64,000 nucleotides of DNA from an uncultured Clostridia bacterium (GTDB lineage: Bacteria; Bacillota; Clostridia; Christensenellales; UBA1242). The notes beneath the pieces are model-generated. The model was not told the origin of the DNA. It made no database searches and saw only the letters and a list, made by a program, of their open reading frames with translations. A program made the translations under genes and the position numbers. The stretch covers positions 1,575 to 65,574 of the forward strand of contig CALVWC010000001.1 of NCBI GenBank assembly GCA_944364445.1, written 5' to 3'. Below, in pieces: positions 1-64,000 of the stretch. Each line of letters opens with the position of its first letter. Position 1 is the stretch's first letter.

Positions 1-729
1 TTTTTCCCATGGTCTTTCTCTTAAATCCAAGCCGTTTTTAATTTTCTGTGCATCACTATAACTAAAGCCAATCTTACTTACTTCTTTAATACGAGTAAAC
101 ACATATTTTTCAATATTCTTTTTAACATCCTTTAAAGAAATATTACCAACAATTGTAATTACTAAATTGTTTAACCCAAAATAGTCATCAACAAATTTAC
201 AAACATCTTGAAATGTAAGTTTTTCCACGCTTTCTTTTGACCCAATTGTGCCTTCCTGTAATAAATTTTTATATTCTGGCTCCACACGTATATATGAAGT
301 TGAAAGCCAACTTGACTGATTTGCATTTTTATTCTTTAATCTTGTCGCCACCTCTTGCAAAACAATTTTCTTTTCCTCTTCAAACTCCTCTGGTTTAACA
401 AATCCTGTGAAGCAAGCCGTCATTTCTTCCAAACATTCTTCAAATTGTGATTTGTTGCAAATTGTGTCAAACGCTAGAAGAGTGTTATTTGTTTTTGCAT
501 TTTTATAATAATATTTTTGTATAAGATTGTCAGTTAAAAACTTCCTGTCATAAATTTTGTTGGATAAAGAACACAAACAATGCTCAGTTAAATGTGCAAG
601 TCCTTGTTTCCCTTTTGGGTCATTGAGCGAGCCTGCTCTAAAATAAAAATCAACAGCCACACCCTCAATTTCTTTATCGCGTTCATAGATAAGTTTCATT
701 CCATTTTCATATCTAATAACTTTCGTCAT
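1..729 (-). CDS. M16 family zinc metallopeptidase, N-terminal 243 codons (C-terminal part lies beyond the window start)
   Basis: ATG at 729-727 preceded by AAGGAGA. The frame stays open to position 1. The translation GSLNDPKGKQGLAHLTEH contains the HxxEH inverted-zincin motif. This ORF is not in the supplied track because it runs off the edge. Confidence 0.8.
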   Translation of the reverse strand, partial: MTKVIRYENGMKLIYERDKEIEGVAVDFYFRAGSLNDPKGKQGLAHLTEHCLCSLSNKIYDRKFLTDNLIQKYYYKNAKTNNTLLAFDTICNKSQFEECLEEMTACFTGFVKPEEFEEEKKIVLQEVATRLKNKNANQSSWLSTSYIRVEPEYKNLLQEGTIGSKESVEKLTFQDVCKFVDDYFGLNNLVITIVGNISLKDVKKNIEKYVFTRIKEVSKIGFSYSDAQKIKNGLDLRERPWEK

Positions 730-990
730 ACTTTCTCCTTTTCTTGTGAATATATTTATTATATTCTATCTTATATCATTTGTCAATACCTCTAAATTAT
801 GAAAAATTTATCTAATTTTTATTATCTTAAATTTGAAAATTTTTATATTATAATAGCCTCAAATTTTAAGCAAGTTAAATTTGAATAAATTATTTGTATC
901 ATTCACAACAACCATTTTGCATAAATATCGGTTTCACTCAAAGGCAACCTTCTTGCCTCAATTTCCGATAAAAAAAGAGCAAAACTGCTC

Positions 991-1623
991 TTAATCCACA
1001 TTGATTTTGATAACTCTGGTTCCAACACTAGAGGTGATTGTTATCTCATAATCTCCTTTTTCTTCACTCGATAGTTCGTATAACCCAAACACCTCTTCAA
1101 ACTTTTTAACTTTAACGCCTTTGCCATAAACCTTAATATCTTCTTCTTTCATGGGTGAGATTTGAATGTTTATCAATATGCTTTTTCCAACTAGCATATT
1201 AATTTCACTTCCTATCGCTTCGCCGTTTAAATAGGTTATTTCATATTCATAGTCTTCGGCAACCTCATCACTGCTGTTAACTCCTCCGCCAACCGTCACT
1301 GTCGCAGTTGCCTCGCTTATCTCGTTTCCATAAACCGCAATGATTACCACATTTGTTTTACCTGCACTCCTGCCATACAAAACTCCATTCTCATCCACAA
1401 CAACTTTTTCTTCGTCGATTACGCTAAATGTGCAAGTTGCTTTTTCAATGTTAACTTTGTATGGCACCACAACTTTTGAACCAACTTCCAATTTAACATC
1501 TTCGGCTGAAACCGTCAACCTTTCCGTTCCTTTCGGCACAACTAAAACTATGCCAACGATAACTGCAATTAGCACTGGCAATATGACAAAATATTTCCAG
1601 TTTTTGAGTATAAAATCTTTCAT
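991..1623 (-). CDS. N-terminally membrane-anchored protein with a bacterial Ig-like (Big_2-type) domain
   Basis: Hydrophobic helix FVILPVLIAVIVGIVLVV at the N-terminus. A beta-rich segment (VKLEVGSK...GKTNVVIIAVYGNEISEATATVTV) is typical of Big_2 domains. GAGGAAAG RBS. Confidence 0.6.
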   Translation of the reverse strand: MKDFILKNWKYFVILPVLIAVIVGIVLVVPKGTERLTVSAEDVKLEVGSKVVVPYKVNIEKATCTFSVIDEEKVVVDENGVLYGRSAGKTNVVIIAVYGNEISEATATVTVGGGVNSSDEVAEDYEYEITYLNGEAIGSEINMLVGKSILINIQISPMKEEDIKVYGKGVKVKKFEEVFGLYELSSEEKGDYEITITSSVGTRVIKINVD

Positions 1624-1702
1624 CTTTTGTTTCTTTCCTCATAAATTATTAAATTTATTTTTAGTAGACTATTGATTTATAAAATTTTAAATTAATCTAA
1701 TT

Positions 1703-3046
1703 TTACATTCTTTTTTTATTTATCACATCCAAACAAAATTCCACGCTTTCTTCCAGCGTTTGATTTGTTGTGTCCACAACAACAGCATCCGGCATTTTTT
1801 TAATTGCACCATGCTCACGATGTATATCTTTATAATCTCTATCTCTAAGTTCTTCCAGCACTTTGTCAAAACTAACATCTTCGCCTCGTGCAAGTTGTTG
1901 ACTATATCGCCTTTTCGCTCGAACCTCCTCATCAGCAGTGATAAAAAATTTGAAGTCGGCATTTGGCAAAACTTCGCTTCCAATGTCACGCCCTTCCATA
2001 ACTGTGTTGTTATTGAAAGCAAACTCGCGCTGAATTTTCAAAACCTTGTCACGAACAGCCATAAACGGCGAAAGTTTAGCAGAAAGCACACTGATTTCAT
2101 CACGCCTTAAGTTGTTTGTGTGGTCGACGCCGTTAACATAAACATGTTGAACATTATTCAAAAACTTAACACTCACCCAAATTTGACTAGCAAAATTTTC
2201 AACATATTTTTCATCAATTTTGCTTTCGTCATATTTAAGATATTTAAATGCGCAAGCAATACCTCGATACACCGCACCTGTGTTGAACACATGAAAATTT
2301 AGCCGTCTTGCAACCTCTTCCGCAATCGTGCTTTTGCCAGAACAAACATAGCCATCAATCGCAATTGAGGTAAATTTTTTTGTTTCCATTTTGCTTTTAA
2401 TAATTTCATAACAGTAATCAATCGTTTCATCTAATGTGATGTACGTGTTGTCAACAATTATGCTGTCTTTCACAGGTTTAAGCGGAGCAACCTCTCTGTG
2501 CGTATCGCGATAATCACGTTCTCTTAAATCTTTCAACACATCGTCAAGGCTAACCTTTTGACCTTTTGCCTTGCTTTCTTCATATCTTCTTTTTGCTCGA
2601 ACACTTTCATCAGCGGTGAGGAAAATTTTAACATCGGCATCAGGCATCACAACCGAACCTATATCACGCCCTTCCATAACGCAATCATATCGCCCAGCAA
2701 AATCTTTTGCCATGGCAAGATACTTTTCTCTAACAAATGGATAAACCGACACTTTTGAAGCAAGTTGGCTTATCTCTTCCGTTCTAAGATATGGCGACAC
2801 ATTTTCTTGATTGACAAACATATTTTGTTTATCATCGATAAACCTTAGTTCAATCGTTTTTGTTTTTAAAAGTTCTTTAAGATCATCCTCTTTAACTTCG
2901 CTTCCGTAAACCGCCTTATATGCATAGGCAATCGCACGAAAAATCGCACCCGTGTCAAGCATCTTGAAGTTAAGCCTTTCACAAAGCCCTTTTGCCAAGG
3001 TTGACTTACCAGAACCCATAAAACCATCTATTGCAACTTTGAACAT
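1703..3046 (-). CDS. cmk: Tandem-fused double cytidylate kinase (two complete Cmk-like domains in one polypeptide)
   Basis: Two P-loops (IDGFMGSGKST and IDGYVCSGKST). Each is followed by the EGRDIGS and RAKRRY segments typical of Cmk. The ATG at 3046 has an AAGAGGTG RBS, and the track start at 3052 is a GTG inside that RBS. Confidence 0.8.
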   Translation of the reverse strand: MFKVAIDGFMGSGKSTLAKGLCERLNFKMLDTGAIFRAIAYAYKAVYGSEVKEDDLKELLKTKTIELRFIDDKQNMFVNQENVSPYLRTEEISQLASKVSVYPFVREKYLAMAKDFAGRYDCVMEGRDIGSVVMPDADVKIFLTADESVRAKRRYEESKAKGQKVSLDDVLKDLRERDYRDTHREVAPLKPVKDSIIVDNTYITLDETIDYCYEIIKSKMETKKFTSIAIDGYVCSGKSTIAEEVARRLNFHVFNTGAVYRGIACAFKYLKYDESKIDEKYVENFASQIWVSVKFLNNVQHVYVNGVDHTNNLRRDEISVLSAKLSPFMAVRDKVLKIQREFAFNNNTVMEGRDIGSEVLPNADFKFFITADEEVRAKRRYSQQLARGEDVSFDKVLEELRDRDYKDIHREHGAIKKMPDAVVVDTTNQTLEESVEFCLDVINKKRM

Positions 3047-3128
3047 ATCCACCTCTTAGAATATTTTACACCATACTTAAAAATTTTCAAACCAAATTAC
3101 AAAGTTTTTTCAAGGTTTATTTGAAAAG

Positions 3129-4310
3129 TCATTTTATATCCAAAATTTTCAAAACTTTCACAATCTTTTCCACTGCTTCATCAATAATTTCTTTGGTGTG
3201 ATTCGCAGTATAACTTGTGCGAAGCAAACTTTTGCCAACAGGAGTTGCAGGAGAAACAACAGGATTAACATAAACACCATTTTCCAACAACATCTTGCAA
3301 GCAAGAAATGTTTTCTCGTCGTCATATGTGTAAATTGGAATGATTGGAGTTCTGCTTTCAATAATACTAACACCCCTTTCCTTTAAACATTTACGCATAT
3401 AGTCACTAATATCGTTTAAGCGTTTCACCCTTTCTGGCTCGCTTTTTAAAACGTTAAGAGCGGTAAGTGCAGTGCTAACCGAGGCTGGAGTTATGCTGGC
3501 ACTAAATATATATGGTCTTGATGTGTGCTTGATATATTCAATAACCTCTTTTTTCCCTGCCACATAACCGCCTAAACTTGCTAACGATTTTGAAAATGTG
3601 CCCATAATAAGATCTATCTCATCTTCCAAACCAAAATATTCGCCTGTTCCGCGACCTGTTTTGCCAATAACTCCTAAACCATGAGCGTCATCCACCATAA
3701 CGCGCGCACCATACTTTTTTGCAAGTTCCACAATTTTTGGAAGATTACAAATGTCGCCACTCATGCTGAAAACACCGTCGGTTATGATTAAAATTCCACA
3801 TTCCTTCGGCACAAATTTAAGTTTGCTTTCAAGGTCTGCCATATCATTATGATTATATCTTAACATTTTTCCATAACTCAACTTGCAACCATCATATATA
3901 CTTGCATGGTTTTCTTTGTCACAGATTATATAATCATTACGCCCAACAATCGCACTTATAACTCCAAGATTACTCTGAAAACCCGTGCTGAATGTGACCG
4001 CTTCTTCTTTATGGAGAAAGTCGGCAATTTCGCGTTCAAGTTTAACATGAAGGTCAAGAGTGCCGTTCAGAAAGCGAGAACCAGAACAGCCACTTCCATA
4101 TTTTTTTATCGCCTCAACACCCGCTTCAATCACTTTTGGATGATTTGTAAGCCCAAGATAGTTGTTGGAACCAAGCATAATTGTGCGTTTTCCTTCCATG
4201 TTAACAACAACATCTTGTCCTGATAAAAGTTTATGAAAATATGGATAAATACCTTTATCTTTCGCAATGTTGTAGTTGTGCACTCCTTCCGTTTTTTTAA
4301 ATATGTCCAT
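3129..4310 (-). CDS. PLP-dependent alpha-oxoamine synthase family protein (KBL / BioF / serine palmitoyltransferase-like)
   Basis: Motifs GSNNYLGL, DDAHGLG and the GTFSKS Lys-containing PLP site. Substrate cannot be assigned from sequence alone. Start chosen at the second ATG after the GGGGG RBS. Confidence 0.8.
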   Translation of the reverse strand: MDIFKKTEGVHNYNIAKDKGIYPYFHKLLSGQDVVVNMEGKRTIMLGSNNYLGLTNHPKVIEAGVEAIKKYGSGCSGSRFLNGTLDLHVKLEREIADFLHKEEAVTFSTGFQSNLGVISAIVGRNDYIICDKENHASIYDGCKLSYGKMLRYNHNDMADLESKLKFVPKECGILIITDGVFSMSGDICNLPKIVELAKKYGARVMVDDAHGLGVIGKTGRGTGEYFGLEDEIDLIMGTFSKSLASLGGYVAGKKEVIEYIKHTSRPYIFSASITPASVSTALTALNVLKSEPERVKRLNDISDYMRKCLKERGVSIIESRTPIIPIYTYDDEKTFLACKMLLENGVYVNPVVSPATPVGKSLLRTSYTANHTKEIIDEAVEKIVKVLKILDIK

Positions 4311-4406
4311 CATATCCCCCTTAAACAAAATATAGGAAAATTATATCATAAATAATTAAAATTTAAAAAAGATTTTTAAGAGTTTTTAAATTTTTTTTCG
4401 AGGATC

Positions 4407-4520
4407 GGCGGGCGAAAGTGTCTTTTTGTGAAGATACTTTCTCAGCAAATCCATACCAATTTTGCACAAAAAGACAGCGCGCTCCCGCGCGCCCATGCCT
4501 CGCATGGACTTTCGCCCGCC
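4407..4520. other. GC-rich multi-hairpin element (candidate structured RNA or palindromic insert); strand undetermined
   Basis: A 13-bp outer stem pairs 4407-4419 with 4508-4520. A contiguous 11-bp stem pairs 4420-4430 with 4465-4475. Two 5-bp GC hairpins follow: GCGCG/CGCGC at 4477-4490 and CCATG/CATGG at 4493-4507. The element is embedded in a very AT-rich spacer. Confidence 0.4.
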
Positions 4521-4725
4521 CCATATTCCGCTCAACAATTTTTTTAACAACAAAATTTCCATTTTTCTAATTTAATTTATATAATATTAACTCATAATTT
4601 TTAATTATAGATATATGCATACCACCACAAAATATAGAGTATTATGCAAGCCTTCAAACAAAATATAGCACAAAATCTTAAAATTATAAAAAAATTTTTT
4701 CGCTCGCCCAACCCCAATAATAAGC

Positions 4726-4753
4726 AATAAAAAAGAGGATGATTTATCCTCTT
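4726..4753 (-). terminator. Intrinsic terminator downstream of the 4802-5929 ORF
   Basis: 8-bp stem AAGAGGAT/ATCCTCTT with a 5-nt loop, followed by a U-run on the minus strand. Confidence 0.7.
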
Positions 4754-4801
4754 AATTAGTAATCAATAAATATAACCGTAAGCAATTTAAATTCTTATCA
4801 A

Positions 4802-5929
4802 TTAATTCACACAGCCATATTCCGTGAAGCGAACTGTGAATTGCACTCCGCGATAGTCTGTGGCAAAGCGTTGAACTTCTCTACCTACTTCATTAAAGCA
4901 GACAATATTGTTGTAGTTCGAGCCAAGGTCACGCGTAAAATACACATTCGTTCCGCCATAGTATTTAATCATATCTTCCACAAGGTCTGAAAATGTCATA
5001 TTCATATTCCCAATAACAGAGGTTATCTCACTTTGAGAAGAAACAAACATTCTCGCTGTCGTGCTGGCGTTTGTTCCATAAAGCGTGGAACCTGTGCCAA
5101 AGGTTTGAGTGGAAGTTGCACAATTTACAAGATATGTGGTTGATATGCCGTTTCTCATAAAATCGGTCACGCTTTGGTTAGAATACCCTTCGCCTGCGTC
5201 TATTGAACTTGAAGAATATTGCCCAACAAACACAATCTCAGCTAAGACTGCATTAGTGTCCGTGGTTGTGCCATAACCGTCCTTTTGACTTGAAGATGCG
5301 TCTAATCTCCACCTAATCGGCTCAACTTCATACCAGTTGTTATTCCACTTGCAATACTCTTTTCCGTTATACACCTTTGCCGTCAAAGTTTGCCCTGCGA
5401 TATAGTAATTCGCACCATTTGTTGTTGCTTTATTGAGGTTTGATATTAGTGTGGAGTTTGTCACCTTGGTCTGTGGTATTTTGCCATTTTCCACATACCA
5501 ATACTTGCCAGCACTATCATACTTTGCCTCATTATTCACCGTCCACTGAGCATACCAAATATCATCTGCAACAATGGTGTTTAAATTCAAATATTCGCTA
5601 TCCTGAAACATCACTGTGCCAGACCCATCAGCATTTGTTGTGAAAGAACTAAACGAATATCCTGCTCGCTCCGCTCTGACAATTAAAGCCCCCGCAGAAA
5701 CCAAGATTGTGCAATTTTCGCTGTCAAAATAACCAGCACCCGTTTTGTAATAAATTTTATCCCAAATTCCACTGCCACCATTCCAATTTAAAGTTATCTC
5801 ATAAACTCCCACTCGCCAAACGGCGTAAAGCGTCATGCTAGATGTTGGTGTTAAAAAAAATAAAATCTTTCTAATAAATGGTTTATTTAGAGGTTTTATT
5901 ATACTTAAAAATGAAAAATTCTGGTGCAA
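4802..5929 (-). CDS. Cell-surface repeat protein fragment (Listeria-Bacteroides type repeat), probably 5'-truncated
   Basis: AGYSFSSFTTNADGSGT...IWYAQW matches the GYxFxGW...LYAxW repeat. The ORF opens in the middle of a repeat (TLYAVW). It has no signal peptide and no RBS. Confidence 0.5.
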   Translation of the reverse strand: MHQNFSFLSIIKPLNKPFIRKILFFLTPTSSMTLYAVWRVGVYEITLNWNGGSGIWDKIYYKTGAGYFDSENCTILVSAGALIVRAERAGYSFSSFTTNADGSGTVMFQDSEYLNLNTIVADDIWYAQWTVNNEAKYDSAGKYWYVENGKIPQTKVTNSTLISNLNKATTNGANYYIAGQTLTAKVYNGKEYCKWNNNWYEVEPIRWRLDASSSQKDGYGTTTDTNAVLAEIVFVGQYSSSSIDAGEGYSNQSVTDFMRNGISTTYLVNCATSTQTFGTGSTLYGTNASTTARMFVSSQSEITSVIGNMNMTFSDLVEDMIKYYGGTNVYFTRDLGSNYNNIVCFNEVGREVQRFATDYRGVQFTVRFTEYGCVN

Positions 5930-5963
5930 AATAAAAATATTTTGAAAAATTTAGCGAAATCGC

Positions 5964-6136
5964 TTGCTTTTTGTTTTTTATAGTGCTATAATCATAATGT
6001 GAGGTGAAAAATTTCGTCATACGTAAGAATTATAAATAATGTGTATATATTTTTCCATTCCTTCAAAATATTACATAAATTTCTTTTTAAATTCTTAACA
6101 CCTCACAAAATCACAACTTAGCGTTGTGATTTTTTA
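5964..6136 (+). ncRNA. Orphan promoter-to-terminator unit (candidate small RNA of about 135 nt)
   Basis: TTGCTT (5964-5969), 17 nt, then TATAAT (5987-5992) preceded by TGC. A 5' GUGAGGUG (5999-6006) is complementary to CACCUCAC (6099-6106). Terminator hairpin ATCACAAC/GTTGTGAT (6110-6130) plus T5. No plus-strand gene lies downstream. Confidence 0.35.
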
Positions 6137-6450
6137 ATTTGTAAATCAAACTCTTATCAAAGACATATAATAAAAACCACTGATATATAATAAAAACCAC
6201 TTTTGAAAAGTTGATTAAATAACCATTTTTATTTATTTATATATAAACACAATATGCAGACTTGTTTCCAACAAAATTTACATATAAAATTTTAGCAAAA
6301 ATACGACTTAGGATTGTATCCACTTTTGTAGCCACTTTTTTGACCTAATTTTGACTTTTAGCCGTTTTTTGCCTCTTTTTGCAAATTTTTGTGAGAAATT
6401 AAAAAACGCCCACAAACCTTTATTTATAAGGCTTGTAGGCTTTCGAAAAC

Positions 6451-6535
6451 TGGTGGGCAGGGATGGATTCGAACCATCGAAGACATAGTCGACGGATTTA
6501 CAGTCCGTTGCATTTGGCCGCTCTGCAACCTACCC
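6451..6535 (-). tRNA. tRNA-Tyr (GTA), long variable arm, CCA encoded
   Basis: Hand-folded cloverleaf. Acceptor GGGTAGG/CCTGCCC, anticodon loop CTGTAAA, T-loop TTCGAAT. Confidence 0.9.
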
Positions 6536-6538
6536 AAG

Positions 6539-6613
6539 TGGAGCTGGCGAAAGGAATCGAACCTTCAACCTGCTGATTACAAGTCAGCTGCTCTACCATT
6601 GAGCCACGCCAGC
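6539..6613 (-). tRNA. tRNA-Thr (TGT), CCA encoded
   Basis: Hand-folded. GCTGGCG acceptor, D arm GCTC/GAGC, anticodon loop CTTGTAA, T-loop TTCGATT. Confidence 0.9.
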
Positions 6614-6699
6614 AAACAATTTTTGACAATTAATCTTAATTTATATATTTTAATTAATATATTATTATATACAACTAATTAAGACCATGAAAATTGTTT

Positions 6700-7144
6700 C
6701 TCACACAAAGACTTTCTTGCATACATAAATATGCTGGTGCCCTAAGGTGGACACGACACTACGCTCGAAATTGAACTTTTCCATTCCGCATTTTGCTTTC
6801 GCAAATTGCTTCCATTTCAAATTCAACTTCTCGCTTTTTCCCAAAAATTTTTTAAATTTTCGGGAACCCTTTCTTGTGAAAATCCCTGTGTCTACTTCAT
6901 TTCACACAAAGACTTTCTTGCATATATAAATATGCTGGTGCCCTAAGGTGGAATCGAACCACCGACACTACGCTCGAAATTGAACTTTTCCATTCCGCAT
7001 TTTGCTTTCGCAAATTGCTTCCATTTCAAATTCAACTTCTCGCTTTTTCCCAAAAATTTTTTAAATTTTCGGGAACCCTTTCTTGTGAAAATCCCTGTGT
7101 CTACTTCATTTCACACAAAGACTTTCTTGCATATATAAATATGC
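6700..7144. repeat. Tandem repeat, 2 units (201 and 209 bp) plus the flank of the true tRNA-Phe; each unit carries the 3' part of tRNA-Phe
   Basis: The units starting near 6701 and 6902 are identical by eye, apart from an 8-nt shorter, slightly diverged T-arm copy in the first unit and one C/T difference (6723 vs 6924) in the shared leader. Each unit contains TGGTGCCCTAAGGTGGAATCGAACCACCGACAC, the reverse complement of the tRNA-Phe 3' part. Each also contains an inverted TGAAAATCCCTGTGTC segment. Confidence 0.9.
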
Positions 7145-7220
7145 TGGTGCCCTAAGGTGGAATCGAACCACCGACACAGGGATTTTCAGTCCCTTGCTCT
7201 ACCGACTGAGCTATCAGGGC
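7145..7220 (-). tRNA. tRNA-Phe (GAA), CCA encoded
   Basis: Hand-folded. GCCCTGA acceptor, GCTC/GAGC D stem, anticodon loop CTGAAAA, T-loop TTCGATT. Confidence 0.9.
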
Positions 7221-7223
7221 AAA

Positions 7224-7300
7224 TGGCGACTCGGATGGGGCTCGAACCCACGACCTCTAGCGTGACAGGCTAGCGTTCTAACCAACTGAACTACCGAGCC
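7224..7300 (-). tRNA. tRNA-Asp (GTC), CCA encoded
   Basis: Hand-folded. GGCTCGG acceptor, anticodon loop CTGTCAC, T-loop TTCGAGC. Confidence 0.9.
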
Positions 7301-7371
7301 AAAACTGACATCTATTTGATTTTACCATAATTAAAAAAATATTGCAAGCAAAATGGCATATTTTTTTAATT

Positions 7372-7448
7372 TGGTGGGCCTTCACGGACTCGAACCGCGG
7401 ACCAACCGGTTATGAGCCGGTCGCTCTAACCAACTGAGCTAAAGGCCC
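7372..7448 (-). tRNA. tRNA with CAT anticodon (elongator Met, or Ile2 if lysidine-modified), CCA encoded
   Basis: Hand-folded. GGGCCTT acceptor, anticodon loop CTCATAA. It lacks the three consecutive GC pairs in the anticodon stem expected of an initiator. Confidence 0.85.
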
Positions 7449-7468
7449 AATCAAACTGCAAGCACTGC

Positions 7469-7544
7469 TGGTCGGGGTGGAGGGTCTCGAACCCCCGACC
7501 TCACGGTCCCAAACCGCGCGCTCTACCAACTGAGCCACACCCCG
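7469..7544 (-). tRNA. tRNA-Pro (TGG), CCA encoded
   Basis: Hand-folded. CGGGGTG acceptor, anticodon loop TTTGGGA, T-loop TTCGAGA. Confidence 0.9.
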
Positions 7545-7566
7545 TCTTTTCAGCGCTCGCTAGATT

Positions 7567-7595
7567 ATTTTATGATATCCAGAGAAATTTGTCAA
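7567..7595 (-). promoter_or_regulatory. Sigma-A type promoter of the tRNA operon
   Basis: On the minus strand: TTGACA (7595-7590), 17 nt, TAAAAT (7572-7567). This lies about 22 nt upstream of tRNA-Pro. Confidence 0.75.
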
Positions 7596-7672
7596 GAAAA
7601 AACGCGAAAATTTTTAAAATTTTTTTATTTTTCTCAGCATGGTGAGTTTTAACTAAGCAATTTAAATGAAAC

Positions 7673-8032
7673 CTAGAAAGCGTTTTCAACATGATTAATT
7701 TCATCACCCAAAATTTCAATAACATCAAATCGCACATTGGCATACGGCTTGTGGTTGTAAATGAGATACATTTCCGCCACCCGTCTAATTTTCTGTTGCT
7801 TTCGAAAATCCACCGCCTCAATAGGTCTGCCGAAACTAAGCGTGGAACGCCTTTTAACTTCCACAAACACGATATTACCTCTATCCATAGCAATTAAGTC
7901 GATTTCGCCCAATTTGTTTCGATAGTTAGTGGCAAGAATTTTATACCCCTTCTTCTTAAGAAAGTTAGCCGTTTCAATCTCGCCAATATCACCTTCAATC
8001 TTATTCCTTTCTTTCATAACTTTCCTTATCAA
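7673..8032 (-). CDS. yraN: YraN family (UPF0102) endonuclease-like protein
   Basis: GEIDLIA...VFVEVKRR core typical of UPF0102. Size is 119 aa. Confidence 0.8.
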   Translation of the reverse strand: MIRKVMKERNKIEGDIGEIETANFLKKKGYKILATNYRNKLGEIDLIAMDRGNIVFVEVKRRSTLSFGRPIEAVDFRKQQKIRRVAEMYLIYNHKPYANVRFDVIEILGDEINHVENAF

Positions 8033-8039
8033 AATTTAA

Positions 8040-8849
8040 TTAATCTAAAGTTATTTTTCCAATGCGATTTTTGCGGAAATCATCCACCACCATATATGCC
8101 GTGCGGTCTAGGTCAAGTTCGCCACCCGCTTTCACATATTTTCTAAGAAATGCGATATCTTCCAAATTCTTAGCGTCGCCATAGCGTTTGGAAATTAAAG
8201 AAGGATATTTTTCGTTTAAAATTGAAAGTAAATCTGTGGCAAGCGAAGTAAACTCCAAAACTTCATCACGAACACTGCCAACATACGCGAGCTTCTTGGC
8301 AATTTCTTGACTTTCGATGTTAGGATAAAGCGTTCCGGGAGTGTCGTAGATTTCAATTCCGTCGCCAACATTAAGCCACTGTCCACTCTTCGTCACGCCA
8401 GCCTTGTTGCCCGTGACCGCCTTTGCCTTTTTGCAAAGATTGTTGACAAGCGAACTTTTGCCACTGTTCGGCACACCGACAACCACACATCGAATTGTTG
8501 GCTTGACACCTTTCGCCTTATACTTCTCCACCTTTTTATATGCCAACTTTTTAATCTTGTCTAAGATTAAGGTGTTTTTTGAAAAGTTAGAGTTATATAA
8601 AATGTAGTCCTTATTTTCGCCCTTAAAATTTTCTTTCAAAGCACTAACTCGCTTTTCATCAGCAAGGTCAATCTTATTTAATATGTAAAGCACAGGCTTA
8701 TTTTCAGACAACTCATCAAGTTTTGGATTTAAGGAAGAGAGCGGTATGCGCGCGTCTAAAACATAAAGGACAACATCCACTTTTTTAAGTTCTTCCTTTA
8801 TCTCCTTTAACGCCTTATACATATGCCCAGGAAACCAATTTATCTTCAT
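8040..8849 (-). CDS. rbgA: Ribosome biogenesis GTPase A
   Basis: N-terminus MKINWFPGHMYKA. Circularly permuted GTPase motifs (NKIDL ... GVPNSGKSS ... DTPG). GGAGAGAGT RBS before the ATG at 8849. Confidence 0.9.
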   Translation of the reverse strand: MKINWFPGHMYKALKEIKEELKKVDVVLYVLDARIPLSSLNPKLDELSENKPVLYILNKIDLADEKRVSALKENFKGENKDYILYNSNFSKNTLILDKIKKLAYKKVEKYKAKGVKPTIRCVVVGVPNSGKSSLVNNLCKKAKAVTGNKAGVTKSGQWLNVGDGIEIYDTPGTLYPNIESQEIAKKLAYVGSVRDEVLEFTSLATDLLSILNEKYPSLISKRYGDAKNLEDIAFLRKYVKAGGELDLDRTAYMVVDDFRKNRIGKITLD

Positions 8850-8957
8850 ACTCTCTCCAAAAATTTCCAATTTTCAAAACAAAAGAAAATGTTATAAAAA
8901 TAATAAAAAAATACGAAAAAATAGTAAAAAATTGCTATTTTTTGTTCATTTTTTACT

Positions 8958-9491
8958 TTATAAGTTATTATTATATTTTCCTTCGGTTGCAAGTTTAAGT
9001 GCCTCTTCGGCAGTTTCAGCCTTTTTTAAAGACCATAATGGATTTGTCTCTAATAAATTTAATAATTTTTTGTCATTTGTGCTTTTAGCATAATCATAAA
9101 TGATTTTTCTCAACGCCTTGCTTATCTCAAATATTGTTGAAAAACTTATCGTTTCGGTCAAATTATTTATTTTCATAAAAGTTCCCTTGCTTACACCACA
9201 ATAACGTTCTTCATTACAATAAATTGAATACATATCATATCTTTCTCTTACAACTTTTAAAACATCTCCTTCATCTAATTGAGAATAATAATCTTCATTA
9301 AAAACTGCGAAATTAAATGGACTTTCTTCTTCGATTCTGACGCCAGGCCAATTTCTAGCCACAAAACCTTTTTCATAATCAAATAGATAAATATTAGCAA
9401 ATATGCTGAAACAACCAAATATATCGCAATTTGGATACGTGAAAACAATTTCATCATTTTTAAAATTAAATTGTTGAAATAACTTTTCCAT
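8958..9491 (-). CDS. Hypothetical protein (177 aa), operonic with trmD
   Basis: AGGAG RBS. The start lies 10 nt after the trmD stop. No motif recognised. Confidence 0.6.
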   Translation of the reverse strand: MEKLFQQFNFKNDEIVFTYPNCDIFGCFSIFANIYLFDYEKGFVARNWPGVRIEEESPFNFAVFNEDYYSQLDEGDVLKVVRERYDMYSIYCNEERYCGVSKGTFMKINNLTETISFSTIFEISKALRKIIYDYAKSTNDKKLLNLLETNPLWSLKKAETAEEALKLATEGKYNNNL

Positions 9492-9500
9492 TTTATACTC

Positions 9501-10169
9501 CTAATTCTTTTTTAATAAATCACTTCTTCGCTCTTTTGTACGTTTTAGGCTTTGTTTATTTCTCCACTTTTCCACCTCTTGATGATTACCTGAAAGCAAA
9601 ACCTCTGGAACTTTTATCCCCTCAAAAACGGCTGGTCGCGTGTATTGAGGATACTCCAAAAGCCCATTTGAAAAACTTTCATTTTCCAAACTTTCCTTAC
9701 TAATAACGCCATCAACAAAGCGAGAAAGCGAGTCGATAATCACCATGCTTGGAAGTTCGCCACCTGTCAAAACATAGTCGCCAAGCGAGATTTCTTCAAT
9801 GTCGAAAAGTTCAAAAATGCGTTCGTCCACCCCCTCATAGTGACCGCAAACAAAAATCAAGTGCTCAAAACTAGACAATTCTTTTGCTTTCTTATGGTCA
9901 AATTTCGCTCCACGAGGCGAAGGAAAAATGATTTTGGAATTTTCCTTTTGAACGCTTTTAATGGCATCATAGATTGGTTGCACGCTCATAAGCATACCAG
10001 CACCACCACCGAAAGGATAATCGTCGCATTTCTTGTGCTTATCCTTGGAAAAATCGCGAATATTTATCAGGTTAAATTCCAAGATATGATTATCAACTGC
10101 ACGCTTCAAAATGCTGGAATTTAGTGGCGAAAACATTTCAGGAAACAAGGTTAAAATGTCAATTTTCAT
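9501..10169 (-). CDS. trmD: tRNA (guanine37-N1)-methyltransferase
   Basis: [14 protein letters not shown]-terminus and [11 protein letters not shown] motif. The track ORF is N-terminally over-extended into rimM. Confidence 0.92.
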
Positions 10170-10659
10170 AAAGCGTCTTTGCCCCCTCATATTCCTTTCT
10201 ATCCACCACAAAACCGTCGGCAGTCTTTTTGAAAATCGCTTTAACAAATGGAAGTTGATAGACAAGTTCACCTTCTTTAATTAAAAGAATGTCGTCAAAC
10301 CCAAAGTTGTCTGCACCTTGAATTTGCCCAACCATTTCGCCATTTTCATCATACAAAATTTGCCCAACAAGGTCATCAATAAGATAGGTGTTGGAAGGAA
10401 TTTTATAAAACTCTTCCTTGTCGATATACACCAGCGAATTACGATATTTTTCCGCGGTGTTTCGGTCTGGTATCTCCTCAAACATGGCATAAGCAAAGCC
10501 TTGGCGATAGGAACAAGACTTCACTTTGACAGGCTTTTTGTCGATAAACATCTCGTGCTTACCATTAAAAATCGCAGGAATATCAATGAGAGGATAAATT
10601 TTAACCTCCCCCTTAATACCCTGCGGTTTAACAATTTTCCCAACGCTTAAAAGTTCCAC
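10159..10659 (-). CDS. rimM: 16S rRNA processing protein RimM
   Basis: [16 protein letters not shown]-terminal motif. Position between the KH protein gene and trmD. Confidence 0.9.
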
Positions 10660-10662
10660 AAA

Positions 10663-10893
10663 TTAATCTCCAAACTTAACATAGATTTTCTTGTGTTCCT
10701 TTGCGCCCACGGACTTTATGATTGTTCTTATGCTACTTGCCATTTTGCCGTTTTTGCCAATAACTTTTCCAATATCTTCACTGTTGACTTTAACAACAAA
10801 GGTTATGGAAGAGGCTTGCTCTTGCTTTGAAATTTGCACATCGTTTTCATTTTTAACAAGGTTCTTCACAAGAATTTCAAGTAATTGTTGCAT
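10663..10893 (-). CDS. KH-domain RNA-binding protein (YlqC family)
   Basis: GKVIGKNGKMASSIRTI GXXG KH motif. AGAGGAGA RBS before the ATG at 10893. Confidence 0.85.
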   Translation of the reverse strand: MQQLLEILVKNLVKNENDVQISKQEQASSITFVVKVNSEDIGKVIGKNGKMASSIRTIIKSVGAKEHKKIYVKFGD

Positions 10894-10968
10894 AATGTCT
10901 CCTCTTAATTTTGAAGAAATTAAGTAATGAAAAATTTTCATAACTTTTCTTCAAACTTTTAAAACAAA

Positions 10969-11223
10969 TTATTTGCTTTCTTGAATTGCACCGCTCTTCT
11001 TCAAAATTGATTTAGCAGTTTCAGTTGGAAGCGCACCATTTTTAAGCCATTTTGTTGCTTTTTCGTTGTCAATTTTGATTTCAGCAGGATTTGTGAGTGG
11101 ATTGTAAGTTCCAAGAATATCAATGAATTTACCATCTCTTGGGCTTTTAGAATCAGCAACAACAACACGATAGAAAGGTGATTTTTTATCTCCCATTCTG
11201 GTCAATCTAATTTTAACAGCCAT
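10969..11223 (-). CDS. rpsP: 30S ribosomal protein S16
   Basis: [31 protein letters not shown]. Confidence 0.95.
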
Positions 11224-11317
11224 GATTTTTCTCCTTTTAATAGATTTTATATATACGCCGATTTCTCGGGATATACCGAACATAATTTAACAAAATTTCG
11301 CATTAGTTTGAGCAATT

Positions 11318-12628
11318 TTAAAACAACCCGCGCAACCCTTTTTTGTTTTTAAGTTGTTTCATCATCTCCTTTGATTGCTCAAATTGTTTAAGAAGTTGGT
11401 TCACTTGCTGAATGCTTGTGCCACTGCCCTCTGCAATCCTTTTGCGTCTTGACGCCTTGATGATGTCTGGATTTAGTCTTTCCTCACGAGTCATACTTTG
11501 AATGATTGCCTTATTAACTGCAAGTTGCTTTTCGTCGATTGTGACGCCTTTAAGTTTATTTGCCATGCCTGGTATCATTCTGACAATATCATTCAAACTG
11601 CCCATCTTTTTCAGATTTTCCATTTGCACAAGATAGTCTTCAAAAGTAAAGGAATTTTCACGGAACTTTTCTTCCAATTTCTTCGCCTCTTCTTCGCTGA
11701 CTGCTTCTTGTGCCTTTTCAATTAGCGACAAAACATCGCCCATACCCAAAATTCTGCTGGCAATGCGGTCTGGATAAAATGGCTCAATGTCGCCGATTTT
11801 TTCACCAACACCAGTGAACTTAATAGGTTTTCCTGTGATCGCTTTAATGGAAAGTGCCGCACCGCCTCTCGTGTCGCCGTCAAGTTTAGTTAAAATAACA
11901 CCTGAAATGTCGAGGTCTTTATTAAAACTTTCACTTATTGTCACGGCGTCTTGACCTGTCATAGCATCAACCACAAGCAAAATCTCGTGAGGCTTAACCT
12001 CTTTTTTGATGTCCTTAAGTTCGTTCATAAGTTCTTCATTGATGTGAAGTCTGCCTGCCGTGTCGATGATAACAACATCATAGCCTTGCTTTCCAGCGTG
12101 CTGAATTGCCTGCTTTGCTGTTTTAACAGGATTTTGCGTTCCCTTTTCAAAAACATCACAATTTGCTTGCTTTCCAACAACTTGAAGTTGATTAATTGCG
12201 GCGGGTCTATAAATGTCACACGCAACAAGAAGAGGTCTTTTTCCGCTTTTTTTGAGGTATGCACCAAGTTTTGCACACATAGTGGTTTTACCAGCACCTT
12301 GAAGCCCGCACATCATGATTATTGCTGGATTGGAAGAAAGGTGAAGTTTTTGGTCGGTGCTGGACATTAGCGAAACAAGTTCGTCTTTAACAATTTTAAT
12401 AACCATTTGCCCTGGCGTTAACGACCGCATAACATCTTCACCCACCGCCTTTGCAGAAACTTTGTTCACAAAGTCTTTTGCCACCATATAGTTGACATCA
12501 GCCTCAAGCAGTGCAATTCTAACCTCACGCATCGCCTCTTTGATTTCAAGTTCGGTAAGTTTTCCACGCTTTGTGAGTTTGGAAAAAATGTGATTAAATT
12601 TTTCAGTTAAGTTTGAAAATAGAGCCAT
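11318..12628 (-). CDS. ffh: Signal recognition particle protein Ffh
   Basis: GLQGAGKTT P-loop, DTAGR, TKLDGD, and a Met-rich M domain. Confidence 0.95.
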   Translation of the reverse strand: MALFSNLTEKFNHIFSKLTKRGKLTELEIKEAMREVRIALLEADVNYMVAKDFVNKVSAKAVGEDVMRSLTPGQMVIKIVKDELVSLMSSTDQKLHLSSNPAIIMMCGLQGAGKTTMCAKLGAYLKKSGKRPLLVACDIYRPAAINQLQVVGKQANCDVFEKGTQNPVKTAKQAIQHAGKQGYDVVIIDTAGRLHINEELMNELKDIKKEVKPHEILLVVDAMTGQDAVTISESFNKDLDISGVILTKLDGDTRGGAALSIKAITGKPIKFTGVGEKIGDIEPFYPDRIASRILGMGDVLSLIEKAQEAVSEEEAKKLEEKFRENSFTFEDYLVQMENLKKMGSLNDIVRMIPGMANKLKGVTIDEKQLAVNKAIIQSMTREERLNPDIIKASRRKRIAEGSGTSIQQVNQLLKQFEQSKEMMKQLKNKKGLRGLF

Positions 12629-12957
12629 TATAAATCTCCTAAAATTTCATCGACTTTTATTTTTATATTTTCTATATTATTTATCTCTTTAAGTTTCGTA
12701 AGTTTTTGTTGCAAGTTTTCTTTTTTTAAAGCGATGTTCAAAACTTTCTCCAAAGCGTCAAGTTTAGCACAAGACTTTGTTATTCCATCCAAAACCGCTT
12801 GACGAGAGATATTTTTCTCCTTCGAAATTTCTGCCAAGGTCATGTTAAAGTTGAAATACAAATTCATAAGCGCCTGCCTATCTTCGCTTAAAAGTTTTCC
12901 GTAAACCTCAAAAAGTTTACCATATTTAACGAAATCTGCAAGGTCAATCTTTGCCAT
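12628..12957 (-). CDS. ylxM: YlxM / UPF0122 putative DNA-binding protein
   Basis: LLSEDRQALMNLYFNFNMTLAEISKEKNISRQAV helix-turn-helix region. Immediately upstream of ffh. Confidence 0.85.
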   Translation of the reverse strand: MAKIDLADFVKYGKLFEVYGKLLSEDRQALMNLYFNFNMTLAEISKEKNISRQAVLDGITKSCAKLDALEKVLNIALKKENLQQKLTKLKEINNIENIKIKVDEILGDL

Positions 12958-13122
12958 TAACACGCCCTTTTTTGTAAAGCAAAATAACTTTACACTTTAT
13001 TATAGCAAAACAAAAATTAAAAATCAAGTGTTTTAAAAAAATTTTTAAAGCAATTTCAAATGAACATAGTTTTACTCAAAGCCTAACTAAAATGAATTAT
13101 AAAAACAAAATAAAAATTGTTT

Positions 13123-14223
13123 TTAAGGAAAAAGATGTTCGATTATAAAATCTGAAACAGCGTAATAATTTGGATTGAGATAAACCTTATCGTTTTCCTT
13201 TTTTAAGATGTTTTTTTCTAAAAATTGCATAAAAAACTCGTTTTTTTCTAAAAAATAGCCCATTTTTTTGAGTTTTTCTAAATCAACACCATTTTTGCAT
13301 CTAAGTCCAAGCAAAATTCTTTCTTCAATTTCCTTGTCATTTGTTATCGTTTCCGAATAAGTTTTGCCTTCATAATAGTCATTCAAAACACTGGAATTTT
13401 CATATCTAACACCATGTATAAACGAGTGCGAAGACACACCAAAGCCAACATAATCATCATAGGACCAATATGCTAAATTATGTTTGCTTTCAAAATTTGG
13501 CAAAGAAAAATTGCTAATCTCGTATTGATTAAAATGCTGTTTTTTAAGAAATTTTCTAAGTTTTTCATAACTTTTAGCCACCGCCTCGTCATCTAAAGGG
13601 CGATATTTTTTGCTTTCCACAAGATTAAACAAAGGTGTGTTTTCGTGAACTTCCAGCATATAACAAGAGATATGTTTTACTCCAAATTTAATTAATTTTT
13701 TTGCATATTTAACCACATTTTTTTCTTTTTCTAAGCCCAAAATTAAATCGCACGAAACATTGTCAAAATATCGTTTTGCCAATTTCAATTTGTTAAGAGC
13801 CTCTTCTTTTGTGTGCAATCGTCCAATTTTTTTAAGCGTTTTGTTGTTTAGACTTTGGATGCCAATGCTTAATCTATTCACTCCAAGTTTTTTATAAAAC
13901 TTAAACTTTTCTTCGCCAACAGAATTAGGATTAACTTCCATTGTAATTTCAGCGTCAGTTGCAATTTCAAATTTTGTTTTGAGTGCGTCAAAAATTTTTT
14001 CCAACAAATCCAACCTTAAAACTGACGGCGTTCCTCCACCAAAATAAATGGTTTTTGCCTTATAACCATTCTCGAACTTTTCAATTTCCTTTAAAAGATG
14101 TTTAATATATTCCTTTTGCATATCTTCGCTTGAAACAAAGGAAGTAAAGGCACAATAAAGGCATTTCCTTTCACAAAAAGGAAGATGAATGTAAACTGAA
14201 ATTTCCTTATCACTATTTTTCAT
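13123..14223 (-). CDS. hemW: Radical SAM family heme chaperone HemW (HemN-like)
   Basis: [18 protein letters not shown]3CX2C motif. Position downstream of lepA. Confidence 0.85.
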
Positions 14224-16021
14224 CGTTCAACTTCAAAATACTCATAAATGCTTCCGATGGTATTTCCACCGAACCAATCTTACGCATTTTTTTCTTACCC
14301 TCTTTTTGTTTTTCAAGAAGTTTTCTTTTTCTTGAAATATCTCCGCCATAGCACTTGGCAAGCACATCTTTTCTTAAAGCAGAAATAGTTTCACGCGCAA
14401 TGATTTTGTTGCCGATGCACGCCTGAATTGGCACTTCAAAAAGTTGGCGAGGAATGATTTTTTTTAGTCGCTCAGCAAGTTCTCTGCCTCTTGTGTATGC
14501 CTTATCCTTATGCACAATCATGGAAAGTGCGTCACATTTTTCGCCATTGAGAAGGATATCCACTCTCACTAAGTCCGCTTGGCTATAACCAAAAAATTCA
14601 TAGTCAAAACTTGCATAGCCATGAGTGCGTGATTTTAAACTATCAAAAAAGTCATAAATAATTTCGCCAAGTGGAAGTTCATAGTTAAGTTCCACTCTGC
14701 GCTTGTCAAGATAGGTCATGTTTTTATATACCCCACGCTTATCTTGACACAAATCCATAATCGCACCAACATAGTCTGGAGGTGTGAAAACATTAACCTT
14801 GACCATTGGCTCTTCAATATGGTCGATCTCCACCTGCGGTGGCAAATTGGAAGGATTGGAAATTTCCAAAACGTCACCGTTGGTTTTGAAAACCATATAT
14901 GAAACACTTGGTGCAGTTGTGATGATGTCAAGATTAAACTCACGCTCCAATCTTTCTGTTATGATTTCAAGATGTAGTAATCCCAAAAAGCCACAGCGAA
15001 AACCATAGCCAAGTGCCGTGGAATTTTCAGGCGAAAACTGCAAACTGGCGTCATTGAGTTTAAGTTTGTCAAGAGAGTCTTTAAGTTCGCCATATTTCGC
15101 ACCATCAACTGGAAAAATTCCACAGAAAACCACTGGCTTAACCTCTTTATATCCAGCGAGAGGCTCAGAAATTGGATTGTCGGCAGAAGTTATCGTGTCA
15201 CCCACTTTAACATCACTTATCGTTTTGATTGAGCCAGCAAGATAACCAACATCACCCGCTTTTAAAAGATTAACCTCTTTTGTGTTAGGCACGAAAATGC
15301 CGACCTCAGTCACCTCAAAAACCTTGTTTGTTTGCATCATCAAAATCTTATCGCCTTTTTTAACCTTTCCGTCAAAAACACGAATAAGACAGATTGCCCC
15401 CTTGAAATTGTCGTAGTGACTGTCGAAAATCAAGCATTTAAGTTTTCCGTTTTCGTCGCCTTTCGGACATGGGATTTTTTCAATAATCGCTTTCAAAACA
15501 TCTTCAACATTTGTTCCTTCTTTTGCAGAAATACAAGGACAATCATGTGCATCCAAGCCAATGACATCTTCAATTTCAGATTTAACCTCATCAACTCGTG
15601 CCGACGGCAAATCAATTTTATTGATAACTGGCACTGTTTCCAAATTGTTGTCAAGTGCAAGGTATGTGTTTGCAAGTGTTTGAGCCTCCACCCCTTGCGA
15701 CGCGTCCACAAGAAGAAGTGCGCCTTCACAAGCTGCAAGCGAACGCGAAACTTCATAGGTGAAGTCAACATGCCCCGGCGTGTCGATTAAATTGAGTGTG
15801 TATTCTTTGCCCTCATATTCATAAATAAGCCTCGTTGGCGCAAGTTTAATTGTGATACCCTTTTCTCTTTCAAGTTCCATGCTGTCAAGAATTTGGTCTT
15901 GCATTTCACGCTTAGAAACTGTGCCAGTCAGTTCAATCAATCTATCTGCCAGCGTGCTTTTGCCATGGTCTATATGAGCAATTATGCAAAAATTTCTTAT
16001 ATACTTAAGTTCGTCGTTCAA
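14213..16021 (-). CDS. lepA: Translation elongation factor 4 (LepA)
   Basis: [37 protein letters not shown] start at 16021 with a GGGAG RBS. The track start at 16090 is over-extended. Confidence 0.93.
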
Positions 16022-16161
16022 GTTTTTCTCCCTTATGTGATTATACACGAATGTTAAAATTTTACCAAACAAATTTAGGCTTAAAGTCAAATTCCTTTTA
16101 TCTTAGCGCTAAAATTTGATTGGTAAATTTATGTGCTTGAATATATTTAAAGTTTATAAGC

Positions 16162-16185
16162 AAAAAAAAGATAGGCAAGCCTATC
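16162..16185 (-). terminator. Intrinsic terminator after efp
   Basis: GATAGG/CCTATC stem with a 4-nt loop, followed by U8 on the minus strand. Confidence 0.85.
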
Positions 16186-16190
16186 AATTC

Positions 16191-16751
16191 TTATTTAACT
16201 TTTTCCATGTATGAGCCGTCACGCGTGTCAACTCTTATTATATCTCCAATATTAACAAAAAGTGGAACGCTAATGGTGTAGCCAGTTATGAGTGTTGCTG
16301 GTTTTTTGGAGGCCTTTGAGGTGTCGCCTTGAATGCCCGGTTCAGTGTCAACAACTTCAAGTTCCACGAATGTTGGAGGATAAACGGCAAAAGGCACACC
16401 CTTATACATATACATGGTTGTTGTCATGTTTTCAGTGACAAAATTTAAAACATCTGCAACAACATCTTTGTTAAGTGGCATTTGCTCATATGTGTCGTTA
16501 TCCATGAAATAATAAAGGTCGCCGTCATTGTAAAGATAAAGCATATCTTTCTTTTCAATCACAGCCTCTTGGAATTTATCTGATGGGTTGAAAGTGTCCT
16601 CACGAACTTGCCCAGTCATAACATTTTTAATTTTCGCTCTAACAAATGGCGAGCCTTTTCCCGGTTTTACATGCAAAAAGTCGATAACGTTATAAACGTT
16701 GCCGTCCATTTCAAAAGTTGTTCCTTTTCTAAAATCTCCTGCTGATACCAT
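16191..16751 (-). CDS. efp: Elongation factor P
   Basis: [39 protein letters not shown]. Confidence 0.95.
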
Positions 16752-16828
16752 AATTTCTCCTATATTTAAAATTTAACTTTTGTTATTATATCATATTTAA
16801 AGCACCTTGGCAAGTGTTTTTTGTGCAT

Positions 16829-17704
16829 TTATTTCGCTTTCTTTCGATTTTCCAAGGCATTTAGATAAATATTTTTCATTGTGACGCTATCTTCCGCCAT
16901 TGTGCCAGCGGATTCACAAACAACATGGCAAGACATATCATAGTCGATTAAAACTTCCACCAAATCTTCAAAGCGAGGTCCATAAATTTCATCTGCAAAA
17001 GTGAGATGCCTTATCTCGCCCTTAGTGCCGTATTGAATTTTAGAAAAGTGGATGTGAGAAATTTTAGTTCGCTCTTCGCCCAACTTTTCAAAGGCATAGT
17101 CGAAAATCTTTTTGTAGTCCTCTTTTGTTTTCAACGAACCTTGCGTGAGTGCATTGATATGCCCAAAGTCGAATGTTGGAAGAAGGCGTTTAGAAAGCGA
17201 GCAAAGGTCGATAATTTCTTTATACGTTCCTATCTGCATGGTTTTACCCATGGTTTCAGGGCAAAGATACAGCGTGCTTCCAAGTTCATTCTCAAGCATT
17301 GGCAAAATATCTTTAAAGCGGTTCATTAAAAGCGAAACCGCTTCTTCTCGCGTCAACTTTCCACAAGATGCTGGATGAAAAATCAATCTGTTTGCTTTTA
17401 AATTTTTCAAGAATTTTATACCAGTTGTCAAATATCCAATCGATTTTTGAAACATCTCCTCATCAGGATTGGCAAAGTTGATGAAATATGGCGCATGAAC
17501 GGAAAGTTCAATTCCGTTTTTAACAAACTCGTCGCCAATCTTTATCGCTGTTTCAGACGACATTCGATAACCTTGCCCAAAACTATATTCAAATAAATCT
17601 AAACCTTTCGCTTTTGTCCAACTTGGTGCTTCCATTGTGGAAGTGTGACCCTCATTAAAAAACGACTCGCTGTTTCCTGCAGGACCGAACAAAATTTTCC
17701 CCAT
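16829..17704 (-). CDS. Xylose isomerase-like TIM-barrel protein (endonuclease IV / AP endonuclease 2 family-like)
   Basis: The pattern FGPAGNS...LSVHAPYFINFANPD...IFHPASCG...FDFGH is consistent with the endo IV-like TIM-barrel family. Exact function not assignable. Confidence 0.6.
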   Translation of the reverse strand: MGKILFGPAGNSESFFNEGHTSTMEAPSWTKAKGLDLFEYSFGQGYRMSSETAIKIGDEFVKNGIELSVHAPYFINFANPDEEMFQKSIGYLTTGIKFLKNLKANRLIFHPASCGKLTREEAVSLLMNRFKDILPMLENELGSTLYLCPETMGKTMQIGTYKEIIDLCSLSKRLLPTFDFGHINALTQGSLKTKEDYKKIFDYAFEKLGEERTKISHIHFSKIQYGTKGEIRHLTFADEIYGPRFEDLVEVLIDYDMSCHVVCESAGTMAEDSVTMKNIYLNALENRKKAK

Positions 17705-17713
17705 ATTTTCTCC

Positions 17714-18559
17714 TTAAGTTAAATTCAATTTCATTTTAAGTTTACCATTTTTAACTTCGCCAAGACCTAAAAATTTTTTGTCGAAATAAAGTTTATATTC
17801 ACCGTCTTTTTCGCCATAGTCTAAAACTTGACCATTTAAGATTTTAAAATTTTCTTTTTCGTTTAATGTGATTTTTGGAAGATTAAACACACTGTCACAA
17901 GGAATAATTTTAAAATCTCCCTTTTCAATTTCATCAAGTGTGTATGCATCTTTAAGGCTAAACATACCACATCTTGTGCGTAGTATGCATTGCATACTAC
18001 CATATGTTCCAAGGTGGTATGCAAGATCTCGTGCAATCGAGCGAATGTAAGTTCCACTTGAACATGTGATTTCAAAACGATATAAATTTTTTTCAATCTG
18101 GCGAAGAATTTTGAAATCGTAAATTTCCACCTCTTTTGGCGACAAGTCCAGCGTGCCACCATTTCGCGCCTCTTTATATCCCACTTTACCATTCACTTTT
18201 TTGGCAGAGTATTGTGGTGGCATTTGGTCGTATTTTCCAATCATATTTTTAACTGCTTCTTCCAGTTCTTTGAATGTGAAATTTGCTTCTTTCTCTTTCA
18301 CGACCTTGCCAGAAGTGTCAAGCGTGTCCGTTTCCAGCCCAAAAACAAAATTCGCCTCGTATGTTTTATCTTTTTGAAGAAAAAAGTCAAAAAGTTTTGT
18401 GCCTTTGTTTACCGTCACAGGAAGCAGACCCTCACCTTCCAAATCTAGCGTGCCTAGGTGACCGCATTTTTTTGCCTTTAATTTATGCTTCACAATGTTA
18501 ACGACTTTATTCGACGAAATCTCCTTGGGTTTATTCACTAAAATAATTCCACTTACCAT
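17714..18559 (-). CDS. truB: tRNA pseudouridine55 synthase
   Basis: GIILVNKPKEISS...GHLGTLDLEGEGLLPV catalytic Asp motif. PPQYSAKKVNG. Confidence 0.92.
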   Translation of the reverse strand: MVSGIILVNKPKEISSNKVVNIVKHKLKAKKCGHLGTLDLEGEGLLPVTVNKGTKLFDFFLQKDKTYEANFVFGLETDTLDTSGKVVKEKEANFTFKELEEAVKNMIGKYDQMPPQYSAKKVNGKVGYKEARNGGTLDLSPKEVEIYDFKILRQIEKNLYRFEITCSSGTYIRSIARDLAYHLGTYGSMQCILRTRCGMFSLKDAYTLDEIEKGDFKIIPCDSVFNLPKITLNEKENFKILNGQVLDYGEKDGEYKLYFDKKFLGLGEVKNGKLKMKLNLT

Positions 18560-19512
18560 TAAAATTCCTCACTGATTTTTTCCAGCGCTTTTCCCACATA
18601 TTTGGCATTTCCTTTAAGCGTAAAACCAGCCGCCATTTTATGACCACCGCCACCATGACGCACAGCGACGCCAGCAACCTCGTAGCCGTTTTTAGAGCGA
18701 CAACTAACCTTATAAGTTTCGCTTTCCAATTCATACGCCATCATCACAACATTGAACTCTTTAATTTGATTTAAGTCATCAATAAAAAGTTTCACATCCT
18801 CAACCGAGCCACCGACTTTTTCTAACATTTTTTTTGAAACAACAAGGTGGCAAATGTTTTTTGGCGAAAGTTTGTAAATGGAAAAAAGATAGTCGCGAAT
18901 TTTAATTTGCTGTAAAGTTTTACTGCGATAAACCACATCATAAACTTTTTGAATGTCCGCTCCAGATTTTAAAAGCGTAATCGCACCCTCGAAAGTTGAA
19001 ATATCTGTGTTTGTGTGCAAAAACCTGCCTGTGTCGCCCACAACGCCAGCATAAATATATGTTGCCACTTCTTTGGTGAGAGGTATTTTTAAATCATTTA
19101 AAATTTCAAGAACAATTAAACTTGCCGAACTTTTATTTTCTTCTATTAAAAACTTACAACCAGTTTCAACTTCCACTTGAAGATGGTGGTCAATTACCAA
19201 AATATTATCTTTTTTTGCAACTTCCGCGCGATATTTCTCTTCCAATCTTGAAAAAATATTGCAATCTAAAATCATGACAAGATCGAAATTTTCTGAAGAA
19301 AATACACTTTCAATTTCTTTTTTATCAAAAATGTTCAAAAGAAAGGAATTTTTGGTAGGATTGGAAAATATTGTCGCTTTCGTGCCCAACTTTTCACACA
19401 AATATTTCGCACCAAAAAGCGCACCAAAGCAATCTAAATCAGGATTTTGATGCCCAAATATTGCCACATTTTTCGCAGATGTTATCAGTTCTTTTATTTC
19501 CTTACTAGTCAT
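18559..19512 (-). CDS. DHH/DHHA1 family phosphoesterase (NrnA-like)
   Basis: GHQNPDLDCFG, DHH, and GGGGHKMAAGF motifs. Confidence 0.85.
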   Translation of the reverse strand: MTSKEIKELITSAKNVAIFGHQNPDLDCFGALFGAKYLCEKLGTKATIFSNPTKNSFLLNIFDKKEIESVFSSENFDLVMILDCNIFSRLEEKYRAEVAKKDNILVIDHHLQVEVETGCKFLIEENKSSASLIVLEILNDLKIPLTKEVATYIYAGVVGDTGRFLHTNTDISTFEGAITLLKSGADIQKVYDVVYRSKTLQQIKIRDYLFSIYKLSPKNICHLVVSKKMLEKVGGSVEDVKLFIDDLNQIKEFNVVMMAYELESETYKVSCRSKNGYEVAGVAVRHGGGGHKMAAGFTLKGNAKYVGKALEKISEEF

Positions 19513-19864
19513 CCTCTTCCTCCGCAGGAATGTCGAGCGTTCTCAAAATTTCTTCCACTCTAAGCGTGCTGATTGCACCTTTATCCACTTCAAACTTAAA
19601 CTTTGGCATGAAAGGAAGGTCAATCATGTCTTTAAGTTCGCGTTTGATGAAACCCTCAGACTTTTGCAAAACATTGGTGACATTTTTGATATCGTTCACA
19701 TCAAGCACGCTGATTTTCACCTTGCAATACTTAAAATCAGGGCTGACATTCACATCAGTCACGCTGATAACTTTATTTAAACGCGGGTCATTCATTTTGT
19801 GCTGAATAATTTCAATTAAACACTTTTGAATTTCGCTGTTTGCTCTTTCTCGTCTATTCGACAT
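19505..19864 (-). CDS. rbfA: Ribosome-binding factor A
   Basis: Size and the RANSEIQKCLIEII...DPRL...VTDVNVSPDFKYCKV pattern. Position after infB. Confidence 0.9.
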   Translation of the reverse strand: MSNRRERANSEIQKCLIEIIQHKMNDPRLNKVISVTDVNVSPDFKYCKVKISVLDVNDIKNVTNVLQKSEGFIKRELKDMIDLPFMPKFKFEVDKGAISTLRVEEILRTLDIPAEEEDD

Positions 19865-19947
19865 ATTATCCTCCTATATAGATAAAATTTAAAAGATTTG
19901 CACCATTAATTAAAAAAACAATTAATTGTAAAAAAGAGATTAATTAT

Positions 19948-22416
19948 CTAATCTCTTTTTACCTCCTCTTTCACAAAATATTCTACCACATCGCCTTCTT
20001 GAATGTCAAAATTATCTTTAAATTTCACGCCACACTCGAAGCCTTTTGCAACTTCTGCTTTTTCGTCCTTAACAATTCTAAGCGACTCCACACTTGTTTC
20101 GCAAACGATTTCGCCGTTGCGTTTTATTTTAGCAATAGCGTTGCGCACAATCTTGCCGTCAGTCACATAACTTCCTGCAATCTTGCCAGCAGAGGAAAGT
20201 TTGAACACTGCACGAATCTCCGCCGTTCCAATATATTTTTCCTCATATTTCACAGTCATCATGCCCTTACTCATCTTGGTGATTATGTCCACAACTTCGT
20301 AAATAATCTTGCTTTCAATGATTTCCACTTTGAGCGAATCAGCAAGTTGTTTTGTTTTTGCTGGTGTTTTAATGTTAAAGGCAATCACGGTTGCGCCAGT
20401 TGTTTGCGCCAAAATCAAGTCGCTTTCACTTATTGCACCCGCTCCGCTGTGAATGGTGACAACTTTGACTTCCTCATTTCTTATTGCTTCCAAAGAATTT
20501 CTCAATGCTTCCACCGAACCTTGCGTGTCTGCTTTGATGATTATGTTAAGATTTTTCAAACTTCCTTCATGAATTCTACTCATGAAATCGTCTGCCGAAA
20601 CGCCAGAGGTTTGTTTTGCGCGTTCCGCCTTAATTTTGTTTATTCTTTCATTGATGACTTGTTTTGAAAGCGAGTCGTCAACCGCAAACACTTGGTCGCC
20701 AGAAGATGGCACTTCATTAAAGCCCATAACAGCCACTGGAGTTGAAGGTGGTGCTTTTTTAACAGGTTTACCATTTTCGTCAAACATCGCTTTAACCTTA
20801 CCATAGGTAATTCCGCAGATAATTGAGTCACCAATTTTAAGAGTGCCATTTTGAACAAGCACAGTGGCAACAGGACCTCTTGACTTATCAAGTTCCGCTT
20901 CAATCACCACGCCAGTTGCTTTCTTGTTTGGATTTGCCTTTAAATCTTCCATTTCAGCAACAAGCAAAATCATTTTCTTGAGTTCTTCAAGACCCATGCC
21001 AGTTTTAGCAGAAATTGGCACGCAAATTGCATCTCCACCCCACTCTTCAGGCAAAATACCATATTCAGTTAGTTGTTGTTTCACGCGGTCTGGGTTCGCC
21101 TCTGGCTTATCCATTTTGTTGATAGCCACAATCATTGGCACTTTTGCCGCTTTAATGTGATTAATAGCTTCCACTGTTTGTGGCATGATGCCGTCATCCG
21201 CTGCCACAACCAAAATGGCAATATCAGTCACTTCCGCACCACGCGCACGCATAGCAGTGAAGGCAGCGTGACCAGGAGTGTCGATAAAAGTGATTTTCTC
21301 GTTGTTAAAAGTGATTTGATAAGCACCAATTTTTTGCGTAATTCCGCCCGCTTCACCCAAAACCACATTGGTTTTTCTGAAAGCGTCAAGAAGAGAGGTT
21401 TTACCATGGTCAACATGCCCCATAACAGTGACAACTGGTGGTCGTTTAACCAAATCTTTTTCGTCATCCTCTTGTGCAGAATCCATAAGTTTTTCTTCAA
21501 AACTTTTGTCAAGTTTAAGTTCAAGTGTAATGCCAAAATCGGAGCAGATAAGTTCGCAAGTGTCGAAATCGATGGTGCTATTAATGGTTGCCATAATTCC
21601 CAAAAGCATACATTTTTTAACAATCTCAGCAACTGGTTTACCTATCTTTTCGCTTAACTCTTTAATGGTTATCTCACGCGAAGTTAAAACGGCATGAGTG
21701 ATTTTTGGAGCGATAACAGTTTGAACTTCTTTTTTCTTTTTGATGAGTTTTCTTGAACCCATTGTTGTTTCTTCAAAGCCCTCATCGCCCAAAACATAGA
21801 TATTATTGTTATTTCCGCCATGCTTTTCAAAAGATTGTTTTTGCTTTGGCTTTTTGTTTTCTTCAACATTTCTACGCTTATTCTTATTTCCAAAATTGCG
21901 TTCAGGAGTGGCAAGCACAGCACTGCTTTCCGTTGGTGCAAAACTTTTGAAGTTGTTTGCTTTTGTGGAAACAAAAGATTTTTGGTTATTCTGTCCAAAT
22001 TTATTGCTTCCTTGGAATTTGTTGTTCCCCTGAAATTTGTTTCCAACTTGTTGTTGCTTGTTGAAAGGAGGTTTTTTCGCGAAGTTGTTGGTTTTTTGAT
22101 TATCAAATTTTCTATAATTATTGCCATTTTGCTTGTTTTGTTGGAAAGAAGTTTGAGTGTTGGTTTGAATTTTAGACTCATCATCCTCCACTTTCTTTTC
22201 CACAACCTTAACTTCTTCTTTTTTCGCTTCTTCAATTTTTCTTTTTTCTTCTTCTTTTGCTTTTTGTTGCAATTCCGACTTCTTTTGTTGAAGACTTCTT
22301 GAAAAAGCGTCCACTTGCACCTTTGCATCTTTAATTGACAATAATAAATTCTGCAAAGAGCCGTCTCTTTGAATGTTGTTTATTGATTTAAGTCCATTTA
22401 ATTGTTGATTAGCCAA
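19948..22416 (-). CDS. infB: Translation initiation factor IF-2
   Basis: [29 protein letters not shown]. Low-complexity K/N/Q-rich N-terminus. TTG start with an AAGGAGA RBS. Confidence 0.95.
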   Translation of the reverse strand: MANQQLNGLKSINNIQRDGSLQNLLLSIKDAKVQVDAFSRSLQQKKSELQQKAKEEEKRKIEEAKKEEVKVVEKKVEDDESKIQTNTQTSFQQNKQNGNNYRKFDNQKTNNFAKKPPFNKQQQVGNKFQGNNKFQGSNKFGQNNQKSFVSTKANNFKSFAPTESSAVLATPERNFGNKNKRRNVEENKKPKQKQSFEKHGGNNNNIYVLGDEGFEETTMGSRKLIKKKKEVQTVIAPKITHAVLTSREITIKELSEKIGKPVAEIVKKCMLLGIMATINSTIDFDTCELICSDFGITLELKLDKSFEEKLMDSAQEDDEKDLVKRPPVVTVMGHVDHGKTSLLDAFRKTNVVLGEAGGITQKIGAYQITFNNEKITFIDTPGHAAFTAMRARGAEVTDIAILVVAADDGIMPQTVEAINHIKAAKVPMIVAINKMDKPEANPDRVKQQLTEYGILPEEWGGDAICVPISAKTGMGLEELKKMILLVAEMEDLKANPNKKATGVVIEAELDKSRGPVATVLVQNGTLKIGDSIICGITYGKVKAMFDENGKPVKKAPPSTPVAVMGFNEVPSSGDQVFAVDDSLSKQVINERINKIKAERAKQTSGVSADDFMSRIHEGSLKNLNIIIKADTQGSVEALRNSLEAIRNEEVKVVTIHSGAGAISESDLILAQTTGATVIAFNIKTPAKTKQLADSLKVEIIESKIIYEVVDIITKMSKGMMTVKYEEKYIGTAEIRAVFKLSSAGKIAGSYVTDGKIVRNAIAKIKRNGEIVCETSVESLRIVKDEKAEVAKGFECGVKFKDNFDIQEGDVVEYFVKEEVKRD

Positions 22417-22417
22417 A

Positions 22418-22705
22418 TTATTCTCCTTTTATGATTTTGATAATCTCCTCGCTAAGCGCCTTATTCTTAAGCGCTACCGCCTTACAATTTTCAATTCCCA
22501 TTAACTCATCAAGTTTTTGAACGAAAAGAAGAGGAATATTTCTTTCGTTTGCCACATGAGTCATCTCTCTTTTAAGTGAATTGCCACTTTTTTCATCAAG
22601 CACAATCACAAACATTTTTTGAGTGTGTTTTTCAATGTTTTCTCCGCCTATGATGAGATAGCCAGCCTTTCGGCTTATGTTTAAAAGTCCTTTAAGTTCT
22701 TTCAA
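22418..22705 (-). CDS. L7Ae-family RNA-binding protein (YlxQ-like)
   Basis: 95 aa with an LLNISRKAGYLIIGGENI pattern. Conserved position between ylxR and infB. Confidence 0.8.
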   Translation of the reverse strand: MKELKGLLNISRKAGYLIIGGENIEKHTQKMFVIVLDEKSGNSLKREMTHVANERNIPLLFVQKLDELMGIENCKAVALKNKALSEEIIKIIKGE

Positions 22706-22952
22706 TTTCCTCTCCTATCATGCTGTAAACATCATCACTAACTTCGCACTTGAAAGCCCTGTTAAGTCCGCGTGATTTTTTAAGTTTGTTTAAACATTCC
22801 TTAGATTTGCAGATGTATGCACCTCTGCCATTAGCCTTGCCAGTTTTATCCACAAATATCTGCCCTTCTTTATTTTTCACAATTCTAAGAAGTTCTTTTT
22901 TGTCGCTATGCTCTCGGCAAACGATGCACATTCTTAATCTTTCTTTTTGCAT
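22692..22952 (-). CDS. ylxR: YlxR family (DUF448) RNA-binding protein
   Basis: RMCIVCREHSDKKELLRIV...GRGAYIC motif. Follows nusA. Confidence 0.85.
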   Translation of the reverse strand: MQKERLRMCIVCREHSDKKELLRIVKNKEGQIFVDKTGKANGRGAYICKSKECLNKLKKSRGLNRAFKCEVSDDVYSMIGEEIERT

Positions 22953-24118
22953 TAATTTTCATCATCTCCATTGATTTCTTCAAATTCATCAAGGTCGCTC
23001 ATAGTGTCGAAAGAGTCATCATCGGCAAGTTCAGTAAGTTCATATTCAGTTTCTTTCTCCTCTTTCACTGGTTTAACATAACTTTCAGGTTTAACATCAA
23101 TCTTCCAACCAGTGAGTTTTGCAGCCAAGCGCACATTAACACCGCCTTTGCCAATGGCAAGAGAAAGTTTGTCGTCTGGAACAATCACTTGGCTCATATT
23201 CAAACTGTCGTTAGTTTCCACCGATAACACTTTTGCTGGGCTAAGCGCTCTTGCAATGTATTCAAGTGGATCGTCTGAATATTCCACAAGGTCAATTTTT
23301 TCGCCGTTTAATTCGTTAACAATGGTGTTGATTCTTGCACCTCTATTTCCCACGCAAGCACCAACTGGGTCAAGGTTAGGTCTTGTTGCTTGAACAGCCA
23401 CCTTGGTTCTTATGCCTGCTTCGCGTGCGATGTTTTTAATTTTAACATCACCACTTGCAATCTCAGGAATTTCAAGTTCAAAAAGTTTTCTAACAAAACC
23501 TATGTTGCTTCTGGAAACTTGCACTTGTGGCCCGCGGAAAGAATCTTTAATTTTCTTAACATAAACCTTAACTCTGTCGCCAACTTGAAATTTATCGCCG
23601 GGTATTTGGTCGTTTTTCATTAAAACGCCTTCGGTGTGAGTTCCAGCAATTTGAACATAAACGATGTCGTCGTCAATGCGCTTAACAACTGTGGTTAAAA
23701 GTTCATCCTCTTTTTCAGAGAGTTCGTCCGCTGCTTGTTGGCGTTCCATTTCGCGAAGTTTTTGCATAACAACTTGTTTTGCGGTTTGTGCGGCAATTCT
23801 TCCAAAATCCTTAGTTGTTTCTTCCACCGAAACAATGTCGCCGACCTTATATGATTTTTTAATCTGCCTTGCCTCTTCAAGTGAAATTTCTTTATCTGGG
23901 TCTTCCACATTTTCCACAACTGTCTTATAGGAAAAAATTCTTATTGTGTTTCTTTCTGGATACAATTTCACCATGGCACTTTTTGCTTCGCCATACATCT
24001 TCTTGTATGCTGAGGTCAATGCAGTTTCAAGTGTTGCAATAAAAGTTTCCTTATTAATTTTTCTTTCTGCCTCTAAATCGTCTAATGCCTTAAAAAAATC
24101 TTTGTTTACCATTTTCAA
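22952..24118 (-). CDS. nusA: Transcription termination/antitermination factor NusA
   Basis: N-terminal domain, S1 domain and two KH domains (ACVGNRGARI, AIGKGGVNVRLA). Acidic tail. Confidence 0.95.
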   Translation of the reverse strand: MKMVNKDFFKALDDLEAERKINKETFIATLETALTSAYKKMYGEAKSAMVKLYPERNTIRIFSYKTVVENVEDPDKEISLEEARQIKKSYKVGDIVSVEETTKDFGRIAAQTAKQVVMQKLREMERQQAADELSEKEDELLTTVVKRIDDDIVYVQIAGTHTEGVLMKNDQIPGDKFQVGDRVKVYVKKIKDSFRGPQVQVSRSNIGFVRKLFELEIPEIASGDVKIKNIAREAGIRTKVAVQATRPNLDPVGACVGNRGARINTIVNELNGEKIDLVEYSDDPLEYIARALSPAKVLSVETNDSLNMSQVIVPDDKLSLAIGKGGVNVRLAAKLTGWKIDVKPESYVKPVKEEKETEYELTELADDDSFDTMSDLDEFEEINGDDEN

Positions 24119-24122
24119 CTCC

Positions 24123-24581
24123 TTAAAATTTAATAATCAATTTGATGTTAGCGATTTTATCTCTGTCAAAAGTAAGTGTTTCCTTATCAGTTTTTAAAGT
24201 GACTGTTTTATCATTAAAGTCTTCCAAAACACCCTCAAATTCTTTTTTGCCGTTTTGTTTTGCAAAAAGCGAAATTGTCACTTCTTTATTTAAGTTTCTT
24301 TTTAAATCTCTGTCCGTTTTAAGTGGTCTGTCAAGTCCAGGACTGGAAACCACAAGTGTGAAAGGTGCATCGTTTGTTGGATTGAGTTCGTCGATTATTG
24401 GGTCAATAACTTTGTTGACCTTTTCGCAGTCATCGATTGTCACGCCTTCCTCTTTGTCGATTGTGAAAATCAAACTCATGCCGTCGAATTCTTTAACATA
24501 TTGAACATCCACAAGTTCATAGCCCATTTCTTCAATCACTGGGCGTAATTTTTCCTCGCAAATTTCTTTTACTTTTGCCAA
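24123..24581 (-). CDS. rimP: Ribosome maturation factor RimP
   Basis: LVVSSPGLDRPLK motif. TTG start at 24581 with a GGAGG RBS. The track ORF is over-extended upstream. Confidence 0.88.
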   Translation of the reverse strand: MAKVKEICEEKLRPVIEEMGYELVDVQYVKEFDGMSLIFTIDKEEGVTIDDCEKVNKVIDPIIDELNPTNDAPFTLVVSSPGLDRPLKTDRDLKRNLNKEVTISLFAKQNGKKEFEGVLEDFNDKTVTLKTDKETLTFDRDKIANIKLIIKF

Positions 24582-24721
24582 TTTAAACCTCCAAAACTCT
24601 CTTTTACAACAAAGAGTGAGCAAACATTTGCCCACTCCCTGCCACAAGATATCTTTATTATATCGCATATTCACAAAAAATGCAACACTTTTAAGCAATT
24701 ATTTCAAATTTTTAACAAAAA

Positions 24722-26263
24722 TTATTTGCCTAGTTCATTTAATTTTAAAAGCACCTGCGCTGTTGCGTAAGCATCATTCCAAGCACGATGCGCATCCTTA
24801 AGTTCAATACCCAAAGCCTTCGTGACCGTGCCAAGATTAAATCTTGAAATTTTAAGGCGAGAAACTCGTGCTTCGTTCATTGTGTCGATAACATCATTAT
24901 CAAAAATTAAGTTTTGAATTTGCCCAAAACGCTTAATGAATTTAATATCGAAATTGATAACATTATGTCCACTTAAAACGCAACCGCGAGTAAATTCATA
25001 GAACTTGGAAATAACCGCTTCAACTGGAGGTGCATCCTCCACCATTTCATTTGTGATATGTGTCAGCCTTGTCACTTCATAAGGAATTTCCGTGGTTGGT
25101 TTAACAAAAGTGGAGAATTTTTCTACGATATTTCCATTTTCAATTTTCACCGCGCCAAGTTCAATAATTTGGTCTAAATCGGTGTTTAAGCCAGTGGTTT
25201 CAAGGTCGAAAACCACAAAGGTGTGAGTCATTATCTTTTGATTATATTTCACCACTCGCCCAAACATACTGTCCTGTTCAGTGGCACTTAATTTTTCAAT
25301 TTCCACATCCTTAAAATTTTCTTCAGTTCTTTCATTAACCAAAAGCGTTTCGTTTTCTTCCTCGCTTGCCAAGGCGATTTTATCAACATACAAAACAAGT
25401 TTATTGGCATTAAGCCCAAATTTCACATCGCCATGCAAAAGCAAAAACATATTCTCTTCCAATGCTTCCAAATCTTTTTCATAGCGTTTAGGGCAAAAGA
25501 AAATGCAATCTAACTTTCCCTTGCCGTCACAAATATTGAAAGTAAAATACGCTTTTTGAAGACCTGCACGCACACCTTTTTTAATGGTGAAATCGCGTCT
25601 TGCTAAGTTGGAAATATAACCAGCAACAATAACGGCATTTTTTGGCGAGGTTATGTATGAAATATATTCAGGACTTGGTGGAATATCCTTGCCGACCACT
25701 TCTTTTATGATTTGAACGCCATATCTTTGCACTCTGCGCGCGTTGGTTTTAAGTGGCACGCTTTCAATGTCAACCTCTTCAACTTTATTTTCACAAATTT
25801 CCAAATTGATGTTAAATTCAACAAGATAATTGTCTTTTAAAAATGCTGAAAGTTGCGAAGAAACCTTGTTGCTAATAAAAAACTCAGCAATTCTTGGGCT
25901 TGCCTTAATGTTCACCAAAACATCGATATTAGAGATTTGCAATTCAACATCTTCATCGTGAATATATGTGTTCAAAAGTTTAAACTTATCTTCGAAAAAT
26001 TGGCTTATGCTTTTACGAATAAGTTTTTCTTCCACATACGCTTTTAAAAATTTCACTTTAAGTTTTAATTGTTCAAATTTTAAAAGATTAGAAATAAACT
26101 CAACAATTTCCTCTTTTTCTTCTTCAGTTAAATTTTCATCTTTTGATGGATATAAAAAAGTTATGGTGCAGAGATTGTCGCTCTCACTAACCACAACACT
26201 TTTTAAATATAAATTGGAAAATCTTTCACCAAAATGATTTCTAAATTCTTGTTCAAAATTCAT
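24722..26263 (-). CDS. PolC-like N-terminal domain + OB fold + DEDDh 3'-5' exonuclease protein, without PHP or polymerase core
   Basis: Exo motifs FVVFDLETTGL, HNVINFDIKFI and HRAWNDAYATAQV. An OB-like segment (AVIVAGYISNLARRDFTIKKG...FTFNICDGKGKLDCIFF) lies upstream of them. It occupies the polC slot between rseP and rimP but is only 513 aa. Confidence 0.75.
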   Translation of the reverse strand: MNFEQEFRNHFGERFSNLYLKSVVVSESDNLCTITFLYPSKDENLTEEEKEEIVEFISNLLKFEQLKLKVKFLKAYVEEKLIRKSISQFFEDKFKLLNTYIHDEDVELQISNIDVLVNIKASPRIAEFFISNKVSSQLSAFLKDNYLVEFNINLEICENKVEEVDIESVPLKTNARRVQRYGVQIIKEVVGKDIPPSPEYISYITSPKNAVIVAGYISNLARRDFTIKKGVRAGLQKAYFTFNICDGKGKLDCIFFCPKRYEKDLEALEENMFLLLHGDVKFGLNANKLVLYVDKIALASEEENETLLVNERTEENFKDVEIEKLSATEQDSMFGRVVKYNQKIMTHTFVVFDLETTGLNTDLDQIIELGAVKIENGNIVEKFSTFVKPTTEIPYEVTRLTHITNEMVEDAPPVEAVISKFYEFTRGCVLSGHNVINFDIKFIKRFGQIQNLIFDNDVIDTMNEARVSRLKISRFNLGTVTKALGIELKDAHRAWNDAYATAQVLLKLNELGK

Positions 26264-26300
26264 ACTTTCATTTTAGATTATTTTTTGTTTTTTGTCAAGT

Positions 26301-27425
26301 TTAAAGCACAAAATGAAGAATGTCGACAATTATCACAAAAGCAAACAACACGCAAAGTCCAACAAAATGAATGGTATTTTCCACTTTCCTATCGATTGGC
26401 TTTCGCCGTATCCATTCGATTGTTGTGAACAAAACATGCGCGCCATCCAGCGCTGGAAATGGCAAAATATTAAACACGGCAAGGTTGGCAGAAATTAGCG
26501 GTATGAAAATTAAAAGATTGGCAGGATTTAATTGTGTGTATTCTGCCATTGTGGCAATCGTGGTTATCGTTCCGCCCATTTCTGTGATAGGAATTTGAAA
26601 AGTTATCAAAAACCACAAACTCTTAAGCACCACCCAAGCAAAACCGAACGCCATTGGAAAAGCCCGCCCAAGTCCGTCAAAGAAACCATATTTATATGCC
26701 GTTGTGCAAGCACTGCCAACAAGGTCACTTTCAAGCCCCATAACATACACCGTTTCTGTGGAAGTTGTGCCGTCGTCATTAGTTATTGTTTTTTCATAAG
26801 GCAGAACTGCAACTGTTAATTCTTTAATTTCACCATTTCGTTCGACTGTCATGGAAAAAGGAGGATATTCTTGCCCAGCAATGTAATCTTCACTTTCATA
26901 AAAAGATTTAGCCTCACTTTTTTGTTCGTTAATTAAGTCGACAAAATTTTCACCGAAAGCAAAGTCAATCTTTCTTCCGTCAATATGAGTGATAACATCG
27001 CCCTTTTTAAAGACACCAACATTGATTTCTTGGCTAAAATTCACAATTTGTGGCACATCATAACCAACTGTGCAAAGAAGTATCCAAGAAAAAATAATGG
27101 CGGTTATAAAATTCATGGTGACGCCAGCAAAAAAGACAATTATCCTCTTCCAAGGTTTTTGATTATTGAATGATTGCTCGTCACCTTTGCCGTCTTCATC
27201 CTCGCCATAAAAAGAGCAATAGCCACCAAGTGGAAAAATGCGAAAAGAAAACTTTTCGCCAGTCTTTTTTGACGTATGCGAAAAGATAGCCTTGCCAAAA
27301 CCAATGGAAAACTCTGTGATTTTAAATTTGAGGATTTTTCCTGCAATATAATGCCCAAGTTCATGCACAAGAACCATGAAAAGAAGCACCACAATCGCAA
27401 GAAGAATATAAAGGAAAGTTATCAT
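26301..27425 (-). CDS. rseP: RIP metalloprotease RseP (M50 site-2 protease)
   Basis: HELGHY zinc motif, a PDZ-like middle region and multiple TM helices. Confidence 0.9.
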   Translation of the reverse strand: MITFLYILLAIVVLLFMVLVHELGHYIAGKILKFKITEFSIGFGKAIFSHTSKKTGEKFSFRIFPLGGYCSFYGEDEDGKGDEQSFNNQKPWKRIIVFFAGVTMNFITAIIFSWILLCTVGYDVPQIVNFSQEINVGVFKKGDVITHIDGRKIDFAFGENFVDLINEQKSEAKSFYESEDYIAGQEYPPFSMTVERNGEIKELTVAVLPYEKTITNDDGTTSTETVYVMGLESDLVGSACTTAYKYGFFDGLGRAFPMAFGFAWVVLKSLWFLITFQIPITEMGGTITTIATMAEYTQLNPANLLIFIPLISANLAVFNILPFPALDGAHVLFTTIEWIRRKPIDRKVENTIHFVGLCVLFAFVIIVDILHFVL

Positions 27426-27511
27426 AAAAATACCTTAAAGCAAATTTTTCCTTCCTATGTTATCATATCAAAAAGTCGGTAAAAATGCGTTTTTAAGCAA
27501 AATTTCACCTC

Positions 27512-28477
27512 TTAGCAAAGAGCGATAATCCAAAACGCCAGCAAAATGTATGGCGCCATGAAGATATATGAGTCAATTCTGTCAAGCATACCACCATGTC
27601 CCGGAATCATTCGACCGCTGTCAGAAACGCCTGCTCTGCGCTTTAAAATAGACTCAAACAAATCTCCGCCGATTGCCACCCCAATTCCAAGAAGAACAAC
27701 AATCAAATATGCCCAAATTGGAAAGTTTGACCACATGAAGTCAAAACCATTAATATTCACAAAAATAAGATAAACACAGGTCATCAAAAGAAGTGTCCAA
27801 ACAGCGCCACCAACAGCACCTGAAATTGTTTTGTTTGGGCTTATTCTTGGACACATTTTCTTTCCGCCGATAAGCGAACCCATAAGCATAGCAAAAGTGT
27901 CGGCAAACATTGGAATTAAAAGAGCGGTAAGCAAAACAAATATTGAAAAATCAACGCTTACATTTGCAAACACATCAAGAGGAAGTTCGTTCATATGGTT
28001 AATGAAAATCATGAAAAGGAAGAAAAATGCAGGATAAACAAACGCAATCAAAGTGTTAACGCATTTTTTAAAGATAAACTTTGTGGTTGAAATGTTTTTA
28101 ATGCCTCTTGTTGTCATTTCTTCAAGCACTTTTTTTCTTCTCATAAGTTGAATGAGAAACGCGCCAAGAAGTGTGACAAGCATAACTGCAAAATCAATTA
28201 AAATTGCCCACAAAACAAATAAAATATCGCCTTGTGCGCCTGCAAGATAGGAAAAGCCTATGTTAATTCCCATTATTGCAACAGGAAAAATCACTGACAA
28301 AATCTGAAAATTATATAGCCTTGCCTTCGAAAGAAGTTTAGACATTTCAAACCCTGCAAGGCAGGCAATAATGCCAAAAAATGCGTCAAAAAAGTAATCA
28401 CTAACGAATATTTTTAACACAAACAGGATGGCTATTAAAAGCACAATAAGCACAGATGAAAATATTCTTTTTTTCAT
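27512..28477 (-). CDS. cdsA: Phosphatidate cytidylyltransferase
   Basis: SILKRRAGVSDSGRMIPGHGGMLDRIDS signature. Confidence 0.92.
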   Translation of the reverse strand: MKKRIFSSVLIVLLIAILFVLKIFVSDYFFDAFFGIIACLAGFEMSKLLSKARLYNFQILSVIFPVAIMGINIGFSYLAGAQGDILFVLWAILIDFAVMLVTLLGAFLIQLMRRKKVLEEMTTRGIKNISTTKFIFKKCVNTLIAFVYPAFFFLFMIFINHMNELPLDVFANVSVDFSIFVLLTALLIPMFADTFAMLMGSLIGGKKMCPRISPNKTISGAVGGAVWTLLLMTCVYLIFVNINGFDFMWSNFPIWAYLIVVLLGIGVAIGGDLFESILKRRAGVSDSGRMIPGHGGMLDRIDSYIFMAPYILLAFWIIALC

Positions 28478-29172
28478 TAATTTCCTCCAAATCTTCTGTT
28501 TCGCTTAGAGTAAACTTTAAGCGCTTTAACAAGTTGTTTTTTTGTGAATGCTGGCCAACAAACCTTTGGAAAATAAAGTTCGCTGTATGCAAGAGAGAAT
28601 AGCATAAAATTTGAAATTCTTTTCTCTCCGCTGGTTCTTATCATGAAATCGATGTCTGGCGCAGGATAGGAATAAAGGTTCTTCAAAATATCGTCGCTTG
28701 TGATTTCTTTTTTACCACTTTTGATTGCCTTATTTACCGCCTGCACAATGTCATCTCTTCCGCCATAGTTTAAGGCAAGGTTGACCACAAGACCACTATT
28801 ATTTTTGCTGTTTTCCACAATTTTTATAATCTTCTCTCTCAAATTTTCAGGAAAACGCGAAATATCGCCCATGGCAACAAACTTTAAGTTTAAATTAAGG
28901 AAATCTTTTTCATATCTATCGAACATCTCTTCAACAACATTAAAAATCGCCTCAATTTCCTTTTTCTCTCGGTTCCAGTTTTCAGTGGAAAAGGCGAAAA
29001 ACGAAGCATATTTAATTCCCTTAATCTCACTTAGAAATTTTATTAAATCAACAAGAGTATCTGCCCCTTTTTTATGTCCGAAAAACTTGTCTAATCCACG
29101 CCTTTTTGCCCATCTGCGATTTCCGTCCATAATAAAAGCGATATGTGCAGGTAAAACTGTTGGTATTTTCAT
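28477..29172 (-). CDS. uppS: Isoprenyl transferase (undecaprenyl diphosphate synthase)
   Basis: HIAFIMDGNRRWA, FSTENWNR and RTSGEKRISNF motifs. Confidence 0.93.
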   Translation of the reverse strand: MKIPTVLPAHIAFIMDGNRRWAKRRGLDKFFGHKKGADTLVDLIKFLSEIKGIKYASFFAFSTENWNREKKEIEAIFNVVEEMFDRYEKDFLNLNLKFVAMGDISRFPENLREKIIKIVENSKNNSGLVVNLALNYGGRDDIVQAVNKAIKSGKKEITSDDILKNLYSYPAPDIDFMIRTSGEKRISNFMLFSLAYSELYFPKVCWPAFTKKQLVKALKVYSKRNRRFGGN

Positions 29173-29183
29173 ATAACTCCTAA

Positions 29184-29750
29184 TTAAACTTTCATAACCT
29201 CGTCTTCTTTACTCGATGCCAAACTGTCGGCAAGAGAAGTGTATTTATCAATCATCTTTTGCACTTCTTTTTCGCTTTGGCTAAGTTCATCCTCCGACAA
29301 AGTTCCGTCTTTCTTAAGGTCTTTAAGCATATCAAGTGCATCGCGTCTGGCGTTTCGCATGGTTATTTTTGTTTCTTCGCAAATTTTCTTAACATTCTTA
29401 ACGATTTCCTTACGCCTTTCTTCCGTTAGCATTGGAAAAACAAGCCTAATGGTTTTGCCATCGTCAGTTGGTGTGATGCCAATATCCGCCTGAGAAATTG
29501 CCTTCATAACATTTTTAATTTGGCTTTGGTCCCAAATGTTGATGTTCAAAATGCGCGCTTCAGAAACTGAGATTGTTCCCATTTGAGTGATTGGTGTCAT
29601 CACGCCGTAATACTCGACCATAACCTTATCTAAGATGTGAGGATTTGCTCTGCCCGCCCTTATAACAAGATATTCACTTTGCTGATGAGAATATGCTTTT
29701 TCAAGGTCTTGTTTCAATGATGAAAATATATCATCAACCATTTCGTTCAT
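29184..29750 (-). CDS. frr: Ribosome recycling factor
   Basis: Size, and the LVIRAGRANPHILD...PMLTEERRKE pattern. Confidence 0.93.
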   Translation of the reverse strand: MNEMVDDIFSSLKQDLEKAYSHQQSEYLVIRAGRANPHILDKVMVEYYGVMTPITQMGTISVSEARILNINIWDQSQIKNVMKAISQADIGITPTDDGKTIRLVFPMLTEERRKEIVKNVKKICEETKITMRNARRDALDMLKDLKKDGTLSEDELSQSEKEVQKMIDKYTSLADSLASSKEDEVMKV

Positions 29751-29830
29751 AAAATTCTCCTTATTCAGTTAATTATATCTTAAATTCCAAAATTTTGCAA
29801 ATGAAATGATGTAATAATCAAAATATTTTG

Positions 29831-31819
29831 CTATAAAATTCTAATTTCTTCCGCTTTTGAATAGCAATTCATAATTCTTGCCATTTGTTTAAAATCTTTT
29901 TTGCGTTTTTCCATAAATTTTGAAATTTCGCTGTCCGTGCTTGAACAAGGCAAATTCACAGTTTTATCTTCCACATCTTGCAAATCAAATATACTCATTT
30001 GATAGGAATTTCCTTGCAAAAATTGGTTTTCAGTTAAAGCGGTTGAAAGCGGTTTCAAAAGTTCGTCATCAAATTTTTTAACAATGCCGTCAAGCTTTTT
30101 TCTTGGCAAATTGTTTAGGTCAATTTTGTGGATGGAATTTTCTTTAAAGGTTTCGTAAAGTTCTTCTGGGTTTCGGTATATAGTTTTCGCTTTTGCAATG
30201 CCTTTTTGAAAGGAAGTTTCAATGGAATCATATAAATTCTTAACATCGCTTTCAAATTTTTGGGTAATTTCGTCCACCTCTTCGCCACTTTCCTTATTGT
30301 AAAGAGCGCACATATTTCCGATGTAGGTATAGATTTTCCCCATCAAAACCTCAGATTTTGTGGCAATTTTAACACGGTTGTCGCGATTCTTTAAAATTTC
30401 ATGCAAATCGCGTTTTTCTCGCAAGCCAAATAGGTCTATAAGTTCATCAATTTCTTTAGTCACCTCATCGCTATATTCAGCAAGTTCTTCGTGTCGATAA
30501 TTCAAGTGCAAAAGCGTTAAAAACTTGTCGAACATCTCTTCGTTATTTTTACCAGCAAAAACCTCGTAAAATTTTTGAGCAATCTCACGCTTTGTCATGT
30601 TATAAAGTTTGATTGAAAGAAGGATGTTATTATTTTTAATCTTCTCCACAATCTCAGCGTTAGAAAATTTGTCGAAATATGGCACAATTGCGTCAAGTTT
30701 TCCAGCAACTTTTTCCTTTTCAACACCCGCCTTGTGCAAGTCTATGAAAAGACTTTTAAGTTTTTGTGCATTAACGCCATAAATTTGCCTTGCCTTTTTC
30801 AAAGCCTCAAAGGAAAGTTCCTCGCCAAGATAATCGTGAATAAGCCCAACAACATTCCAATAATTAAAACTAACTCCAAAGAAATTTTCTTTTGAAATTT
30901 TGTTTACACAAGCAAGGTTAGTTGGATTATAAAACAAATTAAAAATAATCTCATCCGCCTCTTCCTCTTTGCAATAAGATTTAAAACAGTTGGTCAGTGC
31001 GTTTTCTTTCCTCTTAATTTCTGCAACATTTATCGATAAAAGCGAGGAATTTTTCGATATCCAATTTCGCAAAGTTTCTTTAAGCGACAATTTTTCGCCC
31101 GTTTTTTCGTAGTGGTCATAGATGTAAATGCTGGCGCGATTGACAATATGGTTATAAGCAAGTTCAACAGATTTTGGGCTTAAAGTGAAAAGAGATGGAT
31201 TGTTGACGAATATATCCACCACCTCGATGTTATTAAAAAGTTGCCCTTGTTTAGTTTTAAAATTCTTTAGAAGTTCAAAATTTTTCTTTACTTTTGTTTT
31301 ATCCGCCTTATAGATCAGCGAAGAACATCTTTCATACATGGAAATAACTTTTTTATCTTCAACGCCAAGGGTTTTTGCAATTGTTGGAAAAACTGAATTA
31401 AACTGTTCATTTTCTTCTTTAAGTTTAGAAAAATTCCCATCTTCATCCAAAAACACTTCGCCATTAGTTAGAACAGCCGAATACACCATTTCATAAGGAT
31501 TGATACCGCGCGCCGTCATATCATGAAAAAGGCTGTTAATTCTTTGATATGACCTTTCGCAATCTTCATTGAAAGATTTAAAATTTAATTTTTGAAAAAT
31601 CACTCTTCCCACTTTTTTCTTATGGTCGATGGAAACAACAGAGGAATACGAATCCAAATATTTTTCAAGTGCTGTTAAAACACTGTCAAGTCGCCTATAA
31701 ATATCCTTGGTTTTGTTGCTGTTCGAGCGAATAAAAGCATCCACCTCATCTGGCAAAAGATTAAAATATTTTTTAGCAAAAGTATAGAGGTCAGTTTTAG
31801 TTGCAATCACACTCAACAT
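29831..31819 (-). CDS. Hypothetical 662-aa alpha-helical repeat protein
   Basis: ATG at 31819 with an AAAGGAG RBS and its own TTGACA-16-TAAAAT promoter. The motif I/F-x-N-N/P-S/N-L-L/F-x-L/I-S recurs (FVNNPSLFTLSPKSV, ISKNSSLLSINVAEI, IKNNNILLSIKLYNM). Confidence 0.65.
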   Translation of the reverse strand: MLSVIATKTDLYTFAKKYFNLLPDEVDAFIRSNSNKTKDIYRRLDSVLTALEKYLDSYSSVVSIDHKKKVGRVIFQKLNFKSFNEDCERSYQRINSLFHDMTARGINPYEMVYSAVLTNGEVFLDEDGNFSKLKEENEQFNSVFPTIAKTLGVEDKKVISMYERCSSLIYKADKTKVKKNFELLKNFKTKQGQLFNNIEVVDIFVNNPSLFTLSPKSVELAYNHIVNRASIYIYDHYEKTGEKLSLKETLRNWISKNSSLLSINVAEIKRKENALTNCFKSYCKEEEADEIIFNLFYNPTNLACVNKISKENFFGVSFNYWNVVGLIHDYLGEELSFEALKKARQIYGVNAQKLKSLFIDLHKAGVEKEKVAGKLDAIVPYFDKFSNAEIVEKIKNNNILLSIKLYNMTKREIAQKFYEVFAGKNNEEMFDKFLTLLHLNYRHEELAEYSDEVTKEIDELIDLFGLREKRDLHEILKNRDNRVKIATKSEVLMGKIYTYIGNMCALYNKESGEEVDEITQKFESDVKNLYDSIETSFQKGIAKAKTIYRNPEELYETFKENSIHKIDLNNLPRKKLDGIVKKFDDELLKPLSTALTENQFLQGNSYQMSIFDLQDVEDKTVNLPCSSTDSEISKFMEKRKKDFKQMARIMNCYSKAEEIRIL

Positions 31820-31836
31820 AACAACTCCTTTAACTA

Positions 31837-31864
31837 ATTTTATCATAAAAAATCGCATTGTCAA
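31837..31864 (-). promoter_or_regulatory. Promoter of the 662-aa ORF
   Basis: On the minus strand: TTGACA (31864-31859), 16 nt, TAAAAT (31842-31837). Confidence 0.7.
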
Positions 31865-31932
31865 GACTTTTTCGACAAATAACAAATATATTTCTCATAA
31901 AAAGTTATAAAACTTGGAAAAAATTTTAGAAC

Positions 31933-31980
31933 AAAAAAAGACTCTCAAGCATAGGGCGCGCAACCTATGCCAGAAAGCCT
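31933..31980 (-). terminator. Intrinsic terminator after tuf
   Basis: GC-rich hairpin with core GCATAGG/CCTATGC (31949-31970) and extended flanking pairing, followed by U7 on the minus strand. Confidence 0.8.
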
Positions 31981-32086
31981 TTTCTTTGCTTAATAATATT
32001 TAAAATGGAAACAAAGTTTTAACACTTTGTGAAGTTATAATTAAATAACTTTTGATGCGTTAAATAAGAATAAACTTATCTTTCAA

Positions 32087-33289
32087 TTATTCAATGATTG
32101 AAGAAACAACGCCAGAACCAACAGTTCTTCCGCCTTCACGAATAGCGAAACGAAGACCTTGTTCAATAGCGATAGGTGAAATAAGAGTGATTGTCATCTT
32201 AACATTATCGCCTGGCATAACCATTTCAACACCTGGTTCAAGTTCGATTGTTCCAGTCACGTCAGTTGTTCTGAAATAGAATTGTGGTCTATATCCATTG
32301 AAGAATGGTGTGTGACGACCGCCTTCCTCTTTCTTCAACACGTAAACTTCAGCAGTGAACTTTGTGTGTGGATGAATTGAGCCCGGTTTGCAGATAACTT
32401 GACCTTTTTCAATTTCGTTTCTTTGAATACCACGAAGAAGAAGTCCAACGTTATCACCTGCACGACCTTCGTCAAGAAGTTTTCTGAACATTTCAACACC
32501 AGTTACAACTGTTTGTTTCTTTTGTCCAAGACCAACGATTTCAACAACGTCGTTAAGTTTAACAACGCCTCTTTCAATTCTACCTGTTGCAACAGTTCCA
32601 CGACCTGTGATTGTGAAAACGTCTTCAACTGGCATTAAGAAAGGTTTATCAACATCTCTCTTTGGCTCTGGAATATAGGAATCAAGAGCGTCAAGAAGTT
32701 CTTGAATGCACTTGCAAGCTGGATCATCAGCCTTTCCTGCTTGAGCTGCTTCCAATGCTTTAAGAGCAGAACCTTTGATAATTGGAGTTGTGTCTCCTGG
32801 GAAACCATATTCGTTAAGCAAATCTCTAACTTCCATTTCAACGAGTTCAAGAAGTTCAGGATCGTCAACTTGATCGGTTTTGTTCATGAAAACAACGATG
32901 TATGGAACGCCAACCTGTCTTGCAAGAAGGATATGCTCTCTTGTTTGAGGCATAGGGCCATCAGTTGCAGCAACAACAAGGATAGCGCCGTCCATTTGAG
33001 CAGCACCTGTAATCATGTTTTTAACATAGTCTGCGTGTCCTGGGCAGTCTACGTGAGCGTAGTGACGCTTAGCAGTTTGATACTCAACGTGAGCAGTGTT
33101 GATTGTGATTCCTCTTGCTTTTTCTTCAGGAGCCTTATCAATTTCATCATATCTCATTTGTTGAGCCAAGCCTCTTAATGCGCAATATGTTGTGATTGCA
33201 GCAGTAAGGGTTGTTTTACCATGGTCAACGTGACCGATTGTTCCCACGTTAACGTGTGGTTTAGATCTATCAAATTTTTCTGTAGCCAT
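32087..33289 (-). CDS. tuf: Elongation factor Tu
   Basis: [27 protein letters not shown]. Full-length 400 aa. Confidence 0.98.
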
Positions 33290-33388
33290 TTTTAAAAATC
33301 TCCTTTTTTAATCTACTATGCTATCATAGCACAAATTTATTTTTTTTCAAAGCAATTTTCAATGATTTTCAAAAAATTTTTAAAAATC

Positions 33389-35473
33389 TTATGCTTTTTT
33401 GCGTTGACCGATGATAGTCTCAGCAATATTTCTTGGAACTTCTGAATATTTCAAGAATTCCATTGTGAAGTTTCCACGGCCTTGTGTTTGAGAACGAAGG
33501 TCTGTGGCATAGCCGAACATTTCGCCAAGAGGCACTTCAGCATTAACAACTTGCACGCCTGGGCGGGTTTCATTACCCGTTAAAATTCCACGACGAGAAG
33601 TGATGTTGCCCATAACTGTTCCCAAATAATCGTCTGGCACTTCCACTTGCACCTTCATGATAGGCTCAAGAAGGCATGGGTCTGCCTTAAGGCAAGCATC
33701 CTTAAATGCCATGGAACCAGCGATTTTGAACGCCATTTCAGACGAGTCGACTTCGTGATAAGAACCATCGAGAAGTGTCACTTTATAGTCAACAACTTCA
33801 TATCCAGCCAAAACGCCGTTTTTAGCCGCTTCTTTAATTCCGTTGAACACTGGTTGGATGTATTCTTTTGGAATGGAGCCACCAACTGTTTTGTCGATAA
33901 ATCTTTCAGCGTCCTCAAGATGTGTTCCTGCTGGAACCGGCTCGATGTCGATAACGCAGTGACCATATTGACCTTTACCACCGCTTTGACGAACAAACTT
34001 ACCTTCTGCATGAGCAGGTTTTTTGATTGTTTCCTTATATGCAACTTGTGGCGCGCCTACATTCGCTTCCACTTTAAATTCACGAAGGAGTCTGTCAACA
34101 ATAATTTCAAGGTGAAGTTCGCCCATACCAGCAATGATTGTTTGACCAGTTTCTTGGTCGGTGTAAGTTTTGAAAGTTGGGTCTTCTTCTGCAAGTTTAA
34201 CAAGTGCAAGCACCATTTTTTCTTGCATAAGTTTGGTTTTTGGCTCAATTGCCACCCTGATAACTGGGTCAGGGAAATCCATACTTTCAAGTTGGATTGG
34301 GTGCTTTTCGTCGCAAAGAGTTTCGCCTGTTATGGTGTCTTTAAGTCCAACAATAGCAGCGATGTCACCTGCACCCACCTCTTTAATTTCTTCTCTTTGA
34401 TTTGCGTGCATTCTGATGAGTCTTCCCACTCTTTCCTTTTCGCCCTTATTGGAGTTATAAACATAACTTCCAGCAACAAGTTTTCCAGAATAAACACGGA
34501 AGAAGGCAAGACGACCAACAAATGGGTCTGTCATAATTTTGAAAGCAAGCCCAGCAAATGGAGCATCCTCGCTTGGCGCTCTTGTTTCTTTTTCTCCAGT
34601 TTCTGGATTAACACCTTCGATGTGGTCGATGTCAAGTGGAGATGGAAGATATTCAACCATAGCATCCAAAAGCATCTGCACACCCTTATTCTTATAGGAC
34701 GAACCGCAAAGAACAGGTGTAAGTTTTCTGGAAATTGTGGCATTTCTGATTGCCTTTTTAAGTTCCTCAAGAGAGATTTCCTCGCCGTCGAAATACTTAG
34801 CAAGAAGTGCGTCATCAGTTTCCACAATTTTTTCGATGATCTCGTCGTGAAGTTTTTGAGCGTCCGCTTTATATTCTTCTGGAATATCTGTCACATCAAA
34901 AACTTTTCCAAGGTCATCTTCATAAATTTCCGCTTTCATTGTTAAAATGTCAATAATTCCGCTGAAAGTGTCAGCCGAGCCGATTGGCATTTGAATTGGA
35001 AGTGGATTTGTTTTAAGTCTATCTTCAATACTCTTCACACAGCCGAAAAAGTCTGCTGCATCTCTGTCCATTTTGTTGACATAGATGATTGTTGGAACTT
35101 TGTATTTTTGAGATTGACGCCAAACAGTTTCAGTTTGTGGTTGCACCTTATCGCGAGCGGATAAAACAAGCACAGCGCCGTCCAAAACCTTCAAAGAACG
35201 CTCAACTTCCACAGTGAAGTCAACGTGTCCCGGTGTGTCGATAATGTTGATTTTATGGTTTTTCCAATAGCAAGTTGTGCAGGCAGAAGTGATAGTAATT
35301 CCTCTTTCTTGCTCTTGTGCCATCCAGTCCATTGTGGCTTCGCCGTCATGAACTTCGCCGATTTTGTGACTTTTACCAGTGTAGAAAAGAATTCTTTCGG
35401 TGGTTGTGGTCTTACCAGCATCAATATGCGCCATGATACCAATATTCCTAACCATATTTAAATCGGTAGCCAT
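33389..35473 (-). CDS. fusA: Elongation factor G
   Basis: [32 protein letters not shown]. 694 aa. Confidence 0.98.
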
Positions 35474-35485
35474 TTTTTTCTCCTT

Positions 35486-35869
35486 TTACTTAGTTTTTTC
35501 ATTATGATTATTTTCATTTGAATTTGAAAAACTGTTTAAAATAACATTTTTTTCGTTATCTAAATATTTTTCCAAACCTTTTTTATACTCTTCGCCAAAT
35601 TTTTCATAAAGCGCGCTTCTCCACATATTGATTGTGCGCCTCTGTAAAGGAAGAACTCTGCTGTGGCAATTATGAAAAGCGGTGTTAGAAACAGCATTAA
35701 TATCAAAATCCTTTAGATATGCAACAAATGGTTGTTGGTCATCTTGGTTTATTTTCATGGTTAATTCCACACTTTTTGTGCCAACTCCATTTAGTTCCAC
35801 AATCATTTTTCCATAACGATCTTGAAATATTTTTGTGATATCTTCCTTTGATAACTTTTCAATGAACAT
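35486..35869 (-). CDS. Hypothetical 127-aa protein inserted between rpsG and fusA
   Basis: AAGGAGGAAGTT-ATG RBS and start at 35869. The stop lies 13 nt before the fusA RBS and start. No motif recognised. Confidence 0.6.
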   Translation of the reverse strand: MFIEKLSKEDITKIFQDRYGKMIVELNGVGTKSVELTMKINQDDQQPFVAYLKDFDINAVSNTAFHNCHSRVLPLQRRTINMWRSALYEKFGEEYKKGLEKYLDNEKNVILNSFSNSNENNHNEKTK

Positions 35870-36013
35870 AACTTCCTCCTTCATCTTTCGCGTTCTTGTT
35901 TTGGATGTTTATGCGCGTATAACTTTTTCAAGTTTATAAGAGCATATTCTTCATCCTTAATAGTTTTTTGGCTATTTGGTCGAGTTTTAAACATTTCGCA
36001 TTTTTTCATGAAA

Positions 36014-36487
36014 TTACCACTTATAGTGAGCAAATGCTTTGTTTGCTTCAGCCATTCTGTGCATTTCATCACGCTTTTTAATGGAAGCACCTGTGTTATT
36101 ATATGCATCCATAAGTTCGCCTGCAAGTTTAGCATCCATATTTCTTTCGCCAGTTCTCTTTCTTGCGTTGTTCACAATCCAACGAATAGCAAGTGTTTGG
36201 CGTCTTTCTGGCCTAATTTCCATTGGCACTTGGTATGTTGCACCGCCCACTCTGCGACCTTTTGTTTCAAGCATAGGCTTAACATTTTCAATCGCGGTCA
36301 AGCAAACATCAAGAGGTTCCAAACTTGTTTTTTCTTTAATAATGTCAAACGAACCATAAACAATTCTTTGTGCAAGTCCTTTTTTACCACTCAACATAAC
36401 TTGGTTTGTTAACTTTGTGACAACCTTGTTGTTATAGATTGGATCTGGTAAAACATCTTTCTTTGTCGCACATTTTCTTCTTGGCAT
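36014..36487 (-). CDS. rpsG: 30S ribosomal protein S7
   Basis: [19 protein letters not shown]... and C-terminal [10 protein letters not shown]. Confidence 0.97.
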
Positions 36488-36521
36488 TGGTTTTACTCCT
36501 TTTATCTAAATTTTGTTTTTC

Positions 36522-36896
36522 TTACTTCTTAGGTCTTTTTGCGCCATACTTAGAACGGCTTTGTTTTCTGTTGGCAACACCAGCAGTATCCAAAGTGCCT
36601 CTAACAATGTGATAACGCACACCCGGCAAATCTTTAACACGTCCGCCACGAACAAGCACAACACTGTGCTCTTGGAGGTTGTGTCCTACGCCTGGGATAT
36701 AGCAAGTTCCTTCTTGACCGTTGGAAAGTTTAACTCTGGCAATCTTACGAAGAGCGGAGTTAGGCTTTTTAGGTGTTGCAGTTCTAACAGACAAACAAAC
36801 ACCGCGCTTTTGAGGGCACTCTTCAAGAAGTGGTGCTTTTTTCTTTTTCTCGAAAGTTTTGCGACCTTTTCTCACTAATTGGTTAAATGTAGGCAT
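36522..36896 (-). CDS. rpsL: 30S ribosomal protein S12
   Basis: [13 protein letters not shown]...[10 protein letters not shown]...[14 protein letters not shown]. Confidence 0.97.
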
Positions 36897-36950
36897 TTTA
36901 TTCTCCTTTTAGTTCAAATTTTCAGTTTTAAATCGTGAATTGGATTTGTC

Positions 36951-37151
36951 AAAAAAAAGACGCGTTTCCGCGTCAAAAAAATATGCTTTATTTGGCAAAC
37001 ATGAACAACACAATCGCAAAGCGACTTTGAAGAGAACTTCAAATCGGTGAAAGCAACCGCCCACCTGTTGTTTGTTTATGCTTAAACTTAAGCATATGTT
37101 TCCGACAACGAAACATGGCTATATTATATATAAAAAGAAAAGCATTGTCAA
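36951..37151 (-). ncRNA. Promoter-to-terminator structured RNA (about 165 nt): candidate sRNA or attenuator-type leader of the rpsL operon
   Basis: On the minus strand: TTGACA (37151-37146), 17 nt, TATAAT (37128-37123). Several hand-foldable helices, e.g. ATGTTTC/GAAACAT, ATGCTTA/TAAGCAT, TTTGAAG/CTTCAAA and AAACAAACAACA with TGTTGTTCATGTTT. Terminator GACGCGGAAACGCGTC (36959-36974) plus U8. Confidence 0.45.
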
Positions 37152-37229
37152 GTGTTTTTGCTCTTCTTTTCAAAATTTATTGAAAAATCTTTGAATAAAA
37201 GAAAAAGAGCGTTCATAACGCCCTTTCAA

Positions 37230-37883
37230 TTATTTTCCTGCCATTTGTTTTGCAACTTCTTCTGCCAAATTGTCGTGTCTTTTCTCTAAGCCCTCGCCAA
37301 GTTCATAACGAGTGAATCTTCTGATAGAGATTTTTTCGCCAATTTTTAAAGTTGCTTCTGTTAAAATATCCTTAATCGTTTTACTGCTGTCTTTAACGAA
37401 TGGTTGGTTAAGAAGGCAGAAATCTTCATAATACTTTTTAATTCTTCCCTCAATCATTCTGTCAACAATGTTTGCTGGTTTACCCTCGTTAAGCGCTTGA
37501 ACACGCAAAATTTCCTTTTCATTTTCAAGTTCTTGTGGGTCAACTTCCGCCTCGCTGACATATTTTGGATTTGCAGCAGCAATTTGCATAGCAATATCTT
37601 TAACTAAGTTTTGGAAATCAGCACTCTTTGCCACGAAATCGGTTTCGCAGTTAACTTCCACCAAAACGCCAATCTTTCCGCCCATGTGGATGTAAGAAGA
37701 AACAACACCTTCGGAAGCAATTCTTCCTTGTTTCTTATCAACCGCCTTAAGTCCTCTTTCTCTTAAAAGCACAATGGCTTTTTCAAAATCACCATTAGCA
37801 TCAGTGAGTGCCTTTTTGCACTCCATCATGCCAACACCTGTTTGTTGTCTTAATTTTGCAACATCTTGTGCAGTAAAACTCAT
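37230..37883 (-). CDS. tsf: Elongation factor Ts (short form)
   Basis: [22 protein letters not shown]-like N-terminus. Follows rpsB. Confidence 0.95.
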
Positions 37884-37907
37884 AATTTTATCTCCTTTTA
37901 AAAATAA

Positions 37908-38789
37908 TTATTCTGCGTCTTTCTTTTCTTCAACCTTTTCGGTTTTTTCCACTTTTTCTTTCTTCACAGCAGGTTTCTTTCTTGGTTTTTTGTTGGTTTT
38001 CTTAACCTCTTCGCCAGCCTCAGCAAGTTCTAAACTTGGCTTTGCCTCAGTGAGTAAACTTTCAAGGTCAACTTGTTCATCCTCGCCCTCTTCTTTCTTC
38101 ATGGAAACACCTTCGCGTGCTTCAATAACAGCGTCAGCCATAGCACTTGCGATAAGTTTAACGGAACGAATAGCATCGTCGTTTCCAGGAATAACAACTG
38201 TCACATTTGATGGATCGCAGTTGGTGTCAACAAGTGAAACAACAGGAATGTTTAAGATGTTTGCTTCATGAACGCAAATTTTTTCGTTTGTTGGGTCAAC
38301 CACGAAAAGTGCGCCAGGAAGTTCACGCATCTCTTTAATTCCGCCTAAATTCTTTTCAAGTTTATCTCTTTCTTGCTTTAAAAGAGCAACCTCTTTCTTT
38401 GGAAGAAGGTCAAATTCTCCCACCTTTTCCATTTGATTAAGTTTGTTCAATCTTTCCACTCTGTTTCTGATGGTTTTGAAGTTTGTTAAAGTTCCACCAA
38501 GCCAACGAGTGTTGATATAGAACATTCCACATCTTTCGGCTTCTTCTTTAATAGCCTCTTGTGCTTGTTTCTTTGTTCCCACAAAGAGAATGTTTTTGCC
38601 AGAAGCAACAACATCGCGAACAAAATTATATGCTTTGTCGATTTGCTCCTGTGTCACTTCAAGATTTAAAATGTGAATATCATTTCTGGCAGTGAAAATG
38701 TATTGCTTCATTTTTGGGTTCCACTTTCTTGTTTGATGACCGAAGTGAACGCCCGCTTCAAGAAGTTGTTTCATTGAAATAACTGACAT
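37908..38789 (-). CDS. rpsB: 30S ribosomal protein S2 with a K/E-rich C-terminal extension
   Basis: [20 protein letters not shown]-terminus. The roughly 60-aa charged tail is unusual but in frame. Confidence 0.95.
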
Positions 38790-38971
38790 AATTTTTTACC
38801 TCCCTTGTTTTTGTCCTTCCCACAAACATCAACTTTTTAAGTCAACCCAAGATCACACTTTTACCTGCAAACAAATTCAAAATTAAAAAACAAAAAACAA
38901 AAGTTTGCAAGCGTTCAGGCAACCGACCTAAAAATACGCCCATGGTGCTTATTTGTCTCAATGACACAGCG

Positions 38972-39000
38972 ATTATATCATATAAAAAAAAATATTGCAA
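38972..39000 (-). promoter_or_regulatory. Promoter of rpsB-tsf (implies a 5' UTR of about 175 nt)
   Basis: On the minus strand: TTGCAA (39000-38995), 17 nt, TATAAT (38977-38972). Confidence 0.65.
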
Positions 39001-39028
39001 GCGTTTTACGCAAATTTATTTTTTTCTA

Positions 39029-39057
39029 TTGACTTTTATCTTTCAAATTGTTAAAAT
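39029..39057 (+). promoter_or_regulatory. Divergent promoter of the 39085 ORF
   Basis: TTGACT (39029-39034), 17 nt, TAAAAT (39052-39057). Confidence 0.65.
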
Positions 39058-39084
39058 TCATATACTTAAATGTTGGAGGTAAAA

Positions 39085-39888
39085 ATGACCGTTTTTGAAT
39101 TATACGAAAAAGACTTATATATTCCATATAAAAACCTATTAAATGTTGAACTAACCTATGAAATTTTGTGTAAGCAAATTGAATATGCTAAAAAACAAGA
39201 AATAATCAATGATGTTGAAGTGCGAGGACTTTTAAAATTTGTGCAAGAAAAGCTTAATGGGCTTTTAAACAAATATTCAGTGGAAAGTGAAGATTGCAAA
39301 GTGACAGAAAAGTTTAATGACCACAGCATTATTCAAGAAATCTTCTCTTCTCAACAAAACTATGGCACAATTTGCGACAAACTTATGAAAATTAAAGCAA
39401 ATGTTTTAGACAACAAAACAGCGCTTAAACCACTTAAAGAAGAAATCGCTAAATTCGATTGCCCTTTCAAAAAACTTGCGCCATACATTGAAAAAGAAAC
39501 AAAAAACGAATGGCTCTTTAAAAAAGAAGTGAATGGAAAAGTGAATGTTGGCAAAAAACAAGCGCCTGAAAGCGTGAAAGTTTTGTTGGTTTCAAAAAAT
39601 GGTTTTAAGATTAATGTTATAGAAAGAAGTTTATCTAATCTTAAAAACATAAACTACGAAAATTTTTCAAAGGTATATAAAGAAATCAACAATTTGTTTC
39701 TTGGATATTTCGACAGCAAAAAAATTCTTGAAGATGAAAACATCCCAGACATTGTTAAATTTGCCACCTATAAACGCATGAAAGAAACGCACCTGTCACC
39801 ACAAGTTTTAAAAAATCCACTCATTCACAGCACTTTCAAAAAAATTGTGAACGAAAACTTAAAAGTAAAAATTAAAAATCAAGTTTAA
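39085..39888 (+). CDS. Hypothetical protein (267 aa)
   Basis: GGAGGT RBS before the ATG at 39085. Terminator-like hairpin ATCAAG/CTTGAT plus a T-run overlaps the stop (about 39871-39897). No motif recognised. Confidence 0.6.
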   Translation: MTVFELYEKDLYIPYKNLLNVELTYEILCKQIEYAKKQEIINDVEVRGLLKFVQEKLNGLLNKYSVESEDCKVTEKFNDHSIIQEIFSSQQNYGTICDKLMKIKANVLDNKTALKPLKEEIAKFDCPFKKLAPYIEKETKNEWLFKKEVNGKVNVGKKQAPESVKVLLVSKNGFKINVIERSLSNLKNINYENFSKVYKEINNLFLGYFDSKKILEDENIPDIVKFATYKRMKETHLSPQVLKNPLIHSTFKKIVNENLKVKIKNQV

Positions 39889-39918
39889 CGCTTGATTTTT
39901 TTCTATTGTATATGAAAT

Positions 39919-40377
39919 TTATTTATGATAACTTACGCCGTTTAAAATTGTGAAAGCGCGATATATTTGCTCTAAAAGCATAATGCGAAAAAGATTATGC
40001 GGAAAGGTCATTTTGGAAAAGGAAATTTTCATTTGACAGGCGTTTTTAACTTTTTCACTAACACCATACGAGCCACCTATCACAAAGGTTATTTTGGAAT
40101 TTGTGAGGGCAAGTTTTTCCAGTCTGTTTGCAAACTCTTCGCTAGACAAATTTTCTCCGCCCAAGTCACACAAAATGTTGTAAGAGGAAAGATTTTTAAT
40201 AATCTCCTCGCCTTCTTTTTCTTTAATAAGCATTAAATTAACAAGTTTGTTTTGCTCTTTAAGTTCAATGACATTAACCTTAGCAAACTTTGAAAGCCGT
40301 TTAAGATATTCTTTCTCCGCGTCCTGAGAAAATTTTTCTTTTAAATTTCCAACACAAACAACACTGATATTCAGCAT
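39919..40377 (-). CDS. rlmH: 23S rRNA (pseudouridine1915-N3)-methyltransferase
   Basis: SPOUT C-terminus FVIGGSYGVS...MTFPHNLFRIMLLEQIYRAF. Confidence 0.9.
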   Translation of the reverse strand: MLNISVVCVGNLKEKFSQDAEKEYLKRLSKFAKVNVIELKEQNKLVNLMLIKEKEGEEIIKNLSSYNILCDLGGENLSSEEFANRLEKLALTNSKITFVIGGSYGVSEKVKNACQMKISFSKMTFPHNLFRIMLLEQIYRAFTILNGVSYHK

Positions 40378-41486
40378 ACTATCCCCCAAATTAGCGTAAA
40401 GAGTGTGACAGCAGAGGAAAGCACGATTGAAGCAATAAGAAGAATTTTTGTTCGCGTTTCCAATTTTTCGCGTTTAGGCTTTGGCACAACAATGGCGTCA
40501 GGATTATCCTGCATAAACTTTTTTATCTCTTCCATAGACATAAACATAAACATCTTTTCGTTTTCCGCTTCCTCGCCTTTAATCTTTTCCACATCGTTTA
40601 AATAGTTAACGCGAGTGGCAAGATTTTGCATAACTTTTTGTTTTTCGCGAATGGAGTCCTCAAAACTAGCCTTTAAAAGTAAGCGTGTTAGAACAACAAG
40701 AAGTATGGTTAACACCAAAATGGTTATGAACATCACAACAAAGCCCACCACCACATTGTTTGCAAGAATGGTGTTTAGTTGTGTGAAAAATCCTCCATGC
40801 AAATTGCCACTTGCAGTTAAATATGACAACAAAACGCTTATGCCGTTATTCATAAAGTGGATAATCATACATGGATAAATTGAACCTGAAACATAACAAA
40901 CAAAGCCAAGGAAAAAGCCGATGAGTGTGGCATAGAAAAATTGCTCAATGTTAAGGTGCAAAAGTCCAAACATAAGCCCTGTTAAAAGGATGCTGTTTTT
41001 CATGCCAAGCCCGCTGGTGTTTGATAAAAGCATACCTCTATGCAAATTCTCTTCGCAAATCGCTGGCAAAATGGCGGTGAAAATAATGCTTAAAACAAGC
41101 GTCCAAATGCTCACCGTTCCCCCACCGCTTCCGCTTGGCGAAGAATAACCGAGCGACTCTAAGATGGCATAGAAAAAGGAAGAAACAAAAACATTAAGAA
41201 AGTATACAACAACTCCAAGCCCAATAGATATTAAAACCACCTTAAAGGAAATTTTTTCATAGTTAAAGTCGCGAAAAGTCCGCTTTAAACTTTTTTTATT
41301 CATAATTTTAAACATCAAAATGGAAAAAAGAAAAAGCATTCCAATTTGCAGAAAACCATTAACAACATAATTCCCAACTTCTCCCATAAAAGAAAGAAGA
41401 TGGAAACTGTTTAGCATTCTTATTACGCAAAAAACGCAGACCACAATAAAATATATTAAACTTGCACTAAACGCACTTTTTTTCAC
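40371..41486 (-). CDS. CPBP family intramembrane glutamic endopeptidase (CAAX protease-like) with a long charged C-terminal extension
   Basis: EENLHRG, FGLLH and HFMNN motifs. GTG start at 41486 after an AGGAGA RBS; the start assignment is moderately certain. Confidence 0.75.
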   Translation of the reverse strand: MKKSAFSASLIYFIVVCVFCVIRMLNSFHLLSFMGEVGNYVVNGFLQIGMLFLFSILMFKIMNKKSLKRTFRDFNYEKISFKVVLISIGLGVVVYFLNVFVSSFFYAILESLGYSSPSGSGGGTVSIWTLVLSIIFTAILPAICEENLHRGMLLSNTSGLGMKNSILLTGLMFGLLHLNIEQFFYATLIGFFLGFVCYVSGSIYPCMIIHFMNNGISVLLSYLTASGNLHGGFFTQLNTILANNVVVGFVVMFITILVLTILLVVLTRLLLKASFEDSIREKQKVMQNLATRVNYLNDVEKIKGEEAENEKMFMFMSMEEIKKFMQDNPDAIVVPKPKREKLETRTKILLIASIVLSSAVTLFTLIWGIVC

Positions 41487-41509
41487 AACATTTCTCCTAA
41501 TAGTATATA

Positions 41510-42529
41510 CTAGACAAGCACAGCATTTATAACCAGCACCAATAAAGAAATTACCCATCCTGCCCACAAAGAAAGTGGAATTTTGGCGAGAATTATTGGA
41601 TTGGAATTATACTCTCCCACCTCTTCCTCTTCTTCCGCCTTGTGCTTTTTAAGATAGAACCAATAAAACAGGAAAAAGAGCGAACCAATAACAAGCGCCA
41701 GCAGTATGGAAACTATGATGTAAACGGCATTGATTGGCATATCCAAATTTAAAGCGCCCGTGTTAAGCATATATTGAATGGTTATCGTTGTGATGTTGTT
41801 AAATAGATGCATAATCATGGTGTAGAGGATGTTGCCAGTTTTATCGGCAATCACCGCAAACACAATTCCCATAATGAATGGATAGATAAATTGCTGAATG
41901 TTTTGATGCACAAGTGCAAAGGTTAACGCGGATAAAAAGATGGCAGGCAAACTTCCCAAACTTTTTTTAAGCCCGTTAAACACAACTCCGCGGAAAATCA
42001 ATTCCTCGCAAAAGGCAGGAACTATGGCAAAAATCAAAATCCAAAGCATATACCAGCCGAAACTATTGAGAGGAATCGGCGTCACGCTTGGTTCAAAGCC
42101 TATAAGTGAAAAAAGTTCTCCAAAGCACCCTTCAATAAGCCCAAATAGACAAATCACAAACAAAATTCCAAACACTGCACAAATAACAGTCAGCCATGGA
42201 TTAATCTTTTTAACTTTTAATTTGGAAGCGGAAAAACTAACCCTGTTTACCTTGTTATAGATAAAAAATGTGCAAACAAAAGTTATTTGCGAAATAAGTG
42301 CATAAGGAATGGTGAACCAAAGGTGGTTTTGATATAAAACATCAATCCAACTTTCTGCACCAGAAAAGTCAACACCCACTGCACTTGCAATGCCATAGCC
42401 TATGTAAGAAAAAATGAAAGAAAAAAGAATAGGAAGCAAGAAAACATATAAAAACACCTTTCCCGCATCGTTAGATGTGTAAAAATTTCGCCTTGCAATC
42501 GCTTTTTTAAATTGTTCTTCGCTGTTCAT
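41510..42529 (-). CDS. CPBP family intramembrane glutamic endopeptidase (second, tandem copy)
   Basis: EELIFRG, FALVH and HLFNN motifs. The track N-terminus overlaps tadA on the opposite strand, so the ATG at 42529 is preferred. Confidence 0.75.
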   Translation of the reverse strand: MNSEEQFKKAIARRNFYTSNDAGKVFLYVFLLPILFSFIFSYIGYGIASAVGVDFSGAESWIDVLYQNHLWFTIPYALISQITFVCTFFIYNKVNRVSFSASKLKVKKINPWLTVICAVFGILFVICLFGLIEGCFGELFSLIGFEPSVTPIPLNSFGWYMLWILIFAIVPAFCEELIFRGVVFNGLKKSLGSLPAIFLSALTFALVHQNIQQFIYPFIMGIVFAVIADKTGNILYTMIMHLFNNITTITIQYMLNTGALNLDMPINAVYIIVSILLALVIGSLFFLFYWFYLKKHKAEEEEEVGEYNSNPIILAKIPLSLWAGWVISLLVLVINAVLV

Positions 42530-42608
42530 GCCTTTAATAATAGCACAAATATTTAAAAAAAACAACAAATATATTGCCTTAGAAAAAATTTTGTTGTAAA
42601 ATGGTGTT

Positions 42609-43052
42609 ATGAAAAACTTTATGGAAATTGCCATAAACGAGGCAAAAAAAGCGGAAAAAAGAGGAGAAGTTCCTATTGGAGCTTGCGTGGTTAAAAACGG
42701 AAAGGTCATTTCAAAAGGCTATAATAAGCGTGAAAAAACCAAAAACGCCATAAACCATGCAGAGATAATCGCCATAAAAAAAGCCTGCCGAAAACTTCAT
42801 GATTGGAGGCTTTTAGATTGCTCGCTTTATGTCACCCTTATTCCTTGCCCAATGTGTGCAGGTGCGATTGTGAACGCAAGAATTAAAGACGTGCATTATG
42901 GAGCCGACGAAAAAAGTGAGGATAATCTTTGCGAAAAAATTTTTGAAAGCACTCGCCTAAACCACAACACAACATTAATTAAAGAAGAAAATTATAGTGA
43001 AATATGTTCATCACTTTTAACCAATTTTTTCAAAGGAAAACGAAAAAAGTGA
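42609..43052 (+). CDS. tadA: tRNA-specific adenosine deaminase
   Basis: HAEIIAI and PCPMCAGA zinc-binding motifs. Confidence 0.92.
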   Translation: MKNFMEIAINEAKKAEKRGEVPIGACVVKNGKVISKGYNKREKTKNAINHAEIIAIKKACRKLHDWRLLDCSLYVTLIPCPMCAGAIVNARIKDVHYGADEKSEDNLCEKIFESTRLNHNTTLIKEENYSEICSSLLTNFFKGKRKK

Positions 43053-43090
43053 AAAAAAATTACCACATAAAGTGGCAATTTAAAACTAAC

Positions 43091-43387
43091 TTAGTTTTTG
43101 CTTTCTTTTTTCTTGTCGTTTTTGTCATCTTTGCAACCGCAATTGCAGTTGTCATCACAATGGCAGTCGCTTGAACCACTTTTGATGGCATAAGCAATTC
43201 CCATTCCTGTAAGCACAACACCAGAGAGCATTGCAACAATGTAGCCAATGGTTGTGAGTGCACTTGCAAGTGCATCGCCATTGAAGCCTGTTCCCCAATT
43301 AACAATACCTTCAAGAACGGCACCAACAAGAATCATAGCAAGACCGATGCCAAGAATGATGATGGTTGTTAATGTCAACTTTTTCAT
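43091..43387 (-). CDS. Small membrane protein with a Cys-rich C-terminal tail
   Basis: AAAGGAGGAGAT-ATG at 43387. Two or three predicted TM helices, then SSDCHCDDNCNCGCKDDKNDKKK. Confidence 0.6.
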   Translation of the reverse strand: MKKLTLTTIIILGIGLAMILVGAVLEGIVNWGTGFNGDALASALTTIGYIVAMLSGVVLTGMGIAYAIKSGSSDCHCDDNCNCGCKDDKNDKKKESKN

Positions 43388-43515
43388 ATCTCCTCCTTTT
43401 AATATACCTATATTATAAGTGATATCGCGAAATATGTCAAATATTTTAACAAAATAAATAAAAAACAGCGAAAAATTTCCATTTAACGCCGTTTTTAAAA
43501 TATAATTTATTAATG

Positions 43516-44019
43516 TCATAACAAATTCATAAGTTCTTTTTGAAATTCTTCTTCAGTTATAACACCGTCCTCTTTAAGTTTTCTAAGTTCTTCCACTTTT
43601 CTTCGCTTTTCGTCTTTTTCTCTATCTTCTTGACGCTGTTCGGTGCGAAGTTCAGACGGAGAGTTCATAACAATGATGTCTGGAATGAACATGGAGATGA
43701 AAAGGAGTATCCAAGGTATCCAACCGCCTGCAAATATGATGATTATAAGTCCTGCAATGTAGTATTTTTGCGAATAGCGGAAATATTTTCCTTTTTTGCG
43801 AACGGAATATATAAGCATGATGCTGGCAATAATCCCCGCGATAATTTCCACAAAAACAAAGTAAATGCTGTAATAGGATATAACAACAAGATAATATGCA
43901 AGCATTTCAAAACGCACAGGGTCAACAAGATACATAATCACAATCACAAGATTGGCAAGCATATTGATTAAATTGATTATTCCTGCGCTTAAAATTAAGT
44001 TTCTTTTTGTTTTGTTCAT
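43516..44019 (-). CDS. Membrane protein with a C-terminal SHOCT-like domain
   Basis: Four hydrophobic helices, then LRKLKEDGVITEEEFQKELMNLL, which fits the SHOCT pattern. Confidence 0.65.
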   Translation of the reverse strand: MNKTKRNLILSAGIINLINMLANLVIVIMYLVDPVRFEMLAYYLVVISYYSIYFVFVEIIAGIIASIMLIYSVRKKGKYFRYSQKYYIAGLIIIIFAGGWIPWILLFISMFIPDIIVMNSPSELRTEQRQEDREKDEKRRKVEELRKLKEDGVITEEEFQKELMNLL

Positions 44020-44212
44020 AATTTTTCCTTTTAAGGCTTGAAGCCTATTTTGAAGCGAATTTTTTAACTATTGAAATATTATTAACAAATTTCCGCCAAA
44101 ATTTTCCCTTCAAAACGAATATATGCTAACATTTTTTAAAATAACTGTCAAATCATTTTGAAAAAATTCGAAATTGTGCTAAAACATATTTGTTAAATAA
44201 AATGAGGTTGAT

Positions 44213-44995
44213 ATGAGAATTGAACGAAGATTGGTCGTTATCACTGGAGCATCAAGTGGGCTTGGAAAAGGACTTAAAGAAAGTTTTGAAAAAAAAGGCG
44301 ATAAGGTTATTGATATTTCACTAAATGGTTCAGACTATAAGTGTGATGTTTCCGACCAAAACGCCATGAAAGCAGTTTTTGACGACATTTTTTTAAATCA
44401 CGGCTTTATTGACATTTTGATAACCTCCGCTGGATATGGTCTTTCGGGTGCGATTGAATTAACTGATGAACAAGAGGCAAAAAAACAATTTGATGTAAAT
44501 TTCTTTGGCACGGCAAACACCGTGAAATACGCTCTACCTCTTATGAAAAAAAATTCCAAAATTGTCATTATCGCCTCCGCTGCTGGAATTTTTCCTCTTC
44601 CATTTAAGGCATATTATTGTGCAAGCAAAAGCGCAGTTAACAGTTTCGCCCAATCGCTTAAAATGGAGTTAAGCAGAACGAACATCGATGTGACTTCCAT
44701 TTGTCCCGGTGATATAAGAACCAATTTCACCGATAATCGCATTAAGAACTACGAAACAAACGAAAGATATGGCAAAGCGGTGGAACTTTCCACAAAGCCA
44801 ACCGAAAAAACGGAAAAACGCAGAATGAAAAGTGAATATGCTGTTAGCGCCATGATGAAAATCATTGAAAAGAAAAAATTTAAACCTCAATACATCATTG
44901 GAAAACAATACCACATTTTCTACGCTTTCAAACGCCTTGTGACAACCAAGTTTTTGAACTCTTGCATAACAAAAATATTTTACAAAACAAAATAA
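44213..44995 (+). CDS. Short-chain dehydrogenase/reductase (SDR) family oxidoreductase
   Basis: ITGASSGLG (TGxxxGxG) and YCASK (YxxxK) motifs. Confidence 0.88.
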   Translation: MRIERRLVVITGASSGLGKGLKESFEKKGDKVIDISLNGSDYKCDVSDQNAMKAVFDDIFLNHGFIDILITSAGYGLSGAIELTDEQEAKKQFDVNFFGTANTVKYALPLMKKNSKIVIIASAAGIFPLPFKAYYCASKSAVNSFAQSLKMELSRTNIDVTSICPGDIRTNFTDNRIKNYETNERYGKAVELSTKPTEKTEKRRMKSEYAVSAMMKIIEKKKFKPQYIIGKQYHIFYAFKRLVTTKFLNSCITKIFYKTK

Positions 44996-45108
44996 CAATT
45001 TGTTAGAAATTGCCATAAGTTTTGGCAATTTTTTTATTGAGAGTTTTAAAACAAAAAATATATGCACACTTTTTAAAAAATTCAATATGCTGATAATGGA
45101 GGTAGAAA

Positions 45109-45294
45109 ATGCATTATTCAAGAAAATACTGCCAAGGCGATTTTATAAATTTGCGTCCGTGTCCACCTCCACAGTGGCAACCATGCAACCCTTGTTGTGA
45201 CGTTCCATGTTGTCCCCCAACTTGTTCGTGTCAAGATGATTTAACCATTTTTCTAATTGGTTATTTCATAGGTAAAAAATCACGAAATTACTAA
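45109..45294 (+). CDS. Small Cys/Pro-rich protein (61 aa) with a hydrophobic C-terminus
   Basis: GGAGGT RBS 5 nt before the ATG. A hairpin terminator lies downstream at 45328-45351. Core sequence: PCPPPQWQPCNPCCDVPCCPPTCSC. Confidence 0.55.
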   Translation: MHYSRKYCQGDFINLRPCPPPQWQPCNPCCDVPCCPPTCSCQDDLTIFLIGYFIGKKSRNY

Positions 45295-45327
45295 AGATAA
45301 ATACACAAAAAACAAAAGAAAAAATAA

Positions 45328-45351
45328 AAGGCTGACAACTTGTTAGCCTTT
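45328..45351. terminator. Bidirectional hairpin terminator between the Cys/Pro-rich ORF and pepF
   Basis: AAGGCTGA/TTAGCCTT stem, flanked by A-runs upstream and T-runs downstream. Confidence 0.6.
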
Positions 45352-45419
45352 TATCTTTATTCATTTTTTTGAATAATTATTATAGTAGTATGCAAGGTAG
45401 TATGCAAGAGAAAAATTCC

Positions 45420-47204
45420 TTATAAAAGTGCTTTCCACTTTCCTATAAAATCTTTGCAAACAGCAAAAACATCGTCATAAATCTCTTCTTTTTCCAAATC
45501 ACAACCACACGATTTTAAAAGAGCAATCGGGCTTTTAATGCTTCCAGAAGAAAGGAATTTTAAATACTTTTCTTTTTGGTTTTCATCATGGTTCACAAGT
45601 TTATTTGCAATATTCACGGCACAAATCAAGCCTGTTGCATATTTATACACATAAAAATGCGAATAAAAATGTGGTATTCTCGCCCACTCAAACTGCATTT
45701 CATCAATCTGTTCCACGCTTTTTCCATGATAAAAATTGTTGAGTTCTTGATATTTTTTGCAGAGTAGTTCTCGCGTTAACGGCACCCCTTTTTCATATTC
45801 GGCATGAGCAAATTCCTCAAACTCGCTGAACATGGTTTGCCTAAATATTGTGGAACGCACATCAACCAAAAAGTGATTATAATAAAACATCTTTTCCTCT
45901 TTCGTTTTGGCGCGTGCAAGAAGATAATTTAAAAGAAGCATTTCATTTGTTGTGCTGGCAACCTCTGCCACAAAAATCACATATCCTGCTGTTTGATATG
46001 GCTGGTTTTTGTCAGATAGAAAACTGTGCATTGCGTGCCCTAGCTCATGTGCCAAAGTGAAAACAGAGGATAAATTTCCTTCAAAATTGGTTAACACAAC
46101 AGGTGTTGCACCATAACATCCCCAAGAAAAAGCACCGCTATCCTTATTTTCGTTTGGATAAACATCAATCCACCTTTCATTGACTGCGCGGTCTATGAGT
46201 TTCACATAGTCCTCTCCCAAAACTTGCACCGCGTTTTTAATAAGTTCAATCGCCTCGTTATATGTGAATTTTTTGTCAATATCTTTCACTATTGGTGCGA
46301 AAGTGTCATAAACCGCCACAGTGTCTAAATTAAGCATTTGGCGTTTAATATCAAAAAAATCCTCCATTATCTTAACATTTTCACGCACTTTTCTTATCAA
46401 TAATTTATACACTTTCTCGCTTGCTTCTTCGTTATAAATAGAGCCAGAAAGAGCAGATGGATATTTTCTAAGTTTAGAAAACACACAAAGCTCTTTAACT
46501 TCGTTTATATAATTGTTTGCAAGAAAATTGATAAACTCACCAAACTTACCATTCATACGCTTAAAGGCATTTTTTCTCAGCGTCCTATCTTCACTCTCAG
46601 CAAAAAGCGTGTAATTTGATTGATTTAAAGCATGTTTTTTGCCTTTGGAGTCTAAAATATCGCCAAACTTTAAATCCACATCCGAAAACACATCGAAATT
46701 TTCTGAAAAACCATCGGTAAATTCGCCAAGATGAGAAAGTAAATTTTCCTCATTTTTTGGCAAAATATGCTTTTTGTGACGCAAAATTCCTTCAAAATAG
46801 CGTTTATAATCTTTAAATTTCTTCTCTTTTTGAAGAACTTTTAGTTTTTCATCAGATAATTTTGAAACCTCAACATCAATAAATGTTGTGGCAACGGCAA
46901 GAGTGGTTTGCAAAGAGTTTATTTTCTCACACATTTCGTTTGCCACCGTGTTTGCGTTGTCTGTTTTTTTATATAAATTGGCGTAAAGATATAAAAATCC
47001 AAATTCCTTAGAAAGAGCGGTTTCACATTCAAGGCAATTAAAAAGTTCTTCCTCACTTTCAAGTTTTCCTTCAAAATTGGAAATGGTTTTGGTTTTATTT
47101 TTAAGTTTGTTTAAACGCTTATAAAAATCCTCGTTATTTTTGCAAAACTTAGTCAAATCCCATTTAAACTTTTCTTCAATTTCTTCACGCTTTTTCATTT
47201 TCAC
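45420..47204 (-). CDS. pepF: Oligoendopeptidase F (M3B family)
   Basis: HELGHAMH zinc motif. Length 594 aa. Confidence 0.9.
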   Translation of the reverse strand: MKMKKREEIEEKFKWDLTKFCKNNEDFYKRLNKLKNKTKTISNFEGKLESEEELFNCLECETALSKEFGFLYLYANLYKKTDNANTVANEMCEKINSLQTTLAVATTFIDVEVSKLSDEKLKVLQKEKKFKDYKRYFEGILRHKKHILPKNEENLLSHLGEFTDGFSENFDVFSDVDLKFGDILDSKGKKHALNQSNYTLFAESEDRTLRKNAFKRMNGKFGEFINFLANNYINEVKELCVFSKLRKYPSALSGSIYNEEASEKVYKLLIRKVRENVKIMEDFFDIKRQMLNLDTVAVYDTFAPIVKDIDKKFTYNEAIELIKNAVQVLGEDYVKLIDRAVNERWIDVYPNENKDSGAFSWGCYGATPVVLTNFEGNLSSVFTLAHELGHAMHSFLSDKNQPYQTAGYVIFVAEVASTTNEMLLLNYLLARAKTKEEKMFYYNHFLVDVRSTIFRQTMFSEFEEFAHAEYEKGVPLTRELLCKKYQELNNFYHGKSVEQIDEMQFEWARIPHFYSHFYVYKYATGLICAVNIANKLVNHDENQKEKYLKFLSSGSIKSPIALLKSCGCDLEKEEIYDDVFAVCKDFIGKWKALL

Positions 47205-47896
47205 CTCACAAAATATTTTGAAATATCAAATTCTTTCCAAGGCATTTTTGTGTCGTCAGGACTGACATAAAACACCATTCTGTCCTTTGTGGTTGGATGT
47301 GTGAAAGATAACTCTCCTGCCCAAAGCCCAAGGTTTGAAGTCCTACTTTTATTTTTTCCATATTTTGCGTCGCCAAACAAGGCACAGCCTATGTTTGCAA
47401 GTTGCACGCGAATTTGGTGGCTTCTTCCAGTTAAAATTTGCACTTTCAAAAGGCTATATTTTCCGTTGTTCTCAAGCTCCTCATAAATAAGTTCCGCTTT
47501 TTTTGCACCACTCACACCCATTGGCACAACCTTAACTTTGTTTTCTCGCTCGTCTTTTTCAAGATAGTTCACAAGGTGGTCTTTCTTAAACTTAACCACT
47601 TTTTCAGTGACAGCAAAATATATTTTGTCGGTTGTATGTTCCTTAAACTGCTCGGAAAGCCTTTTTGCCGATTTTGAGTTTCGTGCAAAAACCATAACGC
47701 CGCCAGTTGGTCTGTCCAGCCTATGCACCAAGCCGATAAAAGCCTCGCCTTCCTTATGATATTTTTCCTTAACATAGGCTTTAACCATGGAAAGAAGGTC
47801 AACATCGCCACTTTCATCGCTTTGTGTTGGAACATTTTGAGGTTTCACAACCACAATCACTTGGTTATCCTCATAAAGCACATTTAATTTTTCCAT
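47201..47896 (-). CDS. RluA family pseudouridine synthase (no S4 domain)
   Basis: HRLDRPTGGVMVFA catalytic motif. Confidence 0.85.
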   Translation of the reverse strand: MEKLNVLYEDNQVIVVVKPQNVPTQSDESGDVDLLSMVKAYVKEKYHKEGEAFIGLVHRLDRPTGGVMVFARNSKSAKRLSEQFKEHTTDKIYFAVTEKVVKFKKDHLVNYLEKDERENKVKVVPMGVSGAKKAELIYEELENNGKYSLLKVQILTGRSHQIRVQLANIGCALFGDAKYGKNKSRTSNLGLWAGELSFTHPTTKDRMVFYVSPDDTKMPWKEFDISKYFVR

Positions 47897-48729
47897 ATTT
47901 TAACTCCTGTTGCTCCGCATGGAAGGATTAACCCTTCCTCTGTTGGCAAGCCAATTTCTTCCGCTTCCACATCCGTTTTTCCAAAAACACTTTTAAGAAT
48001 GTTGGCAATAACGATTGGTTGAAGCCCTGTCGTGTAAGAATTGATTAGCACAAAAAGTGGTTTTTCGCTTAAAACGCGTTTGGTTAGGCTGACAAAATCT
48101 GCAAGATTATCTTCCAGCCTCCACATCTCGCCACTTGGTCCGCGTCCATAACTTGGCGGGTCCATGATGATGGCGTCATAGGTGTTTCCTCGCCTAATTT
48201 CTCGCTCCACAAACTTTTGGCAGTCGTCCACAATGAAACGGATGTTGGAGATGTTGTTTAATTTGGCATTTTCTTTTGCGCGTTCCACCATGCCTTTGCT
48301 GGCGTCCACATGAGTGACAAGTGCACCCGCCTTGCTTAGCGCCACTGACGCACCGCCAGTGTAAGCAAAAAGGTTTAAGACTTTAACATCTTTTCTGTTT
48401 TTAACAAGTTCACTCATAAAATTCCAATTTGTCGCCTGCTCGGGAAAGATGCCAGTGTGCTTAAACCCCATAGGCTTCACAATGAATTTCAGATTTTTCC
48501 ATGAGATTTGCCACTCGTCTGGAATTTTTTTTAAGTAGTGCCACCTGCCACCACCTTCCTGCTTTTCATAATAAGCATCCACATCCGAACGCTTAAAAAG
48601 GTCACTTTCAGCATGCCAAATAACTTGAGGGTCAGGGCGAAGAAGTCTAATCCTCCCCCAATCTTCAAGTTTATATCCGTCGCCAGTGGCAATCACCTTA
48701 TAATCTTTCCAATCATCTGCAATTCTCAT
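47884..48729 (-). CDS. Class I SAM-dependent methyltransferase (RlmI/YccW C-terminal-like)
   Basis: LNLFAYTGGASVA (motif I-like) and IIMDPPSYGRG (motif IV). Confidence 0.8.
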   Translation of the reverse strand: MRIADDWKDYKVIATGDGYKLEDWGRIRLLRPDPQVIWHAESDLFKRSDVDAYYEKQEGGGRWHYLKKIPDEWQISWKNLKFIVKPMGFKHTGIFPEQATNWNFMSELVKNRKDVKVLNLFAYTGGASVALSKAGALVTHVDASKGMVERAKENAKLNNISNIRFIVDDCQKFVEREIRRGNTYDAIIMDPPSYGRGPSGEMWRLEDNLADFVSLTKRVLSEKPLFVLINSYTTGLQPIVIANILKSVFGKTDVEAEEIGLPTEEGLILPCGATGVKIWKN

Positions 48730-48741
48730 ACATTTTCCTTA

Positions 48742-51700
48742 TTAAATTTTAGAAATTGAAACTGTCACTTTCTCGCCGTCGAACTCAAACACAAAACTAT
48801 GTGTTCCATTTTTGCCACTTTTAAGTTCATCGCAAAGCGTGCCTTTTTTAATGTCATACTCGTGGTTTAAAAGGATTTTTGTTAAGTTTTCATCTCCGCT
48901 TATTTCAATTTTTATGTGATTAACAACTTCAAAATCGCTTTCCTTTCTAAAGTTTTGAATTTTACTGATAAATTCTTTAACCATACCTTTTTCAATAAGG
49001 TCAGCATTTAGCGTTGTGTCAAGAATAACAGTTATTTCGCCATTTGTTTCGCTGGAAAAACCTTCCTTATTTTTAAGTGAAATTAAAAGGTCATTTTCTG
49101 TTAAAATCACATTTTCACCATTTACAGCAAACGAAATTTCTTTGTTATTTCTAACATTGTTCGCAAGTTCATTAGCATTAGCGGAAGAAAGATAGTTTTT
49201 AATTCCTCCAAGTAATTTTCCATATTTTGGACCAACTGTTCTAAGTTGAGGTTTAATTTCGTATGAAACAAACTCGTCGGCATTATGAAGAATTTCCAAA
49301 TTTTCAACATTAAGTTCATCTTTAATCAAGTTTGTAAGTTCTTCGTTTAAAGTGAGTTCTTCCTTGGTGCAAACAAGCACTTTGGAAAGAGGTTGTCTGT
49401 TTTTCACATTGCTTGCACTTCGGCAGGCTCTGCCAAGAAGGACTATTTCCAAAACTTTATCCATTCCCTCATTCAATGAAGCATCAATCATCTTCTCGTC
49501 AGCCTCAGGAAAGGCACAAAAATGCACGCTTTCAGGAGCATTTTTATCCAAACTTCTAACAAGGTTCTGATAGATTTCTTCGGCAATAAATGGCACAAAC
49601 GGAGCGATAAGTTTCGATAAGTTCACCAAAACTTCATAAAGCGTTTTATATGCTGCTTTCTTGTCTTCGCTTTCCTCACTTCCCCAAAATCTTTCACGCG
49701 AACGCCTAATATACCAATTTGAAAGTTTATCCACAAATTCGCTTATCGCCTTTGCTGGCGTTTGCATATCATATTTATCTAAGTTTTCATCCACAATTTT
49801 AATTAAAGCATTAAAATCGGAAAGAAGCCACTTGTCTAGGAAGGAAAGTTTGCAGTCGGAAAGAGAATATTTTGTTGGGTCGATTTTGTCGATTTCAGCG
49901 TATAGAACATAGAAACAGTAAACATTCCACAGCGTGCCCATAAATTTTCTTTGAAGGTCAATAAGGTTTTCTTCAATGAATGGCAAACCTTGTGCTGGAT
50001 TGCAACTTGAGAAGAAATACCACCTAACACCATCAGCACCATATTTTGAAAGCACATCCCATGGGTCAACGCCGTTTTTCAAACTCTTACTCATTTTTAA
50101 ACCATTCTTATCTAACACAAGTCCAAGCACGTTGCACGCTTTAAATGGTGCTTTTCCAAACACAGCAGTGTTGACAGAAAGAAGAGTATTGAACCAACCT
50201 CTCGTTTGATCAATCGCTTCGCTGATATAGTCTGCACAAAACGCCTTTTCGAAGATGTCTTTGTTTTCAAAAGGATAGTGATATTGTGCAAATGGCATGG
50301 AGCCACTGTCGAACCAACAATCCATAACCTCTGGCGTTCTTCTCATGGTTTTGCCACATTTTGGGCAAGGGAAAGTGATTTTGTCGAGCGTTGGTTTGTG
50401 AAGGTCAAATTCGCCTTGAACACCCGAAAGTTCTCTTAATTCTTTAACGCTTCCCACAACATGAACATGACCATTTTCGCATTTCCAAAATGGAAGTGGC
50501 GTTCCCCAATACCTATTTCTTGAAATGTTCCAATCGATGTTGTTTGCAAGGAAATTTCCCATTCTGCCATTTTTGATGTGGTCTGGTATCCAGTTTATTT
50601 TTTGGTTATTCTTAACAAGCTCGTCGCGAATTGCTGTTGTTTTCACAAACCAAGCATCCTGTGCGTAATATAAAAGCGGACTTTTACATCTCCAGCAATG
50701 AGGATAAGAGTGCTCGATTGGTTGAACTTTGAAAAGTTTACCTTCTCTTTTAAGTTGTTCAATGATTGGTGCATTTGCTTCTTTAACAGGCATCCCCTCA
50801 TATTCTGTTTCCTTGGTCATCTTGCCAGCATCATCCACAAATTGAACAAAAGTTAAACCATATTTCTGCCCCACTTTTGCATCATCTTCACCAAACGCTG
50901 GTGCGATATGAACAATACCAGTGCCGTCGTCAGTGGTCACATAGTCGTCAACTGTGACGATAAAGCCTTTTTTAATATCCTTTGCATAGTTAAAAAGTGG
51001 CTGGTATTTTTGATTTTCAAATTCCTTACCTTTTTTGGTGTAAATCTTCTTATATGTTCCCTCTTCAAACAAGGTTGGAATAAGTTTATCAAGCATAATA
51101 TAATTTTCGCCGTTGCAACTTATTTTTGTGTATTCTTCTTCTGGGTTCATGCAAATGGCAATGTTGGAAGGAAGCGTCCAAGGGGTTGTTGTCCAAACAA
51201 GGAAATATGTGTTATCTTCTTGTAAACTTTTAAATTTCACATATATGGACTTATCCTTAACAATCTTATAGTTATCACCATTTTCAAGTTCCGCTTTCGA
51301 CAAACTTGTTCCACATCTTGGGCAATACGGCACAACTTTGTGCCCTTGATAGATAAGCCCTTTTTTATCCATTTCTTTAAGCGCCCAAAAAACGCTTTCG
51401 ATATAGGAATTTTCATAAGTAATGTATGGATGTTCCATATCCACCCAGTAGCCAATTTTATTTGTTAAATCTTCCCACATAGACTTATATTTCCAAACGG
51501 ACGCCTTGCACAGTTCAATAAACTTGTCGATGCCGTAGTTTTCAATATCCTTTTTGCCATTGAAGCCAAGTTCTTTCTCCACTTCCACTTCAACTGGAAG
51601 CCCGTGCGTGTCCCAACCCGCCTTGCGAAAAATGTAATAGCCTTTCATCGATTTATATCTTGGAATACCATCTTTCATGGCGCGTGTTAAAACATGGCCA

Positions 51701-51870
51701 ATGTGTGGCTTGCCGTTTGCTGTTGGAGGTCCGTCATGTAAAACGAAATTCTTTCCGCTATCCTTATTTAAAGAAAGTGCTTTGTCGATGATGTTGTTTT
51801 CCTTCCAAAATTTCAAGATTTTTTCTTCGTTTCCAACGAAATCCAGTTTTGAATCCACTTTTCTATACAT
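48742..51870 (-). CDS. ileS: Isoleucine--tRNA ligase
   Basis: PPTANGKPHIGH (HIGH) and KMSKS motifs. ATG at 51870 after an AGGAGA RBS. The track start at 51957 runs into the T-box leader. Confidence 0.95.
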   Translation of the reverse strand: MYRKVDSKLDFVGNEEKILKFWKENNIIDKALSLNKDSGKNFVLHDGPPTANGKPHIGHVLTRAMKDGIPRYKSMKGYYIFRKAGWDTHGLPVEVEVEKELGFNGKKDIENYGIDKFIELCKASVWKYKSMWEDLTNKIGYWVDMEHPYITYENSYIESVFWALKEMDKKGLIYQGHKVVPYCPRCGTSLSKAELENGDNYKIVKDKSIYVKFKSLQEDNTYFLVWTTTPWTLPSNIAICMNPEEEYTKISCNGENYIMLDKLIPTLFEEGTYKKIYTKKGKEFENQKYQPLFNYAKDIKKGFIVTVDDYVTTDDGTGIVHIAPAFGEDDAKVGQKYGLTFVQFVDDAGKMTKETEYEGMPVKEANAPIIEQLKREGKLFKVQPIEHSYPHCWRCKSPLLYYAQDAWFVKTTAIRDELVKNNQKINWIPDHIKNGRMGNFLANNIDWNISRNRYWGTPLPFWKCENGHVHVVGSVKELRELSGVQGEFDLHKPTLDKITFPCPKCGKTMRRTPEVMDCWFDSGSMPFAQYHYPFENKDIFEKAFCADYISEAIDQTRGWFNTLLSVNTAVFGKAPFKACNVLGLVLDKNGLKMSKSLKNGVDPWDVLSKYGADGVRWYFFSSCNPAQGLPFIEENLIDLQRKFMGTLWNVYCFYVLYAEIDKIDPTKYSLSDCKLSFLDKWLLSDFNALIKIVDENLDKYDMQTPAKAISEFVDKLSNWYIRRSRERFWGSEESEDKKAAYKTLYEVLVNLSKLIAPFVPFIAEEIYQNLVRSLDKNAPESVHFCAFPEADEKMIDASLNEGMDKVLEIVLLGRACRSASNVKNRQPLSKVLVCTKEELTLNEELTNLIKDELNVENLEILHNADEFVSYEIKPQLRTVGPKYGKLLGGIKNYLSSANANELANNVRNNKEISFAVNGENVILTENDLLISLKNKEGFSSETNGEITVILDTTLNADLIEKGMVKEFISKIQNFRKESDFEVVNHIKIEISGDENLTKILLNHEYDIKKGTLCDELKSGKNGTHSFVFEFDGEKVTVSISKI

Positions 51871-51882
51871 TTTCTTTCTCCT

Positions 51883-52128
51883 AAAAAAAATTCTTAGCAA
51901 AACAAGACTCTTGCTAAGAAAGTTAGAGTTAACCACTTGTTTGCTATGGGCAATCACCCACTTCTTCTATTACGGGAAGTCCCGTCTTAACTTACTTAAT
52001 TTCTGCTAAGAAGCTTGGAAAGTGATAACCTTAAATTCTTCATATTGCCTTGCACCAAACGGCAACTCTCTGAAAATCCAAAGATAAGATGTTGTCTTTC
52101 CTCAAACGCCTTTATGAATTTTAAATTC
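51883..52128 (-). promoter_or_regulatory. T-box leader (Ile specifier) of ileS
   Basis: Read on the minus strand. Stem I has an AGAGAG box, a GGUGCAA distal loop and an AUC-A specifier next to the CUUUCC stem closure. A GUGGGUGAUUGCCC T-box-like segment follows, then a 10-bp terminator (51891-51920) and U8. Confidence 0.8.
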
Positions 52129-52134
52129 ACATAT

Positions 52135-52163
52135 ATTTTAACGAATTTAGAAAAATTTGTCAA
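52135..52163 (-). promoter_or_regulatory. Promoter of the ileS T-box leader
   Basis: On the minus strand: TTGACA (52163-52158), 17 nt, TAAAAT (52140-52135). Confidence 0.75.
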
Positions 52164-52169
52164 TAAATA

Positions 52170-52898
52170 TTAATAATTTTCCAAAATTGTGTTCATTTTG
52201 ATGACATCCGAGCCTGTGATAATACCAAGAGGTTTTTCCTTTGCGCCACCATTTTTGGTCACTAAAATGGCAAGAAGTTTGGAATTGTTATGGAAAAACT
52301 CCAAAGCGTCTTCCACTGTCAATTCTTTATTGGCAAAAATATAATAATTGCTGTTTTCAATTTTGGAAAGCATATCTTCAATTTTAACATTATTTAAAAA
52401 CGAGTCCGCTTTTCCGCCAGAAAGAAGGTGTTTGCCAAAAGAGTCCAGAATTTTTTGCCCATTTGCTATGCCTATAATTTCTCCTTTGTCGTTATAGGCT
52501 GGAATATTGGAATAAGAAGAGGAAGCAATAAGCATAATTGCTTCTTTCATGCTTTGGTCGCTTGAAATTGTTAACACATCACGCCGACAAACAAGTTCAA
52601 GTGCCTTTGGTGGTGCTGTTAACAAACGCTCAATCTTCTCAATTTGCTCCACCACATCAATATGTGGCTCTGCCATAATGTAATCTTCATTTCCATGCAC
52701 GATGGCATTTCTCAGCCTGCCAAAGTCGATGAGGTCATCTTCATATTTTCTGACGATGTAATTTAGTGCCACGCTTTTTCTTATAAGTTCTGAAAAGCCC
52801 ATACTGCGATTTAAGTTATATCTTGTGCGAATGGTGTAATCAATATTATTATACGCTTGAATAAAGCGCCTCGCATTTGAAAGAGTCTTTTTTTCCAT
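52170..52898 (-). CDS. Two-domain protein: N-terminal helical domain with an RNxxxH (HEPN-like) motif plus a C-terminal CBS pair
   Basis: GRLRNAIVHG fits the Rx4-6H HEPN signature. The C-terminal half has two CBS-like repeats (…IPAYNDKGEIIGIANGQKIL… and …LAILVTKNGG…PLGIITGSDVI). AAGGAGA RBS. Confidence 0.6.
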   Translation of the reverse strand: MEKKTLSNARRFIQAYNNIDYTIRTRYNLNRSMGFSELIRKSVALNYIVRKYEDDLIDFGRLRNAIVHGNEDYIMAEPHIDVVEQIEKIERLLTAPPKALELVCRRDVLTISSDQSMKEAIMLIASSSYSNIPAYNDKGEIIGIANGQKILDSFGKHLLSGGKADSFLNNVKIEDMLSKIENSNYYIFANKELTVEDALEFFHNNSKLLAILVTKNGGAKEKPLGIITGSDVIKMNTILENY

Positions 52899-52974
52899 TT
52901 GTTCTCCTTAATTTTCTTATTATACAAAATTTTGCGTAAAAAGGAAAACAAATTCGATAAATATTTCAAAAATT

Positions 52975-53652
52975 TTACATCGAATCGCTTGGTGCAAGGC
53001 TTATGGTGTTGTTTGAACCTAAATAGACATCTGGCACTTCGCCCACAATCACACTTTCCACCACAAGAACTTCGGTTATGGAGTCAACAGTGGAGGAATA
53101 CGCTGGAAGAAGAAGGGAAACTGTGGCATGAAGTTCAATATAAAGAGAATGTATGGTTTGATTGATGCCCGCACTTTGAAAAGAACTTCTAAAAGAAGCA
53201 GTCATCGCACCAATTTGCACAAGCTTGATGTTTATTTTTGGTCCAACTCCCACAAGTGGAGGGATGCCCGAGAATGTGCCAAGTGCAATGTCAATGCCAT
53301 TATCGCCCATACGATCAAGATAAACTTGCGCCACTTGATAAAACCTACGCGTTAAACTGTTCACTAAAACGGTGTCAACTGAGATTAACGATATGTTGCC
53401 ATTACTATCATATGTTGTTTCCACAAGGTCCTCGTAAGTTAAATTTTGTTCTGCAATAACATCATAAACTGCGTCGCTGACAGCGGAAGTGGAAAGAGTG
53501 TAAATTGACGCCCATGTTGCCTCTTTAACCACTGGAATAATGATGCAAAAGATATATAAAATTATCGACAAAAATAAAATGAAAAAAAGGGTTAATGCCA
53601 CAATTCTTCTTCGCTTTTTATGTTTTCTTTGAAGATAACATAGTTTTTCCAT
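52975..53652 (-). CDS. yunB: Sporulation protein YunB
   Basis: N-terminal TM helix, and the pattern DIALGTFSGIPPLVGVGPKINIKLVQIG...GINQT typical of the YunB family. Confidence 0.8.
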   Translation of the reverse strand: MEKLCYLQRKHKKRRRIVALTLFFILFLSIILYIFCIIIPVVKEATWASIYTLSTSAVSDAVYDVIAEQNLTYEDLVETTYDSNGNISLISVDTVLVNSLTRRFYQVAQVYLDRMGDNGIDIALGTFSGIPPLVGVGPKINIKLVQIGAMTASFRSSFQSAGINQTIHSLYIELHATVSLLLPAYSSTVDSITEVLVVESVIVGEVPDVYLGSNNTISLAPSDSM

Positions 53653-53793
53653 TGTAATATTTATATGCTCACATTTTACGGATTTTGCCTATATTTAAAA
53701 CTTTTTGTCGAAGAAAACAATGTGGTATCATAAATATAAAAGTTAACTAAACACAAAATACGGTGTAGTATTCAATGCATACTACACCATATT

Positions 53794-54162
53794 TTATTTC
53801 TTTGTGTGTGAATGGAAAATCAATGCAAAAATGAAAGCAAAAATAATTGCCGCGGCAATTCCTCCTGCTGTTGCCGTTAAGCCTCCAGTAAAAATTCCAA
53901 GAATACCTTGCGATTTCACAGCACCAATCGCGCCTTTTGCTAACGATGCTCCAAAGCCAATTATTGGAACATTTATGCCTGCACCAGCAAAATCGGAAAT
54001 ATAATCAAAAAGCCCTACCGCTTCTAAAAAGACGCCCACAAGCACAAATGTGACAAGAATGCGTGCGGAAGTAATGTTTGTTGTGATGATTAAAAGTTCA
54101 CCAATCATACACACAAAACCGCCTATTAAGAACACCCACAAATAATCTAAAAATATTTCCAT
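53794..54162 (-). CDS. spoVAE: Stage V sporulation protein AE (SpoVAEb-type)
   Basis: LIGGFVCMIGELLI...PIIGFGASLAKG. GAGGTG RBS. Confidence 0.88.
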   Translation of the reverse strand: MEIFLDYLWVFLIGGFVCMIGELLIITTNITSARILVTFVLVGVFLEAVGLFDYISDFAGAGINVPIIGFGASLAKGAIGAVKSQGILGIFTGGLTATAGGIAAAIIFAFIFALIFHSHTKK

Positions 54163-54292
54163 AATCACCTCAAAATAATGACGAAATTTTTAATTGTAAA
54201 TATATTTTAAAAATCTTAAATTGATAAAAAGTTTAAAAAATGCCGTTTTTTTTCACTTTTTTTTGATTTTTTTATGTGTTTTTTTGCAATTT

Positions 54293-55294
54293 TTATTCTT
54301 CATAACTTTCAATCACAATAGCGTGGCATACACCCGGAACACTTTCACCTTGCTGAGTGGCAGTGGTGGAAAGAAGTGCACCTGTTGGCATAAAAAGCAC
54401 TCGCTTATATTGTCCGTCCTGCAATTTTTTCATGATATATGAACTAAACACTGTCGCCGAACAACCACATCCAGATGCACCACACAATGTTTTTTGGTCA
54501 CGCCTAAAATACATTTGCCCGCAGTCACTGTAATTTAACCCCAGTTTAATCCCATTATCTTCCATAAGGTCAATCAGAATTTCACTTCCAAGTTTGCCAA
54601 GGTCACCAGTGGCAATAAGGTCATAATCATCAGGTGTTGTTTTTGTGTTTTCAAAGTGTGCAAGCATAGTCTCCATTGCGGAAGGCGCCATTGCTGCCCC
54701 CATATTGTTGACATCCTTAATTCCCCAGTCGATTACCTTTCCAAAGGTTGCCATTGTCACTCGTGGTCCTTTACCTTTTTGTGACAACACACAACTGCCA
54801 GCACCCGTCACCGTCCATTGCGAAGCAGGAGGACGCTGATTGCCAAGTTCCAGAGGAAAGCGATATTGACGCTCTGCCGTTGAGAAGTGTGAAGCCGTGC
54901 AACACACCACATTTTCAAAATATCCGCCATCCACAAGTGTGGAAGCCACTGCAATACTTTCCGCCATCGTGGAACAAGCGCCATAAACACCAAGATATGG
55001 AAAATCAAAAGCTCGCGCTGCATAAGAGGAAGAAATAATTTGATTTAGCAAATCTCCAGCAACCAAAATGTTGATGTCAGAAACTTTAAGTTTCGCCTTT
55101 TGAATAGCCCCTGTGATTGCTGTCTCAATCATCTTTCTTTCTGCCTTTTCAAAAGTATTTTCACCAAAAAGGTCATTTTTCATAATATAATCAAAATAAT
55201 CTTTAAAGTTTCCTTGCCCCTCTTTTGGACCAACAATAGAATAGGCTCCAATAATTTTTGGCTGATGTTTAAATTTCACAGTATCGTATTTCAT
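54293..55294 (-). CDS. spoVAD: Stage V sporulation protein AD
   Basis: Thiolase-like fold pattern: GVYGACSTMAESIAVAS...HFSTAERQYRFPLELG. Confidence 0.9.
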   Translation of the reverse strand: MKYDTVKFKHQPKIIGAYSIVGPKEGQGNFKDYFDYIMKNDLFGENTFEKAERKMIETAITGAIQKAKLKVSDINILVAGDLLNQIISSSYAARAFDFPYLGVYGACSTMAESIAVASTLVDGGYFENVVCCTASHFSTAERQYRFPLELGNQRPPASQWTVTGAGSCVLSQKGKGPRVTMATFGKVIDWGIKDVNNMGAAMAPSAMETMLAHFENTKTTPDDYDLIATGDLGKLGSEILIDLMEDNGIKLGLNYSDCGQMYFRRDQKTLCGASGCGCSATVFSSYIMKKLQDGQYKRVLFMPTGALLSTTATQQGESVPGVCHAIVIESYEE

Positions 55295-55399
55295 ACTCAC
55301 TCCTAGATATGAATTTGTTTAAAAACACACTTTTTTCACTTTTTTGTTAATTTTAAGTCAATTTTTTTGCGTTTTTTGTTTTTATAATATTTTTAATAA

Positions 55400-55858
55400 T
55401 TAAATAAAAAGATAAACAATGTAATAAATAAGTCCTACCAAAGCACTTGAAATCACACCAAAAACAATAACAGGACCTGCGATTGTGAACATCTTAACAC
55501 AAATTCCATAAATTATTCCCTCGCTTTTAAATTCAACAGACGGACTTGTGATAGAGTTTGAAAACCCTGTGATTGGCACAATCGAACCACCACCAGCAAA
55601 TTTACCTATTTTATCATAAACACCAATGCCAGTTAAGAATGAAGCAATGAAAATGAGAGTGATAAGCGTGTAAGCCCACGCACTTTGTTCTGAAATGTTT
55701 GGTGCGATAAATAAAATTAAGTCGTTAATCCCCTGCCCAATTAAACAAATAACTCCACCCACCCAAAATGAGTTAAAAAGCGAAGGCCAAGGTTTTGTTT
55801 TTGGCACTTTGGCACTGACATATTTGTTATAAGCCTTATTTCTTTCCTTAATATCCAT
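55400..55858 (-). CDS. spoVAC: Stage V sporulation protein AC
   Basis: FNSFWVGGVICLIGQ...GGGSIVPITGFSNS. GGGAGA RBS before the ATG at 55858. Confidence 0.9.
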   Translation of the reverse strand: MDIKERNKAYNKYVSAKVPKTKPWPSLFNSFWVGGVICLIGQGINDLILFIAPNISEQSAWAYTLITLIFIASFLTGIGVYDKIGKFAGGGSIVPITGFSNSITSPSVEFKSEGIIYGICVKMFTIAGPVIVFGVISSALVGLIYYIVYLFI

Positions 55859-55957
55859 ATTTTCTCCCATTATATAAAAGATTTTATCCACTTAAAAAAA
55901 ACTTAAACTATACGAATATTATTTTTTCTTTTGAAGAAACTATCAAAAGGAGGAATT

Positions 55958-57337
55958 ATGAAAGGAAAAATATTTTTAGGAATGTCAGCACTTGTGCTTA
56001 GTTTAGCACTTGCTGGTTGTGGCGGAACCAGTGAGGAAAACGCGGTTAACAACTTGTCTAGTCAACTTGACAAAACCAACAATTCCATTGCAACCGTTCG
56101 AGAGTATTCAGAAACCGACCTTGATTTGACAAAAGAAATGCTTGACAAACTTGCCACAAACGAAAACTGCAAACAAATTCAAAGAAATGTGCAAATTGCT
56201 AAAAATGCACTTATGGCTGAAAATTATTACCGAAACAGTGTGATGAATGAAACAGCAAAAATCAAACATCATCTTTCACGCGGAGATTTAAAACTTGCCA
56301 AAAATCAAGTTTCAGCACTCAAAGATTTATCTGCAAATCTATCAAAATACAATAATAATGTGACTCGTTCCTCAAGCGAATTTAATTCGACATTTAGAAA
56401 TTTCAAAAACTCAAAAAGAAGCGCTCATAAAAATCCAGAAAGAATCAACACGCGTTTAAATAAACTTGCTTGCAATTCCAACGCAAGATGTGCATACTAT
56501 GAAAATCTGTTGAACACTCTTAATCAAGTGGAAGACATACTTGGAATTTACAATAATGAAAAAAACAACAATCAAACAATAAATGAACCTAGCGAAAAAG
56601 AAATAGAAAATGAAAATTCACAAAACTCAACGCAAAATGATAAAATTGAGGAAGAAAACAACAGCGGGCTTATGAAAAATATTGACACATATAAACCTAT
56701 TCAAGACGTGAATAATTCTAATAATGTTAACATTAACAATTTGCCTGCAAACAATAATTTCAATAATATGAATTTTGCAAATAATTATCCTAATAACATT
56801 GCAAACAATCCAAACAACATGATGTATTATCCTGACAATATGATAGGAAGAAGACATGTTTTAAACCCTAACCGCAACACCGACACATATGGTCCAACAA
56901 TAAGAAACATCGACACCTATCGTGCTGATGGAAATTACTATAATAACGGCTTCAACTATGGCTTTAATTCTAATAACTTTAATCGCATGACCATGCCAGT
57001 TGGACCTTTGGAAATGAACAACAATGAAAGCAATATCAACGAAAATAAGCCAACAGAAAATGTGGAAATTGGCAATAACACACAACAAAATTTAAATGAA
57101 AATCTTATTGAAAATGTAAATGGAAATAAAGAAACAATAAAATTAAACGAGGCACAACAAGAAGAAAAATTGGAAGAAAATGTGGAAGGTTTAAAAGATA
57201 TTGCTGAAAAGCGAATTGAAGAGTTTGAAGATGTGTCTAAGGATTTGAAAAACAAAGAAATTAATAAGGACTCATCAATAAAAACCATGGCAAAATCTGA
57301 AAAAGACGACTTAAACAAGAAAACCTCAGCTTATTAA
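55958..57337 (+). CDS. Lipoprotein with a long Asn-rich low-complexity region
   Basis: MKGKIFLGMSALVLSLALAGCGG carries an LAGC lipobox. AAAGGAGG RBS. Central N-rich tracts (NNSNNVNINNLPANNNFNNMNFANNYPNN). Confidence 0.75.
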   Translation: MKGKIFLGMSALVLSLALAGCGGTSEENAVNNLSSQLDKTNNSIATVREYSETDLDLTKEMLDKLATNENCKQIQRNVQIAKNALMAENYYRNSVMNETAKIKHHLSRGDLKLAKNQVSALKDLSANLSKYNNNVTRSSSEFNSTFRNFKNSKRSAHKNPERINTRLNKLACNSNARCAYYENLLNTLNQVEDILGIYNNEKNNNQTINEPSEKEIENENSQNSTQNDKIEEENNSGLMKNIDTYKPIQDVNNSNNVNINNLPANNNFNNMNFANNYPNNIANNPNNMMYYPDNMIGRRHVLNPNRNTDTYGPTIRNIDTYRADGNYYNNGFNYGFNSNNFNRMTMPVGPLEMNNNESNINENKPTENVEIGNNTQQNLNENLIENVNGNKETIKLNEAQQEEKLEENVEGLKDIAEKRIEEFEDVSKDLKNKEINKDSSIKTMAKSEKDDLNKKTSAY

Positions 57338-57465
57338 AAAAACAAAATGCACCTTTTTTACTCCCCCCCCTCCTGCCAAAAAACCTTGTCTACAAAGTTA
57401 TTCCTGTAAACGCATATTGATTTGCAAATAAAATTACTAGTCTATATTTAATAACAATTACAATT

Positions 57466-58404
57466 TCATTCCAAAAAACTTAACTGAAGATCTTTTAAAG
57501 ACTTTACTTCTCTTTCATGAATTTTGTCATCTTTCTCTTTTTCACCAAGCAAAAGTTTAGATGTCTTTATATGCTTTAGGCAATTTGTTTTTACAGATTC
57601 TTTGCTGTAATTAGCATAACAATATACACATCCATGAGAACAAGTATTATATTGCCCTATATCTATACTTTCAACACATCCACAAGATGCTCTTTGGTTT
57701 TTATCTTTGACTGCCTTTATTTTACAATTAATTATTTTAGATATTAAATCGGGGTCAATACAGCATGACCTTTTTATTTCTAAATCAATCAAATCGATAT
57801 CTTCACTGCAGGTTTTTAATTTAATTCTATTTTTATCAGCAATTGGCTTCAATTTTTGTGAGATTTCAACCATTAGGTCACGAGTTATATCTTTAATTGC
57901 TAATTTTAATAAATTATTCTTATTTTTTTCATAAACATCCAAAAAACTAAACACGCAAGTGGTTGTGTAATCTTTTAATTTATTTGCAATATATTCAAAT
58001 CTTTTAATATGCCATTCTAAATTATATTTTGGCGTTATTATGATTGGATCATATCTCCATATAACTCTTTCTTTGCCATATCTTTTAGCCAAATATATAA
58101 AATTATTTAAGCGTTCGTCTAAAGATGGTAGATTTGGTTCCAAATCTTTTTCATAGGCGTTTATTGTATATTGAAAATAAAATTTATATTTGCTTTCAAT
58201 TTCATCTAAATATTTGAACATTGGTTGCGGATTTTTACTCCAAAAAACGATACAGTCCACAACATTAGGCGCCAAACTAATTTGGCTTATGCTATGGTAA
58301 TTCATTGGGTTCCTTACCCAAACAACTTCTTCTCTTAAACGATTGATAAACCAGTCGCTATAAAAAGCAGGTATATCTGTTCTTCGGCTTACACTTAATA
58401 TCAT
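57466..58404 (-). CDS. DUF1848 family protein with a C-terminal CX3CX2C (radical-SAM-type) cysteine motif
   Basis: The N-terminus MILSVSRRTDIPAFYSDWF is the DUF1848 hallmark as I recall it. The C-terminus carries SCGC...NTCSHGCVYCYAN. GAGGT RBS overlaps the end of the upstream gene. Confidence 0.8.
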   Translation of the reverse strand: MILSVSRRTDIPAFYSDWFINRLREEVVWVRNPMNYHSISQISLAPNVVDCIVFWSKNPQPMFKYLDEIESKYKFYFQYTINAYEKDLEPNLPSLDERLNNFIYLAKRYGKERVIWRYDPIIITPKYNLEWHIKRFEYIANKLKDYTTTCVFSFLDVYEKNKNNLLKLAIKDITRDLMVEISQKLKPIADKNRIKLKTCSEDIDLIDLEIKRSCCIDPDLISKIINCKIKAVKDKNQRASCGCVESIDIGQYNTCSHGCVYCYANYSKESVKTNCLKHIKTSKLLLGEKEKDDKIHEREVKSLKDLQLSFLE

Positions 58405-58408
58405 ATTA

Positions 58409-59623
58409 TTACCTCATCACTTTAACTTGCGTATGTAGTTCGCATATAATTTTGTTTTTTGCAATAATTTTTGCTTGTTTTACTACTATAAATTCACCTC
58501 GATTTATATCTATTTGATTAAGTCCACTTGTTAAAAATATTGCTTTAGGTATTTCCAACCAAATATCTTTCCTTTCACATAACGACCCATCACAAATTTT
58601 AAGAGCAATCTTTGTCTGTTTGATTGATGAAGAAAGAATGAATGCTTTAAATGAAATATTTTCACCAATATGATTTTCTATACTATTTAGCATAATTTTA
58701 TTTTCAAATGATTGATATTTTTTTAGTTCATCATTTCTTAACACTGCATATTCAAAATAATGATAAGGTTTTAAGTTGCGAAATTCGTCTATACTTCTTA
58801 ATTCTTGAATTATCTTCGACTTTCCAATATAAGTTTTTGCGGTTGCAAATTGTTTACAAACATCAGCATCGCAACAACAAGGACTAAATGAGTTGAAAGA
58901 TAATTGATTTAGTTTTTGTTTTATCTTTTTTAAATAATTTACGACATTTTCATCTGCTGGCTCTATAAAGATTATTGATGAATGATTGTTTAGATTATTA
59001 GAATAAAGTTTAATTAAATTATCTATAACCTTTTGTGAGATTTTCTCATTATGATTTAACATATTGCTTTCAATTATAATATCATATTTATCACTTATCC
59101 CTATATCACCATTTAAGTCAACATTTATCCATTTCATCTTTATACTTAAATTCTTTGGGAAAGTAGGTTTATAATTTTCAAAAATTATATTAAATATTTT
59201 TATAAACTCTTTTTCCTTTTCAAGTAAACAAAAATCAATTTCAAATTTTAATTGGGAATTATCGGCTGCTAAAATTTTAAAAAACTCTATCATCCCAAAG
59301 GTGCAAGAACCTGGACCTACGCCAAGTTCTAGAATATTAAACTTTTCATGTATTAAATTATATTTTAATAAATCCATTAGAGGTTGCCAAACTTTATAAA
59401 AATTAACAGGTAGATAATAAAGCGTGTATTCTCTATGGTTTTGTGTGTAATCAGTTTTTGTTTCGCCATAAAATAAATTTGCTATCCTTTTTGCCAAACT
59501 TGTTTTGTTTTTTATTTCATGTAATTTGTCTACATCAAACAAGTTTATAATAGATTGTTCTATTATATTTGGAATCTCAGGTTGTCCTTCATAAGTTTGG
59601 ATTATTTTATCATATTTCATCAT
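58409..59623 (-). CDS. Class I SAM-dependent methyltransferase-like protein (Rsm22-like) with a Cys cluster and a beta-rich C-terminal domain
   Basis: ILELGVGPGSCTF is motif I. YLPVNFYKVW upstream of it and SPCCCDADVC downstream resemble the Rsm22 family layout. The start overlaps the upstream ORF by 11-14 nt. Confidence 0.65.
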   Translation of the reverse strand: MMKYDKIIQTYEGQPEIPNIIEQSIINLFDVDKLHEIKNKTSLAKRIANLFYGETKTDYTQNHREYTLYYLPVNFYKVWQPLMDLLKYNLIHEKFNILELGVGPGSCTFGMIEFFKILAADNSQLKFEIDFCLLEKEKEFIKIFNIIFENYKPTFPKNLSIKMKWINVDLNGDIGISDKYDIIIESNMLNHNEKISQKVIDNLIKLYSNNLNNHSSIIFIEPADENVVNYLKKIKQKLNQLSFNSFSPCCCDADVCKQFATAKTYIGKSKIIQELRSIDEFRNLKPYHYFEYAVLRNDELKKYQSFENKIMLNSIENHIGENISFKAFILSSSIKQTKIALKICDGSLCERKDIWLEIPKAIFLTSGLNQIDINRGEFIVVKQAKIIAKNKIICELHTQVKVMR

Positions 59624-61211
59624 TTATCCTTTTTATTAAAATTTGAGCCTTGTTGTAACAAGTATCTTTATTTGGTATAGTTTTTAACACTTCTAGGGCG
59701 AGTTCTTTTTTATTTTGCAAACAATATAGAACACCTTGCTCATAAAGCATATAATTTTTTGCCTTAAAGAAATTTTTATGGCATTCATCATAACGTTTTA
59801 AAAAGTGTAAGTTTATTGCCTCTGTCAACTTAACAAAATCAGGAAATAAAAACTTTTCGTGCACTATTCTTTCTTTTGCTAAATCTAAAACTTTTTTTAC
59901 ATAATCATTAGATAATTCAAAAAAACTTTTTGCTTTATCTTCTTTTTCTCCCTTTAAAAGATAGACCAAACCTTTTATCTGTTCCACTTGAGACAGCCTA
60001 TAATAAACATCAAAATAACCAGGTTTAACTTTTAGGTCTATGTTTTTGTTGTCTTGGTTATATTTGCGAAGTTCTATAATCTTGTTTAAGTAAGATTCAA
60101 TTTTTGGTATGCTTTCTAATCTTTCTTTTTTAAACAAAATTTCTTTAATTGGTTTTCCAAAAATTTTATTATCAACATATGCGTCATAATAATTCAAAAG
60201 ATTTTCTATATTGAATTTTGAATAGCTAAACAATGCTCCAATATATTCCTTTTTATACTTTATTTGTCTATCTTCGGATAGCGATTCATATTCGTTAATT
60301 AATAGAGAATAGTTTTTGACAATTTCATTTACGCTATTTATCCACTCTTTACCGCCTTTCCATTTTATAAGTTCAAAGTTAATTTCTTTCAATTTTGTAT
60401 ATCGATATAACTCCTTATATTTTTCATAAGAACAATTTATAAGTTCAGTGTAAAGTTTTTCCGCTTTTTCATAGTAGCCTTTTTTATTGTTGTGTTCAGC
60501 CATAAAAACAACATAATAATGATAAGCAAGAATGCTTTTATGAACGCAATTGTTAGGTTCTAGTTCAATACATCTATTAATTACTTTAAAAAAGAATTGT
60601 TCAACTTTTTCTTTCTCGTTATAGTTTAGTTTTTTATAACCGGGTTCAACAATTTTTGATAGCGCATAAGCTAGTTCATTTAAACAAAAAACATTATTCC
60701 AAAATTCATGTTGTTCAATATTTTCTTCATTCGGAAATTTATCAACAATCTCTTGCCATTTATGTCTTGCTTTTAAATCGGCAATAACATTCATAAAAGT
60801 TTTATACTTTACTTCATTTGAGTTTCCTTTTATGTTTATATAAGATTGATAATCTTTTATTAAAACAATAAATGGAGATAATTCGTTTTTACCTATTATC
60901 CCTTGTTTGTAAAGATACGAAAATATCCTTTTACTAATATACTTGCAATCCTCTGACAAACTCTCTATATTTTCATATTCAATTTTAATATAATCATCAT
61001 CGATATAATATTGTTTACACTTACAAACCTTTGCAAATTGTCTCTCATCTTCCTTTTTCAACGAGCAAATTAAAATTTCTTCAATAATATCCTTATTAAG
61101 TGTTTTTAGGTCTGGAAAAGATTTTGTAATATTTTCAAAATAATCCCCCTTACAAAGATAATACTCATTATCCTGACTTATACAGAAGTTATCAAAAATT
61201 ATTAAAAACAT
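59610..61211 (-). CDS. Hypothetical 533-aa helical-repeat (TPR-like) protein, first gene of the three-gene operon
   Basis: GGAG RBS 6 nt before the ATG at 61211. The sequence is rich in Y/K/E/N with amphipathic helix pairs. No catalytic motif recognised. Confidence 0.6.
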   Translation of the reverse strand: MFLIIFDNFCISQDNEYYLCKGDYFENITKSFPDLKTLNKDIIEEILICSLKKEDERQFAKVCKCKQYYIDDDYIKIEYENIESLSEDCKYISKRIFSYLYKQGIIGKNELSPFIVLIKDYQSYINIKGNSNEVKYKTFMNVIADLKARHKWQEIVDKFPNEENIEQHEFWNNVFCLNELAYALSKIVEPGYKKLNYNEKEKVEQFFFKVINRCIELEPNNCVHKSILAYHYYVVFMAEHNNKKGYYEKAEKLYTELINCSYEKYKELYRYTKLKEINFELIKWKGGKEWINSVNEIVKNYSLLINEYESLSEDRQIKYKKEYIGALFSYSKFNIENLLNYYDAYVDNKIFGKPIKEILFKKERLESIPKIESYLNKIIELRKYNQDNKNIDLKVKPGYFDVYYRLSQVEQIKGLVYLLKGEKEDKAKSFFELSNDYVKKVLDLAKERIVHEKFLFPDFVKLTEAINLHFLKRYDECHKNFFKAKNYMLYEQGVLYCLQNKKELALEVLKTIPNKDTCYNKAQILIKRINDEI

Positions 61212-61229
61212 ACACATCTCCGTTAGCCT

Positions 61230-61238
61230 ATTATAGCA
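61230..61238 (-). promoter_or_regulatory. Extended -10 promoter (TGCTATAAT) of the three-gene operon
   Basis: The minus strand reads TGC-TATAAT, ending about 18 nt upstream of the ATG at 61211. No good -35 element. Confidence 0.5.
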
Positions 61239-61499
61239 TATATCTTTAAAAAATGATCAGTTTTCTGCCAAATAATTAAAATTTTACTATACTATTTCAA
61301 AAAAATGACTTTATAAATTCAAAATAAAGTTATTTTAGTTTTTTCTAGTTTCACAAATTACTGATATTGGTCTGTAATTTTTCAAACTAATTAAAAAGGA
61401 GTTTCGCTAATAAAAAGGATAACGCCTTTTATTGTTTATTCTGCTAGTTTCAGATATCACTAACCTTAAGGTGTATTTTTATGTTTTAAAAGGTTAAAA

Positions 61500-61530
61500 A
61501 AATAAAAAATCCAAAGAAAACTCTTTGGAT
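61500..61530 (-). terminator. Intrinsic terminator after the acidic zinc-ribbon gene
   Basis: ATCCAAAG/CTTTGGAT stem with a 6-nt loop, followed by a U-rich run on the minus strand. Confidence 0.8.
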
Positions 61531-61536
61531 TAAATT

Positions 61537-62055
61537 TTAAAAGTCGTCGTCATCATCGTCAGAATCATCATCTTCCTCGTCTTCGTCATCGTCATCATCA
61601 AAATCGTCGTCTAAATCATCCTCATCGTCGATGTCTTCATCGTCGAATTCTTCGTCAAGGTCAATATCGTCGTCGATGGTGTCGTCAAAGCCAATTTCCG
61701 TGTCGATATCATCATCTAAAATATCGCCGTCAGTTAAATCGGTGACGGAAGCCATATCGCCAGTCTCCTCATCCTCATCAATGATTTCATCCTCATCTCG
61801 ATTGAGATATTCTTCCCAATCAGAGTTGATTTCGCCATCTTCACTCTGATGCTCTTTAAGGCAAGTTGCACACATAATTTCGTCTGGCGAAATATAGTTG
61901 GTTTTGCAAATTGGGCAAAGTTCAAGGTCAAGGTCGCTGGTGTACTCATCTTTCTTTGCTGAAAGTTCCGCCTTGCAAACACTGCAAAGTTTATCCTTTT
62001 TTTCAATGTAGTTAAGTTCGCATCTAGGGCATCTAATATAAACAGGTTTTTTCAT
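61537..62055 (-). CDS. Double zinc-ribbon protein with a poly-acidic tail of about 95 aa
   Basis: CPRC...CSVC and CPIC...CATC pairs, then a nearly pure D/E tail ending DDDSDDDDDDF. GAAGGAGA RBS. Confidence 0.75.
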   Translation of the reverse strand: MKKPVYIRCPRCELNYIEKKDKLCSVCKAELSAKKDEYTSDLDLELCPICKTNYISPDEIMCATCLKEHQSEDGEINSDWEEYLNRDEDEIIDEDEETGDMASVTDLTDGDILDDDIDTEIGFDDTIDDDIDLDEEFDDEDIDDEDDLDDDFDDDDDEDEEDDDSDDDDDDF

Positions 62056-62115
62056 AAAATCTCCTTCCGATTTCGCTTTATATTCTACATATTATAAATG
62101 CTATTGTCAACTAAT

Positions 62116-62751
62116 TTAAACACTTTTTTTGGAATTTTCTTCCGCCTGAGAAGGTCTGAGATAACAAGGTTCAATCTTATCAGCACTTGATGGTTCTAAA
62201 TTATCCACTGCGAATTTTGAAAACGCCAAAAACGAGGTGGTATCAATTTCAATATAATCTGCATTATCCAGCAAAATATCGCCTTTTAAGCAAACAATTT
62301 TCCCATTAAGTGAAGATAAGTCGCCTTTATTAATCATCCTTTCCGTGCCAAGTTTTCTGCCGTTTTCGTCATACTCGCAAACAAACAACAAATTTGAAAG
62401 TGCATTAAGCACACAAACAATTTTTTCTTTGTGTTTTTGCAAATAAATATATGCTATAAGGTCCAAAGAGGATAAAGGAAACACCTTTAACTTCTCGTTC
62501 GCGCAACCAAAGCCTTTAGCAAGTGCCACGCCAATCCTTATTCCAGTGAATGACCCTGGTCCAATCACAAGTGCCAAATTTTCGATGTCGTTGATGTCAA
62601 CTTTAGCCTTTTCGCAAAGCAAGTCAATCGTTTTAAGCACATTTTCTGAATGTTTGCTTTTGGCGTCAATAGTTTCTTCAAATCGCGTATTTTTATCCAC
62701 GATTAACCCCAAATTTGCATTTAAAAACGCCGTGTTAATTGCCAAAATCAT
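62116..62751 (-). CDS. tsaB: tRNA t6A37 biosynthesis protein TsaB
   Basis: LVIGPGSFTGIRIGVALAKG motif. Follows tsaE. Confidence 0.88.
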   Translation of the reverse strand: MILAINTAFLNANLGLIVDKNTRFEETIDAKSKHSENVLKTIDLLCEKAKVDINDIENLALVIGPGSFTGIRIGVALAKGFGCANEKLKVFPLSSLDLIAYIYLQKHKEKIVCVLNALSNLLFVCEYDENGRKLGTERMINKGDLSSLNGKIVCLKGDILLDNADYIEIDTTSFLAFSKFAVDNLEPSSADKIEPCYLRPSQAEENSKKSV

Positions 62752-63182
62752 TTTTTAAACTCCTCTATTGTAAATTTTCGCGTTTTGTCGTTTATTTTTT
62801 CAATTCTAACCACAAAATCGGCATCGTTAATTAAACCTTCAACATTATCTGGCCATTCCACGAGGCAAACGCCGTCCAAGCGCGACTTGTCAAAATATTC
62901 CTCAAAACCCACCGCAAGTGCCTCTTCATAAGAGGAAAGTCGATACATATCAAAGTGGTAAATGGGAAATCTGCCCTGATATGTGTTTAAAAGTGTGAAA
63001 GTTGGGCTTGTGACAACCTCATTTGAACCTAAAAATTTCACCAAACTTTTAATAAAGGTGGTTTTACCACTTCCCAAATCTCCCTCAAAAAGAATAATCA
63101 TTGGTGGTTTAATAACTTTGCTAAACGCCTTAGCAAGCGCATCGGTTTGAAATAATTCACGAATTGTCATTTGAAGTTTCAT
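62748..63182 (-). CDS. tsaE: tRNA t6A37 biosynthesis ATPase TsaE
   Basis: EGDLGSGKTTF P-loop, VTSPTFTL, YHFDMYRL. Confidence 0.9.
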   Translation of the reverse strand: MKLQMTIRELFQTDALAKAFSKVIKPPMIILFEGDLGSGKTTFIKSLVKFLGSNEVVTSPTFTLLNTYQGRFPIYHFDMYRLSSYEEALAVGFEEYFDKSRLDGVCLVEWPDNVEGLINDADFVVRIEKINDKTRKFTIEEFKK

Positions 63183-63729
63183 TTTTCTTTCTCCTTTTGT
63201 TGAATTGCCACATCAAAATTAACCCCAGCGTGCCAAACACAGCGCCAAGTGCCATGCCAGCCAAGGTGTCTGTTAAGAAATGCTTACCAAGATACATCCT
63301 TGAAAGTGCCACCAAGCCAACATAGATGATAAGCGCTAAACATATCATTGCTCTAGAGCCTTTCGACTTATAGAACGAAAATAAGTATGCGCCAAGAAAA
63401 ACGGCGATAAGCGTCGCACAAACCACATGACCGCTTGGCATACTATAACTTGTCACAACATCGCCAATATTCATAATGCTGTCACTCACATTGAAAGGTC
63501 TATCCCTTGCAATTAAAACCTTAAGAGAACTTTGCACAAGATAGGCAAAACCATAAGTGAACAAAAACCAAAAAGCATAGCCACGCCTGTGTTTTGTGAA
63601 AAGGAATAAAAGAACAAGCGCCACCGCACCAACATAACTTCCTATCATGGAAATAACCTGAAAGGAAACATCAAAAAACGGCGTTCTTCCACCCTGCAGA
63701 AATTCAATCAGTTTAATTTCAAAGTCCAT
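63157..63729 (-). CDS. PAP2 family phosphatase (membrane)
   Basis: KVLIARDRPF, PSGH and SRMYLGKHFLTD form the tripartite PAP2 motif. Confidence 0.85.
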   Translation of the reverse strand: MDFEIKLIEFLQGGRTPFFDVSFQVISMIGSYVGAVALVLLFLFTKHRRGYAFWFLFTYGFAYLVQSSLKVLIARDRPFNVSDSIMNIGDVVTSYSMPSGHVVCATLIAVFLGAYLFSFYKSKGSRAMICLALIIYVGLVALSRMYLGKHFLTDTLAGMALGAVFGTLGLILMWQFNKRRKKNETSNDNS

Positions 63730-63915
63730 GAATATATTCTACCAAATTTGCCATAAAAAAACAAATATATTTAAAATTTTTATTTCTTTTATAAAACTTT
63801 CTTAAAAATAAGATTATAATTCTACAATAAGAATATAAGTTTTTAAACAATTCACCACAACATATAGCGTATTACGCATTGCATACCACACTTTATGTTG
63901 TTTTATATGTCAAAA

Positions 63916-64000
63916 CTATAAATTTATCTCTTCGTCGGTTGCGTTATTTTCTTCCTCGCTTTGCGAATTCCCCCCCCCAGTTGTTTCGTTATTAGAAGTT
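63916..64000 (-). CDS. Possible 3' end of a CDS running in from beyond the window; frame ambiguous
   Basis: Two minus-strand frames are open to the window edge. They end at TAG (63916-63918) or at TAA 5 nt upstream. A run of nine C/G at 63970-63978 lies inside the region. Confidence 0.3.
   Translation of the reverse strand, partial: TSNNETTGGGNSQSEEENNATDEEINL

What the first reader, a model, noticed from the sequence alone, without database searches (positions are those of the whole stretch)
6700..7220. Near-perfect 209-bp tandem repeat carrying tRNA-Phe 3' halves and an inverted anticodon-arm fragment, embedded inside a tRNA operon
**Seen in the sequence**
- Two extra units lie between tRNA-Phe (7145-7220) and tRNA-Thr (6539-6613), starting near 6701 and 6902.
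- Each unit repeats the 30-nt leader TCACACAAAGACTTTCTTGCATATATAAAT. It then repeats the last 33 nt or so of tRNA-Phe (variable loop, T arm, acceptor 3' strand, CCA). About 170 nt of unrelated, hairpin-rich sequence follows.
- The hairpins include TTCCCAAAAATTT/AAATTTTCGGGAA and GCATTTTGC-TTTC-GCAAATTGC.
- The two long units look identical by eye. The exceptions are an 8-nt shorter, slightly diverged T arm in the distal copy and one C/T difference (6723 vs 6924) in the shared leader. This suggests the duplication is recent.
- Each unit also contains TGAAAATCCCTGTGTC in the opposite orientation. That is a 16-nt copy of the tRNA-Phe anticodon-loop/variable region.
- A transcript read through from the operon promoter (7567-7595) would therefore carry a 16-nt segment antisense to tRNA-Phe, plus a free-standing T-arm/acceptor/CCA half.

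**Inference**
- Duplicated tRNA 3' ends are the classic scar of integrative elements using a tRNA attB. Here, however, the repeated unit is only about 200 bp and has no integrase.
- Alternatives are a degenerate att-site array left by repeated integration and excision, a tRNA-derived small RNA family, or an assembly collapse or expansion artefact.
Basis: seen in the sequence. Interest (0 to 1): 0.6.

Follow-up and report, generated by a model that had tools for sequence, protein, structure and literature searches.

The report
tRNA-Phe-derived structured repeat inside tRNA operon
Between two tRNA genes of an uncultured gut Clostridium lies a duplicated 209-base module built from direct and inverted copies of the end of tRNA-Phe; it resembles the old and poorly understood rtT repeats behind E. 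coli tRNA-Tyr rather than a scar left by a mobile element.

Summary
TRF finds a 209-bp period with 2.3 copies at 6701-7177, and two copies are 100% identical. Each unit carries the last 33 nt of tRNA-Phe and a 16-nt perfect inverted copy of tRNA positions 33-48.

I do not read it as an integration scar. No recombinase is encoded in the 64-kb window. The unit has no match in the phage or plasmid collections, and only chance 17-mer matches among viral contigs. Related strains carry one unit, or one unit plus a diverged second unit. Another species (L116/L121) has homologous units at the same Phe-to-Thr/Tyr spacer.

The strand transcribed with the tRNAs folds far better (-73 kcal/mol, z -8.8) than its complement (-43 kcal/mol, z -4.0). 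Hairpins keep their pairing through compensatory changes. The antisense 16-mer follows a tRNA-Phe base-pair change in that other species.

The closest known thing is the E. coli tyrT/tyrV 178-bp repeat (rtT/RttR RNA). I checked that it has the same build: copies of the tRNA 3' end plus an inverted tRNA segment. Rfam shows no homology between the two.

Best reading: a locally generated, vertically inherited, co-transcribed structured spacer RNA array. Its copy number drifts by unequal recombination. Its function is untested.

The parts
7567..7595 (-). Promoter-like site of the tRNA operon (TTGACA-17-TAAAAT)
   Evidence: Consensus scan, 11 of 12 matches. Consensus match only.
7145..7220 (-). tRNA-Phe(GAA) with encoded CCA. 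Its last 33 nt (7145-7177) are repeat copy A1.
   Evidence: ARAGORN. Rfam tRNA 71.4 bits.
7129..7144 (-). hp1 of unit 1: GCAUAU-UUAU-AUAUGC, directly after the CCA. It is the centre of the quasi-palindrome formed by the tRNA 3' half and its inverted copy.
   Evidence: MFE fold. Compensatory U-A to C-G change with a U.G intermediate among strains, and C-G to U-A in L121.
7087..7126 (-). hp2 of unit 1: 14-bp stem GAAAGUCUUUGUGU / ACACAGGGAUUUUC with three G.U pairs. The 3' arm is the antisense segment.
   Evidence: MFE fold, RNAalifold.
7086..7101 (-). 16-nt segment GACACAGGGAUUUUCA (operon strand). It is a perfect complement of tRNA-Phe positions 33-48: anticodon loop, 3' strand of the anticodon stem, variable loop.
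   Evidence: Inverted repeat I5, 100%. Invariant in all strain copies. Changes G to A together with the tRNA in L116/L121.
7047..7075 (-). hp3 of unit 1: 13-bp stem UUCCCGAAAAUUU / AAAUUUUUGGGAA
   Evidence: MFE. The stem GGGUUCCCGAAAA...UUUUUGGG is conserved in L121/L116 with a different loop.
6971..7043 (-). hp4 of unit 1: long bipartite hairpin with outer stem GAAGUUGAAUUU/AAGUUCAAUUUC, two 9-nt internal loops, and inner stem GCAAUUUGC-GAAA-GCAAAAUGC.
   Evidence: MFE. Compensatory changes in L097 and L121.
6936..6968 (-). A2: intact second copy of tRNA-Phe positions 44-76 (T arm, acceptor 3' strand, CCA). It folds as a minihelix, GUGUC/GGCAC plus the T arm.
   Evidence: Exact 33-nt sense match, fold.
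6760..6935 (-). Second copy of leader plus B. hp1 at 6920-6935, antisense 16-mer at 6877-6892, hp3 at 6838-6866, hp4 at 6762-6834.
   Evidence: 100% identical to 6969-7144.
6735..6759 (-). A3: older, degenerate copy of the tRNA 3' piece (GTGTCGTGTCCACCTTAGGGCACCA). The 5' strand and loop of the T arm are deleted.
   Evidence: Alignment. The same deletion is present in the one-unit strains L001, L002, L095 and L101. The piece is intact in L094. L097 has a variant deletion.
6701..6734 (-). Leader (hp1 plus 5' arm of hp2) of a third, diverged unit (u2). The rest of u2 (~170 nt) is deleted in this strain; the junction is near 6693-6700.
   Evidence: L095 and L097 keep the full u2, including its own perfect 16-mer.
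6664..6693 (-). Promoter-like site upstream of tRNA-Thr (TTTTCA-18-TATAAT)
   Evidence: Consensus scan only.
6451..6613 (-). tRNA-Thr(UGU) 6539-6613 and tRNA-Tyr(GUA) 6451-6535, the distal genes of the operon.
   Evidence: ARAGORN, Rfam.
6408..6440 (-). Intrinsic-terminator-like hairpin plus T run after tRNA-Tyr. No terminator is predicted inside the array, so read-through of the array is expected.
   Evidence: Terminator scan.

Best explanation
**What it is**
- The array is a locally generated, vertically inherited module derived from tRNA-Phe. It sits in the Phe-to-Thr spacer of a tRNA operon.
- It is an analogue, not a homologue, of the 178-bp repeats behind E. coli tyrT/tyrV that give rtT (RttR) RNA.

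**Anatomy of one unit, on the operon strand**
- A small palindromic hairpin (hp1) directly after the CCA.
- A degenerate inverted copy of the tRNA 3' half, whose outer 16 nt remain a perfect complement of tRNA positions 33-48.
- Two conserved hairpins (hp3 and hp4).
- A direct copy of tRNA positions 44-76 ending in CCA.

**Origin (inferred)**
- The order sense, inverted, sense is what template switching or snap-back at short palindromes produces (tandem inversion duplication, inverted triplication).
- Asymmetric deletions and insertions would then have reshaped it.

**Dynamics (shown by comparison)**
- The array expands, contracts and is homogenised by unequal recombination and gene conversion between the 67-nt tRNA-end-plus-leader repeats.
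- The window's perfect 209-bp duplication is one recent expansion.

**How it works (inferred)**
- The array is read through from the operon promoter.
- The tRNA-like 3' minihelix with CCA gives tRNA-end processing enzymes (RNase P on its 5' side, 3' trimming at CCA) sites to cut the spacer into discrete, highly structured RNAs of about 176-209 nt.
- These cuts would also leave tRNA-Phe with a short trailer.
- hp2 sequesters the antisense 16-mer so that tRNA-Phe can fold. The 16-mer may also pair with precursor or mature tRNA-Phe.
For: **Repeat**
- Repeat confirmed.
- Copy number varies among strains: one unit in L001, L002, L094 and L101; one unit plus a diverged u2 in L095 and L097; two units in the window.

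**Vertical inheritance**
- The same architecture is found at the same spacer in another species. L116 and L121 have two unit types in swapped order, as expected from recombination inside an array.
- The 3' part of the window unit is closer to L121 alpha (0.74) than to its own neighbour u2 (0.63). The 5' parts are homogenised within each lineage.

**Structure on the operon strand**
- The operon strand folds at -73.3 kcal/mol (z -8.8). The other strand folds at -42.6 (z -4.0).
- The same 20-30 kcal/mol asymmetry appears in four units, with 22 versus 7 G.U pairs.
- RNAalifold finds 10 of 61 pairs with compensatory double changes.
- In L121/L116 the unit's 5' antisense part (GCGAA) and its own 3' tRNA piece (TTCGC) changed together, away from the tRNA's GGTGG/CCACC. 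This keeps a closing helix of about 25 bp with a CACCA tail.

**Antisense 16-mer**
- It is invariant in all copies of the window clade.
- It is GACACAAGGATTTTC in L116/L121, where the tRNA has A28-U42 instead of G28-C42.

**Simpler versions elsewhere**
- Six further species have a shorter form: a hairpin made of an antisense and a sense copy of the tRNA-Phe 3' strand.

**E. coli comparison, checked directly**
- 178-bp period, 3.1 copies, immediately after tyrV.
- Each unit ends in the tRNA-Tyr 3' end and carries a 22-nt, 86% inverted copy of the T arm/acceptor 64-67 nt downstream.
- That inverted copy pairs with the unit's 3' end and leaves a CACCACCA tail.
- rtT RNA is reported as released from the tyrT transcript (Bosl and Kersten 1991, as cited in PMC3318445 and PMC4986893).

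**Context**
- No terminator is predicted inside the array.
- No recombinase is present and the surroundings are housekeeping genes.
Against: - No expression or processing data exist. Transcription through the array and cleavage at the minihelix are inferences.
- The strains are closely related, so most pairs never vary. Covariation rests on a few lineages (mainly L097 and L121).
- Concerted evolution of repeats can mimic compensatory change.
- The tracking of the tRNA by the 16-mer rests on a single informative substitution.
- The window unit lacks the long closing helix seen in L121/L116 and in rtT, so its structure is not uniform across the family.
- The function of the E. coli comparator is itself poorly defined.
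- Rfam gives no RtT hit, so 'rtT-like' is an analogy of build only.
- The direct repeats of a tRNA 3' end could originally have come from an integrase event. L114/L122 have a perfect 23-nt copy starting in the T loop.
Confidence: 0.6

Rival explanations
1. Integration scar or att-site accretion. A tyrosine integrase that targets the T-loop region of tRNA-Phe inserted one or more elements, each bringing a new tRNA 3' end. Internal deletions left about 140 nt of element ends between att copies, as in a CIME-like array, and later integrations or recombination duplicated them.
For: - Direct repeats of a tRNA 3' end are the classic signature. The block starts 5 nt before the T stem.
- L114/L122 have a perfect 23-nt copy starting in the T loop.
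- tRNA-targeting elements are active in this very population. L091, 99.97% identical to the window, has foreign DNA abutting the tRNA-Tyr 3' half from the anticodon loop.
- The middle copy A2 is identical to A1 over its whole length. Simple A1 x A3 unequal crossover explains this only if the exchange fell in the first 6 nt.
Against: - No integrase, excisionase or transposase among the window ORFs scanned.
- No match to the unit in phages or plasmids. Among viral contigs there are only chance 17-mer hits.
- The unit interior is orthologous across species at one locus.
- The last unit is followed by the same leader rather than by a different 'native' trailer.
- The model does not explain the inverted tRNA copy, the strand-specific fold or the compensatory changes.
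- L004, which at first looked like a full element, is the same unit with an internal deletion and a more degenerate distal tRNA piece.
Confidence: 0.12
2. Neutral by-product. The array is an unstable quasi-palindrome created by replication template switching next to a hairpin-rich tRNA gene. It persists and changes copy number without any function. Palindrome-directed correction and gene conversion from the selected tRNA gene keep the 16-mer perfect, and conversion between repeats mimics covariation.
For: - The sense-inverted-sense layout centred on a small palindrome fits the inverted triplication and tandem inversion duplication models (PMC4689423 and Kugelberg 2010 cited there) and quasi-palindrome template switching (PMC7202029).
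- The 5' parts of units are homogenised within each genome.
- The Phe-to-Thr spacer differs greatly among species.
- The window strain has already lost most of u2.
Against: - The fold is strongly strand-asymmetric after control for composition: z -8.8 versus -4.0. DNA-level conversion does not predict this.
- Hairpins hp3 and hp4, which have no tRNA template to copy from, are conserved between species with compensatory changes.
- The 16-mer in second units lies about 250 nt from the tRNA and has different flanks, yet stays perfect.
Confidence: 0.2
3. Assembly artefact. The second perfect copy is a mis-traversed loop in a short-read assembly graph, and the real genome has one unit.
For: - The two copies are 100% identical and longer than usual k-mers.
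- The only other two-copy contig (L003) is 100% identical to the window and comes from the same sample as L092.
- Several contigs of other samples end inside or just before the array.
Against: - The sequence B-end / intact tRNA piece / A1-type leader / B-start can only exist if two units are adjacent. In one-unit strains B is followed by the deleted A3.
- L005, from a different strain and sample, also runs from B into an intact tRNA piece before its contig ends.
- Even if the copy number were wrong, the unit, its older distal copy and its relatives in other species remain.
Confidence: 0.08

Closest known systems
E. coli tyrT/tyrV 3'-distal 178-bp repeats encoding rtT (RttR) RNA (Rfam RtT, RF00391)
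   Same: - It lies immediately 3' of a tRNA gene in the same operon.
- It is a tandem array of units about 180-210 bp long: 178 bp x 3.1 versus 209 bp x 2.3.
- Each unit ends with a copy of the tRNA 3' end including CCA.
- Each unit also holds an inverted copy of part of the tRNA about 65-70 nt after the tRNA end.
- The unit RNA is hairpin-rich.
- All of these were checked on NC_000913.3.
- rtT is described as released from the tyrT primary transcript during tRNA processing (PMC4986893, PMC3318445).
   Different: - There is no sequence or structure homology: no RtT hit at E <= 1.
- The phylum differs (Bacillota versus Pseudomonadota) and so does the tRNA (Phe versus Tyr).
- In E. coli the perfect part of the inverted copy pairs with the unit's own 3' tRNA piece. 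Here the perfect 16-mer is complementary to tRNA positions 33-48, of which only 5 nt are present in the unit's own tRNA piece.
- There is no conserved small ORF like tpr. The 17-codon ORF in the unit is broken in L097.
- The array here lies between tRNA genes rather than at the end of the operon.
tRNA-gene att-site scars and accretion arrays of integrative elements (attL/attR repeats; CIME-type elements without recombination genes)
   Same: - Direct repeats of the 3' part of a tRNA gene.
- The functional tRNA is kept at one end and a degenerate copy sits at the other.
- Tandem arrangement.
   Different: - No recombinase is present and the unit is not found in any mobile-element collection.
- The interior is conserved at one chromosomal locus across species.
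- The unit contains an inverted tRNA copy and strand-specific RNA-like structure.
Tandem inversion duplications and inverted triplications formed by template switching at short inverted repeats (Kugelberg et al. 2010; ODIRA model, PMC4689423)
   Same: - The copies are ordered sense, inverted, sense.
- A short palindrome (hp1) lies at the inversion junction.
- Later asymmetric deletions are evident.
   Different: - Those events span kilobases and are transient under selection.
- This one spans tens of bases of a tRNA gene, has been kept across species, and has acquired conserved extra hairpins.
- The comparison is an inference about origin only and was not tested.
Functional RNAs cut from tRNA-operon spacers, such as the 3' external transcribed spacer of glyW-cysT-leuZ acting as an sRNA sponge (from my own knowledge), and the T-box leader as an RNA that reads a tRNA anticodon
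   Same: - A spacer of a tRNA transcript could be a functional RNA.
- The 16-mer contains the Phe codon UUC followed by A, so it is complementary to the anticodon loop.
   Different: - No T-box family hit.
- The complementarity is 16 nt contiguous rather than a codon plus an NCCA-binding bulge.
- No downstream coding gene is controlled.
- No sRNA partner is known.

Membership tests
rtT-type tRNA-operon repeat (E. coli tyrT/tyrV 178-bp repeats, RttR RNA) | Tandem repeat starting directly after a tRNA gene, on the same strand and in the same transcription unit | tested here: met
   The array at 6701-7177 abuts tRNA-Phe. One promoter-like site lies upstream and no terminator is predicted inside. 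E. coli was verified.
rtT-type tRNA-operon repeat (E. coli tyrT/tyrV 178-bp repeats, RttR RNA) | Each unit ends with a copy of the tRNA 3' end including CCA | tested here: met
   33-nt copy at 6936-6968 and a degenerate copy at 6735-6759. E. coli has a 19-nt copy.
rtT-type tRNA-operon repeat (E. coli tyrT/tyrV 178-bp repeats, RttR RNA) | Unit contains an inverted copy of a tRNA segment that pairs with the unit's tRNA-like 3' end (closing helix with an NCCA tail) | tested here: inconclusive
   An inverted copy is present. A closing helix is predicted in the L121/L116 homologues and in rtT. In the window unit the MFE prefers the local hairpin hp2, at -16.7 kcal/mol, over the alternative duplex with the tRNA piece at -20.0 kcal/mol.
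rtT-type tRNA-operon repeat (E. coli tyrT/tyrV 178-bp repeats, RttR RNA) | Sequence and structure homology to Rfam RtT (RF00391) | tested here: not met
   cmscan of 6300-7700 at E <= 1 lists no RtT match. The resemblance is therefore one of architecture, not family membership.
rtT-type tRNA-operon repeat (E. coli tyrT/tyrV 178-bp repeats, RttR RNA) | A stable RNA is released from the primary transcript by processing | not testable with these tools
   No expression data are available.
tRNA att-site scar or CIME-type accretion array | Direct repeats of the tRNA 3' part flanking the inserted DNA | tested here: met
   Three copies of the tRNA end plus leader.
tRNA att-site scar or CIME-type accretion array | A cognate integrase-bearing element, in the locus or elsewhere, shares the inserted sequence | tested here: not met
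   No recombinase domains in the window. No hits in phages or plasmids. Viral contigs gave no hit or chance hits only. The first JGI metagenome scan was empty. Complete genomes of the species could not be searched.
tRNA att-site scar or CIME-type accretion array | Presence/absence polymorphism with an empty site bounded exactly by the repeat | tested here: not met
   All 10 contigs of the species that reach the spacer carry at least one unit. More distant species have different short hairpin spacers, not an empty site.
T-box riboswitch | Stem I with specifier loop, a T-box antiterminator sequence and a downstream regulated gene | tested here: not met
   No T-box hit in Rfam. tRNA genes, not a coding gene, lie downstream.
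Assembly artefact | No read-level or sequence-level support for a unit-to-unit junction | tested here: inconclusive
   The junction sequence is distinct from one-unit strains. The only other two-copy contig is from the same strain. Reads are not available.

The most novel reading that the evidence does not exclude
The unit RNA is an 'anti-tRNA' encoded inside the tRNA's own operon.
- Its 16-nt segment pairs with the anticodon loop, the 3' strand of the anticodon stem and the variable loop of precursor or mature tRNA-Phe.
- hp2 acts as a built-in mask for that segment.
- The array, and its copy number, would then tune folding, processing or availability of tRNA-Phe.
- The same logic might lie behind the unexplained rtT repeats of E. 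coli.
Probability: 0.2. Interest if true: 0.8.

Novelty: new variant of a known kind. Interest (0 to 1): 0.5.

Why it matters
- Repeats carrying tRNA 3' ends are routinely read as integration scars. This case shows a second source: modules made locally from direct and inverted tRNA pieces that behave like conserved structured RNAs.
- It gives the decades-old E. coli tyrT/rtT oddity an independent counterpart in Clostridia. That makes a shared principle testable, namely tRNA-end-tagged spacer RNAs cut out by tRNA processing enzymes.
- If the perfect, co-varying complementarity to the tRNA-Phe anticodon arm is functional, it would be a new kind of tRNA-directed regulatory RNA.
- If it is not functional, the locus is still a clean natural example of inverted-triplication mutagenesis and array dynamics beside a tRNA gene.
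- It is also a warning for annotation of tRNA 'att' sites in metagenome-assembled genomes.

Tried and rejected
**Searches that found nothing useful**
- BLAST of the spacer against phage and plasmid collections gave no match.
- Viral-contig scans gave nothing for a 31-nt piece of the unit spanning the antisense 16-mer and the start of hp3 or for the tRNA-Phe 3' end. The 17-mer gave five hits that are coding sequence or an ordinary tRNA-Phe, so chance.
- The first metagenome scan, with the hp2 motif, was empty.
- The GTDB scan with YraN gave relatives only up to 70% identity. None of the 20 closest scanned has tRNAs beside yraN, so synteny gave no comparison.
- A 46-nt piece of the unit occurs nowhere else in the window.

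**Readings considered and dropped**
- L004 looked like a strain carrying a full-length element, because the unit breaks off after 112 nt into an unrelated convergent gene. Alignment showed an internal deletion plus a more degenerate distal tRNA piece. The foreign gene is a membrane protein with no recombinase features.
- L003 cannot serve as independent support for two copies, because it is 100% identical to the window.
- Coding potential: the only ORF in the unit (17 codons, MEAICESKMRNGKVQFRA) is truncated in L097, so it is not a tpr-like gene.
- T-box, tmRNA and YrlA readings: only sub-threshold noise in Rfam.
- Simple unequal crossover between A1 and A3 as the source of the duplication does not fit well. 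The middle copy is A1-type throughout, so the exchange would have had to fall in 6 nt. Recombination within a longer ancestral array, or conversion, fits better.
- IS200/IS605-type hairpin elements, integron attC sites and IS110 bridge RNA were considered from memory only. No transposase or integrase is present, there are no other copies, and no defining motif was seen.
Full report
**1. Observation**

The window carries a tRNA operon on the minus strand: Pro, Met, Asp, Phe, then Thr and Tyr. A promoter-like site lies at 7595-7567 and a terminator-like hairpin after tRNA-Tyr at 6440-6408. No terminator is predicted in between.

Between tRNA-Phe (7145-7220) and tRNA-Thr (6539-6613), TRF finds a 209-bp period with 2.3 copies at 6701-7177. 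Positions 6754-6962 and 6963-7171 are 100% identical.

Read on the operon strand the layout is tRNA-Phe, whose last 33 nt I call A1; then leader plus B (176 nt); A2 (an intact 33-nt copy); leader plus B again; A3 (a 25-nt degenerate copy); and a 34-nt leader.

B contains GACACAGGGATTTTCA, a perfect complement of tRNA-Phe positions 33-48 (I4/I5).

**2. Context and organism**

Every ORF I scanned is housekeeping. These include ffh, rpsP, rimM, trmD, rbgA, yraN, EF-Tu/G/Ts/P, IF-2, nusA, ileS and sporulation genes. None has a recombinase or transposase domain.

The nearest species representatives by YraN are uncultured Clostridia and Christensenellales-like gut MAGs at about 70% identity. The host is therefore an uncultured gut Clostridium.

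**3. Strain comparison**

Contigs encoding the identical or a 96%-identical YraN reach the spacer in ten cases.
- L001 and L002, about 95-96% identical to the window, have one unit followed by the same degenerate A3.
- L094 has one unit with an intact distal tRNA piece.
- L095 and L097 have one unit, the degenerate piece, and then a second, diverged unit (u2). This u2 has its own perfect 16-mer and about 150 nt of different sequence before tRNA-Thr. The window strain has deleted most of u2, leaving the leader at 6701-6734.
- L004 has a unit with an internal deletion and a still more degenerate distal piece.
- L003 and L092 are 100% identical to the window. They come from the same strain, so the two-copy state has no independent confirmation.

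The array is therefore old and dynamic. The perfect duplication is a recent event layered on top of it. The unit-to-unit junction sequence differs from anything in one-unit strains, so at least two units are real. The exact number cannot be fixed from a short-read assembly.

**4. Not a mobile element, as far as can be tested**

The spacer has no match in the phage or plasmid collections. A 31-nt piece of the unit and the tRNA end are absent from viral contigs, and a 17-mer gave only chance hits. No other copy exists in the window.

**5. Other species**

A metagenome scan for the tRNA-Phe 3' end returned 14 loci from other species with the same operon. Their tRNA-Phe has A28-U42 where the window has G28-C42.

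Two of them, L116 and L121, carry homologous units of about 205-221 nt. The parts correspond as follows:
- an hp1-like palindrome (GTATAC-GAAA-GTATAC);
- an antisense segment at the same distance from the tRNA (+46 versus +44);
- the same hp3 stem (GGGTTCCCGAAAA...TTTTTGGG);
- conserved AGCGAGAA and TTTCGAGCG motifs;
- an hp4 of different sequence but the same shape;
- a degenerate tRNA 3' piece starting at the same position, 44.

Their antisense segment reads GACACAAGGATTTTC. It carries the change that matches their tRNA.

The two contigs have the two unit types in opposite order, and the last unit in L116 is a chimera. This is what recombination inside a longer array would produce.

The 3' part of the window unit is closer to L121 alpha (0.74) than to u2 of its own lineage (0.63). 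The 5' parts are homogenised within lineages. That indicates vertical descent with concerted evolution.

L124 has a 13-nt complement of tRNA positions 26-38 at +56.

Six further species have short spacers that fold into a hairpin. Its 3' strand is a partly degenerate copy of the tRNA T-arm/acceptor 3' strand, and its 5' strand is the complement.

**6. Structure**

The unit on the operon strand folds at -73.3 kcal/mol, z -8.8. It forms hp1, hp2, hp3, hp4 and a T-arm minihelix. The complement folds at only -42.6 kcal/mol, z -4.0.

The same 20-30 kcal/mol asymmetry holds for L097, L121 alpha and L116 beta. Across the four units there are 22 G.U pairs on the operon strand against 7 on the other.

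Compensatory changes are seen in several places:
- hp1 changes U-A to C-G, with a U.G intermediate, and C-G to U-A in L121.
- The inner stem of hp4 changes A-U to G-C.
- The outer stem of hp4 is rebuilt in L121.
- Overall, 10 of 61 consensus pairs show a double change.

In L121 and L116 the 5' part of the unit (CCUAAGCGAAGAGAACGAGCAGACAC) pairs with the unit's own 3' tRNA piece. Both sides carry a matched departure from the tRNA sequence: GCGAA/UUCGC instead of GGUGG/CCACC. A CACCA tail is left single-stranded.

These features point to constraint on a single-stranded nucleic acid of the operon strand, most simply the transcript. The sample of lineages is small, and repeats evolve in concert, so this evidence is suggestive rather than conclusive.

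**7. Anatomy re-read**

The leader after hp1 is a degenerate inverted copy of the tRNA 3' half, with hp1 at the centre of symmetry. In silico the precursor (tRNA plus 65 nt) can form either of two structures that are nearly isoenergetic:
- cloverleaf plus hp1 plus hp2, at -52.3 kcal/mol;
- one long fold-back, at -52.9 kcal/mol.

The whole unit is thus sense tRNA half, inverted half, inserted hairpins, sense half. This is the order produced by template switching at short palindromes (tandem inversion duplication, inverted triplication; PMC4689423 and Kugelberg 2010 cited there; PMC7202029). That origin is my inference and was not tested.

**8. Closest known**

The E. coli tyrT/tyrV locus has the same build. 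I checked the following on NC_000913.3:
- a 178-bp period with 3.1 copies, starting right after tyrV;
- each unit ends in the tRNA-Tyr 3' end;
- each unit has a 22-nt, 86% inverted copy of the T arm/acceptor 64-67 nt downstream;
- its perfect 10 nt pair with the unit's 3' end, leaving CACCACCA free.

One unit is annotated as the small RNA RttR (rtT). The literature describes it as released from the tyrT transcript and linked to the stringent and stress responses, with its mode of action unknown (PMC3318445, PMC4986893, PMC2965389, bioRxiv 10.1101/2024.07.17.603846, all citing Bosl and Kersten 1991, which I could not read).

Rfam finds no RtT match in the window. The relation is therefore one of architecture, not family membership.

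**9. What remains unexplained**

The repeated tRNA pieces start at position 44. The antisense to positions 33-43 therefore has no exact partner inside the unit. Yet it is perfect in every copy seen and follows the tRNA in the other species.

There are two candidate explanations:
- pairing with precursor or mature tRNA-Phe is selected, with hp2 acting as a mask;
- palindrome-directed correction keeps copying from the tRNA gene.

Only one informative substitution is available, so I cannot decide between them.

**10. Verdict**

The att-scar interpretation is not supported. The best reading is an rtT-like, locally generated, co-transcribed structured spacer array that changes copy number by recombination (confidence 0.6).

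Rivals are a neutral template-switch by-product (0.2), an integration scar (0.12) and an artefact affecting the second copy only (0.08).

Novelty: a new variant of a known but poorly understood kind. Interest 0.5. If the anti-tRNA reading were true (probability about 0.2) it would deserve about 0.8.

Noticed in passing
window 6451-6535 (tRNA-Tyr) and 6120-6450; L091:1-547; L092:1: tRNA-Tyr looks like a live integration site. L091, 99.97% identical to the window downstream, has unrelated DNA abutting the tRNA-Tyr 3' half exactly from the anticodon loop. A contig of the window's own sample (L092) starts at that same base (window 6504). The motif AAGTGGCTACAA(A/C)AGTGGATACAA occurs both in the foreign end of L091 and downstream of tRNA-Tyr in the window (6314-6337). 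Direct repeats AGTGGTTTTTATTATAT lie near 6165-6205 and could be arm-type sites.
   Followed up: partly
window 8460-9534: About 1.1 kb holding a 177-aa ORF (8958-9491) with no Pfam or PADLOC hit sits between trmD and rbgA. It is absent from the ~95-96%-identical strains L001, L002, L004, L005 and L094, so it is a strain-specific insertion in a conserved ribosome-biogenesis gene row.
   Followed up: partly
window 55900-62100: A low-GC stretch (27-31% against about 36% elsewhere). It holds a DUF1848 protein (57466-58404) that hits the PADLOC model RTasDUF1848 (E 6e-53). Next to it are 404-aa and 535-aa ORFs and a divergent 468-aa ORF, none with a family match. This may be a defence or other accessory islet. 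No reverse transcriptase was found.
   Followed up: partly
L119 (reverse strand, directly after tRNA-Phe): Another species has an unrelated tandem repeat of about 170 nt starting right after tRNA-Phe. Its arms AATGGAAAATC / GATTTTCCATT again resemble the anticodon-loop region and its complement.
   Followed up: no
L123 (reverse strand, after tRNA-Thr); L114/L122 after tRNA-Phe: L123 has a partial 3' copy of tRNA-Thr about 200 nt after the gene. L114/L122 have a perfect 23-nt copy of the tRNA-Phe end starting in the T loop, 83 nt after the gene. Both look more like classic att-type scars than the window array does.
   Followed up: no
L125 (E. coli NC_000913.3 1286700-1287330): Each 178-bp tyrT/tyrV repeat unit carries a 22-nt, 86% inverted copy of the tRNA-Tyr T arm/acceptor. 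It also shares the short strings TCGAGCGCC and AGCGAGA with the L121 unit. The shared strings are probably chance, since about 0.15 and 2.4 such matches are expected.
   Followed up: partly
window 4802-5836 and 1703-3052: A 344-aa protein next to the operon has no family hit and is strain-variable. The cmk gene encodes a fusion of a cytidylate kinase domain with a second cytidylate-kinase-like domain (449 aa).
   Followed up: no

Follow-up and report, generated by a model that had tools for sequence, protein, structure and literature searches.

The window analysed here, a stretch of 64,000 nt from an uncultured Clostridia bacterium, carries on its minus strand a 333-nt spacer between tsf and rpsL, the first gene of an rpsL-rpsG-ORF132-fusA-tuf operon. 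A consensus promoter and an intrinsic terminator lie in this spacer and enclose a structured RNA. The six named genes were identified by NCBIfam, and the features are as follows.

38789-37908, minus strand: rpsB
37883-37230, minus strand: tsf in a short 217-aa form, its stop at 37230
37227-37203, minus strand: terminator-like hairpin behind tsf, an 11-pair stem and then a T-rich tail
37151-37123, minus strand: promoter matching at 12/12 positions, TTGACA (37151-37146), 17-nt spacer, TATAAT (37128-37123)
36974-36951, minus strand: intrinsic terminator GACGCG-GAAA-CGCGUC followed by U8 (GACGCGGAAACGCGUC plus U8)
36909-36903, minus strand: ribosome-binding site AAAGGAG
36896-36522, minus strand: rpsL
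36487-36014, minus strand: rpsG
35884-35486, minus strand: 132-aa ORF in the rpsG-fusA gap, with no Pfam or NCBIfam match
35473-33389, minus strand: fusA
33289-32087, minus strand: tuf

The promoter is the sole 12/12 sigma-70 match in 35000-40000 and lies exactly where a sequence-only reading of this DNA had put it. The same reading had described a terminator-like hairpin past the tsf stop, which was found, and a hairpin plus U8 at about 55 nt before rpsL, which proved to end 54 nt from the rpsL ATG at 36896. The hairpin behind tsf closes the rpsB-tsf unit; it is outside the leader RNA and insulates this RNA from upstream transcription. Here ‘leader’ refers to the RNA of ~165-166 nt on the minus strand between the promoter and the terminator, whose transcription would start near 37116 as judged from the sequence. 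The terminator hairpin (GACGCGGAAACGCGTC, 36974-36959) has a 6-bp stem, five of the pairs being G-C, and a GAAA loop, and is followed by T8 (36958-36951), that is, U8 in the RNA. Because a promoter scan found no promoter-like site from the terminator to rpsL, the essential genes downstream would depend on read-through.

Around the spacer, S2 has 293 aa with a C-terminal extension past its 225-position core model, and the short EF-Ts matches its model in two stretches. A 272-aa ORF at 39070-39888 on the plus strand, divergent from rpsB and without a Pfam or NCBIfam family, adjoins rpsB also in two relatives, L088 and L090.

Coding capacity was considered for the leader itself. The sequence-only reading had seen no ORF with a ribosome-binding site inside it; mechanical ORF calling gives three ORFs of 42-51 aa that overlap it, and none has a frame conserved in relatives. 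No conserved reading frame was found among 29 variants: counted from the invariant GCAUAAACA anchor, the frame is 0, 1 or 2, and candidate leader ORFs range from 15 to 84 aa, one variant having no such ORF. The leader is thus not a leader-peptide system, and a leader-peptide attenuator was ruled out on the lack of a conserved short ORF among the 29 variants.

A search of the whole window with Rfam 15 at gathering score returned six tRNAs only, which form a cluster at 6454-7544 on the minus strand, and nothing on the leader RNA. When the limit was relaxed to E <= 10 for 36700-37400, no match exceeded 24 bits, where the cut-offs are 43-242 bits, and most of these sub-threshold matches fall on the tsf terminator; among them is L20_leader, with 20 bits against a cut-off of 58.7 bits, which likewise lies on the tsf terminator rather than on the leader RNA. 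Thirteen homologous loci gave 0 matches. The families rpsL_psuedo and rpsL_ricks, the Rfam names for rpsL leaders, did not reach their gathering thresholds, nor did any other Rfam 15 family, and none of the Rfam searches produced a match to a known riboswitch or T-box model. The scan, which the sequence-only reading had proposed, therefore gave only chance-level matches on the window and the 13 homologous loci, in line with the view taken there that the RNA belongs to no known family.

Relatives and linkage to rpsL

Relatives were collected in several ways. A one-genome-per-species scan with S12 yielded 80 loci, of which just two were close, both from uncultured Clostridia metagenome-assembled genomes with S12 identity of 94%, and both have the same RNA and the same perfect promoter. 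More relatives came from contigs encoding identical S12 or S12 variants of 87-96% identity, and from one metagenome scan with the conserved block GCATAAACAAACRRCARGTG, where ten matches without rpsL were chance matches. The first tally was 41 distinct leaders, and later S12 look-ups added further members. One locus, L006, with a CGTTGTCG match upstream of rpsL, proved unrelated.

In 30 of the 41 distinct leaders, a perfect TTGACA-17-TATAAT promoter is found at the same distance to the first hairpin; the remaining ones mostly have 11/12 promoter matches or are truncated. A single promoter or terminator match is weak alone, but an identical promoter in 30/41 homologous leaders is beyond chance.

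More than 40 distinct metagenomic sequences have the RNA directly upstream of rpsL and always co-oriented with it. Its upstream neighbour changes among relatives (tsf, ligA with a small ORF, hflX, a sigma-70 factor, a giant surface protein or LRR proteins), whereas the downstream genes are always rpsL-rpsG-fusA. Since the upstream gene varies while rpsL stays, the RNA belongs to rpsL, and its adjacency to tsf, by which the sequence-only reading had located it, is incidental.

A covariance model, whose construction is given below, scores 112 bits on the window (36997-37116) and 79-115 bits on other members. At E <= 1 it found nothing in 78 other-species loci (S12 70-80% identical), which include Christensenellales, Lachnospiraceae, Oscillospiraceae and Ruminococcus, so that the RNA is not a general element of Clostridia or Firmicutes. 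The score drops to 26.7 bits for a diverged form (L100-L103, S12 87% identical), which has a P1-like hairpin nested in P2. The family is confined to a narrow uncultured Clostridia lineage abundant in gut metagenomes.

Within this clade the spacer between rpsG and fusA ranges from 50 to ~570 nt and holds lineage-specific small ORFs (for example L094:3371-3873, L100:3424-3853 and L148:2559-3130); in L094 and L100 it has internal repeat units resembling small inserted repeat elements. The 132-aa ORF of the window is kept only in the closest relatives, L088 (100% identity), L090 (91%) and L120 (76%), and is absent from all other clade members. The leader covariance model detects no second copy in the rpsG-fusA spacers.

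Conserved structure of the leader

A 174-nt stretch containing the leader has an MFE of -52.9 kcal/mol (z = -4.2), with 0/200 shuffles as good. The sequence-only reading had folded at least five helices by hand; the comparison of relatives gives six helices and the terminator, backed by covariation. Percentages below are those of alignment cells that pair.

37096-37116, minus strand: P1 hairpin AUGUUUC-GUUGUCG-GAAACAU, 6/6 pairs compensatory, 99.4% of cells
37078-37095, minus strand: P2 hairpin AUGCUU-AAGUUU-AAGCAU, 89.7% of cells, little covariation
37066-37077, minus strand: P3 5′ strand AAACAAACAACA, closing helix of a four-way junction
37046-37065, minus strand: P4 hairpin GGUGG...UUUCACC, first pair changed from G-C to A-U in 8/29 sequences
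37026-37043, minus strand: P5 hairpin UUUGAAG-UUCU-CUUCAAA, 6/6 pairs compensatory, 98.9% of cells
37013-37025, minus strand: P6 hairpin GUCGC-UUU-GCGAU, 4/5 pairs compensatory, 97.9% of cells
36997-37010, minus strand: P3 3′ strand UGUUGUU-CA-UGUUU, with a conserved 2-nt bulge C(A/G)

P1 has 6-7 bp, and its loop GUUGUCG (37109-37103) is nearly invariant across the family. P3 has 12 pairs that are 100% paired, 10 of them invariant and one showing an A-U to G-C switch, and the P3 5′ strand with the preceding GCAU makes up the most conserved sequence block. An invariant junction GA (37045-37044) precedes P5, and a nearly invariant G-U pair forms the base of P6. Between the P3 strands every variant has exactly three hairpins in a segment of 54 to ~250 nt; P4-P6 differ completely in sequence and tolerate insertions of 50-200 nt, those in P4 being of variable length and bringing the P4-P6 segment to ~250 nt.

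The structure was recovered in two steps. RNAalifold on an unguided MAFFT alignment of 15 full cores gave P1, P3, P4, P5 and P6, with 16/31 pairs compensatory. The covariance model was made from that alignment and a hand-drawn structure, and was used to align 29 distinct real sequences. In the latter alignment, 97.7% of 1160 cells are standard pairs, and 20 of the 40 pairs changed on both sides, so that the comparison of related spacers suggested by the sequence-only reading did reveal compensatory change. The compensatory cells number 122, against 30 ± 6 in shuffles, none of which reaches the observed number (0/500). When the structures were slid by 1-3 columns, only 39-52% of cells remained paired. 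A separately built alignment of helix-proximal pairs agrees with the 29-sequence result, although it is biased towards the structure because a script optimised the register of P2 and of the boundary between P5 and P6; for P1, P5 and P6, the compensatory changes are independent of that choice.

P1, P5 and P6 thus covary freely, while P3, the GCAU, the P1 loop, the GA junction and the basal G-U of P6 are invariant or nearly so. Read from sequence comparison, this pattern of constraint points to sequence-specific recognition of the P2-P3 region, and an invariant P3, P1 loop and GA together with free P4-P6 is a pattern typical of a macromolecule-binding site.

Other readings of single parts were dropped. 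The stretch UGUUGUUCAUGUUU, which looks like a boxA, is the paired P3 3′ strand and includes a compensatory pair. The four-way junction resembles a tRNA cloverleaf, but the P6 loop is only UUU and there is thus no T-loop. Pairing of GACAAAUC with the GAUUUG junction was rejected as well, since the junction varies (GACCAG, GAUUCA and others) while GACAAAUC is constant.

Terminator, alternative pairing and candidate effectors

The 5′ arm of the terminator has a second possible partner in the leader, far upstream.

36988-36971, minus strand: proposed antiterminator 3′ half, AAGCAUAU + U7 + GACG, pairing with 37107-37090

The GACG end of this half is the 5′ arm of the terminator. Its counterpart UGUCGGAAACAUAUGCUU (37107-37090), consisting of the P1 loop, the P1 3′ arm and the P2 5′ strand, is complementary to it at 17/18 positions, the P2 5′ strand having 36988-36981 as its alternative partner. 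The overall MFE structure for the window includes the antiterminator pairing.

Each terminator-bearing variant was cut at the end of the terminator 5′ arm and folded, as a model of the decision point. Of the 20 distinct terminator-bearing leaders, 12 (this window included) have MFE structures with 18-22 cross pairs, 4 have 5-10 cross pairs, and 4 have none (class C, with large P2 insertions). The window has 19 cross pairs, which 0/100 shuffles reach, and across variants shuffled 3′ segments reach the observed number in 0-1 of 100 trials; all of these are mononucleotide shuffles. When the RNAs are folded at full length, the modular terminator-state energy is only 0.3-5 kcal/mol above the MFE, and there the antiterminator wins in three variants, one of them identical to the window. 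The two folds are thus of nearly equal energy.

Conservation was followed between classes. Terminators of differing sequence (GACGCG.., AUGGCACGAAA.., GCACGACAAC.., UGACACGG..) lie at the same place in most relatives; they are present in classes A-D, and the terminator of each class keeps complementarity to the P1 region, as a perfect 7-bp GUUGUCG/CGACAAC in class C. The AUGCUU/AAGCAU part changes between classes from AUAUGCUU/AAGCAUAU to A(G/A)UGCUU/AAGCAUU, and the long-range helix keeps pairing via U-A to A-U or G-U changes; in members without a terminator it becomes UCUUUUU/AAAAAGG. Support for the alternative helix from these sequences is real but thin, as the covariation of P2 and the long-range helix may amount to one or a few evolutionary events. 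That the antiterminator excludes the terminator is predicted thermodynamically, and the pairing is partly conserved.

We take the RNA to be the leader at the 5′ end of the str operon mRNA (rpsL-rpsG-fusA-tuf), and in the window it probably works as a cis-acting transcription attenuator; most likely, it decides whether transcription reads into the str operon. Of the two readings offered from the sequence alone, a terminator-controlled leader or an independent small RNA, the former is favoured by synteny with rpsL, by the antiterminator and by the terminator-less members described below. The proposed course is as follows. The consensus promoter would start the transcript, and P1, P2 and then the four-way junction P3-P6 would form at once. 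As long as P1 and P2 remain folded, the terminator at 36974-36951 would form and transcription would stop before rpsL. If instead the P1 loop, the P1 3′ arm and the P2 5′ strand pair with AAGCAUAU-U7-GACG, the terminator 5′ arm would be sequestered, resulting in read-through. The two outcomes would be mutually exclusive. By analogy with other ribosomal-protein leaders, an operon protein in excess over rRNA could bind the invariant P2-P3 region, lock P1 and P2 and favour termination, so that a switch of this kind would presumably exert negative feedback in vivo.

By the same analogy the effector is probably S7 or S12. S7 appears the more likely of the two, as a primary 16S binder and the str repressor of E. 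coli, and we hold this preference with less confidence than the attenuator itself; S12, another factor or a small ligand is possible. Nothing in the leader sequence appears to single out S7 or S12. In a local alignment of primary sequence with E. coli 16S, which is not from this lineage, the leader scored 19; 200 shuffles averaged 18.9, and 109 of them did no worse. Two resemblances, of UUAAAACUGAAA in the post-terminator block to 16S 903-915 and of ACAACAGGUGG to 16S ACAAGCGGUGG, were dropped because this alignment is no better than shuffles.

The failure to find rRNA mimicry, in primary-sequence alignment with E. coli 16S, would suit a riboswitch-like sensor of a small molecule or tRNA (e.g. 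a nucleotide or an alarmone tied to translation capacity) acting on the same terminator/antiterminator platform. So would the multi-helix junction with invariant junction nucleotides, the two-state platform with a terminator, and the presence of the GTPases EF-G and EF-Tu in the operon. However, the RNA is tied exclusively to one ribosomal-protein operon, whereas riboswitches normally serve metabolic or transport genes in several contexts, and its conservation is highest not in a junction pocket but in a long regular helix with a 2-nt bulge. Three arms accept very large insertions, the family has a narrow phylogenetic range, and there is neither a T-box-like specifier, nor a T-box bulge in the antiterminator, nor an Rfam riboswitch or T-box match. 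Such a sensor is therefore quite improbable.

Attenuation by ribosomal protein leaders is well known from the E. coli S10 leader with L4 and from the Firmicute L10, L13, L19, L20 and L21 leaders. These share with the leader here a structured RNA ending in an intrinsic terminator and a narrow phylogenetic range. They differ in that they regulate other operons, and none of their Rfam models matches the leader here; autogenous control by an operon protein is their mode of action and, by analogy, is only proposed here. To our knowledge, regulation of the str operon (S12, S7, EF-G and EF-Tu) outside Gammaproteobacteria is largely unknown, and the published rpsL leaders are simple ones whose effector has never been identified.

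Attenuators upstream of rpsL have been described as a recurrent, structurally diverse and multiform class, whose forms share no common sequence or structure feature (Naville & Gautheret 2010, PMC2965389), and S7 has been suggested as the effector of such leaders (PMC2965389). The kind of element is thus known (PMC2965389), and the family is not: the leader here is an uncatalogued family inside the known multiform rpsL-leader class. Like the described forms, it occupies the rpsL 5′ UTR at the head of rpsL-rpsG-fusA-tuf, has a terminator and a proposed antiterminator, is lineage-specific and has S7 as the suspected effector; the 5′ UTR position, the intrinsic terminator and a predicted alternative pairing were all found in the window. 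It is far more elaborate than the published forms, adding two 5′ hairpins, a covarying four-way junction and a conserved element after the terminator, and it occurs in uncultured gut Clostridia, whereas the described attenuators belong to other phylum-level groups.

In E. coli, S7 represses the str operon autogenously at the rpsL-rpsG spacer (PMC10931766), as the sequence-only reading had correctly stated. The operon and the presumed logic are the same, with a ribosomal protein in excess over rRNA repressing its own operon. However, the E. coli operator is intercistronic and acts on coupled translation, whereas the element here lies upstream of rpsL and ends in a terminator; it does not have the position of an E. 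coli-type S7 operator, and the rpsL-rpsG spacer of the window is just 34 nt (36521-36488).

The ‘Candidatus Pelagibacter’ rpsL motif of SAR11, in which a bulged stem leads into a junction of three stems (Meyer et al. 2009, PMC2704228), is likewise a conserved structured RNA directly upstream of rpsL and known mainly from metagenomes. It fails the terminator criteria and shares no sequence feature with rpsL attenuators (PMC2965389), whereas the leader here, from Clostridia, combines a four-way junction with two extra hairpins and a terminator. A survey that added 20 ribosomal leader candidates included none for S12 or S7 (PMC7247131).

The leader remains a candidate in uncultured organisms, and its class, ribosomal protein leader or attenuator, is well known. 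The family marks a gap in Rfam for abundant gut Clostridia, and offers dozens of diverged members, strong covariation and, in the invariant helix with its 2-nt bulge, a candidate binding site.

Members without a terminator and the post-terminator element

A subgroup, with members such as L094, L098, L134 and L146, has complete P1-P6 and no terminator-like site before rpsL. Their layout is a short GC hairpin and then (C/U)AGACAAAUC, with the ribosome-binding site 5-9 nt later. Because this subgroup exists, attenuation cannot be the only or the ancestral output of the family. As far as the sequences tell, translation or stability must be a further target of the family, or have been its original one. 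Since natural variants either have or lack a terminator, the family provides a substrate for the question of S7 or S12 and for the coupling of an aptamer to different expression platforms.

In terminator-bearing members, a conserved 5′ UTR follows the terminator.

36918-36950, minus strand: conserved post-terminator 5′ UTR GACAAAUCCAAUUCACGAUUUAAAACUGAAAAU

This block, GACAAAUCC-AAUUCAC-GAUUUAAAACUGAAAAU, is conserved near base for base in three classes. GACAA, in its 5′ half, is complementary to the P1 loop, and AAAUC/GAUUU forms a local hairpin, which is longer in some relatives. All terminator-bearing classes and the terminator-less group have the motif YGACAAA, placed after the terminator or the hairpin. 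The diverged form has GGUUGCGU as the loop and GCAAC in the 5′ arm of its last hairpin, a compensatory-looking change. A 6-bp match with G-U often arises by chance in ~100 nt, so only conservation argues for a function of this pairing.

The block opens with TTGACA or ATGACA, readable as a weak -35 element, and might thus supply rpsL with its own transcription. This would fit an independent small RNA gene, in which the RNA is a stable trans-acting product of ~166 nt, while rpsL has separate transcription or relies on leak-through; the perfect promoter with a GNRA-capped GC stem and U8 is a classic layout of such genes, and the RNA is highly structured (z = -4.2). However, the TTGACA-like block has no acceptable -10 and was not flagged in the promoter scan, and the terminator-less members run straight into the rpsL ribosome-binding site, leaving no room for a promoter; a second promoter was rejected on these grounds. 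In addition, the RNA is strictly syntenic and co-oriented with rpsL in all lineages despite rearranged upstream genes, and a conserved antiterminator would be purposeless in a free-standing small RNA. We therefore consider a separate small RNA gene very unlikely, while a terminated leader of the attenuator type may have a dual role and also act in trans.

The terminator-less members could also be taken to mean that the leader is a structured 5′ UTR without a switch (a stabiliser, a processing platform or a translation enhancer), with the terminator as a constitutively leaky brake. Expression from a consensus promoter may need damping, and YGACAAA next to the ribosome-binding site could, by pairing with the P1 loop that it complements, give the UTR a closed, protective fold. 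This leaves unexplained the conserved, near-isoenergetic pairing that sequesters the terminator 5′ arm, and also the strict invariance of P3 where other helices have fully diverged. We give a switchless 5′ UTR very little weight, and retain attenuation as the reading for the window.

It is unlikely, to a lesser degree than the readings rejected above, that the RNA is a new kind of sensor rather than another S7 operator. It could then be a riboswitch-like element reading a translation-linked metabolite or RNA. Alternatively, the leader could respond to a protein, its invariant P1 loop toggling between the terminator 5′ arm and the YGACAAA by the ribosome-binding site. If such a toggle exists, one aptamer would control termination as well as translation or stability, and the terminator-less subgroup would be its translation-only form.

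A translational switch in the terminator-less members, made by pairing of the P2 3′ strand with the rpsL start, was rejected, as this pairing is seen in L094 and is inconsistent in L098. In terminator-bearing classes, complementarity between the P2 3′ strand and the rpsL start is only 4 bp (GCAU/AUGC). In some terminator-less members, as in L094 (2334-2340 and 2501-2506), the P2 3′ strand AGGCAU perfectly complements the rpsL start AUGCCU, and the MFE structure pairs both.
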